Shown here: positions 1 through 64,000 of the stretch, one piece after another
How positions within the stretch are numbered: the stretch's first letter is position 1
Layout: each line of letters opens with the position of its first letter
From: Chiloscyllium plagiosum
Taxonomy: Eukaryota
Length of the DNA: 64,000 bases
Assembly: GCF_004010195.1 (NCBI RefSeq)
Contig: NC_057752.1
Span: 3,709,639-3,773,638, forward strand
Direction: 5' to 3'
Notes under the pieces: generated by a model
Seen by the model: only the letters and a program-made list of their open reading frames with translations
What the model was told of the DNA's origin: nothing
Databases searched by the model: none
Position numbers and translations under genes: made by a program

Positions 1-981
1 AGTCTTAGCTTTTAAGCGGTTAGTCAACCAAATCTCCAGTACTGAAATCGAAGCAGCAAAGCGAGTCAGCCTGAACGTTCACCCTGATTAATCTTTCCCC
101 TTTCTAACTCAGCAACCTTTGCAAAAACATGTTGGGACACTGCCAAAAGCAAAGACACTGCCAACAGCTAATGTGTCCCACTGATGACATCCCTTTGCTT
201 TACCATCATTCCACACTAAACAATGATTTTTAAAAAAATTATCACAAAAGTCTTAGGCCTCAAACCTCTGTCTTTCAAATCAGCATACCTGCATTATTTA
301 CAATTAAAAGACTGGACGAACACATTGATGGGTAAAGAGACAGAAATATGAAACCATCAGTCCAATTCACTTCAATGGATGATTGGAGGCCGACTGGCAA
401 CTTTATCCCCTCTTCTAGAGATGGCTGTGGGGTTGCTTCTGTGTGTGATCTGCTAGTTTATTTTATTGTTTTACCTATGGCCTTCCTTCCTTCCTGTCAT
501 CAGCTGAGGTCAAGGGTCGCAGCCTTATTGTGAGCCTGGCACGATGAGTTCCAGTTACCTGTTACTTTGACTTGCCTGGCACCAGTATGTGGAAGTGCTG
601 CAGTGGGTAAATGTGATGTTGGCATTTCCTTGCTCTGCACTTGTCACAGCAGCAGTTCTATTAGCGTCAATTGGAAAAGCAGGCTCACAGACAATCGAGT
701 AACTGACCCGATGCCCTTAGTTTTTGACAGTCACCAGCAATGTGGGACCCACCTACAGTTCAGAAACAGCTTAAAAACAGCTTCTGGTCAGCTCCTAGAT
801 GGTTCATCCAAGTCCATCAGGCTAACTGAAAGAAAGAACTTGATTGGTATAGAATCTATGACCTGCTGATGTCCCTAAGTGCTTCAAAGTTAATTAAGTA
901 CTTTTATTTCATAGGGAACCTGGGAGCCTGACCCCACCCAGCCAGGCTGCTTCTATTGTTCCAACTTTAAAATAAAGGGAG

Positions 982-2000
982 GAGTCTGAGACGGTCCAGG
1001 TGAATTTGAGATCGAGGTGGAAGGTGTTGGTAAAGTGGATGAACTGCTCAACTTCCTCATGGGAGCACGAGGCAGCGCCGATACAGTCATCGATGTAGCG
1101 GAGGAAAAGGGGGTGGTGTCAGTGTAGCTGCGGAAGATGGACTGTTCCACATATCCAACGAAGAGGCAGGCATAGCTGGGGCCCATGCGGGTTCCCATGG
1201 CTACTCCTTTGGTTTGGAGGAAGTGGGAGGATTGGAAAGAGAAGTTGTTCAGGGTGAGGACCAGTTCAGTCAGTCGAAGGAGGGTGTCAGTGGAACTGGT
1301 TGGGTCGGCGCGATAGGAAGAAGCGGAGGGCTTTGAGTCCTTCATGATGGGGGATGGAGGTGTACAGGGACTGGATGTCCATGGTGAAGATAAAGTGTTG
1401 GGGACCGGGGAAGCGAAAATCATGGAGGAGGTGGAGGGCGTTGGTGGTGTCCCGAACATAGATGGGGAGTTCTTGGACATAGGGAGACAGGACTGTGTCG
1501 AGGTATGCAGAGATGAGTTCGGTGGGGCAGGAGCAGGCTGAGACGATGGGTCGTCCGGGGCAGTCAGGTTTGTGGATTTTGGACAGGAGGTAGAAACGGG
1601 CGGTGCGGGGTTGTGGGACTATGAGGTTGGAGGCGGTGGATGGGAGATCCCCTGAGGTGATGAGGTTATGGACGGTCTGGGAGATGATGGTTTGGTGGTG
1701 GGAGGTGGGGTCATGGTCAAGGGGGCAGTAGGAGGAGGTGTCCGCGAGCTGGCGTTTAGCCTCAGCGGTGTAAAGGTCGGTGCGCCAAACTACTACCACG
1801 CCTCCCTTGTCTGCTGGTTTGATGGTGAGGTTTGGGTTGGAATGGAGGGAGTGGAGGGCTGCACCACGGCGGCAGTTGGCTATGAAGAGATCGAGGCCGG
1901 GTAAGAGGCCAGCACGGGGTGTCCAGGTGGATGGGGTGTGTTGGAGGCGGGAGAAGGGGTCGTCCGCGGCGGCAGTTGGCTATGAAGAGATCGAGGGCGG
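982..2000 (-). mobile_element. Penelope-like retroelement, decayed reverse-transcriptase fragment
   Basis: Minus-strand ORFs 1287-1799 and 953-1480 give PRTARFYLLSKIHKPDCPGRPIVSACSCPTE, FTMDIQSLYTSIPH and GVAMGTRMGPSYACLFVG, typical PLE RT motifs; frameshifted. Confidence 0.9.
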
Positions 2001-2029
2001 GTACAGTTAAACAAGATGGTGCCTGCAAC

Positions 2030-2158
2030 CTTTCCTCATTCCTGATGAAGGGCTCTGGCCTGAAACGTCGATTTTCCTGGTCCTTGGATGCTGCCTGACC
2101 TGCTGCGCTTTTCCAGCACCACACTCTCAACTCTGATCTCCAGCATCTGCAGTCCTCC
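2030..2158 (+). mobile_element. Penelope-like terminal repeat (pLTR) fragment
   Basis: Same ~130-bp sequence (tcattcctgatgaaggg...ctgcctgacctgctg...ccagcatctgcag) recurs at 8.8, 46.9 and 63.2 kb; inverted partial copy at 2243-2306. Confidence 0.8.
2042..2069 (+). ncRNA. Minimal hammerhead ribozyme motif (PLE type)
   Basis: CTGATGA-A-GGGCTCTGGCCT-GAAAC-GTC: conserved CUGANGA/GAAA core, short stem II, palindromic ACGT stem III, GUC triplet. Confidence 0.7.
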
Positions 2159-2320
2159 TACAACCCTTGTCATGAGCAGCTCTTCCGACAGTGTAATAAG
2201 GGACATGTCCATTCAACAGGTGTTACAGAAACCACAATGCAGGGAGTGTGGTGCTGGAAAAGCACAGGTCAGGCAGCATCCGAGAAGCAGGAGAGTCGAC
2301 GTTTCATACAGCTCTTGACT

Positions 2321-2635
2321 CACGGTGGCACAGTGGTTAGCACTGCTGCCTCACAGCGCCAGACACCCGGGTTCAATTCCCGCCTCGGGCGACTGACTGT
2401 GTGGAGTTTGCACGTTCTCCCCGTGTCTGCGTGGGTTTCCTCCGGGTGCTCTGGTTTCCTCCCACAGTCCAAAGGTGTGCAGGTCAGGTGAATTGGCCGT
2501 GCTAAATTTCCCGTAGTGTTAGGTGAAACGGTAAGTGTAGGGGAATGGGTCTGAGTGGGTTGCTCTTCGGAGGGTCAGTGTGGACTTGTTGGGCCGAAGG
2601 GCCTGTTTCCACACTGTCAGTAATCTAATCGAATC
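2321..2635 (+). mobile_element. tRNA-derived SINE, HE1/V-SINE-like
   Basis: A-box TGGCACAGTGG, B-box GGTTCAATTCC, V core ctgtgtggagtttgcacgttctccccgtgtctgcgtggg, CR1-like tail gggccgaagggcctgtttccac, (TAATC)n end. Confidence 0.85.
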
Positions 2636-3543
2636 TGTAGCCCTCGCTTTTGCCATAATGTACCTCGGCCTTTCAGTGACCACTGAAATAAAAACCCCAC
2701 TCCATGCCTGAAAATCAAACTGAATTCAAAGCAGAAAGGGTGGTTCAGGATGACGGCTGGATCCTCCACATCCATTGCCTCTCGGAGCTGCCGTGATGAG
2801 GCGCTTTCTGAATGTGAAAGCAGAAGTGGTTGAATCAGAGCTGCCAGAGTGAGCAGGCTGCTGCAAAGCCAGAGGAAGGGTTTGAAGGAAATGACAATTA
2901 GTTGAATGGGATCATGTTGGTGTTCTATAACTGAGTGACTGCACTGATGTTCCGTTGCCTGCAAAATGCCAGTCTGCTTGCAGGCAGTCTAATTGAATAA
3001 ATTCATTCAAATTAATGCTTGTCTTGATCCTTGGATCAGTCACTTGCAGCGCTGGGCTTGTTCCTGAGGAGCAACGAGTGCTGCTTGAGATCAGATCGTT
3101 CTGTCGACAGCCTAAAGGTCATGGAGCCTCCGTTTTCCAGACCAAAGTGGGATTAAATGTGAAATATAATCATGCTTAAAATGGCATCCGAAGACAGCAT
3201 TTTTAGTGCAAAAACCATTCGTTTCTCAAAGGATCCCTTGAATCCGACTCCTGCTCCATCCAGGGAAGAAAGGCCACCAATGATTTCGGTGAATTCGCCA
3301 TTCGGATTTCCCCTTCGACCTTCCTCGCCCTTGTGCCGGTTTGTGAGGAGTTATTGTTCGGCCTCCAATCCAAGTAAAAGGCTGTTCATTACACGCGAAG
3401 GTAAACAGCCAATGTGAACACTTGCTTGCACATATCCGAGCCATGGCCAAAGCTTTCCTCAGAGCTCGGTCAGCACTGGCTGGGCCAATATTGATTGCCT
3501 GTCCCCAGTTGGCCTTGAGAAAGTAATGGTGAGCCGCGTTCTT

Positions 3544-5308
3544 AGAACATAGAACATAGAAAAGTACAGCACAGAACAGGCCCTTTGGCCCACGATGTTG
3601 TGCCGAGATTTAATCCTAATGTAAAATAACTTAACCTACGCATCCCTCAACTCACTGCTATCCATGTGCATGTCTAGCAGTCGCTTAAGTGTCCCCAATG
3701 ACTGCTTCCACCACCACAGCTGGCAACGCATTCACCACTCTCTGCATAAAGAACTTTCCTCTGACATCTCCTCTATACCTTTCTCCTAATATCTTCAAAC
3801 TATGACTCCTCGTGCCAGTCAATCCTGCCCTGGGGAAAAGTCTCTGGTTAGTGACTCTATCTATTCCTCTCATTACTTTGTACACCTTGATCAGGTCTCC
3901 TCTCTTTCTCCTCTTCTCCAGAGAGAAAAGTCCGAGCTTATTCAGCCTTTCTTCATAAGGCAAGCCCTCCAGTCCAGGCAGCATCCTGGTAAACCTCCTT
4001 TGCACCCTCTCCAAAGCCTCTGTATCTTTCCTATAGTAGGGCGACCAGAACTGGACACAATATTCCAAGTGTGGCCTCACCAGGGACTTGTAGAGCTGCA
4101 GCATAACCTCGCGGCTCTTAAACTCGATCCCCCTGTTAATGAAAGCCAAAACACCATATGCTTTCTTAACAACCCTATCCACTTGGGTGGCAACTTTGAG
4201 GGATCTGTGTACTTGCACACCCAGATCCCTCTGTTCCTCCACACTGCCAAGAATCCTGTCTTTAATCCTATATTCAGCATTCGTGTTCGACCTTCCAAAA
4301 TGCATCACCTCTCATTTACCCAGTCTGAACTCCATCTGCCATTTCTCAGCCCAGCTCTGCATCCTGCCTATGTTGTGCTGCAGCCTGCAATGGCCCTTGA
4401 TACTATCAACAGCACCTCCAACCTTTGTGCCATCTGCAAATTTACTAACCCACCCCTCAATCTCCTCATCCAAGTCATTTATAAAAACTACAAAGAGCAG
4501 AGGCCCAAGAACAGAGCCCTGCGGGACCCCACTCAACACCGTCCTCCAGGCAGAATACTTTCCATCTATAACCACTCTCTGCCTTCTGTTAGCCAGCCAA
4601 TTCTGAATCCAGACAGCCAAATCTCCCTGTATCCCATACTTCTTGACTTTATGAATGAGCCTACCCATGGGGAACCTTATCAAATGCCTTGCTGAAGTCC
4701 ATATATACTGGTCGACCTTCATCGACCTGTCTTGACACCTCCTCAAAGAACGCAATAAGATTTGTGAGGCATGACCTGCCCCTCACAAAGCCTTGCTGAC
4801 TGTCATTAATCACACTCTGCTTTGCCAAATAGTCATAAATCTTATCCCTCAGAATTCTTTCCAAAACTTTGCTGACCACAGATGTAAGACTGACTGGTCT
4901 GTAATTGTCAGGGATTTCCCTATTACATTCGCCTCCTTCCAATCCTCCGGTAGGATTCCCGTGGAGAGTGAGGAGGCAAATATCCTCACCAGCGGCTTAG
5001 CAATCTCCTTTCTCGCTTCCCAGAGCAGCCTAGGGTAAATCTGCTCTGGCCCTGGGGACTTATCAATCTTAATGTTTGCCAAAATTTCCAGCACATCAAC
5101 TTCATCAATCGTGATCTGATAAAGCCTGTATCCCAGCTCCTCTAAGTTTTCATTTACAACAAAGCCCCTTTCCTTGGTGAAAACCGAAGCAAAAGACTCG
5201 TTTAGGGCTTCTCCTATCTGCTCAGACCGGACGCACAAGTTCCCTCCGCTATCCCTGATCGGTCCCACCTTCTCCCTGATCATTCTCTTATTCCTCACGT
5301 ATGAGTAA
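3544..5308 (-). mobile_element. CR1-clade LINE, 5'-truncated ORF2 (RT) and 3' UTR
   Basis: ORFs with [61 protein letters not shown]; (agaacat)n tail at 3544. Confidence 0.92.
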
Positions 5309-5349
5309 AATGGACCAGCTTGGCTAGGGGAGCGGCAAGGTTGGGAGCA

Positions 5350-5628
5350 CAAGCCTTCAGTACACTTGCTGGAATGTTGTCAGGGCCCTTAGCCCTTGCA
5401 GTATCCAGTGTCTCCAACTGTTTCTTGGTATCATGTGGAGTGAATCAGATTGGCTGAAGATTGGTTTCTGTGATGTTGGGGACCACTGGAGGGGGCCGAG
5501 ATGGATCATCCACTCAGCACTTCTGGCTGAAGATTGCTGTGAAAGCCTCAGCCTTATCATTTGCACTGCTGTGTTGGGCTCTTCCATCATTGAGGATGGG
5601 GATATTTGTGGAGCCGCCTCCTCCAGTT
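5350..5628 (-). mobile_element. LINE ORF2 fragment (CR1/L2-related, different family)
   Basis: Minus-strand translation resembles the EN-RT tether (QPIxFTPHDTKKQLETLDTARAKGPDNIP). Confidence 0.6.
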
Positions 5629-6737
5629 GAGATATCTGGTCGGCATGGACGAGTTGGACCGAAGGGTCTGTTTCCGTGCTGTACCTATGCTCTGAGTCCC
5701 TGGTGTGTACAGGAAGGAACAGTGGTAACTAGAGAGGGTGATTCAATGTGATGTAGCTACGGACAGGTAAAGTGTTGTGTCCTGGTTGTGAAATAGCAAT
5801 TAAGATGGGGCTGGATATGTGAGAAAGTGTCAGCTATGCGAGCCAGCCTGTGTGCCATGAGCAGTGAGACTCTGTGGCTGTTGTGCCATGACGTTGCCAG
5901 TCAGGGGTTAGGCCAGACTGCCAACCCTTATCCAGATGCACAGCAGCCTCTTGGAAATGGTGACGGCACCCAGGATGCTGATCTTTCAGCAGATATCCAC
6001 TGAGTGGGGTGACTGGGCAGCCACTGAGGCAGGTTTGGTACAGCATTGCAGTGAAAAAGAAAACTCAACACAACTGCACTTAGACAAAAGAAGTTAGGAT
6101 TCAGCCCGGCTCGCATTTCTGCAGTGCTACGCTCAGCGCTAATGTACTTTCTGTGCACGCATCTTGGAAATAAGATTCAAACCAGCATCCTTCTGAATCC
6201 AGAGGCAGACAAGGTACCTGGTGAACATGTGCAAAGCTTTACGAGAGATTATACAGTAAAACTTTCTTGCATTTCCACTTCAGTGGAGAGATTAATGTCA
6301 GCTGGCAGACTCAAAAGTGAAATTCTTCGCTCCATTTTCCAAAGAAAATGTATGGAGAGGATTATTTTTAAAGTTGGCTGTCTCATTTTCTGCTTCTGCT
6401 GGACAAAATGCAATTAGTCTCATTGTTAATTGTTCTGGTTATTTAATTTAAGCCAGGCATATGGAATACTAACTGCTGGACGTGACAGAGAATGCACAGC
6501 ATTCAGAAAGCTTTTGTAACAATATGAATTCTGCATTGCTCTTTCTTTGATGCAAATATCTACCATTCTAATTTGGCCCTGCCTGCTTCATTGAAGTAGA
6601 AGTACAGAAATAGGCATATCGAAGGATGAACACTAAATAAGGTATTTATAAATAGTCTCTGTTGAGAGAAATTATGAAAGTTGAGAAGGTCAACACCTGA
6701 AAGGGGAGCGATGGCTGGGACCAGGGCCCTGACTAAT

Positions 6738-7015
6738 TAGATTAGATTCCCTACAGTATGGAAACAGGCCCTTCGGCCCAACCAGTCCACACCGACCCTC
6801 CAAAGAGTAACCCACCCAGACCCATTTCCCTCTGACTAATGCTATGGGCAACTTAGCATGGCCAATTCACCTGACCTGCACATCTTTGGATTGTGGGAGG
6901 AAACCCGCGCAGAATGTGCAAACTCCACACAGACAGTCGCCTGAGGCTGAGGGTCGAACCTGGGACCCTGGTGCTATGAGGCAGCAGTGCTAGCCACTGA
7001 GCCACCGTGCCACCC
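6738..7015 (-). mobile_element. HE1/V-SINE-like
   Basis: Reverse complement of the SINE at 2321. Confidence 0.85.
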
Positions 7016-7030
7016 GAATCAAATAACTAA

Positions 7031-7240
7031 AGTCATAGAGTTATACAGCACAGAAACAGACCCTTCGGTCCATGCCGACCAGATATCCTAAATTAATCTC
7101 GTCCCATTTGCCAGCACCCGGCCCATATCCCTCCAAACCCTTCCTATTCATATCCCCATCCAGATGCCTTTTAAATGCTGTAATTGTACCAGCCTCCACC
7201 ACTTTCCCATCCCATACACACACCACCCTTTGGGTGACAA
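7031..7240 (-). mobile_element. CR1 LINE 3' end
   Basis: VVEAGTITAFKRHLDGDMNRKGLEGYGP plus CR1 3' UTR. Confidence 0.85.
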
Positions 7241-8518
7241 AGTTGAAGAATTATTAGAACTTGTTGCAACTCTTTTTGTAGAAAATGAGGTTCTTTCTTT
7301 CTGATTGTAAGTGCAACCCTCTGGAATTTAGCCAGTGGAACCCTCATGATCCAGCTGACTGGAGTGTAATAGTGTTCCTGGGCCTATTTTATCTTCCTTT
7401 GTTTAAGGTGCAGCCCTTCAAAACATGACATCAATAGTAGCTACTATTTAATTAAATTATATCCTTTTGAATTAGCAAGTAGGGCCATGATTGAAGTTTA
7501 ATGGTGTTGGTTCTGCAGTTAACAGTGATCGGTACAAATTGTTGCTCCTTCTAAAGCATTTGATGTTCAGGATTTCAAACAGAGATCTGTTTCAAGGGGG
7601 GGGGTAGGTATGCAAACATTTGTTAACAGAGATGCTGGTGATCAAGGGCTTCCAGCCTCTTCTCCTTTCAGCTGTTTGTTTCCATTAGTAGATGTCAAAA
7701 TTGATGAGTTCCTTTGTGTTGCGTTCCAAATGTCAAATTGCTTCTTGTTGCGCCTGCTTTCAGTTGAAAACAGGTACAAACAGTGGGAAGCGTGCTGTTG
7801 TTGCTTGTGAGTCCAAAGTAACATCTTTATGGCTTAGCTACAGTGGAACACAGGCACAATAAATGCGTGCATTGCAAAATCTTATTCTATTTTCGCTCTT
7901 CTTTACCTCGACTCTGAGTGTGACTGTAACTTGATTTAAAGTAGTCAGGACAACCCTAAAAGCTCTTTGCCTGCTGTGGCCCTTTTCAGTCAGGCAGATC
8001 TGATCTCTTTCTGCCTCTCCCTCTCTCTCTCTCTGTCAAAGAAAATCAATTTGCATTAGTCAGGCTGGATTGCGTTTGTGCACAGAGCACATGAGGTTCA
8101 CGGCGAATTTTCTTTTGAAAGTGAGACCTGTTTTTGTGAACTTTCGCTTGCGGTGCCAACAGTTATTAAAAGGTGGCAAAGAGTCACATGCCTGCTAAGC
8201 AGCAGCGCCCACGAAGGTGCACTGTTAATGGAGCACTTTCGATGTATAAAGCAAAATTCGGCAGTGAGCCACATAAAAATGTCGACACACAAACCAAAAA
8301 TAAGCAATTCAGTCCCTCATGCCTGCTCCACCTTCAGTAACATTGCGGCTAATCTGATTGTGGTCTCAAATCCACAATCCCATCTTCCCCTGGTAACCGT
8401 TCACCCCTTGCTTAACAAGAACCTACCTCTCTGTGTCTTAAAAATATCCAAGGACTCTGGATATTTTCAGGAAGAGAGTTCCAAAAATGCACAATCTTCT
8501 GAGAGAAAAGAACGGCAG

Positions 8519-9957
8519 ACGGTAGTCCATATGGATTTCGGTAAGGCCTTTGATAAGGTTCCACATGGTAGGCTGCTCTGGAAGGTTAGATCGCATGGAA
8601 TCCAGGAGGAGCTGGCAAATTGGATACACAATTGGCTTGATGGTAGGAAGCAGAGGGTAATAGTGGTAGGATGTTGAGAGTGTGGTGCTGGAAAAGCACA
8701 GCAGGTCAGGCAGCATCCGAGGAGCAGGAAAAATCGACATTTCAGGCCGGAGCCCTCCATCAGGATTCATCATCATCATTCCTGATGGAGGGATCCAGCT
8801 GGAAATGCTGATTTTCCTGCTCCTCGGATGCTGCCTGACCTGCTGCGCTTTTCCAGCACCACACTCTCAACTCTGATCTCCAGCATCTGCAGACCTCACT
8901 GTCTTAATAGTGGAAGGATGCTGGTCGGACTGGAGGCCTGTGACTAGTGGAGTGCCTCAGGGGTTGGTGCTGGGCCCATTACTGTTTGTTATCGATATCA
9001 ATGATTTGGATGAGAATGTACAAGGAAGGCATGATTAGTAAGTTTGCTGATGACACTAAAATAAGCGGTATCATGGACAGTGAGGAAGGTTATCAGAAAT
9101 TGCAGCAGGTCCTTGATCAGCTGGGGAAGTGGGCTGAGAAATGGCAAATGGAGTTTAATATAGACAAGGGTGAGGTCTTGCATTTTGGAAAGTCAGATCA
9201 AGGTAGGAGTGTTGTGGTGAATGGTAGGGCCTTAAGGAATGTAGAGGAACACAGGGACCTTGGAGTTCAGGTGCACAGTTCTCTGAAAGTAGAGTCACAG
9301 GTAGACAGGGCAGCGAAGGAGGCTTTTGGCACACTGGCCTTCATCAGTCAGGGCATTGAGTATAGAAGTTGGGAAGTTATGTTGCAGTTGTACAGGATGT
9401 TGGTGAGGCTGCACTTGGAGTATTGTGTTCAGTTTTGGTCACCTTGCTACAGGAAGGATGTTATTAAAGTGGAAAGAGTGCAGAAGGAATTTACAAGGAT
9501 GTTGCCTGGACTCAACAGAGTGAGTTATAGGGAGAGGTTGGACGAGCTAGGACTTTTTTCTTTAGAGTGTAGGAGACTGAGGGGGGACCTGATAGAAGTG
9601 TATAAGATCATGAGAGGCACGGATAGGGTGAATGCACTCAGTCTGTTTCCCAGGGTTGGGGAGTCGAGGATTAGAGGGCATCAGTTTAAGGTGAGAGGGG
9701 AAAGAATAAAAGGGAACCTGAGGGGCAACGTTTTTACACAGAGGGTGGTACGCATATGGAATGAGCTGCCAGCGGAAGTGGTTGAGGTGGGTACATTAAC
9801 ATCATTTAAAAGGCATTTGGACAAATACATGGATAGGAAAGGATATGGGCCAAGTGCAGGGAAATGGGGTTAGTGTGGATGGACATTTTGGTCGGCATGG
9901 ACCAGTTTGGGGCAAAGGACCTGTCTCCGTGCTGTCGGGCTCTATGATTTTATGACT
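8519..9957 (+). mobile_element. CR1 LINE RT fragment, interrupted by a PLE-terminus insertion
   Basis: [15 protein letters not shown], then ORF 8947-9873 with SKFADDTK, LEYCVQFWSP and RLRGDLIEVYKIM. Confidence 0.92.
8674..8905. mobile_element. Palindromic (head-to-head) Penelope pLTR insertion with 16-bp TSD
   Basis: ~90-bp inverted arms around a (tca)n spacer; flanked by taatagtggtaggatg / taatagtggaaggatg. Confidence 0.85.
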
Positions 9958-10259
9958 CAAAATTGCCTAACCTGTCTTTTAAATGGAGAATTGTTGATTT
10001 TTAAACAGGTAGGTCTTAAAGGGCATCTTTGGAGGAGGAGGGAGTGGTGGAGATGCTTTGGGAGAGAACTCCAATGTTTCAGGCCCAGGCAGTTGATGGC
10101 CCAGCCCCCAGCGGTGGAGGAGAGAGAGTTGGGAGTACACACAAGGTCAGAGCTGAGTTGCAGGGTTGGAGGAGGCGACAAAGCTGGGGTGAGATGAGGC
10201 TATGGGGGGGGGGGGGGGGGGGGGGGGTGAGGATTTCACTCTGATCCACAGTACCTGTA

Positions 10260-10930
10260 ACAACACTGAAATGGACTCGAATCTCATCTTGAAGTGCAGC
10301 TTGGGGACCAAGAGATTACTCCCACCAGGGACTTCTGCCTTTTGCTCTTTCTAGTTTCTATCCAGACTGACTCGAGGTCTTGACCCTCAGTGCCCATCCC
10401 ATGTCTCACTCCAGCACGGATCTATCCTTTACCAGCAAACTGACACGGCCTCCTTTCCCTCCTGCCTATCCTTCCTGAGTACCCGAGAGATATTCAATTC
10501 CCAAAGCCGAGTCTGCCTGTACCAACACCTCAGTAATCACCACCAAATCATACTCATTCATCGTTATTCACACTGTTAATCCATTCATTTTATTCTGAAC
10601 ACTTTGTGCATTCACACGTTCTGCCCCTTCCTTTGATTTTCCGCTAGCAATCAGCCTCATCACGAACCTGCACTCCTACTTTCGCTTTGAACTTTGATTT
10701 GCTAATTTTCCGTGCAACTGAACCCTGCATCCCCACTTATCGAGTTTAAAGTCCTATCTGACTGTGTCTCCCAAGTCTAAGGCTGGTGGCCTGATAATCC
10801 TGAACTACAGAGGCTAATGACCACCTCACGTTGGCTCGGAGCTGTCCTGACCCCAGTTCCACTTCATCCTCTGGCTCTTTGATGTTCCAACAAGAACCAT
10901 CTTCTCTTCCTTTCTGGCATTGAGGAACGG
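10260..10930 (-). mobile_element. Old, highly decayed CR1-like 5' region
   Basis: Resemblance to the reverse complement of CR1 endonuclease/ORF1 junction sequence; no ORF. Confidence 0.4.
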
Positions 10931-10934
10931 AAGC

Positions 10935-13092
10935 TGGATCAGCAACTCAGAGATACCCACACCCCCCTCTTGAACATCCCTCCCTCCCCCTTCCCTCTGA
11001 CTCCATCCTCTCTCCTGACCCACCACTTATTGTGTCTTCAATATCCCACCACTCTGACCTCCCACTCTCTGATGCTGAACGTTTTGGACTCAGCGAAGGT
11101 CTTTGTTTTAACCCTCTGAGTCCCCACCTCAATGGATTTCGGATATGACATGACATTGAACTCTACTTCTGTCACCGTCCCACAGACCCCTTCACTCACC
11201 TCGAACACACTCCCGCCACCTGGAGCCCTCCCTCTTGGCTTTTTACCTGCACTCGATCTGTTCAGTGAGAACTGTTGGCATGACATTGATTGTCTCAATT
11301 TCTCTCCCCCCCCCCCCCCAACTTACCCAATCCAACCTTGCTCCCTCCGAAATGGCTACACTCAGTGCTCTCAGATCAAGCTCTGACGTTGTCATCAAGC
11401 CTGCCGACCAGGGTGGGGCTGTTGTTGTCTGGCATTCTGACCTCGACATTGTGAAGGCTGCTCTGGTACCTCCTCCTGTCTCCTGCTGGACAATGACCCC
11501 CACCATGGAACACCAGGCCATTGTGTCCATGACGATCACCAACCTCATCACAGCCGGCGATAGCCTCCCAGCTCATAGTCTCCCCATGCTGCACCTCTAC
11601 CTCCTTTCTAAAACCCACAAACAGGACCGCTTGGATCGACCCATTGCTTCTGCCTGCTCCTTCCCCACAGAACTCACCTCTTCCCACCCTGGCCCATGGT
11701 TTTTCTCCCTTTGTCGAGTCCCTTCCCTCCATGATCTTCTGACATTTTAGGCCCAGTTGTAGCATTTTCAGTTGACAGGCCGCAGTGGCCTCCTGCATTG
11801 ATGTGCAATCCCTTGACATGTCCATCCCCCCCCCCATCAGGATGGTGTCAGGGTTCTCTGCTTCTTGCTGGAGCAAAGGCCTGAACTGCACCCACCCACC
11901 ACCACCCTCCTTCTTGGCTGAGCTTCTCCTCACCCTGAATAACTTCTCTTTTAACCCCTCTCATTTTCTTCAGGTTGAAAGTGTGGCCATGGATACCCAC
12001 ACAGGCCCCAGCAATGCCTGTCTCTTTGTGAGGTACATGGAACATTCCTTGTTGACATCATCGGTGCTGCCACCCTCTCTTGTCTGGAATTGGAAAAATT
12101 CGTCAATTGCGCTTCCAATTTCCAGCCCGCCCTCACCTTCACCTGGTCCATCACTGATCCTCCCTTCCCTTCCTCAACATCTCTGTTTCCATTTCTGGGG
12201 ATAGCCTGGCACCAATATCTACAAACCCACCGACTGCCATCGTTACCTCGACGTCAGAGGAACCTCGATTATCCAAAGGACATGGGCAGGGGGTATTTCG
12301 TTTGGTTAATCAAATTCCGGCTAACGTTGTTTCACCAAGTACTGGAACCTTGCCATCTTGCTGGATAATCCGATATTTGGATATTAGAATGCCAGATAAT
12401 CGAGGTTCCTGTGTATACATCCTCACACCCTGCTTCCTGGAAGGACTCCATCCCATTCTCCCAGTTCCTCCATCTCCACCGAACCTGTTGTGACGCTGCC
12501 ACCTTCCACAGGGGAGGCCTCAGAAATGTCCACCTTTTTCCTAAACTGAGGATTCCCTGCTACCGTGGTGGACAGGGCCCTCAGCCGGGTCCGACCCATC
12601 TTCCACACATCTGCCCTCATCCCTTGCCTTCCCTGCCGCAACAACGATAGGGTCCCCTGGTCCTCACTTACCACCCCACCAGCTTCCACATCCAAAGGAT
12701 TAAGCCGTCATTTCCAACAGGATGCTACCACCAGATACTTATTCCCCTCCCCTCCCTCATCAGCATTCCATGTGGATTGCTCGCTTTAGTACGCTCTGGT
12801 CAACTCCTCCTCCATTCCCAAAATTTCCTCACACCCCAACAGCATCTTCTCAGGCAACTGCAGAAAGTGTAATACCTGTCCGTTTACTTCCTCCCACCTC
12901 AGTATCCAAGGGTCTAAACACACCTTCCAGGTGAAACAGTGAGTTACCCGCACGTCATTCAATCTAACCGACTGTCTTCGCAGTTTACACTGCAGTCTCC
13001 TCGACACTGGGGAGAGGAACCACAGACTGGGTGACCACTTTGCAGAACACCGTTGTTCACACCACAAAGGTGACCCTGGGCTTACAGTTGCT
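10935..13092 (+). mobile_element. Decayed Penelope-like element (RT through start of GIY-YIG)
   Basis: VVIKPADQGGAVVVW, LLSKTHKQDRLDRPIAS, LTLNNFSFN, YTSSHPASWKDSIPFSQFLHLHRTC; many frameshifts. Confidence 0.88.
12255..12413. mobile_element. Tc1/mariner(pogo)-like MITE inserted in the PLE
   Basis: TIRs CAGAGGAACCTCGATTATC ... GATAATCGAGGTTCCTGTG followed by TA; interrupts the PLE YLD|YTSSHP motif. Confidence 0.75.
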
Positions 13093-13624
13093 TGCCACCA
13101 TGTTCCCACATCAACATTCCCCATCACAGGCCCGCCACCATGTTCCCACACCAACATTCCCCATCACAGGCCTGCCACCATGTTCCCGCACCAACATTCC
13201 CCATCACAGGCCTGCCACCATGTTCCCACATCAACATTCCCCATCACAGGCCTGCCACCATGCTCCCACACCAACATTCCCGTCACAAGCCTGCAGCAGT
13301 GTTCCCACACCAACATTCCCATCGCAGGCCTGCTGCAGTGTTCCCACACCAACATTCCCCACCACAGGCCTGCTGCAGTGTTCCCACACCAACATCCCCC
13401 ATCGCAGGCCTGCTGCAGTGTTCCAACACCAACGTTCCCCATCACAGGCCTGCTGCAGTGTTCCCACACCAACATTCCCCATTGCTGTCCTGCTGCAGTG
13501 TTCCCACACCAACATTCCCCATTGCTATCCTGCTGCAGTGTTCCCACACCAACATTCTCCATTGCTGTCCTGCTGCAGTGTTCCCACACCAACATTCCCC
13601 ATCACAGGCCTGCTGCAGTGTTCC
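13093..13624 (+). repeat. Minisatellite, ~13 copies of a 39-40 bp unit
   Basis: Unit tgctgcagtgttcccacaccaacattccccatcacaggcc; first five units carry the gccacca variant. Confidence 0.95.
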
Positions 13625-13659
13625 ATCGCTGGACTCCAAATGTTATGTCTGCTCTTGTC

Positions 13660-15015
13660 CCAAAAATGCTGCCGGACCGATTCCATTCTCCCAGTTCCTC
13701 TGTCTCCATCGCATCTGTTCTGATGACGCCAACTTCGACAAGGGAGCTCCGAAATGTCCACCTTATTCCTCAACCGAGGATTCTCCAGCACCATTGTCGA
13801 CAAAGCCCTCAACCGGGTCCGATCCATGTCTGTACTTTGGCTCTCACTCCCCCTCTTCCTTCCTCCTTGTCCTTACTTACCATCCCACCAGCATCTGCCT
13901 CCAGAGGATCATGAGCAGCCATTTCTGCCAGATGCCAGCAAGATGCTACCACCAGACACATGGTCCCCTCCCTCCCATGTCCACCTTTCACAGGGACCGT
14001 TCACTCTGGGACATCCTGGTCTACTCTTTCTTCACTCCCAACATCCCTCCACAATCCCACGGCACCTTCCCCTGCAATCGCTCAAGGTGCAACACTTGCC
14101 CATTTACCTCCTCCCTCCTCCGTATCCAAGGGCCCAAACACACGTTTCAGGTGAAGCAGCACTTTATCTGCATTTTCCACAATCTGGTCTATTACTGATC
14201 ACAATGTGGTCTTCTCTGCGTTGGGGAATGAAACGTCGACTGTGTGACCATTTCGCAGAACATCTACGTTCTGCCTGCAAAAAGACCCTGAGCCTCCAGT
14301 TGCCTGTTACTTTAACATACCACCCTATTCCCTGGTCAACATCTCCTGTCCCAGGTTTGCAGCAGTATTCCAGCGAAGCTCAGCGCAAGCTGGGAAACCA
14401 ACACCTCATTGTCTGCTTGGGGACCCTGCAAACCTCCGGATTCAATACTGTGTTCAACAACTTTAGGGCCTGAACTCCCCCCATGACCAAGTCCTCATCC
14501 CACACACACCAGGCCTCGCTATCACACAGTCTGCTATTACATACAATCCATTGTTAGCCACTAACAGTTTCCATTAACAGCTAAATAAAAACCGAAAGAA
14601 CTGTGGATGCTGGAAATCAGAAGCAAAAACAGAAGTTGCTGGAAAAGCTCAGCAGGTCTGGCAGCATCTGTGAAGAGAAATCACTTCTCGGGTCCGGTGA
14701 CCCTTCCTCAGAACTTTCCCATTAACAGCTATTCACCCTCCCAGCCAGATCTTTATCCACTCCTTTGTCTGTCCAACTGTCCTTCTCTCTCTTTGGGCTC
14801 CATCCCTCCCTCTCGTTTACTCCTTACCTCCTTCCCCCACCCTAGCTTCTGCACATAAACCAACATTTTCCGAGTTCCCATCAGTTCTGGGGAAGGGTCA
14901 CTCAACCCGGAACGTTAACTCTGAGTTCTCTCCACAGATTCTGCCCGATCTGCTGAGTTACACGAGCGATCTCTGTGTCTGTTTCAGACCTCCAGCAGCT
15001 GCAGTTTTTTGGCTT
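13660..15015 (+). mobile_element. Penelope-like 3' half: RT C-terminus, GIY-YIG endonuclease and pLTR
   Basis: IPFSQFLCLHRICSDD, GTFPCNRSRCNTCP, KRRLCDHFAEHLRS, HLIVCLGTLQTSGFN; terminal repeat with degenerate hammerhead core near 14885. Confidence 0.88.
14584..14714 (-). mobile_element. pLTR fragment inserted into a pLTR of the same family
   Basis: Flanked by tttccattaacagcta (14568) / tttcccattaacagcta (14715); starts at GTTCTGAGGAAGGG on the minus strand. Confidence 0.7.
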
Positions 15016-16338
15016 TATTTTAGAGGCTAATGACTTGTTGTGTCTAATTTGTCATGGGCTGCTTTGTAGTGAGCATCTTGTCTTATCCCCAAGGACAGTA
15101 TTTATACAATCAAACCTTCAAATACCACACTGGTATATACCCAAGCCAGTTAACTCCCATCACATTGCATTTGACTGACATACAAGCCCATACATGTTAC
15201 AATTATAGTGTCAGAATGAACAAATTGTTAAATTTGATGGAGAAGAACTGCCCTTTTTTTTTCAAAAAAAAAAGCAAAGGAAGAAGTCTGTGTGTATAGC
15301 GTAGTTCTGGATGAAGGAACCGGGTGATAATTCCAACAGATTCCTTCTGCACTGTGTTGTGCTTTGGGAAATGGCATTGTACATTCATGGCTGAGGTGCA
15401 GAATTTAGATTGTTAGCATTAAGTGCAAGATGTCACTCAAAATATACTGATGTTGCAGCAACTATGTCCCAATTATCTTGATTTTAAAAGAGTCAAAAGG
15501 ATATTTAGAAATACAGAAACTAAGAGCAGGAGTTGGCCGTTCAGCCCTTCGAGTCTGTTCCACCACTCAATCTGATCACGGCTGACCATTCAACTCAGTC
15601 CCCTGTTCCTGCTTCCCACCCACTCCCCCAGCCTTTCATTCACTTTAAGCCCAGGAACCACATCTAACCCCTTCTTAAAAACTTTCAATGTTTTCCCCTC
15701 AACCACTTTCTGTGGCAGAGAATTCCACAGGCTCCCCACTCTCTTGGGTGAAGACATTTATTTTAGAAAGGCATCACAAAGTCCATCCATTTTTCATTGC
15801 CTGACTTGGTGCCAGAAAAGCCTCACAATCTGCAAGCTTCCCTCCACATTCAAAACTGACCTTGGGCTGTGTTTTCCAGACAGTCACTCAGCTTTGTGGC
15901 TTGACACGGACTGGCCAGTGGAGTCTGCTGATGCTGTTAGTGGATAGTGAACAACAGCAGTCGTGATTCGAGAGGTTGTGAACTGTTTAATTCGAAGTTC
16001 ATTGCTTATTGCAGCATGACTAATGGCCATTCAGAAAAAGGGCAGCAGAATAGCGCTTCTTTTAAAATGAGAGGTGGTGCGCCCACTTCACTGAATCACA
16101 CTTGCCAAGAATTAGCTGTGGCTCAGCAAGAGGCCACTCGCCTCTTTTGGATGGCATGTTCAATCAAAGTCATGTCTGCCCTCTCAGGCGGACATAAGCC
16201 ATCCTATGCCTGTATATTGAACAAGAACACGTGAGCAATCTGCTCCCAGCTATGTGTGGCCTGAGCAGATTCTACATGTGGAATTAAATAAAGAGCATGT
16301 TAGCCAGTAGCATTCAGGTAGTTTTTATCCTCACCAAA

Positions 16339-16806
16339 GAGTCATAGAGATGTACAGCACAGAAACAGATCCTTCAGTCTAACATAGCCATGCTGACCGG
16401 ATATGCTAAATTAATCTAGTCCCATTTGCCAGCACTTGGCCTATACCCCTCTCAACCCTTCCTATTCATATAGCCATCCAGATGCCTTTTAAATGCTGTA
16501 ATTGTACCAACCTCCACCACATCCTCTGGCAGCTCATTCCATACACGTACCACCCTCTGCGTGAAAAAAGTTGCCCCTTAGGACCCTTTTAAATCTTTCT
16601 CCTCTCACCCTAAACCTATGCCGTCTAGTTCTGGACTTGCCCCACCCCCAGGGGAAAGACTTTATCTATTTACCCTTTCCATGCCCCTCATGATTTTATA
16701 GACCTCAACAAGGTCACCCCTCAGCCTCCGACGCTCCAGGGAAAACAGCCTCAGTCTATTCAGCCTCTCCCTATCGCTCAAATCTTCCAATCCTGGCAAC
16801 ATCCTT
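16339..16806 (-). mobile_element. CR1 LINE 3' end
   Basis: Reverse complement of the CR1 3' end at 23017-23435. Confidence 0.88.
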
Positions 16807-16829
16807 CTCTCTCCAAAATGTGGGGATGT

Positions 16830-17545
16830 TTATTGATGATTGGACAGTTCTGTGCCACTCGGCATACATTGGACATTGAAGCAGTTCCTGTCGATATGCA
16901 GTAAAACCAGGATTGGACTAATTGTCCCACGCAAGTGTCAAGCAATGACCAGCTTTAATAAGAGAGAATCTAACCATTGTCCCTTGAGGTTCAATAGCAT
17001 TATCGTCGCTGAATCCCACACTATGAACATCCTGGTGAGTACCATTGGCTGTAAACTGAACTAAGCCAGCCATGTAAATACTGTGGCAGGTCAGAGGCAA
17101 GGAATCCTGCAGCAAGTAACTCACTTCCTGACTCCCCAAAACCTGTCCACCATCTACAAGGAACCATGTGTGATGGGATACTTCTTGCCTGCAGCTCCAA
17201 CAACATCAAAAAGCTCAATACCATCAGGACAAAGCAGCCCCCGCTTGATTGGAACCATACCCACAAGCATCCACTCCCCCCACCACCGACGCTCAGTAGC
17301 AGCGGTGTGTACCATCTACACGATGCACTGCAGAAATTCACCAAAGATCTTCAGACAGCACTTTCCAAACCTGCAAGCTCTATCACCTAGAAGGACATGG
17401 GCAGCAAGTGTTTGTAAAACTGCAGGTTCCCCTCCAAGTCACACAGCATCCTGACTTGGAAATATATCGCTGTTCCTTCACCGTCACTGGGTCAAAATCC
17501 TGGAATTTCCACCCTCCCTCGCGGGATTGTGGATGTACTAGGACT
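16830..17545 (+). mobile_element. LINE RT C-terminal fragment (CR1/L2-related)
   Basis: THFLTPQNLSTIYK, NIKKLNTIRTK and RRSVAAVCTIY motifs. Confidence 0.65.
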
Positions 17546-17555
17546 TCATCAGTAT

Positions 17556-17738
17556 AAGGTCTGGCAGCATCTGTGGAGAGAAATCAGAATCAACGTTTTG
17601 GGTCCAGCGAGCCTTCTTCAGAACGAAATGTGAATTCTGATTTCTCTCCACAGATAGATACAGGCAGACCTGCTGAGATTCTGCAACAGGTCCTGCTTTT
17701 GTTCCAGATTTCTAGCATGTACAGTCCTTTCGGTTTTT
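17556..17738. mobile_element. Inverted Penelope pLTR fragments
   Basis: Minus arm ends at the hammerhead-like core (gttctgaagaagg...), followed by a plus arm. Confidence 0.65.
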
Positions 17739-18080
17739 AATCATGAAAACACGGTTATCGGGGAATTATCACATTGTTGTTTCTGGGAGCTTGCTGTGCA
17801 CAAATTGACCTCCAGATTTCCTACATTGCAACAGGGACCAGCCTTGGACAACGCTTCTTCGGTTCGAATGTTCTTCGAGAGGTGAGTTTGTCACGAAAAG
17901 TGTTACATGAATGCAATTTCTTCCTTCTTCACAAGTGTTGCATCTGCTTTCAGTGAAACTTAATGCAGTCATCCAAAAGAAACGAAACCCTCAGAATTGC
18001 CAGTTTCTTTTGTATAGACCATACAAGGATCTAACAGACAAGACACCATTAAACAACTTCCAGAGCGACAGACACTGACG

Positions 18081-18967
18081 CAGGGACAGCACAGGGTTAG
18101 ATACAGAGTAAAGCTGCCTCTACACCGTGCCCATCAAACACTCTCAGGACAGGGAAAGCACGGGGTTAGATATAGAGTAAAGCTGCCTCTACATTGCCCC
18201 TATCAAACACTCCCAGGACAGGGACAGCACAAGGTTAGATACAGAGTAAAGCTCCCTCTACACTGTCCCCCATCAAACACTGCCAGGACAGGGATAGCAC
18301 GGGGTTAGATCCAGGGTAAAACTGCCACTACACTGTCTCCCCATCAAACACTGCCAGGACAGGCACAGCACAGGGTTAGATACAGAGTAAAGCTCCCTCT
18401 ACACTGTCCCCCATCAAACACTGCCAGGACAGGGATAGCACGGGGTTAGATCCAGGGTAAAACTGCCACTACACTGTCTCCCCATCAAACACTGCCAGGA
18501 CAGGCACAGCACAGGGTTAGATATAGAGTAAAGCTCCCTCTACACTGTCTCCCCATCAAACACTACCAGGACAGGGACAGCACAGGGTTAGATATAGAGT
18601 AAAGCTCCCTCTACACTGTCTCCCCATCAAACACTACCAGGACAGGGACAGCACAGGGTTAGATATAGAGTAAAGCTCCCTCTACACTGTCTCCCCATCA
18701 AACACTACCAGGACAGGGACAGCACAGGGTTAGATATAGAGTAAAGCTCCCTCTACACTGTCTCCCCATCAAACACTACCAGGACAGGGACAGCACAGGG
18801 TTAGATATAGAGTAAAGCTCCCTCTACACTGTCTCCCCATCAAACACTACCAGGACAGGGACAGCACAGGGTTAGATATAGAGTAAAGCTCCCTCTACAC
18901 TGTCTCCCCATCAAACACTACCAGGACAGGGACAGCACAGGGTTAGATATAGAGTAAAGCTCCCTCT
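18081..18967 (+). repeat. Tandem repeat, ~12.5 copies of a 69-71 bp unit
   Basis: Unit ggttagatatagagtaaagctccctctacactgtctccccatcaaacactaccaggacagggacagcacag; the six units from 18515 are identical. Confidence 0.97.
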
Positions 18968-19451
18968 GTTCTCCATATGGAATGAGAAAGATCTCCTTCA
19001 TACAATAATTTTACTAAGTGGAAAATAATGGAGAGTTGAGAGTAATCAAGATACACTTCTGGTATGAAACACAAGCATGATGTTTTAATGGCTCTGACAT
19101 AGGATCACTGGACCTGAAACATTAACTCTGTTTCTCTCTCGACAGGTGCTGTCAGTCCTACTGAGTTTCTCTCGCACTTTCTGTTCTTGTTTTGTTGGGT
19201 GGCACGGTAGCACAGTGGTTAGCACTGCTGCCTCACAGCGCCAGAGGCCCAGGTTCAATTCCCACCTCAGGCGACTGACTGTGTGGAGTTTGCACGTTCT
19301 CCCCGTGTCTGCGTGGGTTTCCTCCCGCAGGCCAGGTGAATTGGCCATGCTGAAATTGCCCGTAGTATTAGGTGAAGGGGAAATTGTGGGTCGGTGTGGA
19401 CTTGTTGGGCCGAAGGGCCTGTTTCCACACTGTAAGTAATCTAATCTATCT
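18968..19451 (+). repeat. Segment duplicated in inverted orientation at 54139-54629 (unique DNA + pLTR piece + SINE)
   Basis: Direct comparison with the reverse complement of 54139-54629. Confidence 0.93.
19199..19448 (+). mobile_element. HE1/V-SINE-like
   Basis: A/B boxes, V core, CR1-like tail. Confidence 0.85.
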
Positions 19452-19454
19452 TAA

Positions 19455-20257
19455 ATGGTTATTAGGCCTAAGTTAGCCCTAACCAAGTCTCCATGTCCCA
19501 AATGATTAAGGCCGCCCGTTTCAGGACTTACATATTCTGTAGCTCCCTCCCACCCGACCCCCCCCCCCAACGACCGTTTAAGATTTAGCAGTGCTTCTGC
19601 CAAAACAAAAGTCATGGTTTTTGAAATGGCAAATCGAATTTCAGCAGAGCGGTCGCTCAATCCAGCATTTTGGTTTTAAAGGATTGGTGAGAACAGACCT
19701 CTCTGCTAGGGGATTATATTGTGCGTTTTTTCAAAGAAGCTTGACACTGACTAGCATCGCATTCTCCCAGCATCCCACTTTCTCGCTCGCCCATTATGAA
19801 ACTAGACTCTGAAGGGCCCTCGCTGCATCACTGCTGCTGCCTTGCACTTTCAAAATGCCTACCTCTCTGGGTTTGCCGAGTCTTACTGGAGACAATGTTT
19901 CTTGTTTCTTACAATCATCTTCGATCTTCTATTGTTGCATTGCGGTCACGCTTTCAGTTTATTCAATCAATAAACAATTAAGCCTGTCTAGATCTCAATT
20001 TATGTTATTAAAGTTTAAAAATGGCATCATTTCTTCTCTGATAATCTTATTCTTAAATTGACCTTATTACATTTAGTTGAGAGGCCTTGCGAACGTTACT
20101 TGATGGGAAAGGGAGGGCTCCTCAGAGGCTGGCTTATCCCTGACTAACAGAGTTGTAAATGTTACGTTGCTAAATCTTAAGTAAGTCCTGAAACGGGCGG
20201 CCTTAATCATTTGGGACATGGAGACTTGGTTAGGGCTAACTTAGGCCTAATAACCAT
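19455..20257. repeat. Perfect 77-bp inverted repeat (19455-19531 / 20181-20257)
   Basis: atggttattaggcctaag...caggacttac vs gtaagtcctg...cctaataaccat; additional inner 13-bp inverted repeat 19578-19590 / 20168-20180. Confidence 0.95.
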
Positions 20258-20558
20258 CACTTACAGGAGAATCCCACATAAACTGAAGAAGATCACAGGC
20301 ATAGGGCCTTGAACTGGGGGCTGCGCGAGACTGGCCCCTGGCAATCAGGATGGATAGCACAATCAGTGTGGTATCTCTGCATGGGACTTTCGTTTTCAAG
20401 CAGATCATGGTTTTGTATTTTGAAAGCCTGTTGGCGATATTAAGTGGACAACCTTTAAGGGTAACCCTATCTGCACTTGGACTGAGCCATTAACACACAG
20501 CACTGGGGGACTGAACGAAGCCATTCAGCCCACCAGGGGTGTACTGACTCATTGAAAG

Positions 20559-20662
20559 TGTCGATTTTGCTGCTCCTTGGATGCTGCCTGAACTGCTGTG
20601 CTCTTCCAGCACCACTAATCCAGAATCTGGTTTCCAGCATCTGCAGTCATTGTTTTTACCTC
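20559..20662 (+). mobile_element. Penelope pLTR fragment
   Basis: gtcgattttgctgctccttggatgctgcctg...ccagcatctgcag. Confidence 0.7.
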
Positions 20663-20829
20663 GGTTATCCAATCAGTCCTACTCCCTTTCCCCAGTAAGA
20701 ACATGCAGAAGGCTATGAGCTCCTTTGCTAGCCTAGCAAGTGGACACTTCCTGGTACTGATGAAGGCAGGGTTCATGTCGGTTTCATCTTGATGTTATGA
20801 TGTGGAGATGCTGGTGCTTGTGACTTACA

Positions 20830-23435
20830 AGAGCAAGGGGATGTGATAGATGGCAGTTATAGGAAGGGGGGGAAGTCTCAGATACAGTCACATAGATGTG
20901 TTAACTCCAGGAAAGGTAAGAGAGGTAAGCAGGTAATGCAGGAGTCTTCTGTGGCTATCCCCATTTCAAACAAGTATGCTGTTTTGGAAAATGTAGGGAG
21001 TGATGGATTCTCAGGGGCACGTAGCACAAACAGCCAAGTTTCTGGTATTGAGACTGGCTCTAATGCAATGAGGGGTACGTCAGCTTCCAAGAGATCGACT
21101 GTGTTAGGGGACTCTCTAGTCTGAGGTACAGACAGACGTTTCTGTGGCCAGCAGCGAAAAATCAGAATGGTGTGTTGCTTCCCTGGTTATGGTAGGGGAT
21201 TTTAACTTTCCAAACATAGACTGGGACTGCAATAGCGTTAAGGGATTAGATGGAGAGGAATTTGTTAATTGTGTACAAGAAAATTTGCTGATTCAGTATA
21301 TGGATGTACCTATGAGAGAAGGTGCAAAACTTGACCTACTCTTGGGAAATAAGGCAGGGAAGGTGACTGAGGTGTCAGTGGGGGAGCACTTTGGGGCCAG
21401 CGACCATAATTCTATTAGTTTTAAAATAGTGATGGAAAAGGATAGACCAGATACAAAAGTTGAAGTTCTAAACTGGAGAAAGGCCAATTTTGATGGTATT
21501 AGGCAAGAACTTTCAAAAGCTGACTGGGGGCAGATGTTTGCAGGTAAAGGAACAGATAGAAAATGGGAAGCCTTCAGAAATGAGATAACGAGAGTCCAGA
21601 GAAAGTATATTCCTGTTAGGGAGAAAGGAAAGGCTGGTAGGTATAGGGAATGCTGGGTGACTAAAGAAATTGAGGGTTTGATTAAGTAAAAGAAGGAAGC
21701 ATATGTCAGGTATAGACAGGATAGATCGAGGGAATCCTTAGAAGAGCCAGTGGGAGTATACTTAAGAGGGAAATCAGGAGGGCAAAACAGGGACATGAGA
21801 TAGCTTTGGCAAATAGGGTTAAGGAGAATCCAAAGGGTTTTTACAAATACATTAAGGACAAAATGGTAATTAGGGAGAAAATAGGGCCCCTCAAAGATCA
21901 GCAAGACGGCCTTTGTGTGGAGCTGCAGGAGATACTAAACGAATATTTTGAATCAGTATTTACTGTGGAAAAGGACATGGAAGATATAGAATGTATGGAA
22001 ATAGATGGTGACATCTTGAAAAATGTCCATATTTCAGAGGAGGAAGTGCTGGACGTGTTGAAACGCATAAAAGTGGATAAATCCCCAAGACCTGATCAGG
22101 TGTACCCGAGAACTCTGTGGGAAGCTAGAGAAGTGATTGCGGGGCATCTTACTGAGATATTTGTATCATCGATAGTCACAGGTGAGGTGCCAGAAGACTG
22201 GAGGTTGGCTAACGTGGTGCCACTGTTTAAGAAAGGTGGTAAAAACAAGCCAGGGAACTATAGACCGGTGAGCCTGACCTTGGTGGTGGGCAAGTTGTTG
22301 GAGGGAATCCTGAGGGACAGGATGTACATGTATTTGGAAAGGCAAGGACAGACTAGGAATAGTCAACATGGCTTTGTGTGTGGGAAATCATGTCTCACAA
22401 ACTTTATTGTGTTTTTTTGAAGAAGTAACAAAGAGGATTGATGAGGGCAGAGCAGTAGATGTGATCTATATAGACTTCAGTAAGGCATTTGATAAGGTTC
22501 CCCATGGGAGACTGGTTAGCAAAGTTAGATCTCATGGAATGCAGGGAGAATTAGCCATTTGGATACAGAACTGGCTCAAAGGTAGAAGACAGAGGACAGT
22601 GGTGGAGGGTTGTTTTTCAGACTGGAGGCCTGTGACCAGTGGAGTGCTACAAGGATCAGTGCAGGGTCCTCTACTTTTCATCATTTATATAAATGATTTG
22701 GATGTGAACATTAGAGGTATAGTTAGTAAGTTTGCAGATGACACCAAAATTGGAGGTGTAGTGGACAGCGAAGAGGGTTACCTCAGATTACAACAGGATC
22801 TTGACCAGATGGGCCAATGGGCTGAGAAGTGGCAGATGGAGTTTAATTCAGATAAATGCGAGGTGTTGCATTTTGGGAAAGCAAATCTTAGCAGGACTTA
22901 TACACTTAATGGTAAGGTCCTAGGGAGTGTTGCTGACCAAAGAGACCTTNNNNNNNNNNNNNNNNNNNNNNNNNNNNNNNNNNNNNNNNNNNNNNNNNNN
23001 NNNNNNNNNNNNNNNNAGGCTGGGGCTGTTTTCCCTGGAGCGTCGGAGGCTGAGGGGTGACCTTATAGAGTTTTATAAAATCACGAGGGGCATGGATAGG
23101 ATAAATAGAGAAAGTCTTTTCCCTGGGGTGGGGGAGTCCAGAACTAGAGGGCATAGGTTCAGGGTGAGAGGGGAAAGATATAAAAGAGACCTAAGGGGCA
23201 ACGTTTTCACACAGAGGGTGGTACGTGTATGGAATGAGCTGCCAGAGGAAGTGGTGGAGGCTGGTACAATTGCAACATTTAAAAGGCATCTGGATGGATA
23301 TATGAATAGGAAGAGTTTGGAGGACTATGGGCCAGTTGCTGGCAAATGGGACTAGGTTGGGTTGGGATATCTGGGCGGCATGGACGAGTTGGACCGAAGG
23401 GTCTGTTTCCGTGCTGTACATCTCTATGACTCTGT
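20830..23435 (+). mobile_element. Long CR1 LINE copy (ORF1 esterase remnant, endonuclease, RT, 3' UTR), decayed
   Basis: TVLGDSLV (GDSL-like), MVGDFNFPNIDW, LDLLLGN, SDHNSI, NYRPVSLT, SKFADDTK; internal deletion; contains a gap. Confidence 0.93.
22950..23016. other. Assembly gap (67 N)
   Basis: Run of N. Confidence 1.
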
Positions 23436-23599
23436 GACACTATTTCAAATAAAGATACAGGACGATAGCCTGGTGTCATGTGACTTCTGACTCCATCTTG
23501 ATGTTGGGAGCAAGTTGCTTTATCTTTTATGCATCCAAGAGGTGGTCAAACAAAATTCTCACCAGGCAACAGTGAGTTGCCTATGAAGGGGCCTTACTG

Positions 23600-24013
23600 A
23601 TATTTATTAATATTTAGCTTCCTGTCTCATCGAGACATGGAGAATTCTTGATGCGGAAGACCTGGTGATTTTCGCTCACTGCTTGCTGTAAACGGCCCCC
23701 ATGTTGTTCAGCACCCAGTACCTCAGGGCCTGCTCCATCATCACTCACTGTGCAACACTCCTCAATAAGCCATGGTCAGTGTCAGCCATCATGGCACCTC
23801 CCTGATCCAGGCTGCTGAGGAAGCAGAGAGCTGCATGACAGGCTGTACCAATACCTCGCACTAAAAGGCTGCAGCTAGGACAGTGCGTATCCAAGGACAG
23901 GTATCCGGCTCACAGATCGGACCAGGCTGCAGCTCACGCCTCCTCACTTGTTCCCTGAGCACTCGCTCACTCAGTACCCACCTGCATGCCCACAGCTCTG
24001 CCAATTAGCCCAG

Positions 24014-24051
<38 letters not shown>

Positions 24052-26210
24052 CTCCTGGTCAACAGTCTCACTCAGCAGGGGTGGACACCTTGCTGTAGGA
24101 CAGTGTATTCCGTCAATGCCACCCCTGCACCATGTGCCAGCAGGGCACTCAGCAAACTCACTGCATCAGCAGGCAGCAGGCAGCCAAGTCTGAAGGTCTA
24201 AGGGGAGTCAGGCTCACTGAACCCAATGGAGGACTGCTGGTCCAGCACAGTACCTTAAGGGCAGTCACCAGTACAAGCCCAAGGATTGGCTGCGTTCAGA
24301 CAGCCAATAAAGGGGGGTACTCTGTGAGGGGATCCATGTTTCTGCAGTCTGGGTAGCGGCTCACAGTCAGTTCTGGGGCCTGATAGGGGCTAGTTTAGTG
24401 GTGCGGACCAAGAAGGGCTAGTCTGGGGGGTGTGGCTTGATAGGGGCCAGCCTGGGGAGCTGTTGACCAATAGGGGCCAGTGTGCGGATGTTGTGGACAA
24501 TAGTGGCCAGTCTGGGAGGTGTGGCTCGATAGAGGCCAGTCTGGGCAGTACGGCTAAATAGGGGGCAATCTGGCGGGCTGTGGACCAATAAGGGCCAATA
24601 TGAGGGGTGTGGCTCGATAGGGGCCAATCTGGGTGGTGTGGCTCGATAGGGGCCAGTATGGGGGTCTGTGGATCAATAGGGGCCAACCTGGGGGGTGATG
24701 TGGACCAATAGGGATCAGTTTGGAGGGTGTGGCGTGATAGGGGCCAGTCTGGGAGGTGTGGCTCAATAGGGTCCAGTCTGGGAGGTGATGTGGACCAATA
24801 GGGGCCAGTCTAGGGGGTGCAGTGGGGCTAATGCAGTTAGAGAGATGAACAAACATTGGTCAGGAGTCTTGGAACACCTCATCCAGAGTAATCCAGGTAG
24901 GTCATCAAGTGGATGACGCACAGTTGGACCGTTTGATCCATCCGAAGAAACTAAGGGTAAGAGAGGTCAGAGGGCACCAGAGGACATACTGCTTGGGAAG
25001 AAGACTTGGGACCTTATTGATGGGGATTGCAGACTGAGGTCAATAGAGGGGTAAGACAAATGTGAAGGAGGGCAACAGTAGTTGCATGGTGGGGGGTAAG
25101 CGTTGAGGGGACCAGGGTAATACCGGAGGGGTGTTCAGGAGCACCCTGACTTCATGGAGGGGAGAGAGTGTTGGACCATATCAAGCATGGTCACCGGGTG
25201 GGTGGCAAGCCAGAGAGCTGCAAAACCAATGGGGTTAACGGGAAAGCAAGGGAATCAGAACGCTCAGTGACACAAACATCTGGAGGCTGGAATCCACTGG
25301 CTGAAGAGCGTTCATTATCACCTTGCATCACGCTGGAGATCAAAAACGCTGGAGAAGAAATAACCGTGAGTGCACCCAGAGTGGCGAGGCCTACTCCCCT
25401 TGGACTTTGAGATCTCACTGCTGGCTCGCCTCACAGCCAGTGTGTTTGGTACACAAGTGTCTCAGGCTCTGTGTGGGAGGAGGCTGTCAGACCCACCAAC
25501 GTGAGGCCCTTTAGAGGGCAATAACATGACCCACAGCCCCACGCACTGTTCAGGATACAGGCATTCAGGGTCCCTCATCCCAGATCCGAATGCATTGGCT
25601 CCCTGTGTGCTGTACATTTCCAGACAGCACTGCCCATTTCATTCAACACCAACACACATAGGCACAAAGGCCAGGGAAGGAATGGGGCTGTTTAACCAGG
25701 AGGTGCCAGCAGACCCACTGCCCTATTTCCCAGTGGCTTTCAACATTGACATCAATCCATCCTGTATAGACACGGAGTTAGACATCATAGCAACATTCAG
25801 GGATACACCACACCCAAACATACATGTACAAAACCCGTTAAATTTAGACTCTGCCCCCAAAGTGCCTCCAAAATGTTTTTTTTTCTTGACATTGGAAGCA
25901 AGGCAGTGAGGGAAAATGTTGTGTCGAACAGTGAGCGTGGCAGAGCACCAGCCTTTTTCATAGGAGGATGCAGGAACAGAGATGGAGTGAGTGTGCAAAG
26001 AGAAGTGTACCACCTACCCTGGTGCAACAGAGAAGGTCATTGACTAACCTTTGGTAAGGACTGGGTGAGTGGGACCCCATGGGGATGGGCTATATAGTTA
26101 ATGAGCTGAGTTTGGTAAGATGTGGTGGGAAATCTCGCGAGGCCTCGCGGCCAGAAATCCTCCAAAATACCCGACACAACTTAGTCAAAAAAACAAATGA
26201 TTTAGCACAA
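23600..26210. mobile_element. Possible decayed PIF/Harbinger-like DNA transposon
   Basis: Weak similarity to a transposase C-terminus (FRSLL...IITHCATLLN) and a Myb-like ORF (RESERSVTQTSGG..PLAEERSL); no clear TIR pair. Confidence 0.3.
24385..24830 (+). repeat. G-rich minisatellite, ~29-33 bp units, ~14 copies
   Basis: Two unit types: ggggccagtctgggaggtgtggctcgata and ggggccagtctgggaggtgatgtggaccaata. Confidence 0.9.
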
Positions 26211-27030
26211 AGCAAAATGGTGCTCCTCTGTATTCTGCTCATTTGACTGGGAGATTCTAAAAATAGTGAATGAGGTTAAAGCATCATAATAAAGAAAAAG
26301 AACAAACTGCTTCATTCCTACAGACCTCAAGTATTGTCAGCCTAAATCTTGTGTTAAAGAAAGCATTTGGAATCTGTTGCCAAAAGGAATTAGCAGAGAT
26401 TGATCTGCCTTTGCATGGGTCTTGCGAAAGCACGCTATGCATTACAACCGCACTTTAGTAACCACCCAAAAATAACATTTCAAGTTCAATTATAAAAATG
26501 AGTCCAGGATTGGTGGAGGATGTCAGGATAGCTGACAACAAAATGTCCATGCCATGATCTGGTGACATTTTAGATTCTGAGCTCATTTCCACACTGAGGA
26601 TTTAAGGTTTACCGAAACTTAGCAAGAATGTCTGTCTGGTTGGTGAGTGGTGTTGCATAAGATAGTCAGTGCCTGAAAGAGTTAGTTGACATCATGCAAG
26701 AAGCTCCGCCTATCAGGATATAAAGGGAGAGGCTGGGAGAGGCTAAACAATTTTGCAAGTTCTCTGAGTATTGGTTGCAAAGGCTGACAGTGGGAACAAA
26801 GGAGGAATAGGCCATTCTGCCCCTCACAGCGGTTCTGCCATTCGAACTCATGACTGATCATTTACACCAACACAGATTCCCATGCTATCCCAGGACACTT
26901 GATACCATTAGCAATTTGAAGTCCATCAATCCCTGTCTCCTCTTGCCTGCTCCTTGAGTTACTGATACTTTCTCCACAAGCTGATGCTGACTGCCTGTCT
27001 CAATGTCTCTTCTCAACCACCCCCACTAGG

Positions 27031-27462
27031 TCACAGAGACATAGAGATGTACAGCATGGAAACAGACCCTTCGGTCCAGCCCGTCCATGCCGACCAGATA
27101 TCCCAACCCAATCTAGTCCCACCTGCCAGCACCCCGCCCTTATCCCTCCAAACCCTTCCTATTCATATACCCATCCAAATTCCTTTTCAATGTTGCAATT
27201 GTACCAGCCTCCAACACTTCCTCTGCCAGCTCATTCCATACACGTACCACCCTCTGTGTGAAAAAGTTGCCCCTTAGGTCTCTTTTATATCTTTCCCCTC
27301 TCACCCTGAACCTATGCCCTCTAGTTCTGGACTCCCCGACCCCAGGGAAAATACCTTGCCTATTTATCCTATCCATGCCCCTCATGATTTTATAAACCTC
27401 TATAAGGTCACCCCTCAGCCTCCGACGCTCCAGGGAAAACAGCCCCAGCCTGTTCAGCCTCT
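27031..27462 (-). mobile_element. CR1 LINE 3' end
   Basis: ORF 27140-27385 RTRGHRFRVRGERYKRDLRGNFFTQRVV. Confidence 0.9.
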
Positions 27463-27921
27463 CTGCCTGCTCCTCCAGGTGATGCTGACTGCCTATCTCA
27501 GGGTCCTTCCCTCACCTGCTCCTTTAGGTGCCACTGACAGCCTGTCCCTGGTTCCTTCTTTTGCCTGATCCTCTTACTCTGACGTCTAGCCCAATGTCTC
27601 ACCATGTCAATCAGATGGAATGCAACTAGTTATTAATTACGAGTTAAAAAACCTATTCTGTGGAGCCACAGTTGTGTTGAAGGCTTTGTATGGCCATCCT
27701 TCCCCACTTGGTGTCAGCAATTCAGACTGATCCCCATAAGGAGGACTCGGAACAGTATGTCAACTAGTTCCAGTGGAGAAGACCGGAATGTACCGCATAT
27801 ATGTGGAAGTTCTGGTGGCAGGGGACTGCGGCACTGACCCCTGAGGCAAAGGATGCCCAAACCTTTCTTGTACTGAACACAGAGGCACTCAGCTGGGAAA
27901 TCCAGAATGGAAATACACATT

Positions 27922-28146
27922 GTAGAATCCCTACAGTGTGAATAGAGGCCATTTGGCCCATCAAGTCTGCACCAACACTCCGACCATCATAACCCCACAT
28001 TTCCCATGGCTAACCCACTTGGCTTATACATCCCTGGACCCTATGGGCAATTTCAGCAGGCCATTCCACATCTTTGGACTGTGGGAGCAAACTGGAGCAC
28101 CTGGAGGAAACCCACGCAGAGAGTGGTGCTAACCACTGAGCCACCA
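27922..28146 (-). mobile_element. HE1/V-SINE-like, internally deleted
   Basis: Tail, V core and head pieces on the minus strand. Confidence 0.7.
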
Positions 28147-28719
28147 TATAGATTTATTTGTTATTTTCCTGACCTTTCTGGGCCTTTGCTCACCTTAGGC
28201 ACAAAGCACACACCCCGTTGGTGCCTGTGCTACATACTTAAAGAGTTTGGAGGTGGGGAACGTTTGTCTCTCCATCTCATCATTAATCAGATCAAAACGG
28301 GAAAGCGGAGGATAAGTCTAATGCTGCTTTTTTGTTTCCACTTTGTGTTCTGCCAGGCAAAAAAAAAATCCGAACCTTTCATGTGCAGGCGCTTGGTTTT
28401 GTGTTAATAATTCTCTATCGATATTGCAAGGTAGCTCCCATTTAAAATGGATGAGTCCATTGTCGAACGAGTGGGCACATTTCTCTGTTCACTCTGCAGT
28501 ATGATTTCACAGCGAAAAACAAACCAGACACAAATAAATTTCAAGTGCCTAAAGAGAGACATTTAAAGAACTCAAGCACCTCCTTTCCTCTTCCACCAGC
28601 TTGTTTACTTTTGAATACAGTCCAGATTCACCTGTCCTCCCTTAAATTCAATACATCTCGGAAACAGGATCATGTGCAGGATCACTGGGATTAAAACAAA
28701 AATGGTGATTTTCTTTTTA

Positions 28720-29296
28720 GAAATACATTCACAGGGTGAGGGTGTCACTGGCTAGGCCGGCATTTATTGCCCATCCCTAATTGTCCTGAGGGCAGTTAAG
28801 TGTTAACCCCATCGCTGTGGCTCTGGAGTCACATGTAGGCCCGACCAGGTAAGGATGGCAGTTTCCTTCCCTCAAGGACAGGAATGGCCTATTCCTCCTA
28901 TGTTCCCACTGTCAGCTGCTTGAAACTGAGCTCACGCAACCAATACTCAAAGAACTTGTTTAGCCTCTCCCTTTATATCCCGATAGGTGGAGCTTCTTGC
29001 ATGATGTCAACTAACTCTTTCAGGCACTGACTGTCTTGTGCAACACCACTCACCAACCAGACAGACGTTCTTGCTAAGTTTCGGTAAACCTTAAATCCTC
29101 AGTGTGGAAATGAGCTCAGAATCTAAAATGTCACCAGATCATGGCATGGACATTTTGTTGTCAGCTATCCTGACATCTGGTGACATTTTAGATTTTCCTG
29201 CTCCTCGGATGCTGCCTGACCTGCTGTGCTTTTCCAGCACCACTCTCACCTCTGGATGAGCAGGCCAGCGATAATACCAACGGGCCACCACCTCCC
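28720..29296 (-). mobile_element. Second SINE family, disrupted by the inverted duplication
   Basis: 28720-28880 and 29264-29296 resemble the related copy at 34545-34850; the middle is replaced. Confidence 0.6.
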
Positions 29297-29848
29297 CACA
29301 GTGAAGTGGATTCCTTCAGTTGCAAATGAGTTTATAACTATTTGTCCTGGTTACTTGCTCCCTCTCAACTGGTGCCTCATTCCTGATGTTTGTCATTGCT
29401 AATTAATGGGAGACATTTCTCGAAATATTACAAGTGTATGTGGATGCGGCTCAAATAGCCAACCGTACCAATCAGCAAGAAAAATATAATAACAGGATTT
29501 TACCAGCATGATTTTTGAACTCTACAATACAACAAAGATCTGCACCAAAGTCCAGTCACTTCACATCATGAGACTGCTTTGAACGAAAAGCTCATCGACT
29601 GGAGTGTGATAATTGATAGCAGATCAGTATTAAATCGAGGCGCAGGTAATGAGGTTGGGTGCCTAACTCAGTTTGTCTTATAAGAAGAATGAGGGTACAT
29701 TCATCAGTGTTAAAGTAAATTACCCTGATTACACAGGTAGCTTCTATTGTAACCTACACGTGGTTCCTGTCTGTTAGTGCTCACTATCTCTTCTCTACAA
29801 ATGAACTCATTTTAACAGCTTAACTAGATTTAAACCAATACTCCCTAT

Positions 29849-30283
29849 GGCTTGGAGGGTTTGAAGTACAGGGAGAGGCTAAATAGGCTGGGGCTGTTTT
29901 CCCTGGAGTGTCGGAGGCTGAGGGGTGACCTTAAAGAGGTTTATAAAATCATGAGGGGCATGGATGGGGTAAACAGACAAGGTCTTTTCCCTGGGGTGGG
30001 GGAGTCCAGAACTAGAGGGCCATAGGTTTAGGGTGAGAAAGGGACCTAAGGGGCAACTTTTTCACATAGAAGGTGGTACGTGTATGGAATGAGCTGCAAG
30101 AGGAAGTGGTGGAGGCTGGTACAATTACAGCATTTAAAAGGCATCTGGATGGGTATATGAATAGGAAGGGTTTAGAGGGATATGGGCCAAGTGCTGGCAG
30201 CTAGGACGAGATTGGGTTTGGATATATGTTCGGCATGGACGGGTTGGACCGAAGGGTCTGTTTCCGTGCTGTACATCTCTATG
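29849..30283 (+). mobile_element. CR1 LINE 3' end
   Basis: Matches the CR1 3' ends elsewhere in the window. Confidence 0.88.
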
Positions 30284-30649
30284 CTGAATATAAAAACTAC
30301 CTGCCTTGACAGAATGCTACTGGCTAACAGACCAAAGGATCTGTTTCTGTGCTGTGTATCTCTAAGGACAGAGATAAAAGGAAACTTCCAAAGTGCTCTG
30401 GAAAGCTCTCCATGGATAGATTCTTGGATAAGTTCAACAATTCCTTTAAGAAAAGCCAAGTGCCTCAAAATCCAGTCCAGCTTGTGTTAATTACAAATTA
30501 ATGAAGGATGAGTCACCTTGAGTTTTCCCCAACTTTCAGTGCAGAGACATGTGCACACTATTTTAATGCTTAACAAGCTGATCAGATGCAAACAAAGCTC
30601 AATGAGAGCATAGATAAAATATGTTGATTTGTGATCAGATGGAGATTGT

Positions 30650-30937
30650 TTTACATTCCCTACAGTGTGGAAACAGGCCCTTTGGCCCAACCAGTCCACA
30701 TCGACCCTCTGAAGAGTAACCCACCCAGACCCACTTCCCTCTGACTGATGCACCTATCACTGTGGGCAATTTAGCATGGCCATCTCACCTCACCTGCACA
30801 TCTTTGGACTGTGGGAGGAAACCTGCACAGACACAGGGAGAATGTGCAAACTCCACACAGACACCTGAGGCTGGAATTGAACCTGGGATCCTGGTGCTGT
30901 GAGGCAGCAGTGCTAACCACTGAGCCACCATGCTGCC
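30650..30937 (-). mobile_element. HE1/V-SINE-like
   Basis: Reverse complement of the SINE consensus. Confidence 0.85.
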
Positions 30938-31987
30938 TCAATAAGAGGCAAATTGATACCCTGGAACATCTCATGCTGAAACACAGCTGGGTAAACATAC
31001 CCAATAAGGGTCGAACCAAATACCTGACTTGTCATTGTACGTGAAAGGCAGCGTCTCATTGGCAGGACAGGTTGTGGAAACAACATGATGTAGTTTAATA
31101 TCATAGAAGGAGGGTGTTCTTCTGGCACAATGGTAGTGCTCTGGAGCTGTGTAATTACATCTCTGAACAGGTCCATTAGCAAAATGGATTGATTAAACAT
31201 TTAATATCATGTGAGGTCCAAGATAAAGTGACACTTTTGGGAAAGGGGAGAAAAGAAAATCTCATCCAAAGCCTGTGTCAAAGTTTCTTGCTACGTTTGG
31301 AGGATAAAATGATTCATGCAGTTTTATGAAAGAAAATGTGAGATGGAGGATGAACAGCATTTAGCCAGGCACTAACATCTAGGAAAGATAGGGATGTTGG
31401 AACTCGGATTATTTTGAGTAGGAATTAAGCACACAACAATCGATTTCACCCAAGAAAGCTTCTTCTAGAAGCATCCGTAAGCAACAAAGTGAATTCGGGC
31501 AAAGAAGAAAGAATGTGTGAGAGAGAGAGAGATGGCAGTCAGAGAGGTCAGAAGTGATGTTTTTCAGGGATGAGAACAGACTACAGTGCTAATTCTTACT
31601 TTGGGCACAAAACTGGCAGTCAGTGGGAGCTGCTGCCCTACGTCTTGAGCTATTATGAGGCCCAGGACACATTCGTATCAATTTGGCAAGCTATGTATGC
31701 CAAACCAGTGCTCCAAAGCAGCTCATGAGTTGACAAGGGCAGGGAATGATCTGGCTACCATGTAGAGCTTAATGCAATCCTAACTTCAGGAAGGAAGCAA
31801 TCCCTGAGTGGGAGCATGCATGGGCCAGCTGCAGGAGCCTGATGTATTCTGTAGAGGCCAAACCAGGATTTTCCTGTTCTCCCTGTCCCTGCAAAGAGTC
31901 AGAATGGTTTGGGCTTCCCATTTGTTCCTCAAAGGTGAGATTTTCATGTGAACAGTAGACTCGGTCCTACCTGAAGTGAGTGGGCAC

Positions 31988-32810
31988 TGTGATGATACTA
32001 TGGTTTTAAGAGGTATATTTTGTCCTGATTTTTTTTGAAGGGAGATGTTAAGGCAGGGCTGCCGAGCTGGCTATTGAAAGCCCAGAAAGTAAACAACTTG
32101 TGGGGTCTTGGGTTTTTTTTTCCCCTAAGGTTGGAACAATAGAAGCAGCCTGAATGGGCATTCCCACAGAACCAGGAAGTTTAGTTTTAGCTTTTCAATA
32201 GCAGTTACTGCTGGGGTCTTGAGACTGGGTTTGGAAGCTGCAGGACATTTCTCGCTCTCTTTCTCTGTCTCACTCTGTTTTCTCTTGACATTTCTCTTCC
32301 TGGGCTGGAGAACAACATGTAAGACAATCTATTTTACTGAATGTGCCTTTGGCAAGGGTGTATTTATGGTTTGTTTCTATATTGGAACAGTTAATTAGTA
32401 GTAGTTAATAATCTCTCATTCTGTTAAGTTTTGCGAAAGAGTTATTATTCCAATGTCTTCTTTCTTTTATTGTTTTTTAACTATAGCATATGAATAAAGT
32501 GTGGAGAAAATGGGGACCGCAGATGGCGGAGATCAGAGTCAAAAAGTGTGGTGCTGGAAAAGCACAGCCGGTCAGGCAGCATCCGAGGAGCAGGAGGGCA
32601 ACATTTCGGGCATAAGCCCTTCATATTCAAAATGTCGACTCTCCTGATCCTCAGATGCTGTATGAATAAAGTGTGTTTTGCTTCAAACCTGGTAGTTTGA
32701 CCATCAGATTGCATCTGGAACCCAATGCCTGGCACTTGCCTTTAAAATAAGAAAGGGCCTAGGCTGTTTTCTTACAGTATTTTGAGGGAGGCCTGGTCTG
32801 GTCCATAACA
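31988..32810 (+). mobile_element. Solo LTR with 4-bp TSD
   Basis: TGTGATG...CATAACA termini flanked by GCAC/GCAC; AATAAA in the 3' third. Confidence 0.8.
32504..32660 (-). mobile_element. Penelope pLTR insertion with 15-bp TSD inside the solo LTR
   Basis: Flanked by tatgaataaagtgtg (32489-32503 and 32661-32675); short inverted 5' part. Confidence 0.85.
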
Positions 32811-33101
32811 GCACTCTGTCCACCCATCGAAAGATCCCGATAAAGAATGGCTGAACTGATTTCAGCTACATCTTTGACATGCATTGGAGGCCATTTTCTT
32901 GCACTAGTTCACAAGCCCCTGCCAGCTCAGGAGAGCCCTATGAATGTATGAGTGGAGTCACCTGCCTACTTCCTGCAGACTACTGAAAATAGATCTGGAA
33001 ATCTGGGTCTTGGGGGCATACCAGAGGCATCTGAGGGGGAGGAGAAATCCACAGCATCAGGAGGAAGAGAAAAGGCCACAATCCAAAATGATACAGCTCA
33101 C

Positions 33102-33312
33102 CTCCTCCCACCCTTAGCTCTGCATACAAGCTGCACTGAAATACAATCTGGACCAGGCAACTTCTCTTTCTTAGAGGAGATGAAATTTTGAGAGCTATGA
33201 TTAAGTTGTGACTTAAAGAAGCACCTTTCATCAGCTGGATTGGTGGCAGGCAAAAAGGGAAGTGGGCTGACCAGCCCGGGGTGTGCAGAGTTTCAAATGA
33301 ATAATACATCAC
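33102..33312 (-). other. Candidate internal exon (211 nt), product unknown
   Basis: Acceptor cttttttttcag|G at 33313 and donor GAG|GTGAGC at 33101; no recognisable protein. Confidence 0.3.
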
Positions 33313-33894
33313 CTGAAAAAAAAGTGATGTCTTTAAGATGAGTTCTATTGATTTCGTGTTATACTGCATATGCTGCAGATTTGTGTGTTTTCTTACAAGC
33401 CATACAAGTCTCAAAGCAATCGATAAAAATCAGATAATCTTCCATCTACGGAGGAGAAGGGGATTTCTATATAATTCACTGTCCAAATGAACCAATATTG
33501 CCTCAGGCCCTGCCCAATAACTCAATATCCCACAAAGATTTACTTCACAAAGCCAAAATCTGATCACGTGCCCCACCCACATTGTGACCAGCACCAAGGT
33601 AATTGGTTTTAGTTTTCAAGGAAATGTGAGCTTTTTTTTTTAAAAAAAGCAGACCAGCAGTGCAATCAGAAACTTGGAATCCAGTGTCAAGGAGAAAGGA
33701 ACCGGAGATTTTGGCTCTAATTTTGAAGTCGTAACAAAATTCCAGCTGTTGATGTTCCAGCTAATCATAACGGCTGGTGGCCCATCAACAAAAAGCCTCC
33801 CAGCATGGGGAAAATGGCTGCTAGATGTCTGCTAGCCAGCAATACGATAGGCTGCAGGGGACAAAGCAGTAGTTCTTAAAGGGCAGGTGCTTAC

Positions 33895-34172
33895 CACTGC
33901 AAGGGAGTTCCTTTCTGGTGCCAAAAGCTGCTCTTGATGGGAAAGAAGTTCCGACAGGCCACAGCCGAAGAGGAGAAGTGTGTGGCAGAAATGTCAGCAA
34001 ACAGGAATGTGGAGTTCCTTGTTGTTGGGGAGTGGGTGAGGATGGAACCTTTTACTGAGGAAATCATAAACAACGTGTTTCAGTAGATACCAGCTGAGAC
34101 GGGCGATCCTGCACTGGTACCTTGCTTCCAAAGTAGAGGTCAAAGCTGTCTGGATGGAGATGGCAGAGAGAA
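33895..34172 (-). other. Candidate first (likely non-coding) exon
   Basis: Starts ~30 nt after TATAAAAG and ends at donor GTG|GTAAGC; stops in all three frames. Confidence 0.3.
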
Positions 34173-34192
34173 TTCCTTCTTCTCGTTGTCTC

Positions 34193-34200
34193 CTTTTATA
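34193..34200 (-). promoter_or_regulatory. Candidate TATA box (TATAAAAG)
   Basis: Consensus TATAWAWR in non-repetitive DNA with a pyrimidine-rich TTCTCTCT ~30 nt downstream. Confidence 0.3.
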
Positions 34201-35619
34201 CATAAAATGTGACTAATTTAGGTTGTCGAGAGATTCCAGGGCTGATCAAACTGTAGCCCAGCCAAAGTCAGTGTTGTTGACAGCGGCAAAAGAGGAAAAT
34301 GATTAACTGAGCTGGAACACACAACTTAGGCCAACAATGAACATATACCTTTTCCCACACAATTCATGCTCTTTGAATGCTGGGTTGTAGATGAGTCTGA
34401 TTCACTTGGCCATCATGATTTGTTCTCAGGCGTATTCACCACGCGATGAGTGAACTTTAGATTAATCGAGCTTGTGTAGACTTCTTTTAATTTGGAATAA
34501 TTCAAGGTTGTTTGTTTAAACAGATTTGAAGGGTAGCTTGTTAACTTGGCATGGAATGTGGGCGTTGTTGGCAAGGCTAGCACCTATTACCCAGAGGGCA
34601 ATTCAGAGTCAACCACATCACAAAGGGTTTGGAGTTACATAGAGGCCAGACCAGGTCAGGACAGCAGGCTTCCTTCCCGAAAGGACATTAGTGATCCACA
34701 TTTTCTTTTCCAACAATGGTTACAAGTTAACTTTAATGAATTCAAATGCCACCATCTACTCTGCTGAGAACTGAACTCACATAAACAGAAGATTAGTCTG
34801 GGGTCCTGGATTACTAGGCCAATGATATTGCCATGACACTACTGCTGCAAGTTAGTACCAATGGCTCCTTAGGAAGAAAGTTATTCTGAGAAGATTACAG
34901 CAAGCAAGAATAAACAAGTACAGGTTAGGTAGAAGAATACTTATAAGAGGCAAGTTCCAATAAGTCTCCATGGTATGCCTGGGCAATTTCCCACAATGCC
35001 AGGGAGATGCTGTCATGACCACAGATTATAACCCCCGATCTCCTATGGACATATCGAACCTTAATTCCACCATGCGCTTTTATTTAAAAGAGGACTCATA
35101 TGACCAAAATGACTACAGATGTAATTTTAGTCGCTGTCAGGAGAGAGACCCTGAAATGTCGTAGCTGATTAAGTGTCAAGAAAGATTCAAAGGGATGAAC
35201 TTAAAAAGGGAAAAATGCACTACAAGCTGAAGTGTAAACCCTTGGGAGTCTATGAACGAGATAGGGAAAATAAACAGCAGTTAGGGCAAGAGACATGTTT
35301 GCGTCTTATCCTTCCAAGAACACAAACGAACGTGGCCTAAAAATGAGTTCAGTCCTGGTTTGTGGAAAAGCATGCTCGAGGTAGGACCTGACTAAACGCC
35401 CTTAAGATACATTAAGGTGGTAAGTTCTCAGGTGCTAGTAAAAGGTATTGAAGGAGAGGATGTGCCAATTCCCCCTTACCAGCTGGAATGCAACATTGGG
35501 TAGCAACCAGTGACTATCAGAGTTGTTATCCACCTGTTGATGGAACAGGAAGTGACAGAATATATAAGCATAAAATAAAACAGTAAATCGGTTCAAAGGA
35601 GGAATAAATTACAAAATTG

Positions 35620-36320
35620 ATGGCACATATTTGGAACAAAATCAATGAATTAATGGCACAACAGAAGTGAATGGGTATGATCTTATGACCGTTACGGTGA
35701 CATAGTTACAAGGAGATCAAAGCCGGGAAATAAATATTCAGGGGTGTGTGAATTTTCGAAAGTACAGACAGGAGGAGAAGGGCAGTGGAGTTGCTTTGTT
35801 AGTATGAGATCAAAAAAATAAAATCGCACAAAACATTCGCCTCCAGATGCTCCGGTTTCCTCCCACAATCCAAAAATGTGCAGGTTAGGTGAATTGGCTA
35901 TGCTAAATTACCCGTAGTGTTAGGTGAAAGGGTCTGGATGGGTTGCTCTTCGGAAGGTCGGTGTGGACTTGTTGGGCTGAAGGGCCTGTTTCCACACTGT
36001 AAGTAATCTAATCTAATCTAATCTAAAAACGATCTTGGATATATCTATTGGGTGGAAGTTAGAAAAAAAACAAAGGGAAAACACTGGTGGGAGTAGTTTA
36101 AAGGCTCTCTAACAGTAGCTGCTCTATTGGACAAAGAATAGATCGGGAGATCAAAAGGACATGTAAGAAAGGCAATATGGTAATCACAGGAGACTTCAAC
36201 CTTCATGTAGACTGGGGAAATCAAATGGACAATGTCAGTCGTGAGAATTAATTCACAGAGTATATTTGGGACAGTTTCCTAGAACAATATGTTGCGGATC
36301 CAAGTAGGGATCATGCTGTT
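35620..36320 (+). mobile_element. Old CR1 endonuclease fragment, interrupted by a SINE (35845-36025)
   Basis: NKINELMAQ..NGYDL, GxGVALLV and ITGDFNLHVDW motifs with stops. Confidence 0.7.
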
Positions 36321-36524
36321 TCGGAGCTACCAAAGGTGTAGGCCAAGGGTGACTAATGCAATTATTTGCTGTTGCATCTTCAGCCATCTTCCTGTGGAGT
36401 TATTAGAATTGTTAGAACTTGTTAAAAGTCGAGAGCAGGGAAAATCATCGGCCTACGGATTTCAATTAACAGTACTTCCATTTCTGGCACAGCTGTGGAC
36501 ATGGGACATTCGATGGATATTCAG

Positions 36525-36655
36525 ACACAAACAGAAATTGCTGGAAATGCTCAGCAGGTCTGGCAGCATCTGTGGAGAGAAAGCAGAGTTGATGCTTGGG
36601 GTCTGGTGACCCTTCCTCAGAACATGAAGCATCCTCTGTTCTTTCGGTTTCCAAA
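36525..36655 (-). mobile_element. Penelope pLTR fragment
   Basis: Similar to 14584-14714; ends at cttcctcagaac. Confidence 0.65.
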
Positions 36656-38104
36656 TATTCAAAGAGAATTTATGTAAACCTTCCTAGATTTTATTTGCCC
36701 CCACTTCTGTGTGCCTTGCATCACCATGAGGCATTCCCTATATGCAATGAAACACAGAAACTTCCTTCTTTTCAAATATCCCCTGTGACTCAACGCCAAT
36801 TAATGCTCCTTCCACATCCATTCTCCCAGCATGCTCTATGTATATAACCATATAATAACAATGGCAAGCATGGAACTGCAGACTAAAATAAATGCTTTCT
36901 GACAATAAAAAACTGCTGTTCCAACTACATTATGAGAATAATCTATCAGTCAAGATTATTGAAGTACCGATAACAGAAGCATTTGGTCATGACTCTGTCA
37001 CGGCGACACAATGAAAATTGTGGGAGGGATATGAGATGGCCAGAATGGAGCTGGCCAAGTCAGTCACGTGAAGTGGGCTTACACTTAACCCACACTTGTG
37101 AAACTGGCAAGTGCCATAGTCCCAGAATTGGTCAGGTTTTTAAATGACTCTGAATTATTCTTACTCTGAGAGAATACAGTCTGAAACGCACGAACTGCCA
37201 ATCGTACATGTTGTTCAACAATAAATTTCAGTGAAAGTCAGTGGAAGTTCTTGCTGATGGAAGGCCAGTTTACTCAAAAAAAAAGGCAGAATGTGTCAAT
37301 GTGCATGATATAAATATTCATGACCAAACCTTTCATATCTGCCAAGGTTCACTGCAGCTGAAGTTATTTATTCACTTTATCATCAGATGCCAGCAAAAAG
37401 AGATAAGGGCAAAACAGTTAAGCTCAATCTATCTGAAACCGGCCTCTGTTAACATTCAAGCCAGACCTGTGATATTTCTTTTCACACTGTTGCTTCATCG
37501 TTATTGTTTCATTCTCAATGTAAGTGTAAACCCCACCATTCATTATTAGATTATGAGATGGATTGAGGGGACGAAACACCTCAGTATATTAAATGAGGCA
37601 ATCACCTCCCCACGAGATTATTGACAGAGATTCACAAAAACAGACCTCGGATTCAACAAGGCTTTCTTTTTTGCAATGTCTCAATTTGGCTGGCTGTGAT
37701 TGAGGTGGGGAACTTGTTTGGGATGGAGAAACACCAGCACCTGTGTTCCACAATACATTGAACTTGCAGGGGAGGACATTAACCTGTGAACTGACTGAGT
37801 CATTGCACAGTCTGGCTTCATGAGGAAGCTGACACAAGGAGGAATGTCCAATTTATAGCATGGCCCCTTTCATATCACATGTAGAGTTGAAATCCATGGT
37901 CCTGCTCTTAAGTTGTTGATTTCATCCAATCTTTGTCTGCTTTATCCATTAGTGAGATATCAGTGCAGAGGATAGTCATTTCCAGAGCTCTAAAAGGACA
38001 AAAGTTAAAACAGACAAAAAATGAGCAAACAAGAAAGGTAAGCATAAATCAGTTTAACTTGCCTGTTTTTTGAGAATCTGACTGCAGGCTTATAAGAAAA
38101 ACTT

Positions 38105-38233
38105 CATCCACCTGATGAAGGAGCGTCGCTCCAAAAGCTATTGCTTCCAAATAAACCTGTTGGACTATAACCTGGTGTTGTGTGATTTTTAAACTTTGTC
38201 CACCCCAGTCCAACACCGGCATCTCTAAATCAT
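38105..38233 (+). mobile_element. Terminal repeat of another Penelope-like family with a degenerate hammerhead core
   Basis: CTGATGA-A-GGAGC-GTC-GCTCC-AAAAG-CTA; the GAAA G is lost, consistent with CpG decay. Confidence 0.6.
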
Positions 38234-38359
38234 CAGTAGGTTAGGTTTGAATTTAACCTCCCCTTGCATTCCCCCAATGTCCCCTGCCACTCAAGTTGAG
38301 CTCAAAAATGTTGCCTGTACTATTCTGGACAAAGTGAAACAGCTGCTTTTCCCCATTAC

Positions 38360-40678
38360 CAAGTCTTGGATACAATCGCTATTGAGTGTTCCTCTCCATT
38401 GGGCCACCTCTGAGCTAATACTACCCTGATGCTGTGCAGGGAGATATCGCATGTCAACACCAGATCTCACTGAGGATCATAGTAGGCCAACACCTTAGAG
38501 GATGATAAAGGTTTCTTCACTTCCCTGAAAGTTATGGCATGGCCAATGGATCCTTTTCAAGGTTGACCCCTTTTTATGAGTTGATGCACGGGTGCAAGGA
38601 TGGAGGCCAGGTTATGTATGAACTTTCCATAATAATTCACCAACAGAAAGAAAGACTGATGTTCCTGCACAGATGTTGGAGCTGAGGCACCTTTGACTGC
38701 CCTCACTCTATCTTCAAATGGGTGTGACCCAGTCTTGTCATCGCTGTTGTCCAAGTAAGTCATTTGCGGTGCCTGGAACACACATTTTTCCCCTCTGGGA
38801 GAAACACCTAAGTACTATGTCCAAGTTCTCTAAGTGTTCCTTATTGGTCTTCCCTGTTATTAACATGTCATCTGGATAAATGGCAACCTGAGGTAGACCT
38901 TGTAAAATGTTCTCCATCGTCCGCTGAAAGATTGCACAGGCTGATGATACCCAAATGGCAGTCTGGTATATCAGCACAAACCCTTATGGGTATTTAATTG
39001 TAGCATACCGCTGGGAATCCTCATCTCACCGCAATTGCAAATACATATGGCTCATGTCCAGCTTTGTAAAGGACAGTCACCCTGCCAGCTTTGTGTACAA
39101 ACCCTCTATGTGAGGGATTGGTATTTATCCAGTGGTGATAAGTGGTTTACTGTTTGTATAAAATACTCACAAAGGTGAGCCAACCCATCGGGCTTCACAA
39201 TCAGTACGCCTGCTGCTGCCCATTTGGTTTGATGATTCCTTCCCTTTCCAGTCTCCCTGATTTCTGCCTGTTTTCACCCATAAGGCATATGGCACTGGGT
39301 GGGTCTTAGAGAATCATGGAACTGTGTCCTGGTCAACATGCAAGGTAGCCTTTGCTCCTTTAACAATCCCTAGACCTTCCTGAAAATCTTACAGGTATTT
39401 AATTAGGACCTCACCTCAGGCAGCCATTTTCTAATCGTGAGCCAATCAAGGTGAATCTCTCTCAATCAATTCCACCCCATCCAGCTTGGGCCCGAGCCTG
39501 TTACTACAGTCACTGAACCAGCTGCTTCTCATATCAGACTGGAACAAAAGTTGTCCCCTTAATCAGTACCAGTTCCCCAGTTTACGTTCTCAGTCTAGCA
39601 GAGGTCATGCATAAACAGAAGGGTTGGAGTTCAGAGTGAATTTTATTAAATACTGGTTCCACAATCCCTGATACAGCCGTGCCAGTATCAACCTCCATTT
39701 GAACTGGGTGACCATTTAACCAGACATTTATTTTGATTGGTTCTGATTTGGATGTTGCTAAGTAATGTAGCTGTTCCAAACCAGATGTAGGTGGGCTTTC
39801 CAGGGTGTGCACTCTCCTGGTTACCAGTCTGTCACTGAGTTCTCTCACTCCATTTCAGTCTAGTGGGACTATCTTGCTATCTTGAATCCACAAACCATCA
39901 GCAACTACACTGGTTTGCCGATCTGGATCCTGAAAAAAAAATGTTAACCATTTGGCCGAGGCTTGGCTTTGTTTTGGGGTTTTGCTGTGGGCTGACAGAG
40001 AGTCCCTCTGCTCGTGATAATGTCCTGAGTGAGACTACACAATTGCCTTCACTCAAGTGGTGTTTCCCAAGCTCAGTCAGACTGGTGAGGTTGCCCACTT
40101 CCATCAGAATACCCTGTAGCTCCCATGCTCCATTTTCTAATGACAAAGCCAGTTGTAGTATCTGTTTGAAGTCCAGTTGGACTTCAGCTAGTAGGTGCGT
40201 TTGCATGGTTACATCATTAATCCTACATACCAAAAAGTTTCTCAGCATCTCATTAAGGGTTAAAGCCTCTGTCAGTCATCTTAGCCTTGTTAAAAATCCT
40301 GATATGGATTCCCCGGTTCTTGAACTGCCAAGTAAACCTGATAATGTCTCAGAATTGGAGTTGTAATTTTCTTTAGCTAACCCTTGAAAAGTTTTTGTAT
40401 CTGATGGCTCAGGGAAAGTTAGGCTCCTCATAACCAAAAAAGCTATGGGTCCACAAGCTGTCAGAAGAATTACTCGTAGATTTTCATCTGCCCCAGTGTC
40501 AGGTGCCCGGAGAAAAAAAAAAACATTCTTTCCACATACTGGGCCCAGTCTTTGACGGCTGGTTCGAATGAGTCAAGCTTCCCAAATAATGGCATGATGC
40601 CAGAAATGCTTACCCCAACTCAAAGACAACTGGTATAAGCGAATTTCTTCAGGAGCATGCTACTCTCTCATCACCACC
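38360..40678 (-). mobile_element. Gypsy/Ty3 LTR retrotransposon internal region (gag, protease, RT, RNase H start), decayed and 3'-truncated
   Basis: gag start MPLFGKLDSF..DWAQYVER at 40595; protease MEVDTGTAVS; RT AIFQRTMENIL..IYPDDMLI, VNYYGKFI; RNase H LAYYDP..VLTCDIS; PBS-like TGGTGATGAG. Confidence 0.9.
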
Positions 40679-40783
40679 TGGTATCCCGTCACCAAGTCAC
40701 CCTTTATTTACAGTTGGAGAGTCCTTGACACTGATCCAGCCCCCTCAGAGCCAGCTCTGAGTGAGCAGAACTTCTAACACTCC

Positions 40784-42238
40784 TTTTTTTTAAAATTTTA
40801 TTATTAACCAGAACAAATTACCAACAAACAGTTAACATGAACAGCCATTTACAAGAAACAGCAATTTACAGGGGAACGGGGCAGCAAATCCAGACCCCAA
40901 ACCTCACCATACAACCAGTTCACAGGGAAAAGAGGATGAACCTCAAATCCCACTTTCAGTCATCATAAAAGTAACAGTAACAAATACATACAAGACAGTC
41001 CAATCAAATGAGAAACAGTGCATAGAATACAGACACCCTCAGCAACCCAGCAAGCCGCCTGTCCCACTCACCTTCCGGCCACTCTAAGGCAGCCCACTAC
41101 CACGCCATGTCCAGCTCTCGGCCCGCTCCACACCCCTACCAGCTTTTGGTCCGCTCCAACACCTTCCGACCACCTCCAGGACAGCCCGTCCCGATTACGC
41201 CTTCTCAGGACGATAGCGCTCAGAACAGCCTACCCACCTTCCGGCTCTCAGGGCGACTGGCATCGGGATGGCCTACCCACACTCCAGCTGTTTGGGCAGC
41301 CTACCCACCTTCAGGTTCACAGGAGGTCCTCCCCACCCTCCAGCTCTCAGTGTGACAGCTTTCAGGATGACCTATAAGCCCACAACTCACAGCAAGGCCT
41401 GCTAGACCCAGGGACACACAAGACAGTGCAGGTGATAATCCCAACAAGCAACAAGACAGAGTCAATTACCAACAAACAGAGTCCTTTCTGGTACACAGAG
41501 TCCATTACCATAAACAGTTCTCTTCAGAATGCAGAATCCATTCCCAGGAACAGAGTCCACTCCAGTTTACAGAATACATTGTTAGAGATAGAGTCCACAA
41601 CCAAAGGCAGAGTCCACTCCTGAAGGCAGCAAATACATACCCCACAGCACACACACAGGTGTTCAGTCTCCATAGAGGCCTGGTTTATCCACAGACAACC
41701 AGGCCAACTCACAGGAACACAGTACATTGTAAAGGTATGGTTAACTCACGGGTTTTGTCCACTCCCGAAGGCAGAATCCACTCCAGGATGCAGCAGATGT
41801 TCACCTCCCAACACACACAATCACAGGTGTTCAGTCTTTACAGAGGCCTAGTCCTCCCACAGAAGGCCAGGCCTACCCACACAGGAACAGTTCATCTGGA
41901 AAGGCGCAGTATCTCACAGGGGGTCAATCCAAACACCAAAGCATAAAACACATGCAAAAAAAAAAAGGAAAGAAAACCAGAATGCGAGGGCTATGCCCTG
42001 CCACAAAAATCAACAGAATTCTTTTCTCAAATTAAAAGAAAAACGAATATCACACAGGCTGCAACCAGCCAGTGAAATAACAGTTCCTATTGAGAACTGA
42101 AATACACCTGTAACGAATTGACTGTTTAGACCAGCCAGTTCAGGAACCAGGTTCCCCCCAAAAAAACACAGAAACCAACTGTAGCAGTACACACTGGCTG
42201 TGTGGCCAGTCAGCTCAGTGTCAGTCACCTGACACAAA
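40784..42238 (-). mobile_element. ~1.45-kb non-coding poly(A) retroposon inserted in the LTR
   Basis: AATAAA plus A-tail at 40784 (minus strand); flanked by duplicated LTR sequence; internal repeats; no recognisable ORF. Confidence 0.65.
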
Positions 42239-42285
42239 TGGAGAGTCTTTGACACTGATCCAGCTCCCTCAGAGCCAGCTCTCAG

Positions 42286-43225
42286 TTTTCTTTCTTTTCC
42301 CAAGTGGCCAGTGACAAACACTGCCCTTCACATCAAAGGGCAGTGTGTGTGATCAAACAGTGAAGGGGAGGGNNNNNNNNNNNNNNNNNNNNNNNNNNNN
42401 NNNNNNNNNNNNNNNNNNNNNNNNNNNNNNNNNNNNNNNNNNNNNNNNNNNNNNNNNNNNNNNNNNNNNNNNNNNNNNNNNNNNNNNNNNNNNNNNNNNN
42501 NNNNNNNNNNNNNNNNNNNNNNNNNNNNNNNNNNNNNNNNNNNNNNNNNNNNNNNNNNNNNNNNNNNNNNNNNNNNNNNNNNNNNNNNNNNNNNNNNNNN
42601 NNNNNNNNNNNNNNNNNNNNNNNNNNNNNNNNNNNNNNNNNNNNNNNNNNNNNNNNNNNNNNNNNNNNNNNNNNNNNNNNNNNNNNNNNNNNNNNNNNNN
42701 NNNNNNNNNNNNNNNNNNNNNNNNNNNNNNNNNNNNNNNNNNNNNNNNNNNNNNNNNNNNNNNNNNNNNNNNNNNNNNNNNNNNNNNNNNNNNNNNNNNN
42801 NNNNNNNNNNNNNNNNNNNNNNNNNNNNNNNNNNNNNNNNNNNNNNNNNNNNNNNNNNNNNNNNNNNNNNNNAGTGTCCCCAAGGCAAGTCCCAGGCAGA
42901 AGCAGTGGATGTGGGCCTCTAACAACAGCAGCAGTGATGGTGGAGGTCCTGGGAGGTGCCCCAAGGCAAGTCCCATGCAGTAGCAGTGAGGCAGGTCCGG
43001 GCGGGGTCCCAGAGACCAGCAGTGGGAGTGGGCCCCAGGTCAGCAGCAACACTCCCTTGACCTGGGTGAGGCCCAGGCTGCAGCTCCAAAAGTAGGCCCA
43101 GGACTCAGAACTCTCACCTCCTCCTCCTGCCTCTGCCTCCTCCTTCTTCCTTCTTCCCTAGAGCTCTCTCGATGTGGGGCAGCTGGTCCAGGGATAGTCC
43201 CTTTCCCCTCTGACACCTTCAAGGA
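42286..43225 (-). mobile_element. Tx1-like LINE ends flanking an assembly gap, inserted in the LTR
   Basis: 42286-42372 is the reverse complement of the 3' UTR of the Tx1-like copy at 52660-52716; GC-rich repeated 5' region 42873-43225. Confidence 0.7.
42373..42872. other. Assembly gap (500 N)
   Basis: Run of N. Confidence 1.
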
Positions 43226-46081
43226 GGAGAGTCCTTGCACACACACGCACATCCAGCTTCCTCAGAAGCAGCTCTCAGAGTGAACAGAACCTCTGACCCT
43301 CCTGTTTATTTCTGTCAGCCAGAGCTCCCTGATTGGACTAGATTAACAGCCCCAATCAGGGAACTCAGATTCTATGAGGTCCATCTGACTGACCTCATTA
43401 CAATCACTGCAATAACATTTCCAATTTTATCATTTCTTCTCAAGATCCAGTTCCTTTGTCCTGGTTGTATTGGTCACTCTGTTCCGTATCCTAGCAATAG
43501 CTGTTATATTTTATATATACTGTGGCGAGCAGAACTGTACACTGTGTTCCGAGTGTTGTCACATCAATGAATATTAAGTGGCAATATTACTTCACTATTC
43601 CAGCTCAACATTAACCTTTTAAGGCATCCCAACATTTGATTTGCTTTACTCACTGTCACTGAGCATGCAAGGGCCACAGGCTACAGATGGGAGACCTCAG
43701 TTTGCAAGTTCCTAGCTTGACAGGTTATCAAGCGTATAACAGTACTTCAACCATAATTGAAGATCTACTGCGGTTATATCATACTCATTGCTTTTTAAGT
43801 TTGATAAGATTTATTTTCTACACTTTCATCTGCACACACTACGTTTATGTCATGTACCCAGACCTGTGGCAAAGTTGCTCTGTAACCACCTGCAAAAAGC
43901 AGTTTAAGGCAACTCCTGGTCTCTCATTATAGGGCAATGCTCTACATTGACAAGGTGCATGAGCAGAATGGCACAACCGAGGTTAGGAATTCAGAATAGT
44001 AACACGTCTTATCCCATGCAAATATCAGATCACCACACCACCATTACAAGACTTACTCCTTTTAACTTTGAGAATCATGGTTCCAGTTCCTTAACTTCAG
44101 TTAAAGGTTCAAGACAGCTAATGTAATATTAGAAATGATCTTTTTCTTTCAGCATTCAACACTTTGACGTATGTGGTATAATCCTTTTGTTTGTGAGCAT
44201 TCCATCAAAAAGGAGCCCTTCAAATAGCACAGGAAGAATCATGTATCTTGCCCTGAACAACTTGCCCTTACAATGCAAAGTTCCTCCTTGGAGTCAAGAG
44301 CTAACATAAAAAGGTCAAATGACAGATCTTCCACTTTCCTAGTCAGACGTGCCCTTTGGCAACATTTCGACATGCACTTTTGTTCCTCCAAAATAATATA
44401 CTATTTCTGGTTTTGCAAGAAAGGATTAACTCTTTGCACTCTTCCAAAGACAGCTCGATCATAAGACAAGGTCAGGTGTATGAGAGGACATGCTGTTAAA
44501 AAATAAATGTCAGGCCGGAGGTAGATTGAAATGGACAGATTTAAGCTTCTTACTTAGGCTCCATCATGGACAAACACCCTGATGGCTTAGTGTGCCCCAT
44601 TGTGTGGTTCCATACGGAGCGATGAAGTGTAAAATGTCCCAGTTTGGTCTGGCAACAGTTGCATCACTACATATGGAGACCGTGGAGCGAGGAAGAGAAA
44701 GAACTGCCAGACTTCATGCTCCTGGTTGCTGTTTCTACTAGACTGTACATTTGGATTGCTTTAATCTCGACTCCAGGACAAATTCCTCACCAACACATAC
44801 AGCCTGGAATCCTGCATTAAGATTAGTAAGGTCTAGAGAAAGCCACTGGCACACATTATAACAGTGTTTCTTTACCAATCAGTATCGTAGAAAGGGCTGA
44901 GGGAATGTGAGTTCGGTCTAAACAGTGCAGTAAAACTCATTCTAGGTTGATACTAAATTGGGCTCTTCGCAAAAGTTTGATGAAGGCTGCTTAATTATAA
45001 ACAGTTATGCCAAGGTGATGGCAAATTGAGAAGAATTGACATTCTTGGAGCTGTTTAACTCAGTTTATCATGTCAGCCTCCAGTGTCTTTCACCAATAGA
45101 CTAGTTAATGGCTGTAGGTTACCTTGGGGAAAAGTTAAATGGCTCCACACCTTTATCTCCAGTCTGGGAGGTGAGATTCACTCCATCTTCCAAGTACAGC
45201 AAGATCTAGGATTCCAACAGCAGGAGGCAAAAATGATGGTCTATGGAGTATCTCTTAAACTAGAGGGAGAATAATTGAATTTGAGTCTCTGTATAACATT
45301 TATTTATCTAAAGCAGTTCTTATTGGATTAAATGTTCTTTGTTTTTACCAAGTGACTTTCTTGAGTTAAATCCAGAAAAAAATCTTATTAAAGCCTGTCA
45401 AATGTTACTTTAGTATCCATTTATAATTTAAATATAGAGTACATTTGTATCGCAATTATCTGCTCTTTAACATGATTGTCATGGATTGAAATTTCAGAAG
45501 GATTTTATTTCTGCAAAACAAAAGGAATTATCTCTTTAAAACCTAACTTTGGAGGGAGGGAGAGGATCTGTAGTTTGAGATTCAATACACACACGCGCAC
45601 ACACACACCCCATTTGGGTGGATGAGCAGCAGATTATGTTGTGCTATCTGGGGCTTGGAGCAGGGAAGAGCCCAGAGCAACATCTGAAGCAGTGAAACTT
45701 CCAAGCACAGATGAAAGAGACGAATAATCTTCTCACTCCCAACGAACTCTAAAATGAATAAGTAAACTCATGCAGACATAAACTATTCATCAAAGTATGA
45801 ATTTTAAAATAATTCCCATGTCATCATTTTATTTACTACTTGGGGGCACAGGTAGAGAAAGAGGCAAGTGTAATGAGGGTCACATTGGCATAATGACATT
45901 AGAAAGATGTGTCACGATCCACTGCATTGAAGGCACACATACACCTACCCAATAAATAAAGCACTCATCAACTTCCTCCCTTCATTAACAATATGAAGGA
46001 CAGACCTATTTGATGTTTGCACAATCTTAATTGTGGACAAAATGGCTGCCACAGTTCCCATAACAGCCACATCATTGCAGA

Positions 46082-46234
46082 GAGTGGTGCTGGAAAAGCA
46101 CAGCAGGTCAGGCAGCATCTGAGGAGCAGGGAAATCGACGTTTTGGGCAAAAGACCTTCATCAGGAATGAGCTGCTGTGCTTTTCCAGCACCACTCTAAT
46201 CTTGACCTCTGATCTGCAGTCCTCACTTTCACCT
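46082..46234. mobile_element. Palindromic Penelope pLTR insertion with 13-bp TSD
   Basis: acatcattgcaga / acataattgcaga flanks; inverted arms; minus-strand hammerhead remnant. Confidence 0.8.
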
Positions 46235-46631
46235 ACATAATTGCAGAAGTCTTTTGAGAACACAATGTGGTTTGAGGTACAACTTGCATCTATATAGAGC
46301 CTTATACTGCAAAGCCCGTTACACGCAATAGATTTTATGTTTGCCTGCAGCAACTGTTACACGGATGAAGAGGGGGGAGGCCTACTCCCTCCACCTCACT
46401 CTCTCTGTAAACAGTGAGATCAATTGGGATCAATATGTGCCCGGAGGAAGTTAAACTGGATTCACTGCATTTTACCTGCCTGCTTTCTGTCAGGCTCAAT
46501 GATTCCAGCACACCAGACTGACATCTGGAAGTATTATCAGCATAATTACTACGACGCCTCAGATTGAAGCGCCTAGCAATATGCTGCCTTTAAATGATCA
46601 GGTCAGGCAGCATCCAGGGAACAGGAGAATC

Positions 46632-46659
46632 AACGTTTCGGGCATAAGCCCTTCTTCAG
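46632..46659 (-). ncRNA. Minimal hammerhead ribozyme motif
   Basis: CTGAAGA-A-GGGC-TTAT-GCCC-GAAAC-GTT. Confidence 0.7.
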
Positions 46660-46935
46660 GAATGAGGAAAGTTTGTCCAGCAGGCTAAGATAAAAGTTAG
46701 GGAGGAGGGACTTGGGGGAGGGGCGTCGGAAATGTGATAGGTGGAAAGAGGTCAAGGTGAGGGTGATAGGTCAGACTGGGGTGGGGGCGGAGAGGTCGGG
46801 AAGAAGATTGCAGGTTAGGAAGGCGGTGCTGAATTCGATGGATTTGACTGAGACAAGGTGGGGGGAGGGGAAATGAGGAAACTGGTGAAACCCGCTACCT
46901 TTTACCTTAGCCTGCTGGACACACTTTCCTCATTC

Positions 46936-46963
46936 CTGAAGAAGGGCTTATGCCCGAAACATC
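46936..46963 (+). ncRNA. Minimal hammerhead ribozyme motif (stem III mutated)
   Basis: CTGAAGA-A-GGGC-TTAT-GCCC-GAAAC-ATC. Confidence 0.65.
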
Positions 46964-47290
46964 GATTCTCCTGTTCCCTGGATGCTGCCTGACCTGCTGC
47001 GCTTTTCCAGCAACACATTTTCAGCTCTGATCTCCAGCATCTGCAGACCTCACTTTCTCCTGCCTTTAAATGATGTCCAGTAATCTGACCGAAACAACAA
47101 AAATACTAGCTTCTGAAACTAGCTTGCCATGGTCATGAAATGTTCGAAGTGTGGCACATGAGCAATTCCCTCTGATTAGGGATTTCATTTGGACAGCCAC
47201 TTCCATGAATTGCAGGTTTCCCTCTCCATATCTTTTAGTTGTTGCCTCGTTACATATTTGGACATTTAGAAATTACGGTATCCACTTCAG

Positions 47291-47599
47291 GGGTGGCACG
47301 GTGGCCCAGTGGTTAGCACTGCTGCCTCATACACCAGGGTCCCAGGTTTGATTCCAGCCTTGGGCGACTGTCTGTGTGGAGTTTGCGCATTCTCCCCGTG
47401 TCTGCGTGGGTTTCCTCCGGGTGCTCCGGTTCCCTTCCAAAGATGTGCAACGGTTCAGGTGAACTGGCTGTGCTCAATTGCCCGTAGTGCTAGGTGCACT
47501 AGTCAGAGGGAAATGGGTCTGGGTGGGTTACTCTTCGGAGGGTCAGTGTGGACTGGTTGGGCTGAAGGACCTGTTTCCACACTGTAGGGAATCTAATCT
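47291..47599 (+). mobile_element. HE1/V-SINE-like
   Basis: A/B boxes, V core, tail. Confidence 0.85.
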
Positions 47600-47913
47600 C
47601 CGAGAGACAGATGAAATCTTACATTTTCCACCTCCCATGTCAATGCGGCCACTAACCACGGGAATGAGCTGTAGTGATAGGCTTGAATACCTGATTTCAA
47701 CATTCAACATTGATTTGTGTCACTTTCCTCATTAACGCCTACGTTGTCTTCACAGTGGGGCAACATGATTTGTTCCTTCGCCAAAACACTGAAGGTGTGA
47801 AGGACTTAATGACATAATCTTGCCTGACAGTCCTATGTTTTCCAGAGGGACTGCTCCATTCTCGGAGGTGCTGCCTTTTGAATGAAACTTAAATCAGACA
47901 TCTTCCTACTCAG

Positions 47914-48560
47914 GTCAAGAGTCAAGAGGAGCTTTATTTGCTATTTCTACCATATGCGACTGATACAGCAAAAACCAGACAGCGTTCCTCCAGGACCAAG
48001 GTGCTACATGGACAGTGCAAACTACACGATCATACACAGGGCAGCATAAAGTGCAAAACACGCAAGACAGCACAGTAATTCCTGACACTTCAAGACAACA
48101 GGCAGTGGTGTACAAATTAAAGTGTAATTAAAGAATGATAATTAATAAAACATTGTTCTAGCAGCAATTCGTAGTTGTGCAAAGAGTTTCAGATAGAATA
48201 GAGTCTGATCATACAGTGTTAAGGAGCCTGATGGTCCGGGGGAAGAAACTGTTGCATAGTGAGAGACCGAATGCTCTGGTATCTTCTGCCACATGGCAGG
48301 AGGGAATAGAGTTTGAGGGAGGGACGAGTGGGCTCTTCCATAATGCTCTTAGTCTTTTGGAGACAGCGTGTGGTGTAAATGTCTGTAATGGAGGGAGGAG
48401 AGACCCCGATGATGCTCTCAGCTGCCCTCACTATCCAGCGTAGGGTCTTATGATCTGAGACGGTGCACTTCCCAAACCAGGCAGTGAAGCAGCAGCTCAG
48501 GGTACTCTCAATGAGCCCTCTGTAGAATGTGGTGAGGATGGGAGGGGTGGGGGGTGACAT
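47914..48560 (-). mobile_element. Rex1/Babar LINE 3' end
   Basis: TFYRGLIESTLSCCFTAWFGKC..LRWIVRAAESIIG..LLPCGRRYQSIR; short tandem tail. Confidence 0.85.
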
Positions 48561-48834
48561 TAAGCACATTCAGAGAGGAGCAATGGGGTGGTTCATCAAG
48601 CATACTGGTAGAGTCCCTACCTCTGAGCTAGGAGTCCCAATTTCAAGGCGTGTAACAACATCTCTGAATAGGCTGATCCTCAGAGAGATTCGAGGAGTTG
48701 TCCCAGTGTTCTGCTCAGCATTCCTACCTCAATTAACAATACCAAAAAAAAAAGTGACTGTTCATTCATCCCTTTAATACGGGTTGAATCGATGGACAAA
48801 ATGGCTGCTGCTTTCATCCACGTGAGTAAGCATT

Positions 48835-49210
48835 AGCTCAATGAATCAGAAGGTCCCGGGTTCAAGACCCTTTCTCAAGTCTTCGGCACATTAATCAAAG
48901 CTGACATTTCGGTATCGAACTGAGGGAGTGCTGCACTGTCAGAGGTGTCACCTTTCTGTTGTAATGTTCAAACAAGGTCCCATTTATCCTGTTGGGGGCC
49001 CGATTTGAAGAAGAGCGAAGCAATTCTCCACGATGTCTAGGCCCATATTTATGTCTCAACCAACACCTAACAGAGAACATCTGATCATCTGGGGGATGCC
49101 ACTGCATGCAAAGTGGCTGCCACATTCCCTACATTACAATAGTGGCCACAGTCCATTGGCTGTAAAATGTCCTGAGGTCATGAAAGGTGATAGAAGATGT
49201 GATGCACTTA
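48835..49210 (+). mobile_element. Old Deu-domain-like SINE
   Basis: gggttcaag head, actgagggagtgctgcactgtcagaggtg core, ggctgccacattccctacattac tail; fragments also at ~17770 and ~47845. Confidence 0.65.
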
Positions 49211-49469
49211 TGATGTTTGAGAGATGTGACTGGAAAATCTTTTTCATCATTTCAACCACAGATATTACTATTGGAAAGAGCAATTACTTGAAAACCTGCT
49301 TTTGAAGATTATTGACTAAGCCTCATACCATGCTGCGATGTGAGGTTGGAGATCTAATTGAGGTTCAGAGGTTATCCAGGGAGCAGGCATTGGTCTGCCT
49401 GGGAGTTACAACATCTGACTGGAACATGTCCCAAGCCAGCCCGATTTTTTATTTGTCAGTGCCAGCTGT

Positions 49470-49780
49470 CCCTCTATTGGAGGATGACGTCAACTTCGGG
49501 TTGCGGGTTCCTGTCGTGGGGTCTTCATTCACTGAGCAGGCTCCTTCTCAATCTGCAGATTTTTGGGCATGTGGGATCGGTCACCTCACAAGCGAGTGGG
49601 ATCCAGAGAGCAGGGTTCTTTTCTTTCCTTCTCAGCCGCCATTCTGCCTCATACGGTATTTCGACACAAAGCAAGATGCAGTTTATTGGACAACTTGCCT
49701 CCATTTTGAACAACTGTCCTTCCATCCATTCCTGTCAATGCTGCTGATATTCCCTGTACTGGTGTCACTTGATGAGTTTC
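49470..49780 (-). mobile_element. RTE-like LINE 3' remnant
   Basis: IDRNGWKD..SKWRQVV and RLRRKE...PTCPKICR..LLS resemble the RTE C-terminus. Confidence 0.55.
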
Positions 49781-50069
49781 TGGTAATGATGAGATGTAAA
49801 TGGCAGAAGTAATAGCGAGGATTCAAACAGCAAAGTCCATCAGTGAAAAACAAACACAAATGGTGGCATGAGGCCATTCCATTTCAAAAATTCATAAAAA
49901 ATATCTTTATGTTCGTTTCTGTACAATGGCATATGAAGAAACAAACAAACATTGGAGTTTTACTCCATCCAACAAACAAACCCTTGGCATTCCTGAATTG
50001 TGCGAGACTGTATTTCCATGCACTTGAGACACCAGGAGAGTCTGATAACTGAACGGAGCCTCAGTTAAC

Positions 50070-50200
50070 TTCAGCAGACAGTGGTCTTTCCCCACCATGC
50101 CTTGGCAGCAGCTGCCCCAGGCTTTACTACATCCCTCAGCGTGTCATCCTGGACCTTGGAACGTGCCAGTCTGTAACACTCAGTCAAGGCCAACTGAGTA
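50070..50200 (-). mobile_element. Tx1-like LINE ORF2 C-terminal fragment
   Basis: LTECYRLARSKVQDDTLRDVVKPGAAAAKAWWGKTTV. Confidence 0.6.
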
Positions 50201-50283
50201 AAAATGTGCAAAAGGTGACAAAGATGTCCCTCAGCTCCTCTGCAAGCTATTGCTTCAGTGGCTGCAGGGGACAGTAGTTGGAG

Positions 50284-50557
50284 TAGATTAATTAGAGTAG
50301 ATTCCCTACAGTATGGAAACAGATCCTTTGGTCCAACAAGCCCACACCGATCCTCCGAAGAGCAATCCACCCACCCATTCCCTACATTTACCCCTGACTA
50401 ATCCACCTGACACTACGGGCAATTTAGCATGGCCAATTCACCTAACCTGCATATCTTTGGACTGTGGGAGGAAACCGGAGCACCCGGAGGAATCCCACGC
50501 AGACACAGGGAGAATGTGCAAACTCCACACAGACAGTTCCCCAAGGTGGGAATTGAA
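50284..50557 (-). mobile_element. HE1/V-SINE-like
   Basis: Reverse complement of the SINE consensus. Confidence 0.85.
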
Positions 50558-51528
50558 TACTCTTTATAGTGAGGGATTACAGGTTACTCCTTTGAGCAGA
50601 ATGTTGGTGAAGTGCCTCAATGGTAAACAATTATAAATTCTGTTCTAGACCATAAATTAACTAATGTAATTTGTAGGCTATAATAACTAATAGATCGCAG
50701 CATCGCCTAATGGATGCAAAACACAATAACAGTGATTAGCTCAGACCTGGCATTATCTCTGCCAAATGATAGTTAAATCAAATTATCTTGGGTCAGTGTC
50801 CTTTTTCGAAGAAACATGAAGTTCCGGTCACATACCGAGCAGTTGTTGCTGTACTCCAGCTTCACTTCATTCTAAACATCAGGTTTAAGTACAATAGTAA
50901 TGACTGAGATGTTTGATTTAAGACATACTAGAACATGCTTCATTGCTTCCAAGTATGCTGCAATAGGAAGAGTAGAGAAGCTATTATACTTGAACTCTCT
51001 GAAACTCTCCCCAATTCTGAGAGTAACATCTAAATACATAGCTCATGGGCAATGGTTCATGAAAGAATTTGTTTCAGAAGCTTTTAGTCACAAGCACTGC
51101 AGGCAAAAATGATTGAAGACGATTGTTTTCTCAGCTTGGTAAACACCATCAATTATTCAATGTCCCACATATTAAATGGGACCTTTTTTAAAATACACAC
51201 TGGAACACTGCACAATGTAGGTCTTAAAGTGATAAGTTAAACACAGTTAGATGTAATTTTTCAGTTGCATCATTCCTCAGGCCATCTGTTGCTGAAACCC
51301 TCATCTGCTTTTTTGCTTCCTCTGACCTCAAATATTCCAATACTTTCCCATCATCAATATGCACAAAGTTATCCAAAACCCTGTTGTTTACACCTTAACT
51401 CACATGAATTTTTATCCATGCATCACTTAAATGGCCACTGGCCTACACTTGGTCCTGGTACAGCAATGCCTCCATTTTAAAATTCTTAAATTTGTTTGCA
51501 AACCCCTGGCTCCTCCTTATCTCTGAAA

Positions 51529-51819
51529 TCATAGAGTCATAGAGATGTACAGCATGGAAACAGACCCTTCAGTCCAACCCGTCCATGCCAACCAGATATC
51601 CCAACCCAATCTAGTCCCACCTGCCAGCACCCGGCCCATATCCCTTCAAACCCTTTCTATTCATATACCCATCCAAATGCCTTTTAAATGTTGCAATTGT
51701 ACCAGCCTCCACCACATCCTCTGGCAGCTCATTCCATACACGTACCACCCTCTGTGTGAAAAAGTTGCCCCATAGGTCTCTTTTATATCTTTCTCCTCTC
51801 ACCCTAAACCTATGCCCTC
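51529..51819 (-). mobile_element. CR1 LINE 3' end
   Basis: RGERYKRDLWGNFFTQRVVRVWNELP. Confidence 0.88.
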
Positions 51820-52386
51820 AAGTTAATATCCTCCTCATTATTTTTTTCTGTTGCACAGGTCTCCAATTGGCGTGCACGAAACCTCTTGGATGCGCAGCTG
51901 AGAGAGAATATTGTCTGTAACCTGCCCCATCCTTCTCCCCTCCTGAAGCCCCTCCATACACTGTGTGCTGTCTGTTCAATTTCACTGAGCACTGGCAGCT
52001 TGCCAATATTTTGTACAAGCCACCCAACCAGGGAAACAGTTTGTGATGGCACTGGCTGTTAGGGGTGTCTCTTCCAACACCTGTCCAGCTTGCACCAGAG
52101 TGGAACATTGCCCCGAACTGCTCTTTCAAAGTCTTAACAGAGTCTGTTTTTGCAGCTCCTTCATTGGACTGTGACTTCTGCTCAGGATTGGACGTTTTAT
52201 AACAAGCAAGGATGGAACATAAACATAAGATTAAGTCAACTTGCCTATAGTCAGACAGCAGGGAAACAGACCCTTTAGTCAATCCCAAACTCAACTAGTC
52301 CCATCTGCCTGCTCCTGGCCCATATCCCTCCTAACCTTTCTTGTTCATGTCCTTATCCAAATTAACCAATAATAACCACCACTGCA

Positions 52387-52929
52387 CCCGGTACGGAGGA
52401 GGGAGGGCAGGTCTGAAGACCTCCTCGTGGGTCTGCTCCTGGGCCTGGCGAAACTGACCATAAACAGGTCCAGGCAGCGGGCCGTGGAGGGGGTCGTTAG
52501 GGCCGACTGCCTGCCCCTCTTCCGCGGTTACGTTAGAGCCCGGGTGTCCTTGGAGAAGGAGCACGCGGTCTCCACCAACACCCTGGAGTTGTTCAGGGAG
52601 AGGTGGGTGCCGCAGGGAGTGGAGTGCATTATTTCCCCCTCCAACTCTATGTTGGTTTAATCCCTGCCCTCCCCTTCACTGTTTGATCACACAGCATTGC
52701 CCTTTGATGTGAAGGGGTGTTTCCTTTCTTCCTGGTGGTGGAAATTGAATAAAGATTTGTACACCTTGTGTCTTTCACTGGGTCTCACACCTGCACACAC
52801 ACACAACATGGGTACTGGGGAAAAATATATAAAAAAACAGAAGTGTCAGATATCCTGTTCATTCTGACAGCTGGCTCTGAGAGACTCTCCACATGTAAAT
52901 AAAGGGTGACTTGGTGACAGAAAAAAAAA
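52387..52929 (+). mobile_element. 5'-truncated Tx1-like LINE with 3'-appended Gypsy LTR segment
   Basis: GLLLGLAKLTINRSR..LFRGYVRARVSLE..FRERW; A-tail 52821-52837; LTR piece 52838-52920; second A-tail; imperfect TSD aataaccaccactgca / aataaacactgca. Confidence 0.75.
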
Positions 52930-53287
52930 TAAACACTGCATAGCTGCCAAATCTCATTTGGCTTAAACAATCTAATTTGACCTAAACTTTTAAAAGTAGA
53001 TAAAACTGGATATACTTAATGGAATTAGTCTGATATCATTGATCATAATCTCTTTCTCAACAGTTGCCCAAGAGTGGCAATATTACCAGTCTTTAAAGTC
53101 TGTGCTGTCTTTCCAAAGCACTGTTTGAGATTGTTAAGTGTTTAAATAAACATGCTTAAACAGCTGGGATAGTTTCAGCAGAGAGCCAGCACAGACAATG
53201 ATAGGCCAAATGGCCTCCTTTTCCACTGTATCATTTTGTGATTCTTTAAAATCTGGAGCTACTTTCCATTCAGAATCTCAACCAAAA

Positions 53288-53585
53288 GATTAGATTAGAT
53301 TCCCTACAGTGTGGAAACAGGCCCTTCGGCCCAACAAGTCCACATTGACCCTCCAAAGAGTAACCCACCCAGACCCATTTCCTTCTAGCTAATGCACCTA
53401 ACACTATGGCAATTTAGAATGGCCAATTCACCTGACCTGCACATCTTTGGACTGTGGGAGGAAACCCACACAGGCACAAAGAGAATGTGTAAACTCTACA
53501 CAGACAGTCACCCAAGGCTGGGATCAAACCTTAGGTCCCTTGCACTATGAGGCAGCAGTGCTAACCACTGAGCCACCATGCCACC
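53288..53585 (-). mobile_element. HE1/V-SINE-like
   Basis: Reverse complement of the SINE consensus. Confidence 0.85.
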
Positions 53586-54138
53586 CTTAACTTGCAGAAT
53601 TTTTGATCCTTACAGAAGTTTCTCCTCTTATATTGGATTCTTTATTTGCTGAATAAAAGCCATTCACAATGAAATCATATAAGACCAATTAGCCTGAAGC
53701 TCTCTTCCAGACAACATGCAGAAACATGAAAGGCTTGTCAAAGTTTGACTTGCTATGCTAATAAGACAATTAGCTCTTCACTAGCATTACGAACATCATC
53801 AGCTGTGCAGTGTTCTGTTTTTTTTGTCCCTGATTTGAATTGGCAATATAAGTCAATTCTGCATGAGGAGCAGGTATTGTTCTCAAACAGCACCTTCAGT
53901 GTGATTGAACTGTAAAGCGAGTTATCCATCATAGGGACACTTCCTGGCAGAATAAAGAACTCAACCAAAATGTATAGGAAAATATTGCACATGACTTCAA
54001 GTGTACAGCATTCATATTGATAAAAGAAAAGATCACAGGTAAGATTGTGACCTTCATCTCTGTGGCCAGGGGAGGAAGGTCCAGATGATAGCTATTTAAC
54101 TATTTAAACTGAAAAAAAAAACAAACTGTGGATGCTGG

Positions 54139-54629
54139 AGATAGATTAGATTACTTACAGTGTGGAAACAGGCCCTTCGGCCCAACAAATCCACACCGAC
54201 CCATTCCCCTACACCTAACACTATGGGCAATTTCAGCACAGCCAATTCACCTGGCCTGCACATCTTTGGACTGTGGGAGGAAACCCACACAGACACGGGG
54301 AGAATGTGCAAACTTCAGTCAGTTGCCTGAGTCGGGAATTGAACCCGGGCCTCTGGCGCTGTGAGGCAGTAGTGCTGACCACTGTGCCACCGTGCCACCC
54401 AACAAAACAAGAACAGAAAGTGCTAGAGAAACTCAGTAGGACTGACAGCACCTGTCGAGAGAGAAACAGAGTTAATGTTTCAGGTCTAGTGATCCTATGT
54501 CAGAGCCATTAAAACATCATGCTTGTGTTTCATACCAGAAGTGTATCTTGATTACTCTCAACTCTCCATTATTTTCCACTTAGTAAAATTATTGTATGAA
54601 GGAGATCTTTCTCATTGCATATGGAGAAC
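54139..54629 (-). repeat. Inverted copy of 18968-19451 (includes SINE 54142-54399)
   Basis: Direct sequence comparison. Confidence 0.93.
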
Positions 54630-56279
54630 AGAGGGAGCTTTACTCTATATCTAACCCTGTGCTGTCCCTGTCCTGGTAGTGTTTGATGGGGAGACAGTGT
54701 AGAGAGAGCTTTACTCTATATCTAACCCTGTGCTGTGCCTGTCCTGGCAGTGTTTGATGGGGAGACAGTGTAGATGGAGCTTTACTCTGTATCAAACCCT
54801 GTGCTTTCCCTGTCCTGAGAGTGTTTGATGGGGACGGTGTAGAGGTAGCTTTACTCTATATCTAACCCCGTGCTGTCCCTGTCCTGGGAGTGTTTGATGG
54901 GGATAGTAAAGAGGGAGCTTTACTCTGTACCTAACCCTGTGCTGTCCCCGTCCCTGGCAGTGTTTGATGGGGGACAGTGTAAAGGGAGCTTTACTCTGTA
55001 TCTAACCCCGTGTTCTACCTGTCCTGGGAGTGTTTGACAGGGACAGTGTCGAGGAAGCTTCACTCTGTATCTAACCCTGTGCTGTCCCTGTATCTAACCC
55101 CGTGCTTTCCCTGTCCTGTGAGTGTTTGATGGGGACGGTGTAGAGGTAGCTTTACTCTGTATCTAACCCTGTGCTGTCCCTGTCCTGTGAGTGTTTGATG
55201 GGGACGGTGTAGAGGCAGTTTACTCTGTATCTAACCCTGTGCTGTCCCTGTATCTAACCCTGTGCTTTCCCTGTATCTAACCCCGTGCTTTCCCTGTCCT
55301 GAGAGTGTTTGATGGGGACGGTGTAGAGGAAGCTTTACTCTGTACCTAACCCTGTGCTGTCCCTGTATCTAGCCCCGTGCTTTCCCTGTCCTGAGAGTGT
55401 TTGATGGGGCCGGTGTAGAGGAAGCTTTACTCTGTACCTAACCCTGTGCTGTCCCTGTCCTGAGAGTGTTTGATGGGGACGGTGTAGAGGAAGCTTTACT
55501 CTGTATCTAACCCTGTGCTGTCCCTGTCCTGAGAGTGTTTGATGGGTACGGTGTAGAGGAAGCTTTACTCTGTATCTAACCCTGTGCTGTCCCTGTCCTG
55601 TGAGTGTTTGATGGGGACGGTGTAGAGGAAGCTTTACTCTGTATCTAACCCTGTGCTGTCCCTGTACCTAACCGTGTGCTTTCCCTGTATCTAACCCCGT
55701 GCTTTCCCTGTCCTGAGCGTGTTTGATGGGGACGGTGTAGAGGAAGCTTTACTCTGTACCTAACCCTGTGCTGCCCTGTCCTGAGAGTGTTTGATGGGGA
55801 CGGTGTAGAGGAAGCTTTACTCTGTATCTAACTCTGTGCTGTCCCTGTATCTAACCCTGTGCTGTCCCTGTCCTGAGAGTGTTTGATGGGAACAACATAG
55901 ACTGTCGGTTCAATTCCCATCACCGGCTGAGGCTACCATGAAGGACTCTCCTTCTCAACCTCTCTGGTCACCTGAGGTGTGGTTGCTCTCAGGTTAAACC
56001 ACCACGAGCCATCTCTCTCTCATGACATAGCAGCCCTATGGTTTGGTAAAACTATGGCAACTTGACTTGGCCTAGGAGTGCGTTTGATGGGGGACAATAG
56101 AGAGAGCTTTACTCTGTATCTAACCCCGTGCTGTCCCCGTCCTGGGAATGTTTGATGGGGGATAGTGGAGAGGGAGCTTTACTCTGTATCTAACCCCGTG
56201 CTGTCACCGTCCTGGGAATGTTTGATGGGGGATAGTGGAGAGGGAGCTTTACTCTGTATCTAACCCCGTGCTGTCCCTG
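54630..56279 (-). repeat. ~70-bp tandem repeat array, reverse orientation, with 23-bp sub-repeats and a SINE-like insert at ~55895-56070
   Basis: Unit ctttactctgtatctaaccctgtgctgtccctgtcctgagagtgtttgatggggacggtgtagaggaag. Confidence 0.95.
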
Positions 56280-57195
56280 CTCCAGGAAAATCTTCTGAAA
56301 ATGCAAATACACTACATCCACTGAATCTACCTTATCAAAGCAGCATCAAAAACCCGTATAGGTTTTATAAAACATTATTTCCCCATCATAAACCCATGTT
56401 GACTTTATCCAATCTGTCAATTCTGTTCTCAATATTCAGTATTCAAATCATTTACAATAAATTCTAATCTCTTTCCTCCTGCTAATGTAAGGCGAACTGG
56501 TGCAGATCCTTATTCACCCAGCCCTGTTTTCTTTTATTAGCAATCCTTCAGTGTGCAGTCACCACTCAAGAACTGATAACAATTTGAAGGGATGAAAACA
56601 CGAGATTTCTGATATTGAGAAATCCTTATTCAATTTTGTCCGAGAGTTTTGAATGAGCAGTGACTCCCTTATTTCCTTGTATTTATTTGTCCTTATTAGT
56701 TAATCTCCCCTTATTGCTAGCAACCCCCACTCGATCCTCATCCCAAGATACAAGATGGCGCTGATTCTCGGCATGAAAGTCAGAGTGGTTACCTGGCAAC
56801 AGCAGCTCACCATTTGCTTCTTCAGGCCTTCATTCAGCTCCGCCTTGACCTCCATTTCCCTGTCTGCTCCTCGGGCACCACCCACTTTCACTCTTCATCC
56901 ATGCAAATGGGAGCAGCACTAAACCAACAGCCTCATCACATCATCTTAGCTGCTGGCAGACCAACTCACGTACCACTTCAGCCCTTAAGGACTTCACTTT
57001 GGACACCAGGAGCAGATGTCCTGCAAGCTTCTTTCCAGTTCTCTTTGCACACAGGGACACATACACATGCATCTCATGCATCACACACAGTGCATCTTCT
57101 GGCACTTTGCTCATCCACTTTACAATGACTTAGAGGCTGCCCGCATCTATCATTTGTTTCTTACCTCATTGGATCTTCAAGCGCAACTTCCAGTC

Positions 57196-59435
57196 AGCAC
57201 TTCCTCCTCTGTAATATGGACATTTTTCAAGATGTCACCATCTATTTCCCTGCAATCTATACCTTCCATATCCTTTTCCACAGTAAACACTGATGCAAAA
57301 TACTTGTTTAGTATCTCCCCCATTTCCTGCGGCTCCACACAAAGGCCACCTTGCTGATCTTTGAGGGGCCCTATTCTCTCCCTAGTTACCCTTTTGTCCT
57401 TAATGTATTTGTAAAAACCATTTGGATTCTCCTTAACTCTATTTGCCAAAGCTCTCTCATGTCCCATTTTTGCCCTCCTGATTTCCCTCTTAAGAAAACT
57501 CTTACTGGCTTTATAAGGTTTCACCCAATCTATCCTTACATATGCTTCTTTTTTTTAACCAAGCCCTCAATTTCCTTCGTCATCCAGCATTCCTTATATT
57601 ACCAGCCTTTCCTTTCACCCCAATGGGAATATACTGTCTCTGGATTCTTGTTATCGCATTTCTGAGTGCTTCCCATTTTCCAGCCGTCCCTTTACCTGCA
57701 AACATCTGCCCCCAGTCAGCTTTTGAAAGTTCTTGGCTTATACCATCAAAATTGGCCTTTCTCCAATTTAGAACTTCAACTTTTAGATCTGGTCTATCCT
57801 TTTCCATCACTATTTTAAAACGAATAGAATTATGGTCGCTGGCCCCAAAGTGCTACCCCACTGACACCTTAGTCACCTGCCCTGCCTTATTTCCCAAGAG
57901 TAGGTCAAGTTTTGCACCTTCTCTAGTAGGTACATCCACATACTGAATCAGAAAATGTTCTTGGACACACTTAACAAATTCCTCTCCATCTAAAGGTTTA
58001 GGGGTGACTTGATAGAGGTGTACAAGATGATTAGGGGTTTAGATAGGGTTGACCGTGAGAACCTTTTTCCACGTATGGAGTAAGGCGTTTGATAAGGTTC
58101 CCCATGGTAGGCTACTTCAAAAAATACGGAGGTATGGCATTGAGGGTGAGTTGGAGGTTTGGATTAGGAATTGGCTGGCTGGAAGAAGACAGAGGGTAGT
58201 AGTTGATGGTAAAGGTTCATCTTGGAGTGCAGTTACTAGTGGTGTTCCGCAAGGATCTGTTTTGGGACCATTGCTGTTTGTCATTTTTATAAATGACCTG
58301 GAGGAGGGGCTAGAAGGTTGGGTGAGCAAGTTTGCGATTAATACGAAAGTCGGAGGAGTTGTTGACAGTGAGGAAGATGTGGCAGGTTACAGCGGGATAT
58401 AGATAAGCTGCAGAACTGGGCAGAAAGGTGGCAAATGGAGTTCAATGTAGCTAAGGTTGAGGTGATTCACTTTGGTAAGAGTAACAAAAAGATGGGATAC
58501 TGGGCTAATGGTCGGATACTTGGTAGTGTGGATGAGCAGAAAGATCTTGGTGTCCATGTACACAAATCTTTGAAAGTTGCCACCCAGGTAAACAGTGCGG
58601 TGAGGAAGGCATATGGCGTACTGGCTTTTATTGGTAGAGGAATTGAGTTCCAGAGTCCTGAGGTCATGTTGCAGTTGTATAAGACTCTAGTGCGGCGAAC
58701 CTTTTTCCACAAATGGAGTCAGCTATTATGAGGGGGCATAGCTTTAAATTAAGGGGGAGTTGGTATAGGACAGATGTTAGGGGTAGGTTCTTTATTCAGC
58801 GAGTCGTGAGTTCATGGAATGCCCTGCCAGTAGCAGTGGTGGACTCTCCCTCTTTATGGGCATTGAAGCGGGCATTGGATAGGCATATGGAGGATAGTGG
58901 GCTAGTGTAGGTTAGGTGGGCTTGGATCGGCGCAACATCGAGGGCCAAAGGGCCTGTACTGCGCTGTATTCTTATATGTTCTATGTTCTATAAACCCTTA
59001 ACACTATGGCAGTCCCAGTCTATGTTTGGAAAGTTAAAATCCCCTACCATAACCACCCTATTATTCTTACAGATAACTGAGATCTCCTTACAAATTTGTT
59101 CCTCAATTTCCCACTGACTACTAGGGGGTCTCTAGTACAATCCCAATAAGGTGATCAGTTCCACCCAAATAACTTCCCTGGATGTATTTCTGGGAATACC
59201 CTCCCTTAGTACAGCTGTAATGCTCTCCCTTATCAAAAACACCACTCCCCCTCCTCTCTTGCCTCCCTTTCTATCCTTCCTGTAGCATTTGTATCCTGGA
59301 ACATTAAGCTACCAATCCTGTCCATCCCTTAGCCACATTTCTGTAATTGCTATGATATCCCAGTCCCATGTTCCTAACCATGCCCTGAGTTCATCTGTCT
59401 TCCCTGTTAGGCCTCTTGCATTGAAATAAATGTAT
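57196..59435 (-). mobile_element. CR1 LINE endonuclease/tether region, interrupted
   Basis: LANRVKENPNGFYKYIK and LNWRKANFDGI; close to the 21.2-22.0 kb copy. Confidence 0.9.
57994..58991 (+). mobile_element. Nested, rearranged CR1 3' fragment
   Basis: [26 protein letters not shown]; (atgttct)n tail; internal deletion at ~58697. Confidence 0.88.
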
Positions 59436-59676
59436 TAGAGAAGTGAAGAGGAATTCTAAGATTTGTGGCCAATGAAAAAGGGAATTGCAAAGTCTTCTAT
59501 CGGACTGAGATCAGATAAACCTCTTCTCTGAGTCTGCAGGCACCTGCCTTCATTGACTCATCACTCCAGTAAGGACTGGTCCCCTTTGACTTTCAGACAT
59601 GGCTTTGTGTGCACTATTGCCACATAAGCCATTGGCACATGCTGCAGGTATGACCTCGACAGAGCCTGATGCAATA

Positions 59677-59908
59677 ACCCATTTCCCTCTGACTAATGCA
59701 CCTAACACTATGACCAATTTAGCATGGTCAATCCACCTGACCTGCACATCTTTGGACTGTGGGAGGAAACCGGAACACCCGAAGGGAACCCACGCAGACA
59801 CGAGGAGAATGTGCAAACTCCACACAGACAGTTGCCCAAGGCAAGAAACGAACCTGGGTCCCAGGCGCTGTGAGGCAGCGGTGCTAACCACTGAGCCACC
59901 GTGCCGCC
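59677..59908 (-). mobile_element. HE1/V-SINE-like, tail-truncated
   Basis: Head and V core on the minus strand. Confidence 0.8.
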
Positions 59909-59911
59909 CAT

Positions 59912-61250
59912 AAGTTGTTGGAGGGGATCCTGAGGGACAGGATGTACATGTATTTGGAAAGGCAAAGACTGATTAGGGATAGCCAACATGGCTTTGTGCG
60001 TGGGAAATCATGTCTCACAAATCTGATTGAGTCTTTTGAAGAAGTAACAAAGAGGACTGATGAGGGCAGAGCAGTAGACGTGATCTATATGGACTTCAAT
60101 AAGGCGTTTGACAAGGTTCCCCATGGGAGACTGGTTAGCAAGGTTGGATCTCATGGAATACAGGGAGAACTAGCCATTTGGATACAGAACTGGCTCAAAT
60201 GGAGAAGACAGAGGGTGTTGCTTTTCAGACTGGAGGCCTGTGACTAGTGGAGTGCCACAAGGATCGGTGCTGGGTCCACTACTTTTCGGCATTTATATAA
60301 ATGATTTGGATGTGAACACAGGAGGTATGGTTAGTAAGTTTGCAGATGACACCAAAATTGGAGGTGTAGTGGACAGCGAAGAAAGTTACCTCAGATTACA
60401 ACAGGATCTGGACCAGATGGGCCAATGGGCTGAGGAGTGGCAGATGGAGTTTAATTTAGAAAAATGTGAGGTGCTGCATTTTGGGAAAGCAAATCTTAGC
60501 AGGACTTATACACTTAATGATAAGGTCCTGGGGAGTGTTGATGAACAAAGAGACCTTGGAGTGCAGGTTCATAGCTCCTTGAAAGTAGAGTCACAGGTAA
60601 ATAGGATAGTAAAGAAGGCGTTTGGTACGCTTTCCTTTATTGCTCGGAGTATTGAGTACAGGAGTTGGGAGGTCATGTTGTGGCTGTACAGGACATTGGT
60701 TAGGCCACTTTTGGAATATTGCGTACAATTCTGGTCTGCTTCCTATCCAAAGGATGTTGTGAAACTTGAAAGGGTTCAGAAAAGATTTACAAGAATGTTG
60801 CCAGGGTTGGAGGGTTTGAGCTGTAGGGAGAGGCTGGGGCTGTTTTCCCTGGAGCGTCGGAGGCTGAGGGGTGACCTTATAGAGGTTTATAAAATCATGA
60901 GGAGCATGGATAGGATAAATAGAGAAAGTCTTCTCCCTGGGGTGGGAGAATCCTGAACTAGAGGTTTAGGGTGAGAGGGGAGAGATATAAAAGAGACCTA
61001 AGGGGCAACGTTTTCACGCAGAGGGTGGTACGTGTATGGAATGAGCTGCCAGAGGATGTGGTGGAGGCTGGTACAATTACAGCATTTTAGAGGCATTTGG
61101 ATGGGTATATGAATAGGAAGGGTTTGAAGGGATATGGGCCAGGAGCTGGCAGGTGGGACTAGATTGTGTTGGGATATCTGGTCAGCATGGATGGGTTGGA
61201 CCGAAGGGTCTGTTTCTGTGCTGGACATCTGTACGACTCTCTGACTCTAT
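59912..61250 (+). mobile_element. CR1 LINE RT and 3' end
   Basis: [44 protein letters not shown]. Confidence 0.93.
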
Positions 61251-62129
61251 GTATTTTCAGCTCCCCTCTTGTCATGATCTAACCAAGAAAAGTGTATTAA
61301 TAATCTTGCCCCACTGTTGTATACTTTGTGACAACTTTTGGACATGTATAAAAATCTCAATGAGACCACCAAAAGTCCAATTTGACTGGCTGCTACCAAG
61401 AACAAAATTCATCTCCATAATCTGTTAAGAATTTTGTTGGTGAACAAACCCTGTGCCAAACCACTTTCCATGACTGTTTCCATTATACTTCATCTGCCCT
61501 TGTTGTTTCTCACCATGAATATGCCAAACTTGATCACATATCTCCAAAATGCAGTAGAAAGATATCCTTACCTTTGTGCTACATTTTCAAAACCGCTGCT
61601 ACCATCTCGTTAAATTCTCAGGCTCAAGGAATACAACTAAGCATGGTGGTGTCTTTTGACATTTAATCACATTGTGATGTAATCGGTTCAATAAAGAATT
61701 TGTATGCTTTGTCCAGAACTCTGGCATTCATTAACAGTAGATTTAATTTTTGCAAGAAGGGATGAGCAAATTACTTTTGCAATTTCCAGTTAATCCAGAC
61801 TCCTATCCGGAAAGGTCAATAGTGCTTCTTGAGCCACGGTGAAATACATGATATCCACAACGCAACACAATAATGTCTGGGGGATCCTGTGAGTTGCAAG
61901 TTTACCACGATACTGAACACAAATGATATATCATTCTCTTTGTCCAAATACAATGGTATGTCACAATGGATGACATCAGTGCCTGTGAAATGACGCAGAT
62001 CTTGTAATTTCACCAGGGAGAACTACTCTCTTTAAGGAAGGAAACAAATTATAGTCCCTGAATGGAATGTACATAAAGCTTACATATTCTTTGCACCTAT
62101 TTTTGACGACTTCTCCAGATTTCCAAATG

Positions 62130-62806
62130 ACACCTCCGTTCTGTCCATAAAAATGACCCGAAGCTTCCAGTTGCCTGCCAGTTCAGCACATCACCATGTT
62201 CCCGTGCCAACATTTCTGTCTCAGGCCTCCAGCAAGGCTCAACGCAAGCCTCAGCTTACATCCAGAACCTCATCTTCCACTTGGGGCATTACGTCTTTCA
62301 GGACTCAATATCGAGTTTCATCATTTTGGGAGCATGACCGTCTACTCCCATGTGCTTGATTACCCACCCCTCACTCCAGATCCTGTCATGAACGTGGGTG
62401 GCTTTCAGTCCAGCCAATTCATTTTCACTCACTCATCGCCCCCATTATCACCTATTGAGCTTCTCTGTTTTTTGATGGCTTCAATCTCTTTGACTCCCTG
62501 ACTTCATTCGTTTCTCTTACTCTGGTCTATGACTCCACCTCTCCGCTCACTTCTTCCCCCCCACTTTGTAAATCCTTCTTTTTTCCGAACTGCTATCAGT
62601 TCTGTAAGAAGGGTCAGTGGACTCAAAATGTTAACTCTGCATTCTCTCCACAGATGTTGCCAGACCCATTGAGTTTCTCCAGCAATTTCTGTTTTTGGAT
62701 ATTTAGAGACACACCAGACACATCTATCAGTGGATTTCTGGGATTTATTCATTGTCAGAGCTGAAAATGTGTTGCTGGAAAAGTGCAGCAGGTCAGGCAG
62801 CATCCA
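62130..62806 (+). mobile_element. Penelope-like GIY-YIG remnant and pLTR
   Basis: Similar to 14280-15015; degenerate hammerhead core near 62602; inverted pLTR piece at 62757-62806. Confidence 0.65.
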
Positions 62807-63214
62807 AGTCACCCCAATCCTGCATTTCCACCTGATTAAGAAATCTATAAAAGGTATAACAACTCTGTGAACATTTTACAGCTCTTTCATTCCTGTATCA
62901 CTGCAGAACTCTGAACATTTCTTGTGAAGTCAGCTGGAAACGATCATCTCCTGAAAAGTTTTTTTTCAGAGCAGTAGCCATTTGTCCAAAAAGAGAGTGA
63001 TTACCATGAAACTGAACATCCATCAAAGTCAAAGTTTATCCACCTCCAAGATTTGTGTGCAATCTCATGGTTTAAAAGACAATACAGTCTCTGGAGTTTC
63101 TAGACTGAATTTCTCAAACTTGATTATGTTTTCTTCTGTGGACTGACTGTCCACCCTCTTAAATTTATCAAATTTACCACACCTCATAGGCCCAAGTTAG
63201 CCTTTTCGTAAACG

Positions 63215-63351
63215 TCCCTCATTCCTGATGAAGAGCTTTTGCCCGAAACGTCAATTCTCCTGCTCCTCAAATCCTGCCTGACCTGCTGAGATTTTCCAGT
63301 ACCACACTATTTGACTCTGATACCCCAGCATCTGCAGTGCTCACTTTCTCC
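63215..63351 (+). mobile_element. Penelope pLTR insertion with hammerhead core (63225-63252)
   Basis: CTGATGA-A-GAGC-TTTT-GCCC-GAAAC-GTC; flanks ttcgtaaac / ttcataaac. Confidence 0.75.
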
Positions 63352-63636
63352 TCTTCATAAACTTAAATCGCAGTAAAATCTCCAATCCTTCTTTGGTGTC
63401 GAAGTTTGTTACACCCAGTTCTGAAATTACTTTATTTCTAACTTTACTCCTTCCTGGTAAGGATAAAGCCAATGCCATGACCTGGTTCTTCTTGGTTCGA
63501 GAACAGACCCAAGTTCACATCTCCACTTATTCTTCCATGCTCATATGGCTCCAATTCTGAAACACCAGGGGATTTCAGAACTTCAGAACTCACTTACAGT
63601 GAGACCCTACCATTTCACTTCAAAACACTCAACAGC

Positions 63637-63941
63637 TGGTACGATGGCTCAATGGTTAGCACTGCTTCCTCATAGCAATAGGGGCCTGGGTTCAATTCCA
63701 CCCTCGGGTGACTGGCTGTGTGGAGGTTGCACATTCTCCCAGTGTCTGTGTAAGTTTCCTCCCACACACGTACAGGTTAGGATGGATTGGCCATGCTAAA
63801 TTGTCCCTAGCGTCTAGGGATATGTAGGTTAGATTGATCATCCTTGGGAAATGCAGGGATGACTCAGGGTGGGATACTCTTCAAAGTTGGTGTGGACTTG
63901 TTAGGTCAAATGGCCCGTTTCCACACTGTCGGGATTCTATG
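63637..63941 (+). mobile_element. Older V-SINE-like copy
   Basis: A/B boxes, diverged V core and tail. Confidence 0.75.
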
Positions 63942-64000
63942 AAAGCTACCGGGAGCTTTGATCCTGTCAGAAAAGGAACTATCTTTTGCTTTCTTTATCT

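What the first reader, a model, noticed from the sequence alone, without database searches (positions are those of the whole stretch)
40679..43411. Poly(A)/Tx1-like retroposons inserted twice into the same ~70-bp window of a Gypsy LTR, with long target duplications sharing one border
Seen: the LTR segment starting (t)ggagagtc occurs three times, at 40715-40783, 42239-42285 and 43226-~43302. The copies bracket two different minus-strand inserts that each begin with a T-rich (A-tail) end. This reads as two nested insertions with TSDs of ~69 and ~47 bp. Both 5' junctions fall after the same LTR motif (...GACTCTCC in LTR sense), ~10 nt before the LTR AATAAA. Both 3' junctions lie just downstream of the LTR's TATA-like AAATAAAC. 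Established: the Tx1 clade contains sequence-specific LINEs that target multicopy sequences (Xenopus Tx1L into Tx1D DNA transposons, Keno into U2 snRNA genes, Mutsu into 5S rDNA). Inference: this is a Tx1 lineage plus a non-autonomous partner that targets Gypsy LTRs between promoter and poly(A) signal, possibly borrowing both. I do not know of a described LTR-targeting Tx1, but I cannot search.
Basis: partly seen in the sequence, partly recalled or inferred. Interest (0 to 1): 0.8.

Follow-up and report, generated by a model that had tools for sequence, protein, structure and literature searches.

The report
Tx1 LINE stack in an LTR
Two poly(A) retroposons of a frog-Tx1-type LINE system sit one behind the other at that system's usual landing site, just after the TATA-like box of an old LTR; the repeated LTR pieces between them are likely LTR leader sequence that the inserts carry or regenerate, not two fresh target duplications, and LINEs of this clade that aim at LTRs are already in print.

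Summary
The triplicated LTR segment is real: A 40716-40783, B 40240-side copy at 42240-42285, C 43226-43304. It lies in the minus-strand 5' LTR of a degraded LTR retroelement.

The inserts are a 1.45-kb non-coding retroposon (ins1) and the 3' and 5' ends of a LINE on either side of a 500-N gap (ins2). The LINE's ORF2 has an APE endonuclease and RT, and is 52% identical to Xenopus Tx1.

Targeting is supported in the genome.
- 9 of 29 LTR copies sampled by U3 alone carry such inserts at one site (TATAAA^CAGGAGTGTCA).
- 8-11 of 26 LINE 3' ends and 10-14 of 29 ins1 3' ends abut it. Shuffled flanks gave 0.
- One element has an empty 5' LTR and an occupied 3' LTR.

The nested 69/47-bp TSD reading is only partly supported.
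- All 29 other LINE 5' ends carry the same LTR R piece, marked by a lineage-specific (CA)n expansion. C is therefore largely inherited.
- B/C is the least similar pair.
- B starts where the LTR's TATA box predicts transcription to start.

Real long duplications do occur at other loci.

LTR-targeting Tx1 families are in print (Kojima 2015), and this scan has noted this system in the same genome before. New member of a known kind.

The parts
43305..43411 (-). U3 of the LTR. The LTR 5' end TGCAGTG is at 43411. There are CCAAT-like motifs, and the TATA-like AAATAAA is at 43305-43311.
   Evidence: Homology to other copies ends at 43406-43412. Aligned with 29 other LTR copies.
43226..43304 (-). Copy C of the LTR R segment (reference positions 108-179), with a CA-rich expansion. 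It is contiguous with U3.
   Evidence: The same expanded form precedes all 29 other LINE 5' ends.
42873..43225 (-). ins2b: the 5' end (5' UTR region) of the Tx1-type LINE.
   Evidence: 448 first-look candidates. In L126 the same sequence leads into the ORFs with APE and RT domains.
42373..42872 (.). Assembly gap of 500 N. It presumably hides the LINE body; the true size is unknown.
42286..42372 (-). ins2a: a LINE 3' UTR fragment that ends early in an A-rich tail (GGGAAAAGAAAGAAAA in sense, 42286-42301).
   Evidence: 93% identical to the LINE 3' UTR at 52667-52722. Compared with canonical 3' UTRs.
42240..42285 (-). Copy B of the R segment (reference positions 134-179). In sense it starts CTGAGAGC, 32-33 nt downstream of the first T of the family's TATAAA.
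   Evidence: It is the only sampled full-length ins1 copy whose upstream R starts there (0 of 11 others).
40784..42239 (-). ins1: a 1.45-kb non-coding poly(A) retroposon. The A8 tail is at 40784-40791. The 3' 'X unit' runs to about 41097. Internal repeats follow. The 5' end (about 42190-42233) is a truncated R segment of a second LTR subtype.
   Evidence: More than 2300 first-look candidates, 5'-truncated copies and tandem stacks. No Rfam match.
40716..40783 (-). Copy A: most likely the LTR's own resident R segment (reference positions 110-179), abutting the ins1 tail at the canonical site.
40679..40715 (-). Rest of the LTR: the poly(A) signal AATAAA (40703-40708) and U5. About 19 nt of the U5 end are deleted here compared with other copies.
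39582..40678 (-). Internal start of the LTR element: a PBS-like TGGTGATGAGAG followed by gag-like and protease (DTG) frames.
   Evidence: ORFs. The region is repeated together with the LTR (L002, L022). A relative's ORF gives a sub-threshold aspartyl protease match and protease+RT look-alikes.
52383..52929 (+). Second copy of the system in the window: a 5'-truncated LINE (ORF2 C-terminus and 3' UTR), then A7, an LTR R segment, AATAAA, 17 nt, and A9 at 52921-52929. This is a 3' transduction through the LTR poly(A) signal.
   Evidence: L037 has the same architecture at another locus.

Best explanation
The region is the 5' LTR of an old LTR retroelement that carries a head-to-tail stack of two retroposons of one Tx1-clade LINE system at that system's preferred site next to the LTR's TATA-like box; the three LTR pieces are most likely the LTR's own R segment (A) plus R-derived segments that full-length inserts carry as 5' leaders or regenerate on integration (B and C), and not two fresh nested target duplications.

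Shown:
- The LINE encodes an APE endonuclease and an RT closest to Xenopus Tx1.
- Its 3' tails, and those of the non-coding ins1 family, abut CAGGAGTGTCA... immediately after TATAAA in a large share of copies.
- 5'-truncated copies have 8-14-bp duplications.
- Each insertion regenerates the site, so arrays form.
- Every sampled LINE 5' end is preceded by the same R piece with a private (CA)n expansion. In one sublineage that piece is internal to the element.
- Some copies end at the LTR's poly(A) site.

Inferred:
- The endonuclease nicks the bottom strand at 5'-CTCCTG^TTTAT.
- Inserts are transcribed from the LTR promoter, so their RNA begins in R.
- On re-insertion, the R leader pairs with the target's R, giving an apparent duplication of about 75 bp with a fixed border.
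- The order of the two insertions in this window is open.
For: Tx1 identity:
- ORF2 pieces of L126 match Exo_endo_phos and RVT_1.
- The best named relative is the Xenopus Tx1 149-kDa ORF2: 52% identity, 98% coverage, E 2e-205.

Site preference:
- Of 93 R fragments in 116 loci, 41 start at reference positions 100-109. Most of these are preceded by LINE or ins1 tails.
- LINE 3' ends: 8 of 26 pass the strict test and 11 of 26 have the 11-mer. ins1 3' ends: 10 of 29 strict. Shuffled flanks gave 0 of 26 and 0 of 29. Random windows gave 53 of 4000.
- Of 29 LTRs sampled by U3 alone, 17 are empty, 9 are occupied at the site and 3 carry unrelated inserts elsewhere.

Independent insertion: L176 has an empty 5' LTR, and a 3' LTR holding a 190-bp LINE end with a 13-bp TSD.

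Inherited leader:
- All 29 other LINE 5' ends are preceded by the R piece. The spacer is 9-27 nt in the 26 that could be measured, against 4 nt in 8 of 9 generic LTRs.
- About 20 of the 29 have the piece internal to the element, with variable 5' truncation upstream of it.

The three copies in the window:
- B/C is less alike than A/B.
- B is as close to an unrelated LTR copy (2 mismatches) as to A (3 mismatches).
- B starts 32-33 nt after the TATA start.
- The truncated R of the second LTR subtype inside ins1 starts at the equivalent place.

3' transduction: window 52838-52929 and L037.
Against: - None of the 11 other full-length ins1 copies has an upstream R that starts at 134; all run to the canonical site. 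A leader limited by the transcription start is therefore seen only here.
- A second candidate for such a start, the LINE sublineage junction, is ambiguous between reference position 135 and about 146 (my reading).
- Real in-situ long duplications exist. L152 and L155 share private variants between the upstream and downstream R copies. L080 has a tail-only insert with a duplication of about 75 bp.
- Upstream R copies of ins1 show no lineage marker.
- No RNA data place a transcription start. The single-cell poly(A) reads that were laid touch only the LINE 3' UTR and come from other copies.
- Linkage of C and ins2b to the rest crosses an unsized gap.
Confidence: 0.6

Rival explanations
1. ins1 inserted first with a 69-bp TSD (A and a full upstream copy). 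The LINE then inserted into that upstream copy with a 47-bp TSD (B and C). Both second-strand nicks fell at one hot spot after GGACTCTCC, about 8 nt before the poly(A) signal.
For: Full-length ins1 copies have a full R upstream in 11 of 11 cases, and 8 of those are contiguous with U3. L152, L155 and L080 show private variants shared by the two R copies of one locus. Three founder junctions lie 3-9 nt before the TAAATAA of the poly(A) signal: ins1 body on the second-subtype R, ins1 on the first-subtype R, and the LINE on R. Many [tail]-R(105-n)-[A tail]-R arrangements could be tail-only inserts with 26-88-bp TSDs.
Against: C carries the LINE lineage's inherited (CA)n marker. B/C shows 7 mismatches plus an indel, while A/B shows 3 mismatches, although B/C should be the younger pair. 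The model needs a first nick at R position 134. That position is used by none of the roughly 40 other tail-preceded R fragments. The upstream-copy ends scatter (131-193) and do not pile up at 179.
Confidence: 0.25
2. Composite LTR. The inserts entered one ancestral LTR once, and the LTR-plus-insert unit was then copied by the LTR element's own retrotransposition. On this view the recurring arrangement is inheritance, not targeting.
For: The same R-ins1-R arrangement, with identical junctions, recurs at many loci.
Against: 17 of 29 LTRs are empty. Occupied LTRs hold different inserts truncated at different points. The two LTRs of L176 differ in occupancy. LINE and ins1 copies also lie outside LTRs.
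Confidence: 0.05
3. Scaffolding artefact. C and the LINE 5' end belong to another LTR copy and were joined to B across the 500-N gap by mistake. On this view only a duplication (A and B) is real at this locus.
For: The gap is unsized, and the sequences on both sides are high-copy repeats. No laid contig bridges the gap.
Against: The orientation and order fit a single LINE, with its 3' end left of the gap and its 5' end right of it. The arrangement U3-R(CA)n-LINE recurs elsewhere: L097, L122.
Confidence: 0.1

Closest known systems
Tx1-8_Crp and Tx1-4_AMi, crocodilian Tx1-clade LINEs (Kojima 2015, PMC4494074; passages read)
   Same: [quoted passage not shown] The paper's criterion for target specificity (more than 20% of flanks) is met here.
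   Different: The paper gives one sentence and no site, TSD or leader details in the passages I read. I did not open its supplementary figures. The host here is different (probably a cartilaginous fish, judged only from a stingray hit). Here the site is mapped to the TATA-like box and the inserts carry LTR R sequence.
Tx1L of Xenopus laevis, inserted in the piggyBac-type transposon Tx1D
   Same: It is the closest named ORF2 (52% identity). It is a LINE that homes into one site of another transposon (as stated in Kojima 2015).
   Different: The target here is an LTR, not a DNA transposon. The TSD length of Tx1L is only recalled, not checked.
SINEU and Tx1-Mar in crocodilians (Kojima 2015)
   Same: A non-autonomous family is inferred to be mobilised by a Tx1 LINE because both share a target. 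Sequence is repeatedly added to 5' ends. A 5' extension is derived from the target transposon. The paper proposes transcription from the flanking target.
   Different: The heads there are U1/U2 snRNA-derived and the target is a Mariner. Here the heads are LTR R segments and the partner is 1.45 kb long.
R2/R1 co-transcription with their rDNA target, SVA 5' transduction (MAST2) and L1 3' transduction
   Same: These elements depend on a flanking promoter and carry flanking sequence in the RNA. R2 and SVA are cited in Kojima 2015. L1 3' transduction is recalled.
   Different: Those are different clades and targets. Here the same LTR would supply both promoter and terminator. The promoter role is inferred; the terminator role is shown in 2 copies.

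Membership tests
Tx1 clade of non-LTR retrotransposons | ORF2 with an N-terminal APE-type endonuclease followed by a reverse transcriptase | tested here: met
   L126 ORF2 pieces match Exo_endo_phos (E 1.4e-12) and RVT_1 (E 3.9e-15 and 8.5e-13).
Tx1 clade of non-LTR retrotransposons | RT/ORF2 groups with Tx1 and not with L1 or other clades | tested here: inconclusive
   The best named hit is Xenopus Tx1 ORF2 (52% identity, 98% coverage, E 2e-205), ahead of fish relatives at about 40%. No tree with outgroups or RTclass1 was run.
Target-specific non-LTR retrotransposon (criterion of Kojima 2015: one kind of sequence in more than 20% of flanks) | The same target sequence flanks more than 20% of copies | tested here: met
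   LINE 3' flanks: 8 of 26 strict, 11 of 26 by 11-mer. ins1 3' flanks: 10 of 29 strict. Shuffled flanks: 0 of 26 and 0 of 29. Random windows: 53 of 4000.
Non-autonomous partner (SINE-like) of the LINE | Shares the LINE's 3' end sequence | tested here: not met
   BLAST of 39500-44500 against the window found no match between the ins1 3' end and the LINE 3' end at 52.4-52.8 kb. Only the A-rich tail type and the target site are shared, so mobilisation in trans is inferred from the shared target.
Non-autonomous partner (SINE-like) of the LINE | No coding capacity; 5'-truncated copies with a common 3' end; same target as the LINE | tested here: met
   No sense ORF of 90 aa or more lies wholly inside ins1. 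Truncated and stacked copies are seen. The junction is the same.
Gypsy (Ty3) LTR retrotransposon | LTRs with TG...CA ends, a PBS after the 5' LTR and a PPT before the 3' LTR | tested here: met
   The LTR is about 236 bp, TGTAGTG...TTATTTCA. A PBS-like TGGTGATGAGAG follows it in the window. A purine tract GGGGGTGGCAGAAA precedes the 3' LTR of L176.
Gypsy (Ty3) LTR retrotransposon | pol with the order PR-RT-RH-IN, and an RT that groups with Ty3/Gypsy | tested here: inconclusive
   Only gag-like and protease frames were found. Aspartyl protease matches are below Pfam cut-offs. Atlas look-alikes are protease+RT proteins of unresolved superfamily. All sampled copies are degraded, and the L176 internal region is only about 2.8 kb.
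   B/C shows 7 mismatches and 8 gap columns; A/B shows 3 mismatches. C carries the LINE lineage's (CA)n marker.

The most novel reading that the evidence does not exclude
A Tx1 LINE lineage and its non-coding companion have made the LTR's R region part of their own transcript. They land just after the LTR's TATA box. They are transcribed from the LTR promoter and sometimes terminated by the LTR poly(A) signal. They use R-to-R homology between the cDNA end and the target to complete the 5' junction. The result is an integration partly guided by homology, which yields apparent duplications of about 75 bp with one fixed border.
Probability: 0.35. Interest if true: 0.65.

Novelty: new member of a known kind. 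Interest (0 to 1): 0.45.

Why it matters
How the 5' end of a LINE is joined to the target, and how promoter-less LINE and SINE copies get transcribed, are both poorly understood. This system offers many natural copies in which a host LTR would supply a TATA box upstream and does supply a poly(A) signal downstream of one insertion site. The element's 5' end is homologous to the target. That makes promoter hitch-hiking and homology-assisted 5' joining testable by junction census, CAGE and nicking assays. The basic phenomenon, a Tx1 LINE homing into another transposon including LTR elements, is already described. This scan has also already noted it elsewhere in this genome.

Tried and rejected
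- Composite-LTR amplification was considered. I rejected it on the L176 LTR pair and the diversity of inserts.
- The partner-LTR test at L030 was uninformative: it is a solo LTR with no second LTR or internal region within 10 kb.
- The TSD test by within-locus versus between-locus identity of R copies was weak: 0.87 in 7 loci against 0.83 +/- 0.07. Only L152 and L155 show private shared variants.
- A third junction that I first read as a transcription-start-limited leader (the LINE sublineage) is ambiguous between reference position 135 and about 146, so I dropped it as evidence.
- Pfam found nothing in the window's gag-like and protease frames or in the LINE ORF1-region frames.
- Three LTR-adjacent regions and two protease-anchored regions yielded no intact pol.
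- Rfam found no RNA family in 40000-44000 at E <= 0.1.
- The first three LINE regions I fetched were 5'-truncated.
- No RNA holder was listed for the stretch. RNA reads of X22 lay only partly on the LINE 3' UTR and come from other copies, so they say nothing about this locus.
- Short-read contigs do not bridge the gap, and do not bridge the B/ins2 junction.
- One script error was fixed. One malformed search term was corrected.


Full report
**What is there**

On the + strand the order is as follows.
- LTR U5 and poly(A) signal: 40679-40715.
- R copy A: 40716-40783.
- ins1: 40784-42239, starting with T8.
- R copy B: 42240-42285.
- ins2a: 42286-42372, starting with ttttctttcttttccc.
- 500 N: 42373-42872.
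- ins2b: 42873-43225.
- R copy C: 43226-43304.
- U3: 43305-43411.

Everything is in minus-strand sense. Homology to other genomic copies stops at 43406-43412, where the LTR begins TGCAGTG. To the left of 40679 lie a PBS-like TGGTGATGAGAG and gag-like and protease (DTG) frames. That stretch is repeated together with the LTR in L002 and L022. This is therefore the 5' LTR of a degraded LTR retroelement.

Its Gypsy assignment could not be confirmed.
- Aspartyl protease matches are below Pfam cut-offs.
- Atlas look-alikes are protease+RT proteins of unresolved superfamily.
- No intact pol was found in five regions.

**The empty LTR**

Sampling the genome with U3 alone (43296-43411) shows a short LTR of about 236 bp. 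I used one natural copy (L067) as a ruler.

| Feature | Reference position |
|---|---|
| TATA box (TATAAA in most copies) | ends at 107 |
| R segment CAGGAGTGTCAGAGG...GGACTCTCC | 108-179 |
| AATAAA | 187-192 |
| LTR end ...TTATTTCA | about 236 |

Of the 29 sampled copies:
- 17 are uninterrupted.
- 9 carry a poly(A)-type insert at 105-118.
- 3 carry unrelated inserts near 141-143.

**The inserts**

ins2a matches a LINE 3' UTR that is also present at 52667-52722. ins2b is the 5' end of the same LINE family. In L126 it leads into frames with Exo_endo_phos and RVT_1. The best named relative of those frames is Xenopus Tx1 ORF2, at 52% identity over 98% of 636 aa and E 2e-205. I ran no tree with outgroups.

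ins1 is a 1.45-kb non-coding family.
- It has more than 2300 first-look candidates.
- It has an A-rich tail and a 3' unit of about 300 bp that often occurs alone or stacked.
- It has no Rfam match.
- Its 3' end shows no similarity to the LINE's.

Its mobilisation by the LINE is therefore inferred from the shared target. Kojima (2015) made the same inference for SINEU and Tx1-Mar.

**Targeting**

The flanks were not part of the queries.
- Of 93 R fragments in 116 loci, 41 begin at reference positions 100-109. Most of these lie directly after LINE hairpin-plus-tail or ins1 tails.
- By a strict local-alignment test, 8 of 26 LINE 3' ends and 10 of 29 ins1 3' ends abut R from its first bases. Shuffled flanks gave 0 of 26 and 0 of 29.
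- The 11-mer CAGGAGTGTCA, allowing up to 2 mismatches, follows 11 of 26 LINE ends and 8 of 29 ins1 ends. It occurs in 53 of 4000 random windows.
- Six more ins1 ends abut a divergent second LTR subtype (by eye).

L176 settles independence. One element has an empty 5' LTR, while its 3' LTR holds a 190-bp LINE end with the 13-bp duplication AACA(A/G)GAGTGTCA. Five of the nine occupied LTRs have the 5' junction at 112-118, so the ordinary TSD is about 8-14 bp.

**Why the long repeats are not simply nested TSDs**

- All 29 other genomic copies of the LINE 5' end are preceded by ...GGACTCTCC at the same nucleotide. That R piece carries a CA-rich expansion. The spacer is 9-27 nt in the 26 copies where it could be measured. 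It is 4 nt in 8 of 9 generic LTRs; the ninth is the hybrid L080.
- In about 20 of the 29 copies the piece is internal: a LINE 3' UTR fragment lies upstream of it. That fragment is truncated at variable points and joined to the TATA-side half-site. The piece therefore travels in the RNA.
- In the window, C has the marker. Over B's span, B/C shows 7 mismatches and 8 gap columns, while A/B shows 3 mismatches. Yet the nested model makes B/C the younger pair. B is also as close to an unrelated LTR copy (2 mismatches) as to A.
- The nested model needs the LINE's first nick at R position 134. None of the roughly 40 other tail-preceded fragments starts there.

**What supports long duplications**

- All 11 other full-length ins1 copies have a full R upstream, ending at the same border. 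Eight of them are contiguous with U3.
- L152 and L155 share private variants between the two R copies of one locus.
- L080 has a tail-only insert between two R copies that share three private variants. The far end of its upstream copy has the LINE-type CA expansion. That is the hybrid expected if a leader pairs in register with the target.
- The many [tail]-R(105-n)-[A tail]-R arrangements, with n from 131 to 193, fit either of two readings. They could be tail-only inserts with long TSDs. They could also be 3' transduction polyadenylated shortly after an AATAAA recreated at the tail junction. I could not separate these.

**Promoter and terminator**

- B starts at CTGAGAGC, 32-33 nt after the first T of the TATA box. 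That is where a Pol II start is expected from textbook spacing.
- The truncated R of the second LTR subtype inside ins1 starts at the equivalent place, within about 3-5 nt.

These are two suggestive points and not proof. No RNA data bear on them.

Use of the LTR terminator is shown in two copies. The copy at 52383-52929 and the locus L037 both end with R, AATAAA, 17-20 nt and then a poly(A) run.

**Order of events in the window**

Two orders fit, and the evidence does not decide between them.
- The LINE landed first at the canonical site, and an LTR-promoted ins1 RNA then landed between its tail and R. On this order B is the ins1 leader.
- ins1 landed first with a long duplication, and the LINE then entered the upstream copy at an unusual nick.

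**Known or new**

Kojima 2015 (PMC4494074; passages read) states the following.
- Many Tx1 elements are target-specific.
- Tx1-8_Crp and Tx1-4_AMi prefer LTR retrotransposons.
- 5' extensions can derive from the target.
- Transcription may depend on the flank.

A full-text search listing showed no paper on such a system in sharks or rays among its top 15 of 108 hits. I read only the listing. Earlier notes of this scan describe the same LINE stacking at the same LTR site elsewhere in this genome. The targeting is therefore a re-finding. The R leader, the long repeats and the 3' transduction are the additions made here.

Noticed in passing
L064, L074, L090 (LTR reference positions 141-143); also the deletion start in L075: Three unrelated inserts (two SINE-like, one unknown) break the LTR R segment within 3 nt of each other. 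This may be a second hot spot, or an alignment effect of the GCTGG...GCTGG repeat.
   Followed up: no
L043, L044, L049, L052/L060, L020: LINE-behind-LINE arrays in which the older copy is 5'-truncated in the ORF2 C-terminal region. Only about 10 nt of target (tgagacactcc) lies between the copies. The LINE sequence there (cctctgacctgccctg) resembles the LTR target motif.
   Followed up: partly
L098-L125 (about 20 of 29 loci): A LINE sublineage whose 5' end is extended by a LINE 3' UTR fragment fused to the R(CA)n piece. The junction is GGCCACTCGGGTGTTTTCCCCTTT|GAGAGTTGGATCAG and has no A tail. It looks like a template switch or a read-through product that then amplified.
   Followed up: partly
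L176 5415-8860 (minus strand): An LTR element with only about 2.8 kb between its LTRs, holding a gag-like and protease frame. The targeted LTR family may be largely non-autonomous. About 4 kb of that locus is withheld as N.
   Followed up: partly
window 42217-42418 in run X22: Single-cell poly(A) RNA reads contain this LINE family's 3' UTR. All 217 laid reads fit only partly, so they come from other copies. The family is present in RNA somewhere in the genome.
   Followed up: no
P0031: A stingray protein annotated as von Willebrand factor A domain-containing 7-like contains a stretch 62% identical to this Tx1 ORF2. It is likely an annotation chimera. It also hints that the host is a cartilaginous fish.
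   Followed up: no
window 41456-41904: ins1 contains internal repeats: 19-nt tandem units (41456-41517 and 41840-41885), and a 150-nt duplication at 74% identity (41593-41735 and 41757-41904).
   Followed up: no

Follow-up and report, generated by a model that had tools for sequence, protein, structure and literature searches.

Retrotransposons of the human L1 and SVA families are known to carry downstream sequence with them when transcription passes a weak signal of their own and ends at a later AATAAA, and this 3' transduction is treated as standard in PMC9311842, PMC3649969 and PMC3287187. As described there for human L1 and SVA (PMC9311842, PMC3649969), such events resemble the LINE-LTR chimera reported here in that a weak own signal was passed, an AATAAA lies 10-40 nt before the cleavage site, two A-tails are present and flanking sequence was moved. 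They differ from it in that the shark flank is a multicopy LTR site repeatedly hit by the family rather than unique DNA, and the shark LINE is of Tx1 type. The SINE-R part of SVA is LTR-derived. It is of retroviral origin and contains the SVA poly(A) signal in the account given by PMC3287187, and in SVA as in the chimera an RNA mobilised by a LINE ends at a signal taken over from an element of retroviral type. The borrowed piece is fixed in the SVA family, whereas in the shark LINE it is rare and lies outside the usual tail.

Target preference has been published for the Tx1 clade (PMC4640811 and PMC1950540), and two crocodilian Tx1 families prefer LTR retrotransposons (PMC4494074). The shark LINE likewise appears to favour an LTR retrotransposon as a target. 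PMC4494074 also reports tandem insertions of SINEU-3 that sandwich a target duplication; its main text names no LTR position, and the single reference to transduction there concerns 5' ends only. For R2Ol, read-through RNA that contains downstream 28S target sequence was reported to pair with the target and thereby raise insertion efficiency in an assay (PMC6530143). R2Ol is thus comparable to the shark LINE as a site-preferring non-LTR element whose RNA is able to carry its own downstream target; however, the pairing effect was seen with R2Ol, and the R2 endonuclease is of another type. A Tx1 copy carrying its LTR target as far as the LTR poly(A) site was not found in the literature searched, a scope that left out most subscription journals and Repbase. 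The process itself is known and the chimera is a clean example of it; 3' transduction and LTR-preferring Tx1 families have each been published, and their combination was not found.

Structure of the LINE-LTR chimera

The chimera (Table 1) lies in a 64-kb stretch of shark DNA that was analysed as a whole (the window). A sequence-only reading of this stretch had described an ORF2 end, a 3' UTR and an A-tail with 83 bp of Gypsy LTR sequence behind it, an imperfect target-site duplication around the unit and no LTR sequence on its 5' side, and this description was confirmed in each respect. The LINE and LTR parts span 52387-52920, one duplication encloses both of them (52371-52386 and 52928-52940, differing by one substitution and one 3-bp indel), and comparison with the window sequence found no LTR match to the left (5') of the LINE copy. 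The LTR piece ends as had been claimed, with its AATAAA at 52898-52903 followed by 17 nt and then by the second A-run at 52921, and the internal deletion of about 20 bp proposed for it measured 19 bp (near 52881). Three hallmarks of 3' transduction were present, if not perfect: a LINE 3' end and first A-tail (short and imperfect) followed by non-LINE sequence, a poly(A) signal 10-40 nt before the second A-tail, and a single, imperfect duplication around the LINE and the piece that it carried.

Table 1. Positions of the chimera's components and of the Gypsy element used for comparison, numbered from the first base of the window.
Feature	Positions	Strand	Remarks
Left target-site duplication	52371..52386	+	Shares its final 3 bases (52384-52386) with the LINE, a microhomology at the point of 5' truncation
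L1/Tx1-type ORF2 end, ~90 last codons and stop, 5'-truncated	52387..52660	+	Assigned by homology
LINE 3' UTR	52661..52820	+	93% over 58 bp to 42316-42372
First A-rich tail, imperfect and short	52821..52837	+	Presumed tail of the source copy
Gypsy LTR piece, 83 bp	52838..52920	+	Starts directly behind the TATA-like box and ends at the poly(A) cleavage site
Second A-run, presumed poly(A) tail of the retrotransposed RNA	52921..52929	+	Poly(A) point of RNA from other LTR copies
Right target-site duplication	52928..52940	+	Continues into non-LTR flank in both organism A and organism B
5' LTR of a decayed Gypsy element	40680..43403	-	Three overlapping pieces split by two inserts
Broken gag-protease-RT-RNase H region	38362..40595	-	Colinear with residues 1-757 of P0093

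Within the LINE part, the ORF2 stop codon occupies 52658-52660, and the alignment of a contig from another LINE locus begins at 52384. Three features that were absent from the sequence-only reading were seen in the 3' end of this copy: the LINE's own AATAAA (52748-52753, inside the 3' UTR), the loss of 24 bp from the UTR at 52716/52717, which was exposed by loose ends at 52716 and 52720 in public runs, and a first tail shorter than the longer tail of the family. This first tail may take in some of the TATA-like box of the LTR. The 24-bp and 19-bp deletions are private to this copy or rare. An older LINE fragment (52246-52362) ends 9 bp to the left of the chimera. The right duplication begins with ATAAACA, identical to seven bases of the LTR site; this string occurs 14 times in the window, and the left duplication reads differently. 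A short target motif common to the LTR site and the site at 52928-52940 is possible from these letters.

Identity of the two parts and the comparison locus

The ORF2 end was 42% identical to residues 1230-1307 of the 1308-aa alligator protein P0089 (E 4e-15), which comprises an APE-type endonuclease, an RT and a C-terminal zinc-binding domain, the latter below the Pfam cut-off. The best solved relatives of P0089 were L1 ORF2p, and its score was 88.5 bits against an L1 endonuclease carrying the Tx1L loop and 81.5 bits against the wild type. The named relatives closest to the ORF2 end were from sharks and rays, with a weak Pfam match to RT among those from sharks; no Pfam family was found for the fragment of 52387-52660 itself. 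By homology the fragment is placed in the L1 group. Its assignment to Tx1 is indirect, through the similarity to P0089 and the 7-bit gain with the Tx1L loop, and the Tx1-clade ORF2 architecture (endonuclease, RT and zinc-binding region) is seen via the P0089 homology only. The ORF2 end of this LINE is found in the public gene models P0006, P0010, P0040, P0052 and P0089 (annotated as pentraxin, monoglyceride lipase, dynein, FAM241B and rhombotin-1, respectively), and P0089, labelled rhombotin-1, is a whole LINE ORF2; these names are probably annotation errors.

The LTR piece was identical to 40688-40783 at 68 of 81 aligned bases and to 43228-43304 at 47 of 63. A chance match was rejected, as the match score of 73 compares with a maximum of 29 among 2840 random window pieces. 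The LTR is considered to be of Gypsy type because it leads into a region colinear with a protease-RT-RNase H-integrase polyprotein (P0093, with its domains in that order); the integrase is found in P0093 only, and the window copy ends in RNase H. No Pfam family was found for three of the five Gypsy pieces, the gag piece gave no homologue, and structure matches of the RT piece were weak (best E 0.016). The LTR begins with TG at 43403, but its 3' end could not be recognised, and the 64-kb window contains no other LTR of the element. A 24-base LTR motif gave no matches in metagenome contigs and none in viral contigs.

The decayed LTR contains a LINE tail at 42316-42372 that resembles the UTR of the chimera, is the sole other piece of the family shown in the window, and meets the LTR ∼26 nt downstream of the TATA-like site (at 42285). 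The sequence-only reading had called the chimera a third Tx1-like copy and had matched its tail-LTR junction to an insertion junction at 40783. The match of the junctions stood, with alignment to within 1-2 nt, but the element inserted there was not shown to be Tx1. The 1.46-kb insert (40783-42238, minus strand) gave no significant match to LINE DNA or to full-length ORF2 and was rejected as a proven Tx1 copy; with one other family piece shown in the window, the count of three is unsupported. The piece at 42873-43226 likewise gave no significant ORF2 match.

Several other observations were made at this locus and across the window. The 40783-42238 insert is A-tailed, lies at the LTR's TATA-like site, has no coding match and contains an internal repeat of ∼150 bp (41593-41735 and 41757-41904); it is possibly non-autonomous. 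The LTR pieces flanking the two inserts at 40715-43304 (minus strand) overlap by ∼47 bp and ∼70 bp, far above usual target duplications, and agree at 58 of 70 bases (left versus right) and 44 of 47 bases (middle versus right); both inserts begin past one and the same LTR position. A joint from 52849 to 52831 in run X9 suggests a similar LTR repeat of ∼40 bp with only an A-run between its copies. The first of two assembly gaps (N at 42373-42872 and 22950-23016) separates the LINE tail at 42316-42372 from the piece at 42873-43226, which need not belong to one element. Elsewhere, a pair of related tandem arrays (unit length ∼71 bp) lies 36 kb apart in opposite orientation (18081-18967 and 54630-56280), several long open frames run across an ∼80-bp tandem repeat (13090-13625) at 12943-14473, and a diverged duplication of ∼640 bp links 12450-13094 with 13680-14306.

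DNA depth, RNA ends and the insertion site in public runs

Four of the 24 public runs listed for this stretch were examined, with matches accepted from 80% identity. In DNA run X1 the summed depth fell from 94,729 at 52814 to 148 at 52830, a decrease of more than 600-fold at the LINE-LTR junction (depths of summed contigs are not equivalent to copy numbers). In addition, 197 RNA reads departed from the window sequence at 52804 into a longer, non-LTR LINE tail, and loose ends at 52883 (305 in X1 and 351 in X9) represented LTRs without the 19-bp deletion. These observations place the LTR piece outside the tail that the LINE usually has. Transcription of the LINE family appears to run in the direction of the element itself: in RNA run X21 its 3' end was strongly strand-biased, with a mean depth of 473 versus 19 at 52740-52779, unlike the neighbouring repeat at 52260-52360.

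Run X21, a poly(A)-selected single-cell run (one sample, 2% of the run read), also revealed the ends of LTR transcripts. Position 52921 was covered by 152 reads, all in one orientation, 72 of which (28 starts) had one extra LTR base before the As, and 142 reads had loose A-rich ends behind 52933 that started as a run of As. Only 2 reads covered 52881, and the polyadenylated reads therefore come from other LTR copies. The LTR RNA thus ended +17/+18 nt after the LTR AATAAA, within the range of ∼15-20 nt that had been anticipated for cleavage. Use of the LTR poly(A) signal is very probable, because the 142 reads enter poly(A) at the 52921 point; identical ends could also arise if priming took place on the A-runs of other retrocopies in the genome. 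Beyond 52921, 17 contigs in X1 and 20 in X9 continued with G, near the contig ends, and may be further DNA copies of the LTR followed by an A-run.

The junction of LTR, A-run and flank was carried by a contig of organism A (52897-53280, with 0 differences) and by one of organism B (52893-53278, with 5 other letters and 3 gaps). The insertion is older than the split of these organisms. An empty site was not encountered: no joint skipping the insertion was present among the 15 shown of 219, and organisms A and B were both filled. The left junction was bridged by no contig among those listed.

Probable origin of the chimera and possible use of the LTR by the LINE family

We interpret 52371-52940, with a probability of roughly 0.8, as the product of 3' transduction, the source copy having lain at the TATA-like site of the LTR. 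Starting from the observed anatomy, LTR identity, LTR-family RNA ends and rarity of the chimera, we infer a source, an order of events and an empty site as follows. The source LINE, a member of an abundant shark L1/Tx1-type family, would have sat in sense orientation within a Gypsy LTR, directly behind its TATA-like box. Its transcript would have bypassed the LINE's AATAAA (52748) and short A-tail, run 83 or more nt into the LTR, and been cleaved and polyadenylated 17 nt past the LTR AATAAA, as is suggested for this event by the use of the signal in the LTR family in one RNA run. ORF2 would then have nicked an A/T-rich non-LTR site, and reverse transcription primed in the poly(A), according to the established LINE mechanism, would have copied the LTR piece, the UTR and ∼90 codons before the 5' end was joined through the 3-bp microhomology, leaving a duplication of 13-16 bp. 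The resulting structure is what was seen; the individual steps of insertion are those presumed by analogy with the established mechanism. Read-through with polyadenylation at the LTR signal, as the sequence-only reading had proposed, is supported by the RNA ends and by an LTR piece that is not fixed in the LINE. The proposed source copy in an LTR fared less evenly: other LINE-LTR junctions exist at the TATA-like site, but no source locus with a matching 3' flank was found, only the same type of junction at other loci. The window LTRs are not the source, since they are only 75-84% alike to the LTR piece.

The same sequence at 52371-52940 would also arise from a template switch, in which reverse transcription starts in the poly(A) tail of an RNA from the Gypsy element, copies R and a little U3, and jumps at the A/T-rich TATA-like box to the A-tail of a LINE RNA with no need for a source copy in an LTR. 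LTR RNAs ending at the 52921 point exist in X21, and PMC4494074 discusses template jumps in connection with SINEU elements mobilised by Tx1. Genomic junctions of LINE tail and LTR at the TATA-like site exist at other loci, however, and thus a ready-made template was available, which is simpler than a switch; we regard the switch as quite unlikely. A two-step origin, in which an LTR-ended polyadenylated retrocopy came first and a LINE later inserted at its TATA-like site, removing the left part, is very improbable. The contigs that continue past 52921 with G are perhaps such LTR-then-A-run copies, and the LTR piece is more diverged from the window LTRs than the LINE part is from the family majority, from which it has 9 near-fixed differences among the rows shown. 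An older LTR is, however, equally expected under transduction, and the left duplication directly abuts the LINE with 3-bp microhomology, leaving neither an LTR remnant nor a second duplication.

It is highly improbable that the chimera is the remnant in place of a LINE-in-LTR that lost its left part and the LTR end by deletions, with the duplication and the second A-run due to chance. Such a history might be read from the two other deletions in the copy (24 and 19 bp), the imperfect duplication and the older LINE fragment ending 9 bp to the left, but the A-run begins exactly at the polyadenylation point of the LTR RNA, a comparable A-run (A8, 10-30 nt later) follows 1 of the 73 AATAAA sites in the window, and the alignment score of the duplication was equalled at 10 of 2232 A-rich control sites, in a test designed after the site had been seen. 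Finally, the LTR-like piece might be a fixed 3' terminus of a LINE subfamily, carried along as that subfamily spread. The depth with the window base at 52882 (∼60 in X1 and 41 in X9, versus 4-12 on single-copy flanks) makes a few more copies conceivable, but a fixed tail, which had been named as a finding that would overturn the transduction, was rejected as scarcely credible on account of the more than 600-fold fall in depth at the junction, the 197 RNA reads with the other family tail and the hundreds of LTR contigs without the 19-bp deletion.

The transduction reading raises the question of how often the family enters the LTR. Joints of LINE into LTR made up 7 among the 15 shown of 219, and two of these landed at 52832 and 52834. 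Two of four LINE-to-LINE tandem joints had a spacer consisting of an A-run and the LTR's CAGGAG, and the spacers of the remaining two were non-LTR (12 rows shown of 72). Among 88 homologous proteins, 34 had a testable tail and 2 of these, both whale-shark gene models, continued into LTR-derived peptide, one of them at the identical LTR site; two such scores occurred in 0 of 1000 control sets and the top score alone in 13 of 1000. The LINE 3' depth in X1 was ∼15-30 times that of the LTR (depth, not copy number). Kojima's rule for a target-specific Tx1 family is the presence of one sequence in more than 20% of flanks. The evidence supports a favoured site in the LTR rather than strict targeting, because the 52387-52920 copy itself integrated at a non-LTR site. 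The targeting proposed from sequence alone is retained to this extent; that copy and the sister at 42285, ∼26 nt downstream, speak against its strict form.

A broader reading, which we put forward tentatively and consider unlikely, is that the LINE exploits the Gypsy LTR as a ready-made expression cassette: insertion directly behind the TATA-like box would give it an upstream promoter and a downstream poly(A) signal, both supplied by the LTR. The RNA of the LINE would carry target sequence able to pair with the nicked LTR, steering the next insertion, for which the read-through RNA of R2Ol provides the model. Copies of the 52387-52920 type would then be rare misses that kept the LTR piece, and the 47-bp and ∼70-bp LTR overlaps around the two inserts at 40715-43304 would have been copied from RNA of this kind and would not be ordinary target duplications.

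The chimera has no evident function and is an ordinary dead retrocopy, the fossil of one read-through transcript. It shows that LTR-resident copies of the LINE were transcribed and mobile, not merely parked, and it locates the LTR poly(A) site to the base. Genome-wide counts of such chimeras could measure the activity of the family from LTR-resident sources and their landings outside LTRs, and would make it testable whether the LINE gains a promoter and a terminator from the transposon that it targets.
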